From Candidatus Hydrogenedentota bacterium (GTDB lineage: Bacteria; Hydrogenedentota; Hydrogenedentia; Hydrogenedentales; SLHB01), in assembly GCA_029974275.1 (NCBI GenBank), contig JARKSN010000118.1, positions 1 to 13,790 of the forward strand: a DNA stretch of 13,790 nt, given 5' to 3'. Below, piece after piece: positions 1-13,790 of the stretch. The number at the start of each line of letters is the position of its first letter. Positions within the stretch are counted from its first letter, which is position 1. The position numbers and the translations under genes are program-made. The notes below the pieces were generated by a model, which was not told the origin of the DNA, made no database searches, and worked only from the letters and a program-made list of their open reading frames with translations.

Positions 1-10
1 TGTTACAAAA

Positions 11-86
11 CAACTACTATTTCATGTCAAAATAGTTGTTGACGAAGCGAAAAGCGACATGATAAACTAATTTTGCACGAAATAGT
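11..86. promoter_or_regulatory. Two palindromic operator-like sites (ACTAwTT-N7-AAATAGT) flanking the Fic promoter
   Basis: Site 1 at 16-36 is ACTATTT-CATGTCA-AAATAGT; its arms extend to 11-22 CAACTACTATTT and 30-41 AAATAGTTGTTG (11/12 inverted match). Site 2 at 66-86 is ACTAATT-TTGCACG-AAATAGT. The sites are exactly 50 bp apart. Confidence 0.6.
39..68 (+). promoter_or_regulatory. Putative sigma70-type promoter of the Fic gene
   Basis: TTGACG (39-44), 18-bp spacer, TAAACT (63-68) preceded by TG at 60-61 (extended -10, TGnTAAACT), in an AT-rich region upstream of ATG 133. Confidence 0.55.
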
Positions 87-132
87 ATATAACACAAAAA
101 ATACAACGCATTGAAAAACAATAGGTTGCGAC

Positions 133-1467
133 ATGAGAAAGCCAAAAACGCCGCCAAATCATGATCATTTTCTTCGCTTCATGACGGATAAGGATCGCAT
201 GCTAGCTGCCATTCGTGCGATCAATAGCCCCCTTGTAGATGGAAAGTATCTTCACTGGGATCAGCTTTTACGCTATTCGCCGCCGGCAGATTTGTCCCAT
301 GAAGATTGGTGGCACGGCCTCAAGTTCCAGCGTATGCCAACGTGCACGCGGCTGCCTTTGGCAAGTAAGTTAGGTGGGCACTTCTCGTACACGCTGGTGA
401 ATTTGATTCCCGAACATTTGCACTGGATTGATCTGCAAGCAGGTGGTTCGATCGAGATGCCCGGCGACATTGCAAATGAGAATTCACGGGATCGGTATAT
501 CTTCAATTCACTGCTCGAGGAAGCCATCACATCCAGTCAGATCGAGGGGGCAACCACAACACGTCAAGTTGCCAAAGACATGCTACGCACAGGGCGTCCA
601 CCACGTGACAGAAGCGAGCGCATGATCTTCAACAATTTCGTAACGATGCAACACATCAACGAAATCAAGAATCGTCCCCTGACCAAGGATATCGTGTTTG
701 AGCTACACCGGCTCGTCACGGAAGAGACACTCAACGATCCAGATGCGGCTGGTCGCTTCAGAAGAAACGGAGAAAACATCTATGTCGCGGGTGATAATGA
801 CGATATTCATCACGTTCCTCCGTCCGCCGACGAACTCAATGCTCGTATGGATGCCATGTGCGCGTTCGCAAACGGCGAAACCCCAGAAGAGTTCGTGCAC
901 CCCGCTATCCGCTCGATTGCGTTACATTTTTGGCTTGCCTACGATCACCCTTTTGTTGATGGCAATGGTCGCACAGCCCGCGCGTTGTTCTACTGGTCTA
1001 TGTTGCACCATGGGTATTGGCTGTTCGAGTTTCTGTCGATATCGCACATTATTCAAAAGGCGCCGAGCAAGTATAGCCGTGCCTTTTTATACACCGAAAC
1101 AGACGATAACGACTTGACATATTTCATCCTTTACCATTTGGACGTGATGAGGAAAGCAGTGGCTAGTCTCAATGACTACGTCAAGCGCAAGACAGAAGAA
1201 ATACAGGTTATCGAGAGACAATTGCGTGCAACAGCCACTGTCAATCATCGCCAGCTAGCTCTCATAAGCCATGCACTGCGCCATCGCGATCAAATCTACA
1301 CCATCGAATCGCACAGACGAAGCCATAACGTCGTGTATCAGACGGCACGGTTGGATTTGCTAGATCTGCTCGATTTAGGCATATTGACGGTGCGAAAATC
1401 CGGACGAACCATGCAGTTTCGCCCAGCGCCGGATATTGACGAGAGGCTTGCCGAGCTTACGTTGTGA
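133..1467 (+). CDS. Fic/DOC family protein (putative AMP transferase) with N-terminal inhibitory helix motif and probable C-terminal winged-helix domain
   Basis: 444-aa ORF with the canonical Fic motif HPFVDGNGRTAR (HxFx[D/E]GNGRxxR). SSQIEG matches the inhibitory (S/T)xxxE(G/N) motif and lies N-terminal to the core. The C-terminus NHRQLALI...YTIESHRRSHNVVYQTARLDLLDLLDLGIL...KSGR resembles a wHTH. Confidence 0.93.
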   Translation: MRKPKTPPNHDHFLRFMTDKDRMLAAIRAINSPLVDGKYLHWDQLLRYSPPADLSHEDWWHGLKFQRMPTCTRLPLASKLGGHFSYTLVNLIPEHLHWIDLQAGGSIEMPGDIANENSRDRYIFNSLLEEAITSSQIEGATTTRQVAKDMLRTGRPPRDRSERMIFNNFVTMQHINEIKNRPLTKDIVFELHRLVTEETLNDPDAAGRFRRNGENIYVAGDNDDIHHVPPSADELNARMDAMCAFANGETPEEFVHPAIRSIALHFWLAYDHPFVDGNGRTARALFYWSMLHHGYWLFEFLSISHIIQKAPSKYSRAFLYTETDDNDLTYFILYHLDVMRKAVASLNDYVKRKTEEIQVIERQLRATATVNHRQLALISHALRHRDQIYTIESHRRSHNVVYQTARLDLLDLLDLGILTVRKSGRTMQFRPAPDIDERLAELTL

Positions 1468-1560
1468 AGCAAACAATTCCTTTTTTTTGATGTTGCTTGC
1501 GGAGTCAGAGTAGGCTTACCGCAAAATCATTGCGTGGCGCCGTGAACTGGAGATTCGCCT

Positions 1561-2559
1561 GTGAACTACCCGGAACAACGATTGCGAAGGCTGCGGCGAA
1601 ATGAGACGTTGCGGCGGATGGTGCGGGAAACGACGGTGTCGGTCGATGACCTGATCATGCCGTTGTTTGTGCGGCCGGGCACGGGCGTGCGTAAGGCGAT
1701 TGCCTCGATGCCGGGGCAGGCGCAACTTTCGCCGGATGTGGCCGTCGAAGAGGCGTGCGAATTGGCCGAACTTGGCGTGCCGGCCGTGTTGCTGTTCGGC
1801 ATCCCGGAGCACAAGGACGCCGTGGGATCGCAGGCATATGCCGACGACGCGATCGTATGCGAGGCCGTGCGCGCGATCAAGAAGGCGCGCCCCGAACTCT
1901 GCATCATTACGGACGTGTGCCTGTGCGAATACACGGACCACGGGCATTGCGGGGCGGTGTACACAAACCGAGACGGAGTGCGGGACGTGGACAACGACGC
2001 GACGCTTGAGTTGCTTGTGCGCGAGGCGTTGGCGCACGCGCGGGCGGGCGCGGACATCGTCGCACCGTCGGATATGATGGACGGACGTGTCGGCGCGATT
2101 CGTCGCGCGCTCGATGAAGCGGCCCTGTCGGACGTGGCGATCATGGCGTACAGCGCCAAGTTTGCGTCGGCGTTCTATGGGCCGTTCCGCGACGCCGCGG
2201 AGTCGCCGCCGCAGTTCGGCGATCGGCGTTCGTATCAGATGGACCCCGCGAATGGCGTGGAAGGACTGCGCGAGATCGAGGCGGACATCGCGGAAGGCGC
2301 GGACCTTGTGATGGTGAAACCGGCGGTGCCGTACTTGGACGTCCTGGCGCGCGCGGCGGACTGCTTCGACGTGCCGATGGCGGCGTACCACGTGTCCGGC
2401 GAATACGCGATGCTGAAGGCCGCGGTCGCCAACGGCTGGATCGAGGAACGCCGCGCCGTGCTCGAAACCTTGACCGCGATTCGCCGCGCGGGCGCGAAAC
2501 TCATCATCACCTACTATGCGAAGGATGTTGTCCACTGGTTGGAGGAGCCCAGCGCATGA
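1561..2559 (+). CDS. hemB: Porphobilinogen synthase (delta-aminolevulinic acid dehydratase)
   Basis: RLRRLR N-terminus, Zn-binding DVCLCEYTDHGHCG, APSDMMDGRV, YSAKFASAFYGPFRDA, MVKPA (Schiff-base Lys) and AYHVSGEY. GTG start with GGAGA RBS at 1549-1553. Confidence 0.97.
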   Translation: MNYPEQRLRRLRRNETLRRMVRETTVSVDDLIMPLFVRPGTGVRKAIASMPGQAQLSPDVAVEEACELAELGVPAVLLFGIPEHKDAVGSQAYADDAIVCEAVRAIKKARPELCIITDVCLCEYTDHGHCGAVYTNRDGVRDVDNDATLELLVREALAHARAGADIVAPSDMMDGRVGAIRRALDEAALSDVAIMAYSAKFASAFYGPFRDAAESPPQFGDRRSYQMDPANGVEGLREIEADIAEGADLVMVKPAVPYLDVLARAADCFDVPMAAYHVSGEYAMLKAAVANGWIEERRAVLETLTAIRRAGAKLIITYYAKDVVHWLEEPSA

Positions 2560-3824
2560 ACGAAGCGTATGTTACGCTGGTCATCTTCGTGGCAGCCTAT
2601 GTGTTGTTTGTCGTGTTGCCGACGCGCCGTAGTCTTGTGGCCTGTGGCGGGGCATTGCTGTTGCTGTTTTCGGGCGTCATGTCGCCGTTGGAAGCCTTTT
2701 TGTCGATTAATTGGAACGTCATGGGCATATTTGTCGGCATGCTTGTCATGGCGGATGTGTTTATTGAAAGCCGATGCCCGGCCTATCTTGCGGAATGCAT
2801 CGTAAACCGAGCCCCCAGCACGGCGTGGGCATTATTGTTCATCTGCGCGTTGACCGGAGCCATCTCGATGTTTGTCGAGAACGTCGCAACGGTGCTTATC
2901 ATCGCGCCGATCGCGATCGAAATGACGAAGCGATTACAGATCAGCCCGGTTGCCACCATCATCGGCATCGCCATCAGCAGTAACTTGCAGGGCACGGCCA
3001 CGCTGATCGGCGATCCCCCCAGCATGTTGCTCGGCGGTTACGCCAAGATGACCTTCATGGATTTTTTCTTCTACCAGGGGAAACCCAGCATTTTCTTCGC
3101 AGTGGAACTCGGCGCACTAGCGTCGTTCGTCGTGCTGTACATGGTCTTTCGACGTCACGGGAAAAAGATGACGGTGATGGCGGTCGAGAAGGTCGAGTCG
3201 TGGACACCGGCAATCGCGTTGGTATTGTTGATTGCCGCGCTGGCCCTCTCATCGTTTTTCGATAAAGAGTTCAGCTACATGGCGGGGGGGCTGTGCATGC
3301 TGTTTGCCGCGGCAATGGTTATCTGGGCAGAGATCACGAAACGGGGCGCGTTCCTTGCCGGCATCAAGCGTCTGGACTGGGACACCACGTTCTTTCTACT
3401 GGGCATCTTCGTGATCGTTCACAGTTTGTCGGGGGCGGGATGGATTGACCGAATTTCCACGGAATTGTCGGACCTCATCGGCGGCAACATCTTTCTCGGG
3501 TATACGATGCTTGTTTTTCTGTCCGTCGCAGTGTCTGCGTTTGTCGACAACGTACCGTTTCTCGCGGCGATGCTGCCGGTCGCGCTCTCGTTGTCCGAGC
3601 GCCTCCACATTGACCCGACGCTGTTTCTCTTCGGATTGCTGATCGGCGCGAGTCTGGGCGGAAACGTGACCCCCATCGGGGCTTCCGCCAACATTGTCGG
3701 CATGGGATTGCTGCGCAAAGAAGGCCACCCCGTGACCTTTCGCCAGTGGGCCGCGATTTCGGTGCCCTTCACCATCGCGGCGGTGTTGCCTGCATACCTG
3801 CTGGTGTGGTTTATTTGGTCATAG
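2556..3824 (+). CDS. ArsB/NhaD/SLC13 (ion transporter superfamily) permease
   Basis: 422-aa polytopic membrane protein with two repeated IT-superfamily motif sets: SMFVENVAT...SNLQGTATLIGDPPS and SAFVDNVP...LGGNVTPIGASAN. The start overlaps the hemB stop (ATGA 2556-2559). Confidence 0.85.
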   Translation: MNEAYVTLVIFVAAYVLFVVLPTRRSLVACGGALLLLFSGVMSPLEAFLSINWNVMGIFVGMLVMADVFIESRCPAYLAECIVNRAPSTAWALLFICALTGAISMFVENVATVLIIAPIAIEMTKRLQISPVATIIGIAISSNLQGTATLIGDPPSMLLGGYAKMTFMDFFFYQGKPSIFFAVELGALASFVVLYMVFRRHGKKMTVMAVEKVESWTPAIALVLLIAALALSSFFDKEFSYMAGGLCMLFAAAMVIWAEITKRGAFLAGIKRLDWDTTFFLLGIFVIVHSLSGAGWIDRISTELSDLIGGNIFLGYTMLVFLSVAVSAFVDNVPFLAAMLPVALSLSERLHIDPTLFLFGLLIGASLGGNVTPIGASANIVGMGLLRKEGHPVTFRQWAAISVPFTIAAVLPAYLLVWFIWS

Positions 3825-3852
3825 CATAACGCGTAGAGGGGGAATCAAACGC

Positions 3853-5136
3853 ATGGAGCGTAAGCGGTCTTCGGAATTGTGGCAGGCGGCGAATCGCGTG
3901 CTGGCGGGCGGGGTCAACAGCCCCGTGCGCGCCTTCAAAGGCGTCGGCGGCGACCCCTTTTTCGCCGTCTCGGGCAAGGGCGCGTACGTGACCGACGCCG
4001 ACGGAAATGCACTGATCGACTACGTGCTTTCATGGGGACCGCTCATCCTCGGACACGCGCATCCGCATGTCGTCGAGGCCGTCATACGGGCGATGGAAAA
4101 GGGCTCCAGTTTCGGCATCCCGACGGAAAACGAGATCCGCCTCGCCGAGAAGATCATCGCGCACTATCCGTCGATGGAAAAGGTTCGGCTCGTCAACAGC
4201 GGCACCGAAGCCACGATGAGCGCGATTCGTCTCGCGCGCGGCTATACGGGGCGCGACCTGTTGATTAAGGTCGAGGGTTGTTACCACGGCCACGCGGACG
4301 CCCTGCTCGTCAAGGCGGGCAGCGGCTTGACGACGCTCGGCGTGCCGACGAGTCCCGGCGTGCCCGCGCCGTATGCGTCGTGCACGCTCACGATGCCGTT
4401 CAACGACCTCGCCGCGGCGCGCGCGCTTTTCCGCGAACACGGCGATCGCATCGCCGCGATTATTGTCGAACCAGTTGCAGGCAATATGGGGGTCGTGCCG
4501 CCTGCGGAGGGGTATCTGCAGGGGTTACGTCAACTAACACGCGAATCGGGCGCGCTGCTGATTTTCGACGAGGTGATGTGCGGGTTCCGCGTGGCGCTGG
4601 GCGGTGCGCAAGCGCGTTACGGCGTGACAGCGGACCTGACCGTGCTCGGCAAGGTCATTGGCGGCGGCCTGCCCGTCGGCGCGTACGGCGGTCCGGCAGC
4701 AATCATGGACCTTCTCTCGCCGACGGGTCCGGTGTACCAGGCGGGGACTCTCTCCGGCAACCCGCTCGCCACGGCGGCTGGCATCGCCACGCTGGAGGCG
4801 CTCGAACAACCCGGCGTGTTCGAGAGCATCGCGAAGAAAACCGGCGACCTGTGCGCGGGACTGTGGGCGTTGGCCCGCAGTGCAGGCGTGCCCGTGTTTC
4901 AGACGCATGTCGGCACGATGGCCTGCCTGTTTTTTTCGACCAATCCCGTGCGCAACTATGCCGACGCGCTCCAGGCCGATACGCAACGTTACGCGCGTTT
5001 CTTCTGGACCATGCTCGACAGCGGCATTTACCTTGCGCCGTCTCAGTTCGAGGCGATGTTCCTCAGCGCGGCCCACGGCGATGTCGAGATCGAAAAGACC
5101 TTGGATGCCGCACGGAAAGCCTTTGCTAGTTGTTAA
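3853..5136 (+). CDS. hemL: Glutamate-1-semialdehyde 2,1-aminomutase
   Basis: GGVNSPVRAF, DYVLSWGPLILGH, VNSGTEATMSAIRLARG, GCYHGH, FDEVMCGFR, PLP-binding GKVIGGGLPVG, YQAGTLSGNP and PSQFE. Purine-rich RBS GAGGGGG upstream. Confidence 0.97.
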   Translation: MERKRSSELWQAANRVLAGGVNSPVRAFKGVGGDPFFAVSGKGAYVTDADGNALIDYVLSWGPLILGHAHPHVVEAVIRAMEKGSSFGIPTENEIRLAEKIIAHYPSMEKVRLVNSGTEATMSAIRLARGYTGRDLLIKVEGCYHGHADALLVKAGSGLTTLGVPTSPGVPAPYASCTLTMPFNDLAAARALFREHGDRIAAIIVEPVAGNMGVVPPAEGYLQGLRQLTRESGALLIFDEVMCGFRVALGGAQARYGVTADLTVLGKVIGGGLPVGAYGGPAAIMDLLSPTGPVYQAGTLSGNPLATAAGIATLEALEQPGVFESIAKKTGDLCAGLWALARSAGVPVFQTHVGTMACLFFSTNPVRNYADALQADTQRYARFFWTMLDSGIYLAPSQFEAMFLSAAHGDVEIEKTLDAARKAFASC

Positions 5137-5178
5137 TCGGGGCGAGCGGAGCACCACAACGCCGCCGTGAGGAAAAGC

Positions 5179-5207
5179 TTGCCCTGTTTTGGCCGGCCTA
5201 TTATACT
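5179..5207 (+). promoter_or_regulatory. Putative sigma70 promoter of the PAP2-GT gene
   Basis: TTGCCC (5179-5184), 17-bp spacer, TATACT (5202-5207). ATG 5216 follows 8 nt after the -10 box. Confidence 0.6.
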
Positions 5208-5215
5208 TGCGCCCC

Positions 5216-7381
5216 ATGAATACCGAGTTATTCCGTTTTATCAACCAGACCATGAAAACGCCCTGGTTGGATCAGGTGATTCCTTTTTTTTCTGACAAGG
5301 ATTACGTGGTGATTCCCGGGGCGGTTGCGGCAGCGCTGGTGTTGTATTTTGGGCGGCGACATGCGCGGACCTGCCTGTTGGCGCTGGCGTTGGCGTTGCT
5401 GGTTGCGGATGTAGGGTCGGAGAAGGTCATCAAGAACGTTTTTTTGGAGCCGCGCCCCTACGCAACGCTTGAGAATGTTCATCTGCACCGCGGCAACGAC
5501 TGGCAGCTCTACGACCCCGCATGGTACAAACATGACAAACGCCAGAGCAACGGCTTTCCTTCCAGTCATGCCGCCAATGTCGCGGCTATCGCGACGGCGC
5601 TTGCGTTCCTCGATCGCCGCACGTTGTGCGCAACGGTTCCGCTTGCATTGTTGGTGGGTTTTTCGCGGGTGTATACCGGCAATCATTATCCCGTCGATGT
5701 GTTGGGCGGCTATGGATGGGGATTTCTTGCGGGAATTTCCATGATGTGGGTGAGCAGGAGGCTTGTGCGGCGTTGTTGCGGTTCGGAACAAGCCGTCGAG
5801 GGGGGCGGTTTCGCGCCGCCAGAGCGTCAAGCCTTCTACTGGTTGCTTGGGTTGTGGACGCTCGCGAACTTCCTGTTTGTTCACATGGGCGTGTACAGCT
5901 TGGCGGGAGATGAGGCGCAGTATTGGGACTGGTCGCGTCGTCTGGCGTTGGGCTATTACAGCAAGCCGCCGATGATCGCGTATGTCATCGACATTCTAAC
6001 AAGCGCAGGCGGCACCAAGGAGTGGGCCATTCGTTCCGGCTCGGTGATTCTTTCATCGACATCGCTTGCGCTCATCTATGCGCTGACGCTTCGCATAGCT
6101 CGCAGCGAAAAGGCCGCCTTGATGGCAGCAGGATCGGCAATGGCCATGCCGGCTGTTTGGGCGGGGTCGGTTCTGATGACCATCGATCCGCTCTTGGTGA
6201 CGTTCTGGACGCTGGCGATGTACACGTTTCATCGCGCGGTCCACGGCGATCGCGGCATGTGGGCGTTGACGGGGCTGGCGATGGGGTTGGGCATGTTGTC
6301 CAAGTATACGGCGGGGGTCTTGTACGTTGCGTTTTTGCTCTATCTATTGTTCGCCGATCGGAAGCGGCTGCGCACGCCAGGGCCGTATGTCGCGATGGCC
6401 ATTTCGCTCTTGTGCCTGTCAGGCGTGGCGTATTGGAACTGGGTGCACGATTGGGCGTCGTGGCGCCACACGGTTGGCATCGGCGCGGACGATTCCGGAC
6501 TGTCTCTGCGGTCCATGGAACGCCTCGGCGTTTATTTCGGCGCGCAGGCCGGCATCGTTTCGCCCGTTCTATTCGGGATGTATCTGTGGGCGATTTGGCA
6601 GTGTCTCGTGCGCGCGAAGGACGACCGTAACGCGTTGTACGTGACGCTTTGTTTTGGGGTTCTTTTCGCGTTTTATGCGCTGGTGTCTTTGACGCACAAG
6701 CCCGAGCCGAACTGGCCCGTTGCCGCATACCCCGCCGCCGCGATCGCGTTGGGCTGGGTTTGGACGCAGCGCGAACGGGGCCGGGCGGCTCGTTGGGCGT
6801 TTTTGGCGGCGGTGTTTTTGGGGTGCGCCGTAGGGGTGATGGCCCGGTCGCTGGACGCTGTGTATGCCTTCGCAAACAGCTCGAATGGGACGACGGATTC
6901 CTCGGACCGGCTGGAATTGTTCGGAATGCGCTTCGCCCCGCGTCAGGACCCGACGAACGAACTCAAGGGCGGGCCGGAGCTTGGGGCCGCTCTGGCCAAG
7001 CATATCGGCATTGGCGGAAAGGACGGAGCCCCGTTCCTTTTCAGCGATCGGTATCAAATGACCGCGCAGCTTGCGTTCTATGGGCCTGGCCGACCGCGTG
7101 CCTACTGCATGAATCTCGGCGATCGCCGGAGGAACCAATACGATCTTTGGGGCGGTTGGGACATGCTGGCGGGGCGTGACGGTCTTCTCGTCATGGGCGG
7201 AGACGAGATGAAGGCGCGGCTGTATATCGAGGGGTTGGTGCAGCGCGGAGCGTTTGACCGGGGCGAGTTTCTCGAGCGTGTTGATGTCTGGCGCGGGGCA
7301 GTGCGGATCAAGAGCTTCACGATCAGCCGTTTATACAACTACTCGGGCCGTGAATGGACGACGGGACGCGAACGATACTGA
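5216..7381 (+). CDS. Fusion protein: N-terminal PAP2 lipid phosphatase + ArnT/Rgt-like GT-C (PMT_2-type) membrane glycosyltransferase
   Basis: All three PAP2 motifs are present: KNVFLEPRP (Kx6RP), FPSSH and SRVYTGNHYPVD. The GT-C signature DEAQYWDWSRRLALGYYSKPPMIA follows, then TIDP, GMLSKYT, many TM segments and a soluble C-terminal domain. ATG 5216 (721 aa) is preferred over TTG 5189, which lies inside the promoter. Confidence 0.85.
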   Translation: MNTELFRFINQTMKTPWLDQVIPFFSDKDYVVIPGAVAAALVLYFGRRHARTCLLALALALLVADVGSEKVIKNVFLEPRPYATLENVHLHRGNDWQLYDPAWYKHDKRQSNGFPSSHAANVAAIATALAFLDRRTLCATVPLALLVGFSRVYTGNHYPVDVLGGYGWGFLAGISMMWVSRRLVRRCCGSEQAVEGGGFAPPERQAFYWLLGLWTLANFLFVHMGVYSLAGDEAQYWDWSRRLALGYYSKPPMIAYVIDILTSAGGTKEWAIRSGSVILSSTSLALIYALTLRIARSEKAALMAAGSAMAMPAVWAGSVLMTIDPLLVTFWTLAMYTFHRAVHGDRGMWALTGLAMGLGMLSKYTAGVLYVAFLLYLLFADRKRLRTPGPYVAMAISLLCLSGVAYWNWVHDWASWRHTVGIGADDSGLSLRSMERLGVYFGAQAGIVSPVLFGMYLWAIWQCLVRAKDDRNALYVTLCFGVLFAFYALVSLTHKPEPNWPVAAYPAAAIALGWVWTQRERGRAARWAFLAAVFLGCAVGVMARSLDAVYAFANSSNGTTDSSDRLELFGMRFAPRQDPTNELKGGPELGAALAKHIGIGGKDGAPFLFSDRYQMTAQLAFYGPGRPRAYCMNLGDRRRNQYDLWGGWDMLAGRDGLLVMGGDEMKARLYIEGLVQRGAFDRGEFLERVDVWRGAVRIKSFTISRLYNYSGREWTTGRERY

Positions 7382-7418
7382 TTGCGGGGACACGAAAACC
7401 GAAGAAAAAGGGCTGGCT

Positions 7419-7775
7419 ATGCACGCGGGAAATGCTTCGACGATTGCTCTGTTGATTGGTTCGAACGTGTTCATGACGTATGCCTGGTATGGCCATTTGA
7501 AGGACCTCAAGGGCAAGCCGCTGTTGATTGTCATCGTCGCGAGTTGGGCGGTGGCGTTTCTCGAATATTGTCTGCAGGTGCCGGCCAACCGCATCGGGTA
7601 TCACTTCTTTTCGCTCGGGCAGCTCAAAGTGCTGCAAGAGATCATCACGATGTGCGTGTTCGCGGTATTCGCGTTGGTGTATATGAAAGAGCAGCTCAAG
7701 TGGGACTATTTATGGGCGGGGTTGTGTCTTGCCGGCGCGGCGTATTTCATGTTCCGCAACGTTTCGCCCGTGTGA
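7419..7775 (+). CDS. DMT superfamily small membrane protein (DUF486-like)
   Basis: 118 aa from ATG 7419 with four hydrophobic segments and the motifs SNVFMTYAWYGHLK, SWAVAFLEYCLQVPANRIG and QLKVLQEIIT. The ORF-track extension to 7254 overlaps the upstream CDS. Confidence 0.85.
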   Translation: MHAGNASTIALLIGSNVFMTYAWYGHLKDLKGKPLLIVIVASWAVAFLEYCLQVPANRIGYHFFSLGQLKVLQEIITMCVFAVFALVYMKEQLKWDYLWAGLCLAGAAYFMFRNVSPV

Positions 7776-7782
7776 GTTCGCG

Positions 7783-10089
7783 CTACTGCTGTGCATCGGC
7801 GCCGAGAACGTAATTGTCGAAGGGGCCGGTCGAAAAGCCGAGGATGTCGCGGAAATTCGGCAGTGCGGGGGTTGTCGTGGCGATGCGCCACGCGCCGTCT
7901 TCGGCGGTGAAGGTGAACCAGACTTCTCCAGCAGGGGTGCGAGGAAAGTGCGCTTCCAGATCGCCGACGCGCCCCGCCGGATCCGACACAGCCACGCCCG
8001 AAAGCCGGCAATACAGCAACACTTTCACGGCGCCGCCGGCTTCGTAGGCGCTGAAATCCCAATGCCGGATCTGCCGCGCCATGTTGGGGGCGCTGTAGCG
8101 ATCGAAAAACCACTGGTACGCGCGACGCACGTATTGGTGTCGCCATCCATCGATGTCTTCGTAATCCGAGGCGTATAGATTGGCAATGCTTTCAAGGTCT
8201 TTGCGCGCAAAGGCATCCCCGAACTCTTCGAGCCGCTTTACGATTGCGTTGGCGATGGGCATGTGTGTTTCGGGAACGCCGTCAAAGGTTGGCCACCAGG
8301 GCTTGTCATTTACAGGCATTGTCGACGATGGGGCTACGGGAGCCCCTTTTCCGTAGGAAAGCGCGGGGGTGATCACCGCTTCTTCCGCGATGCGGCTTTC
8401 CACGGCGCTAAGCGCAAGACAGTCGCCGTAATTCACCGTTCCTTCGTAAATTTCTTTCGAGTCGGTCAAGGCGGTGACGGCATAGACAAGGCTTGCCGTC
8501 GGGTCCGCGTCGGCATCGGTCCAGGTTGGCGCGTCGAGGTCCTTCCCCGTCAAGGAGAACATGGTTTCCGGCAAGACGCGCCGGTACACCCGGTACGCAA
8601 CGTCGCCTTCACGGAAAGGCCATGTCAGCACGACGCCCGCCGCGTCGCGTTTCGCCTCAAGTCCACGCACCGGAGCGGGCATATCGGCAACGCTGAAGGG
8701 TTGCGCCTCGTAAATATTTTCGCGGGTATTCAGGATGAAAACAGCGCGCCCGACTCGCGTGATGAAGGCCGTCCCGGTTCCGTCGGGCAGATACTGCTGA
8801 TCGAGCAGGCGGGTCCAATCCTGGGAGGTGGAAAACTGGCCGGTCTTGACGACCTGGGCGTAGCCGTTCCATGCTTCGGGCGGCGCGAAGGCCGATAGAA
8901 CGGGCGTCCAATAGTGGCGTCCGTTGTTCGGAATTAATTCGGGAACCTGACCGGGGCGCTCCATGCCATACGCGCCGTGCAGGAGCAGGCCTTGGTCGAA
9001 GACCCCGTCGACATCGCGCAGAATGGCATGAAACTCCTGCGGGGTCTTGGCAGAGGTCATCTGGTAGGCCACGCGAACTTTTTTTTGCACGAAGTCCTTG
9101 CGCGCAATGAGCCCTCCGTCAACCAATTGCATCAGGGCGGGGTAGATGGCCTGGTCCCAATAGCGTTTGCGGTCGCCAAACCACAGGTCTCCGCCCGGAC
9201 TGAAGACATACACGGACGCGCCGGTCATGGCTCCGTTGCATATCATCGCACGATACAACGCCGGCGGCATTGCATTCGGATCGGAGGCGGGACCGAAGAC
9301 CCCCGGCTGTTGGAAATTTGCGTCCTGATACCACTGCGTCAACGGCGCGACGCCCCACTGCGCCACGGCGTCTTCGAGCCACAAGCCCATCAACGCCGAG
9401 GTCCCGGCGATCGTCTGCTGACCGCGATAGAGCAGCGCCGGAATCACATAGCCCCGGCATTCGCGCAGCTTATCGTATAAGGGACGATATGCCGGATTCG
9501 ATGTCATGCGAACCCAATCAAGAGGCGCGGCCTGCACGCACAGAAAGCGCCCATAGCGCGCACAAAGCTCCGATGCGGCCATCACCCAGCGCGCCGTGGG
9601 CGGGAGGGCGAATTCAACGCCGCCGCCGAACGTGACGTATTCGTTGAACGAGAGGCCGTTCGCCTGGAGTCCTTTCACGCAACCAAACTCGGCCAACAGC
9701 GCCTCGATAAGTTCCATGGGGTATATGCGCGCCGGGTCGGCATCGGCGACGCGCGCGACGACGGGGATGTTGGCCTGTTGCAAGACGGCAAGCGCCGTGC
9801 GGTAGCGTTCATGCCGTGCGGCGGGGTCGGGCCCCCACACGTCGATTTGCAGCGTCGCGAACGGACGAAGCCGCAGCGGCATCTGTCCCCAGACCTGCGT
9901 CACCGCCTGGGCGTATGCGGCGGGATCGGCTGTTTCGACGCCCGTGACTTGAAAAAGAAACAGCGGATGGTCTGCGTTGATCTCCGTCGCCAATGGGGGA
10001 AACGGAGCCGCAGGGGCCTCTCCGGCAACCGCCCACGCAACAGCGATCACGATGCTTATCGACAAGGTGCGATTCATGGTTTTGTCCAT
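7783..10089 (-). CDS. Secreted multidomain protein: GH98-like domain + FN3-like domain + C-terminal NTF2/SnoaL-like domain
   Basis: Signal peptide MNRTLSISIVIAVAWAVAGEAPA. Co-linear GH98-like motifs: INADHPLF, LRPFATLQ, IPVVARV, MGLWLEDAVAQWG, WYQD, TGASVYVF, NGRH and LDQQYLPDGTGTAF. FN3-like: PVRGLEAKR..VVLTW..YRVYRR..WTD..YAVTA. NTF2-like: FGDAFARKDLESIANLYASDY...FTAEDGAWRI. Start is uncertain (10101, 10089 or 10077); the CDS is more certain than the product call. Confidence 0.7.
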   Translation of the reverse strand: MDKTMNRTLSISIVIAVAWAVAGEAPAAPFPPLATEINADHPLFLFQVTGVETADPAAYAQAVTQVWGQMPLRLRPFATLQIDVWGPDPAARHERYRTALAVLQQANIPVVARVADADPARIYPMELIEALLAEFGCVKGLQANGLSFNEYVTFGGGVEFALPPTARWVMAASELCARYGRFLCVQAAPLDWVRMTSNPAYRPLYDKLRECRGYVIPALLYRGQQTIAGTSALMGLWLEDAVAQWGVAPLTQWYQDANFQQPGVFGPASDPNAMPPALYRAMICNGAMTGASVYVFSPGGDLWFGDRKRYWDQAIYPALMQLVDGGLIARKDFVQKKVRVAYQMTSAKTPQEFHAILRDVDGVFDQGLLLHGAYGMERPGQVPELIPNNGRHYWTPVLSAFAPPEAWNGYAQVVKTGQFSTSQDWTRLLDQQYLPDGTGTAFITRVGRAVFILNTRENIYEAQPFSVADMPAPVRGLEAKRDAAGVVLTWPFREGDVAYRVYRRVLPETMFSLTGKDLDAPTWTDADADPTASLVYAVTALTDSKEIYEGTVNYGDCLALSAVESRIAEEAVITPALSYGKGAPVAPSSTMPVNDKPWWPTFDGVPETHMPIANAIVKRLEEFGDAFARKDLESIANLYASDYEDIDGWRHQYVRRAYQWFFDRYSAPNMARQIRHWDFSAYEAGGAVKVLLYCRLSGVAVSDPAGRVGDLEAHFPRTPAGEVWFTFTAEDGAWRIATTTPALPNFRDILGFSTGPFDNYVLGADAQQ

Positions 10090-10110
10090 AGCGCCGCGCA
10101 TGCGGGCTCG

Positions 10111-10139
10111 ATTGTACCGTCCTGCAAAGACTTGTACAA
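10111..10139 (-). promoter_or_regulatory. Putative sigma70 promoter of the GH98-like gene
   Basis: On the minus strand: TTGTAC (10139-10134), 17-bp spacer, TACAAT (10116-10111). In-frame ATGs follow at 10101, 10089 and 10077. Confidence 0.6.
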
Positions 10140-10237
10140 GGAATGCCCACCATCCACTTTTTTCAGGGGAGTGGGCGGACCTTGGAAACAACGACTCGCA
10201 GCGTTGGCGTCTCCTTGAAGTTAATGCTTGGGATCGC

Positions 10238-10265
10238 AAAAAAGTGCCCGTGAATGAACAAGGCA
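10238..10265 (-). terminator. Possible intrinsic terminator after the sulfatase-like gene
   Basis: On the minus strand, just after the stop: TGCCT(T)GT-TCATTC-ACGGGCA stem-loop (one bulge, one G-U pair) followed by CTTTTTT. Confidence 0.4.
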
Positions 10266-10278
10266 GGGACGAGGGCTT

Positions 10279-12231
10279 TCACCACTGATATCCCAATGCG
10301 CGCATCTGCTCTTCCCGTTGCTTGCGCTCCTGGGGGGATTCCTCCCGAGAGGCGTCTGAGGCGATGGGTGTAAAGAGGAGTTGTCCGATAAAGGCGGCGT
10401 GCGTTTTGGCGGCTTCCTCGAAGACGACGTGAAATGCGCCGTTGAGAACCGTGTAGGTTCCAATCTCGACCTGGCGGAACTCGCCCGGGGCGTCATCGCA
10501 CACGATGCGTTGGGGGTGCGCGTCTTGCTGCGCCTGCACGAAAAACGCCGATGCGCGCATGGGAGCAGGCCCTGAGAACGCCATGCACTCGACGAACACG
10601 CGGTACGTGCCGTTGGGGATTTCCAGACGGACCCTTAGGGGAGGGAGAGGATCGCTCAAGTCTGGGATGCCCAGAACGGCGCCGCCGAACCAAATCCATG
10701 CCGGCGGAAGGAAGGGTTCGAGCGCCGGATCAACGGCGGCGCGAATGGCTCCAGGACGCAGCAAAAAAGGCCCTTCGCTCACATAGGGGTTGTGCGGGTC
10801 CAATCGCACGTGGAACGTGGCGCTCGTATATTGCGTCAGAAGGGCGTCGTATGCGTTCCACTTGGGCATGATGTCCGCCATCATCAGCGACCGCAAGCGG
10901 TCGGTGGCGGCCGCGTCATGGACTGGGTGGAGGGAAGCCAGCGCGAAAGGGGCATCGAAAAGCGTCTCGACGCCGGTGCGCGTGTCGTAGAAATAGGCGT
11001 TTTGGAAAGTCCGCAGCACGAACGTTGGATGCCCGGCTTGCCATCCGGGGCTTCTCGCAAATACGAAGGAGCGATTGGGAAGCGCCTCCATGGCTGGGTT
11101 TGAAAATAACGGGCGCACATCCTGTCCGTCGAATTGGGCCGTGGTGGACAGGCCGATCATGGCGATCAATGTTGGCGCGATGTCGACGTTCTCCGTGAGG
11201 GCGCGTATGCGGACGCCTTGGGGGATTCCAGGCCCGGCCATGATAAAAGGCGTGTGCATGACCTCTTCGCACATGATGCCATGTCCAATTGAATGTCCAT
11301 CTTCGGCCAGGGCCTCTCCGTGATCGGAGGTCACGATAACAATAGTGTTTTCTTCGAGGCCGTTTTGGCTCAGATAGTCGAGCAACTCGCCGATCTGAGC
11401 ATCGGACTCGCAAATGGCCCCGTCGTAAAGTCCTTGAAAATAGGCCCTATCTTCCTGGGTGAACCCCTGGGGAGGCGCCGGAGTGACGCCCGGCATGAAT
11501 GTCCGGGCGATGCCGCGGTAGGACCTGTCCAGCCACTTGTCGTAAGGAGGAGCCGGAGCAAGCGGGAAATGGGTGTCCATGGCGTGCATGTACAAGAAAA
11601 AGGGGCGATCCTTGTTTTTCTCGAGAAGCGCGATGGCCGCTTCGTTGAGGCGCTTGAATCGTGCAGGGAAATAGGCATGAGCCGTTGCGTCTGATTTCAC
11701 CTCCACTGCGTCGTGAAACGCGCGCCACAAACGACTGCGCGGCCCGAGAAAGAAATGTGCGGTCGCGAGGAGGGTCCGGTAGCCATTCTGGGAAAAAATC
11801 GTGGGCAGCAACGCCTCTTCAGGAGGCGACTCAAACGACGGATCAGGCATGTCTCGATCACTTGCCAGATAGTGGAGGGCGAAGTAGCGTCCTGTGAAGT
11901 AAGAAGGGAGCGATACGAACGTGGCGAATCCCTGGGCGTAATTGGCCTCGAAAAGGACGCCGCGCGCCGCCAGGCGATCGAGATGGGGCGAGGTGGGGCG
12001 GTGATAGCCGTAACACGAAAGATTCTGCGCACGGCACGCATCCAGAACGATCCAGACGACATTGGGCTTGCTGGGGGCCGCCTCGTTCAGCGGGGTTGAC
12101 AGGGAAGAAACCTCCGCAGGAATGGAGGCCGTCTTGTCTCGCGGATTGCCGCATCGGTTGCAGACCAAGGCGCACAGGATGGCCCCTAGAGCGACAACCG
12201 CCCCCCGGCGCACTATCGGCATTTTCGTCAT
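10279..12231 (-). CDS. Exported sulfatase-like hydrolase/transferase (alkaline phosphatase superfamily) with extra C-terminal beta-rich domain
   Basis: N-terminal signal or lipoprotein-like leader. Motifs KPNVVWIVLDACRA, YGYHRPTSPHLDRLAARGVLF, TFVSLPSYFTGRY, PFFLYMHAMDTH, YDGAI..D, IVIVTSDHGE and VDIAPTL. C-terminal QMRALGY. Confidence 0.88.
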   Translation of the reverse strand: MTKMPIVRRGAVVALGAILCALVCNRCGNPRDKTASIPAEVSSLSTPLNEAAPSKPNVVWIVLDACRAQNLSCYGYHRPTSPHLDRLAARGVLFEANYAQGFATFVSLPSYFTGRYFALHYLASDRDMPDPSFESPPEEALLPTIFSQNGYRTLLATAHFFLGPRSRLWRAFHDAVEVKSDATAHAYFPARFKRLNEAAIALLEKNKDRPFFLYMHAMDTHFPLAPAPPYDKWLDRSYRGIARTFMPGVTPAPPQGFTQEDRAYFQGLYDGAICESDAQIGELLDYLSQNGLEENTIVIVTSDHGEALAEDGHSIGHGIMCEEVMHTPFIMAGPGIPQGVRIRALTENVDIAPTLIAMIGLSTTAQFDGQDVRPLFSNPAMEALPNRSFVFARSPGWQAGHPTFVLRTFQNAYFYDTRTGVETLFDAPFALASLHPVHDAAATDRLRSLMMADIMPKWNAYDALLTQYTSATFHVRLDPHNPYVSEGPFLLRPGAIRAAVDPALEPFLPPAWIWFGGAVLGIPDLSDPLPPLRVRLEIPNGTYRVFVECMAFSGPAPMRASAFFVQAQQDAHPQRIVCDDAPGEFRQVEIGTYTVLNGAFHVVFEEAAKTHAAFIGQLLFTPIASDASREESPQERKQREEQMRALGYQW

Positions 12232-12339
12232 GATGGTTGTTCTCGTTCTATGACCATGGCGGTTGGCCGATGGAGTATCCGCTCCCGCATTTCTCGGATA
12301 TGCCCGAATCCGTTGTGATTGCTCTGGCGCGTTTCCGCG

Positions 12340-13790
12340 TCAGTGCGCCTTGCCCGCTCTGTGTTCCTCCGCCAACGCGGCGATGTAGTCGGGGTCGAGT
12401 TTGGGAAAGAGAACTTCGGGCGTGTTGAGGGGCGCGCCGGCAGACAATAGGGCCTTGGCGGCAGTCCAGATGTCGTCGCCGCCGTCGGGGCCGTTATTGG
12501 GCAACGCGATGTTGAGAATTCCCGCGAGTTTCTCTGCGCCGGCGGGCAGGAATGGCGCCATGGCCGTGCAAAGCGTCCTCACCACCTGGCAGCACACGTA
12601 CAGCGTCGTCGCGGTGCGAACGAGATCCGTCTTACGCGTGGTCCACGGGGCCTTCGCATCGAAGTATTGGTTCGCCTTGCGGCCAATCTCGATGAAACGT
12701 TCGAGCGAGAGACGGAATCGGAATTCCTCCAACGCCTCGGCAACGCCATCCAACTGCACGGGCAACGAATCGAGCAACGCCTGATCGTCCGCATCCAGCG
12801 CGCCGGGTTCGGGCACTTTGCCGTCGAAATTCTTCACGGTCATCGTGAGCGAGCGGTGCACGAAGTTGCCGACGACGTCGCACAACTCGCCGTTGTATCG
12901 GTTGCGGAACTCGTCCCAGTCGAAGGCGGCATCGCGCGATTCGGGCATGATCGCCGCCAAATAGTAGCGCGCGGCGTCCTGCGAGAACCGTTCGAGGAAC
13001 CAGCGCACGCTGATCATGTTGCCCTTCGACTTAGAACCCTTCTCCGCCACACCCGTCTCGCGGTTAACGACGTTGAGGTACTCGTTGCCAACAACCTGGT
13101 CGGGCAGGATGTAGCCGTCTTGGCCCATGAGCATCGCCGGGAAAATCACCGCATGGAACGGAACGTTGTCCTTGCCGATGAAGTGAATGAGGCGCGTCGC
13201 GTTATCTTTCCACCACGGCTGCCACGCATCATCGCCAAGGCCTTTGTCGATGCCCCACTGCCGCGTGTTCGTGACGTAACCAATGGGCGCGTCGAACCAG
13301 ACGTAGATGCGCTTGCCCTGCGCGATCGGGTCGTCGATGGGAATCGGCACGCCCCAGTCCGTGTCGCGCGTGATGCAGCGCGCATGCAATTCGCTCACCC
13401 AGCCCCCCGCGATGCCCTTGACGTTCGCGCGCCATTCCGGGTGTCCGTCAAGCCACGCGCGCAGACGGTCCGTGAAGTCTTGCAGACGCAGGAACCAATG
13501 CGCGGACTTGCGCAACGCCGGCGTCGAGCTGTCACCGGGGATGTTCGCGCGCGGGTCGATAAGCTCGTGCGCGGCGTATTGCGCGCCACAATTCTCGCAC
13601 TCGTCGCCGTTCGCGTCGGCATAGCCGCACTTCGGGCACGTGCCCTTCACGTAACGGTCGGGCAGGAAACGGTCCGACGCCTCCGAGTGCCAGAGTTCCA
13701 TCTCCTGTTGGTCGATATGGCCGCCTTGGCCAAGAGCCTGGAAGAACGCCTGCGTCGTGTCGACGTGCAGCGGCCACGAGGTGCGTCCGT
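12340..13790 (-). CDS. metG: Methionine--tRNA ligase (5' end outside the window)
   Basis: The frame stays open to the window edge (GRTSWPLHVDTTQAFF...). Motifs FLPDRYVKGTCPKC..GDECENCG (Zn knuckle), CITRDTDWGVPIP, YVWFDAPIGY, HFIGKDNVPFH, KMSKS-equivalent KGSKS, GNFVHR and NQYFDAKAPW. Confidence 0.96.
   Translation of the reverse strand, partial: GRTSWPLHVDTTQAFFQALGQGGHIDQQEMELWHSEASDRFLPDRYVKGTCPKCGYADANGDECENCGAQYAAHELIDPRANIPGDSSTPALRKSAHWFLRLQDFTDRLRAWLDGHPEWRANVKGIAGGWVSELHARCITRDTDWGVPIPIDDPIAQGKRIYVWFDAPIGYVTNTRQWGIDKGLGDDAWQPWWKDNATRLIHFIGKDNVPFHAVIFPAMLMGQDGYILPDQVVGNEYLNVVNRETGVAEKGSKSKGNMISVRWFLERFSQDAARYYLAAIMPESRDAAFDWDEFRNRYNGELCDVVGNFVHRSLTMTVKNFDGKVPEPGALDADDQALLDSLPVQLDGVAEALEEFRFRLSLERFIEIGRKANQYFDAKAPWTTRKTDLVRTATTLYVCCQVVRTLCTAMAPFLPAGAEKLAGILNIALPNNGPDGGDDIWTAAKALLSAGAPLNTPEVLFPKLDPDYIAALAEEHRAGKAH

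Follow-up and report, generated by a model that had tools for sequence, protein, structure and literature searches.

A gene of Candidatus Hydrogenedentota, lying in a 13,790-nucleotide stretch of DNA (the window), encodes a protein whose first ~475 residues are homologous to the catalytic and C-terminal domains of the GH98 glycosidases and in which the canonical catalytic residues have been replaced. The loss is common to the whole clade of its orthologues (clade A) and is a derived trait, and the gene is maintained under purifying selection; homology to an enzyme family, absence of the catalytic residues and retention by selection are found together, as expected of a pseudoenzyme. GH98 enzymes are inverting, with a Glu as general acid and an Asp/Glu pair that activates water, and the residues present here suggest that the barrel no longer hydrolyses its substrate by this mechanism. 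Judged from its sequence, the clade A barrel may well be a glycan-binding pseudo-glycosidase, a reading to which we assign a probability of roughly 0.5.

The intact reading frame described in a first-pass annotation of this DNA is borne out by a database protein (P0002) identical to the encoded 772-residue product. The open frame around the gene spans 7783..10239 on the (−) strand and contains other in-frame ATGs at 10087–10089 and 10075–10077. The N-terminus, MRGAMDKTMNRTLSISIVIAVAWAVAG, resembles a Sec signal peptide when judged by eye, in agreement with the annotation, and by a crude test a hydrophobic 12-mer is found ahead of the barrel in 99/120 orthologues. The region 8700–9990, to which the annotation had been assigned, takes in the barrel and the greater part of the GH98C-like domain but not the whole gene (Table 1). 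A scan for promoters and terminators gave a single promoter-like site (10138–10111, (−) strand), with no excess over shuffled sequences; scanning the window for Rfam families and tRNAs gave nothing, and no NCBIfam family was matched by the protein.

Table 1. Positions in the window of the gene, its domains and the residues discussed.
Feature	Position	Strand	Basis or remark
Whole gene	7783..10101	(−)	772 codons; ATG 10099–10101, stop 7783–7785
Signal-peptide-like segment, residues 1–27	10021..10101	(−)	By eye
GH98M-like (β/α)8 barrel, about residues 30–335	9097..10014	(−)	Pfam, phmmer, orthologue profile, hhalign
GH98C-like domain, about residues 336–475, approximate borders	8677..9096	(−)	Mainly hhalign
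Fn3-like domain, about residues 476–560, approximate borders	8422..8676	(−)	Orthologue profile against PDB chains
C-terminal SnoaL/NTF2-like domain, residues 598–760	7822..8310	(−)	Lead-level matches
Gly149, place of the GH98 general-acid Glu158 (P0219 numbering)	9655..9657	(−)	hmmalign, hhalign
Leu224, place of the invariant GH98 Lys220	9430..9432	(−)	hhalign
Leu254, place of GH98 Asp/Glu251	9340..9342	(−)	phmmer, orthologue profile, hmmalign, hhalign
Ser301, place of GH98 Glu301	9199..9201	(−)	phmmer, orthologue profile, hmmalign, hhalign
Glu243, clade-specific carboxylate in GLWLE (canonical GH98: WLS)	9373..9375	(−)	Orthologue alignments
Arg198, clade-typical basic residue	9508..9510	(−)	Orthologue alignments
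Glu154, possible shifted acid of the first-pass annotation, unconserved	9640..9642	(−)	Orthologue alignments

Taken alone, the protein scored just under the Pfam cut-off for PF08306 (20.3 bits against 23), as did the stretch 8701–9990 (21.8 bits). With phmmer it matched the Sp4GH98 structures 2wmf, 2wmg and 2wmh at an E-value of 2.3e-5, and a profile built from 46 orthologues, 28 of which match PF08306 at E ≤ 1e-3, matched the Sp4GH98 structures (2wmf) at 2.7e-22. Comparison by hhalign with a reference set of 18 bona fide GH98 proteins, of which 17 were scanned against PF08306 and all 17 lay above its cut-off, gave a probability of 100% and an E-value of 7.3e-49 over 467 columns. Significant profile similarity to the GH98 barrel is present, and the relationship to GH98 proposed in the first-pass annotation withstood the profile check. 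The hhalign alignment extends through residues 336–475 and further, placing a GH98C domain, the C-terminal β-sandwich, after the barrel; with HMMER this part gave a weak second stretch to 2wmf (i-E 0.93), and a minority of the orthologues have a precomputed PF08307 match.

Beyond the GH98-type domains, the Fn3-like chains 3mpc (E 1.6e-5) and 5g56 were matched at positions 477–547 of the orthologue profile. The C-terminal domain appears, at the level of a lead, to be NTF2/SnoaL-like: it matched SnoaL_2 with 19 bits against a cut-off of 27 (E 0.0022), its best PDB match was 3h51, an oligomerising domain of the CaMKII-association type (E 0.03), and the Atlas feature score for this assignment was 0.94. 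Among the proteins examined the domain is found only in clade A and in the related group B paralogues, where Tyr647, Asp649, Tyr657, Gln677 and Trp681 are invariant in 43/43 sequences, and its dN/dS of 0.05–0.21 resembles that of the remaining protein. Enzymes with a Tyr/Asp pocket are common among NTF2-like proteins, and it is conceivable, if unlikely, that this domain would be the working part, as a small-molecule enzyme or binder that the degenerate barrel targets or scaffolds; the lead-level family assignment speaks against such a role, as does a barrel that is equally conserved and has gained new fixed residues.

Glu158, Lys220 and Glu301 do not vary among the 18 GH98 reference proteins, all of which have Asp or Glu at position 251. 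In Sp4GH98 we take Glu158 to be the acid and Asp251 and Glu301 to be the bases. The equivalent Glu is given as the general acid of RgGH98 (PMC8730463), and Glu361 and Asp467 are named as the key catalytic residues of BoGH98 (PMC4491172). The structure 2wmg, unlike 2wmf, has Ala at this acid Glu. In the protein studied here the four positions are occupied by Gly149, Leu224, Leu254 and Ser301: the Glu that should end strand 4, four residues after a Lys-Gly pair, is Gly149, the acid four residues past the Gly of the Trp-Gly motif is Leu254, the Glu that ends the VYxF strand is Ser301 and the Lys is Leu224. The Gly, Leu and Ser codons lie exactly where the first-pass annotation had put them, and its ungapped register, made by eye, is upheld by MAFFT, hmmalign and hhalign, three independent multi-sequence methods that concur in pairing Gly149, Leu254 and Ser301 with Glu158, Asp251 and Glu301. 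The aromatic residues of the barrel, Trp241, Trp249, Trp257, Tyr155, Tyr283, Tyr298 and Trp307, are retained.

The pairwise phmmer alignment pairs the acid with Asn153, because of a four-residue loop insertion, and the multi-sequence alignments restore the ungapped register (Lys-Gly, four residues, Glu). As the phmmer register brings Glu154 to within one residue of the acid, and position 154 is Asp or Glu in 94/120 orthologues, the loss might be thought an artefact of alignment and the protein an ordinary active GH98, with Glu154 or a nearby carboxylate doing the canonical job. This would seem very improbable given the agreement of the three methods and the disappearance of both base positions and of Lys220 as well. 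Columns 149 and 153 are moreover different positions, since group B has Glu149 in 21/21 copies and often Glu153 too. The suggestion in the first-pass annotation that Glu154 could be a shifted acid fared poorly, in that an acid at 153/154 is missing from 22/120 orthologues and the orthologue tree requires 12 or more changes of state there.

None of the 120 orthologues carries all three canonical carboxylates together and 34 carry none of the three. At least one is kept in 86/120 and an acid at 153/154 is present in 98/120, so that some lineages may keep weak activity. Position 149 is Gly in 69 orthologues, Asp in 26, Asn in 9, Glu in 5 and Ser in 5; position 254 is Asp in 42 and non-acidic in the remainder, position 301 is Asp or Glu in 31, and Lys is found at position 224 in none (0/120). 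Changes of the acidic state on the orthologue tree number at least 17 at 149, at least 9 at 254 and at least 13 at 301, and just two at position 243. The canonical positions are simply free to vary among the orthologues and the substitutions themselves are not common to all, so that of the sharing among orthologues raised in the first-pass annotation, purifying selection and the loss in the whole clade hold but the particular substitutions do not. Asp254 and Asp/Glu301 co-occur in 0/120 orthologues, a count on which the independent-pairs test had no power. In one divergent sub-clade Asp149 and Glu301 are still present and Glu243 is missing (6/6 loci), a pattern equally compatible with a step-wise transfer of catalysis and with loss.

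Trees built without the catalytic and 243 columns, from 35 representatives of clade A, 14 of group B and 73 of other GH98M proteins, placed clade A (support of 100 in both trees) among the group B rows, the two together forming one clade with a support of 95–98. Glu at the acid column was found in 0/35 of the clade A, 13/14 of the group B and 57/73 of the other GH98M representatives, of which nine more are short-loop forms with Glu four columns on. Group B copies in genomes of the phylum have Glu149 and Glu301 (both 21/21), Glu252 (20/21), Gln at 254, Asp305 (21/21), Ala, Gly or Ser at 243 and Tyr172 in place of Trp, and many also have Glu at column 153. Because clade A is nested among paralogues that keep both Glu residues, the loss of the catalytic residues is derived, and the best explanation is that clade A originated within Hydrogenedentota when a GH98-like gene that carried the catalytic residues was duplicated. 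On its stem another residue, in most cases Gly, took the place of the general-acid Glu; constraint was lifted from both positions of the water-activating carboxylates and from that of the Lys, and Glu243 and Arg/His198 became fixed as a new polar pair.

Group B shares with the protein the four-domain architecture including the NTF2-like end, 31–37% identity, Tyr283-Arg284 and Asp305. In contrast to clade A it keeps Glu149, Glu252 and Glu301 and sometimes adjoins sugar-catabolic genes, several copies lying next to carbohydrate genes; it also passes the Pfam GH98M cut-off. The source genome has a group B paralogue of its own (contig C246, L002:562–3177, (−) strand), which is without an evident signal peptide. 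The idea that group B is cytoplasmic and clade A exported was dropped, as most group B representatives have a signal peptide.

Position 243 is acidic in 118/120 orthologues, position 198 is Arg or His in 120/120 and position 305 is Asp in 113/120. Glu243 itself is present in 30/35 clade A and 1/14 group B representatives and in none of the 73 other GH98M representatives. From their strand positions Glu243, Arg198 and Asp305 would all be placed in the pocket. A tentative alternative to glycan binding is that clade A cleaves glycans through Glu243, at the end of strand 6, aided by Arg/His198 and by either Asp305 or the 153/154 loop acid, possibly by a one-carboxylate mechanism (substrate-assisted or transglycosylase-like) or with a new acid/base pair. 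The appearance of Glu243 as a novelty of clade A, its fixation jointly with Arg/His198, the conservation of Asp305 and the retention of the pocket aromatics would be consistent with this, as would the Asp149/Glu301 sub-clade, where it is as if one set replaces the other, and a basal group B representative (P0152) that carries both sets. Against it, clade A has no second invariant carboxylate of its own, Asp305 is equally conserved in group B alongside the canonical Glu pair, and the loop acid is not found in every orthologue. In classic lectin-like pseudo-glycosidases the acid is, as a rule, simply lost; a carboxylate newly fixed where a barrel strand ends has the look expected of a relocated catalytic residue, which is an observation against a binder. 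Reviews describe 'pseudoenzymes' in some of which the catalytic residues have merely migrated (PMC10211241).

The barrel gave dN/dS values of 0.052–0.241 in 11 independent clade A pairs and is as constrained as the other domains. This equal constraint fits a binder and a rewired enzyme alike. A match to the gene was found in 107/135 genomes of Hydrogenedentota, and together with the dN/dS this agrees with the first-pass view of a maintained homologue without the canonical machinery. The frame is intact here and in at least 70 loci, the same sequence occurs in contigs from several independent metagenome runs, and a strain variant of the gene shows 22 synonymous and 5 non-synonymous differences. 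Gene decay or an assembly artefact, which the orthologue of one genome (G092), in nine pieces with alternating frames, might bring to mind, is thus refuted for this gene by the dN/dS, the metagenome contigs and the strain-variant differences, and we regard it as practically out of the question. An RNA library contained one identical 255-base contig (8183–8437), with the remainder of the gene uncovered there, and gives a weak hint of transcription, in which DNA carry-over is possible.

The protein is predicted to be exported and has four parts, a GH98-type barrel followed by GH98C-type, Fn3-like and putative NTF2-like domains. If the clade A barrel is a pseudo-glycosidase, it would be a module that binds glycans on the outer side of the cytoplasmic membrane. 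Glu243 and Arg198 might hold hydroxyls or a charged group of the ligand, with the Fn3-like domain presumably acting as a spacer and the NTF2-like domain perhaps allowing self-association or binding a second ligand. Blood-group and Lewis antigens are unlikely ligands in a phylum of wastewater and sediment. Of the further roles put forward in the first-pass annotation, nothing in particular supports either a sensor or a scaffold.

Comparison was made with the GH98 endo-β-1,4-galactosidases Sp4GH98 (2WMF/2WMG/2WMH), Sp3GH98 (2WMI/4D6x), RgGH98 and C. perfringens E-ABase. The protein shares with them the homologous barrel and GH98C domain, secretion and the motif order xHPL, LKPY, IPV, KG, GLWL..WG, VYxF and GRxY. 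It differs in that its equivalents of Glu158, Lys220, Asp/Glu251 and Glu301 are replaced and unconserved, in the four-residue insertion after strand 4, in having Glu243 where GH98 has Ser, in carrying Fn3-like and NTF2-like domains instead of CBM47, CBM51 or F5/8C, and in a host from an environmental phylum rather than a mucosal bacterium. The GH18 chitinase-like lectins are pseudo-glycosidases, and the protein resembles these, heparanase-2 and β-amylase 9 in keeping a glycosidase fold after loss of the catalytic residues. Those known cases belong to other families and are eukaryotic, whereas this candidate is of a bacterial GH98 lineage and has a newly fixed carboxylate. Pseudo-glycosidases of the heparanase-2 and β-amylase 9 types act by binding glycans or partner proteins (PMC12406646, PMC11326238). 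BoGH98 (BACOVA_03433) is described as a GH98 endo-xylanase of complex glucuronoarabinoxylan (PMC4491172), which shows that the substrate range of GH98 extends beyond blood-group antigens; the equivalents of Glu361 and Asp467, on which BoGH98 depends, are absent here. Among the openly accessible papers listed, no report of GH98 in Hydrogenedentota or of a non-catalytic GH98 was found.

The automatic annotation label is 'glycoside hydrolase family 98 domain-containing', under which a CAZyme census of wastewater or sediment communities would list clade A with GH98, although its residues indicate that it cannot work as GH98 enzymes do. Group B with its Glu pair, the Asp149/Glu301 sub-clade and the core of clade A with Gly149 and Glu243 represent three stages of active-site loss or relocation in one phylum, and a small set of recombinant proteins would allow a direct choice between a pseudoenzyme and migrated catalytic residues. 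Exported proteins that are both widely conserved in the uncultured Hydrogenedentota and restricted to this phylum are few, and the one encoded here offers a way into the glycobiology of their surface or matrix. Should clade A instead be a near-universal, active exported enzyme with its catalytic centre rebuilt on Glu243 together with Arg/His198 and Asp305, which is possible but doubtful, it would represent a glycan-processing family of new mechanism that originated from GH98, with the Asp149/Glu301 sub-clade and group B as living intermediates of the hand-over, and the absence of catabolic genes nearby would suggest that it does housekeeping work on glycans of the cell's own envelope or matrix.

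BoGH98 is encoded within a polysaccharide utilisation locus (PMC4491172), whereas no carbohydrate neighbourhood is conserved around the gene studied here. Its neighbours in the window are PAP2-PMT_2, sulfatase, hemB, hemL, CitMHS, Fic and MetRS genes, which recur near the gene in just 3/76 loci and never in the same order, and no conserved gene partner of clade A was found among the 73–76 loci. Clade A genes stand among unrelated housekeeping genes, the commonest neighbour families being a BD-FAE esterase (11/73 loci) and an EamA transporter (10/73 loci), and others including a PKD protein, penicillin amidase, RtcB and DUF1015.

Profile PF08306, with a cut-off of 23 bits, scored 20.3 bits against the whole GH98-like protein (P0002, hereafter the query) and 21.8 bits against the part delimited by the first-pass annotation. 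The query matched the Sp4GH98 structures 2wmf, 2wmg and 2wmh (phmmer, E 2.3e-5) and 183 database proteins at E ≤ 0.001; among the matches listed, 119 others share 44–56% identity with it, nearly all are about 720–810 residues long and those named by source are mostly from Candidatus Hydrogenedentes or Hydrogenedentota. A profile from 46 of the database matches (A1), of which 28 individually match PF08306 at E ≤ 1e-3, matched 2wmf with an E-value of 2.7e-22 and the Sp3GH98 entries at about 2e-7. Alignment of A1 with 18 bona fide GH98 proteins (A4; 17 of the 17 scanned pass the PF08306 cut-off and 16 match PF08307) using hhalign gave a probability of 100% and an E-value of 7.3e-49 over 467 columns, spanning the barrel and the GH98C domain. 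The kinship with GH98 first proposed from the order of motifs is upheld by this HMMER/HHpred-type comparison and, judged by sequence, the query is GH98-like.

In A4, Glu158, Lys220 and Glu301 are each present in 18/18 proteins, whereas column 251 is always acidic (11 Glu, 7 Asp). We take Glu158 to be the acid of Sp4GH98 and Asp251 and Glu301 to be its bases. The acid-column Glu of 2wmf is replaced by alanine in 2wmg. Two reports name Glu411 as the general acid of RgGH98 (PMC8730463) and Glu361 and Asp467 as the ‘key catalytic residues’ of BoGH98 (PMC4491172).

The residues of the query at these positions are Gly149 (Glu158), Leu224 (Lys220), Leu254 (Asp251) and Ser301 (Glu301), with hhalign, hmmalign and MAFFT in agreement. 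The first-pass annotation had read Gly, Leu and Ser at three catalytic segments, and Gly149, Leu254 and Ser301 were located at just those codons. Pairwise phmmer alignment placed the acid at Asn153, because both the query's clade (clade A) and the Hydrogenedentota paralogues that keep both canonical Glu residues (group B) have a four-residue insertion after strand 4. At the motif of Lys-Gly, four residues and Glu, canonical GH98 has KGVMNIE, a paralogue RSICIAE and the query KGLQANG, and the comparison therefore settles the register in favour of the one originally chosen. Since none of the four residues defining the family is present, the query is a homologue of GH98 rather than a functional member, and we infer that the GH98 inverting mechanism would be impossible for its barrel.

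Searching 1.84 billion cluster representatives yielded 378 matches at E ≤ 1e-3, the best 150 of which were taken. Two trees of the barrel domain, rooted on canonical GH98, were computed after removal of the eight columns at issue (FastTree, 122 rows; IQ-TREE with LG+C20, 54 rows). Clade A has a support of 100 in both (35 and 21 rows, respectively), the clade enclosing it has 98 and 95, and the remaining members of that larger clade, group B, make up a grade around clade A. Glu occupies the acid column, 149, in 0/35 rows of clade A, 13/14 of group B and, among the matches listed, 57/73 other GH98M representatives, where ten rows are gapped, nine of them being short-loop forms with the Glu four columns on. 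For Asp or Glu at column 301 the counts are 11/35, 14/14 and 62/73, the last holding for each of the two base columns among the matches listed, and for Glu at column 243 they are 30/35, 1/14 and 0/73. With clade A nested in the group B grade, these counts indicate that the acid was lost, and Glu243 gained, on the clade A stem. Clade A is thus homologous to GH98 and has lost the canonical catalytic set as a derived, clade-wide trait. Phe50, Leu107, Trp172, Arg185, Arg198 and Glu243 are conserved only in this clade. The literature searched, at the level of records, yielded no description of a GH98 clade of this kind.

Residues were counted in 120 aligned orthologues, the query included. Position 149 is Gly in 69, Asp in 26, Asn in 9, Glu in 5 and Ser in 5; 224 is never Lys; 254 is Asp in 42, Thr in 28, Ser in 20, Gln in 12, Arg in 8, Asn in 5, His in 4 and Leu in 1; and 301 is Ala in 31, Pro in 28, Asp in 16, Glu in 15, Ser in 11 and Gly in 9, among others. 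All three canonical carboxylates are found in 0/120, two in 18/120 and none in 34/120, the query being one of these. On a tree of the 120 sequences, the columns in question again omitted, the minimum number of changes in acidic state is 17 at 149, 9 at 254, 13 at 301 and 12 at 153/154, against only two changes at 243. Glu243 (Glu in 109, Asp in 9) and Arg/His198 (Arg in 109, His in 11) are fixed, and an enzyme with catalysis rebuilt around Glu243 is a possible, if tentative, explanation. Asp305 (113/120), Trp172 (120/120) and Arg185 (119/120) are also kept, as is an aromatic framework of Tyr155, Trp241, Trp249, Trp257, Tyr283, Tyr298, Trp307 and Trp315. Our preferred reading, to which we would assign a probability of about one half, is a glycan-binding pseudo-glycosidase.

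The gene is under purifying selection. Of 13 non-overlapping close pairs analysed by the Nei-Gojobori method, 12 gave finite values, with barrel dN/dS of 0.052–0.241 in 11 clade A pairs and 0.053 in one group B pair; values for the other domains were similar. One metagenome contains a strain variant of the gene, and 22 of its 27 listed differences are synonymous. An ordinary GH98 enzyme and a decaying gene share what little probability the other readings leave. It had been asked whether orthologues share the substitutions under purifying selection: the selection and the lack of a full carboxylate set are common to them, the particular substitutions at 149, 254 and 301 are not.

Beyond the barrel, A1 positions 477–547 matched Fn3-like chains, and residues 598–760 may, at the level of a lead, be NTF2/SnoaL-like. 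Tyr647, Asp649, Tyr657, Gln677 and Trp681 are invariant here in 43/43 clade A and group B sequences, a set that would suit a small-molecule pocket, and among the GH98M proteins scanned this end is found only in clade A and group B. That the function is centred in the NTF2-like domain seems unlikely.

Contig C246 of this genome (4.38 Mb in 342 contigs) carries its one group B paralogue, which shares 33% identity with the query. It lies above the PF08306 cut-off (29.9 and 43.8 bits) and its Glu residues align with those of 2wmf. It has an insertion of about 45–60 residues within the Fn3-like region, would lack an obvious signal peptide were the internal Met preceding ‘ATQKK’ its start, and adjoins genes for a Mur-ligase-like and a RACo-type protein. 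Of 32 second copies taken from other genomes of the phylum, 30 have a barrel match and 21 are of group B type, as defined by Tyr172; Glu149, Gln254, Glu301 and Asp305 are each present in 21/21, Glu252 in 20/21 and an acid at 243 in 0/21. A divergent clade A type occurs at six loci (L085, L087, L088, L092, L097 and L100, in genomes G056, G051, G049, G052, G055 and G054, respectively), each the sole copy in a small genome (about 3–3.5 Mb) of one family. It has Asp149 and Glu301, with Thr, Ser or Leu at 243, and may represent a stage between group B and core clade A. One contig carries a tandem pair of group B copies (G118:C17:31474-36226). Another locus (L083, G092:C10:570800-574300) has its orthologue in nine tblastn pieces with alternating frames, in an assembly of 20 contigs, reflecting either a real pseudogene or long-read indel errors.

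The range is wide but restricted to the phylum. A match at E ≤ 1e-10, to orthologue or paralogue, is present in 107/135 genomes, 75/86 high-quality genomes and 48/66 genera of the phylum, and by hand count of rows some 85–90 genomes have one at ≥40% identity. The 76 public loci are nearly all from Hydrogenedentota MAGs; some records are titled Nitrospiraceae/Nitrospirales and single ones Bathyarchaeia or Rhodothermaeota, and WP_394707875.1, titled Roseovarius pacificus, is named ‘glycoside hydrolase family 98 domain-containing protein’. Such titles are probably due to wrong labels or contaminated bins, not to gene transfer. Metagenomes from wastewater, activated sludge and digesters contain sequence of the organism, and five of the runs include 50% or more of the words sampled.

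Features of the window and the group B paralogue of the same genome
Feature	Coordinates	Strand	Basis or remark
Fic/DOC-family gene, 444 aa	133-1467	+	domain scan
hemB	1561-2559	+	domain scan
CitMHS transporter	2556-3824	+	domain scan
Class-III aminotransferase, hemL-like	3853-5136	+	domain scan
PAP2-PMT_2 fusion, 730 aa (PMT_2, ArnT-like glycosyltransferase)	5189-7381	+	convergent with GH98-like gene
Open frame of GH98-like gene	7783..10239	-	ORF reading
Possible NTF2/SnoaL-like end	7822-8310	-	lead
Sulfatase, directly upstream of GH98-like gene	10279-12231	-	domain scan
MetRS, cut by contig end	12340-13701	-	domain scan
Group B paralogue (contig C246)	L002:562-3177 = L082:3195-5810	-	same four-domain plan, both canonical Glu present

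From the ATG at 10099-10101 the gene encodes 772 residues, the same sequence as P0002, with in-frame ATGs also at codons 5 and 9. The N-terminal basic stretch followed by LSISIVIAVAWAVAG looks, by eye, like a Sec signal peptide. The sulfatase gene, on the same strand, is separated from the GH98-like gene by 177 bases, and the two could be co-transcribed in this genome. Sulfatase-like genes lie within 8 kb of the orthologue in only 2/76 other loci, and no conserved operon around the GH98-like gene was found across the other-genome loci compared. Several group B copies sit beside a GntP permease, polysaccharide deacetylase, DUF2961, GHL6, FGGY kinase or 3-keto-disaccharide hydrolase, a soft contrast with clade A. 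The PAP2-PMT_2 fusion is not conserved beside the gene in other genomes. The CitMHS gene, which overlaps the hemB stop by 4 bases, is an unusual insert separating two haem-synthesis genes. Positions 1-1500, containing the Fic/DOC gene, have a G+C fraction of about 0.49 against about 0.60 elsewhere in the window and may be foreign DNA.
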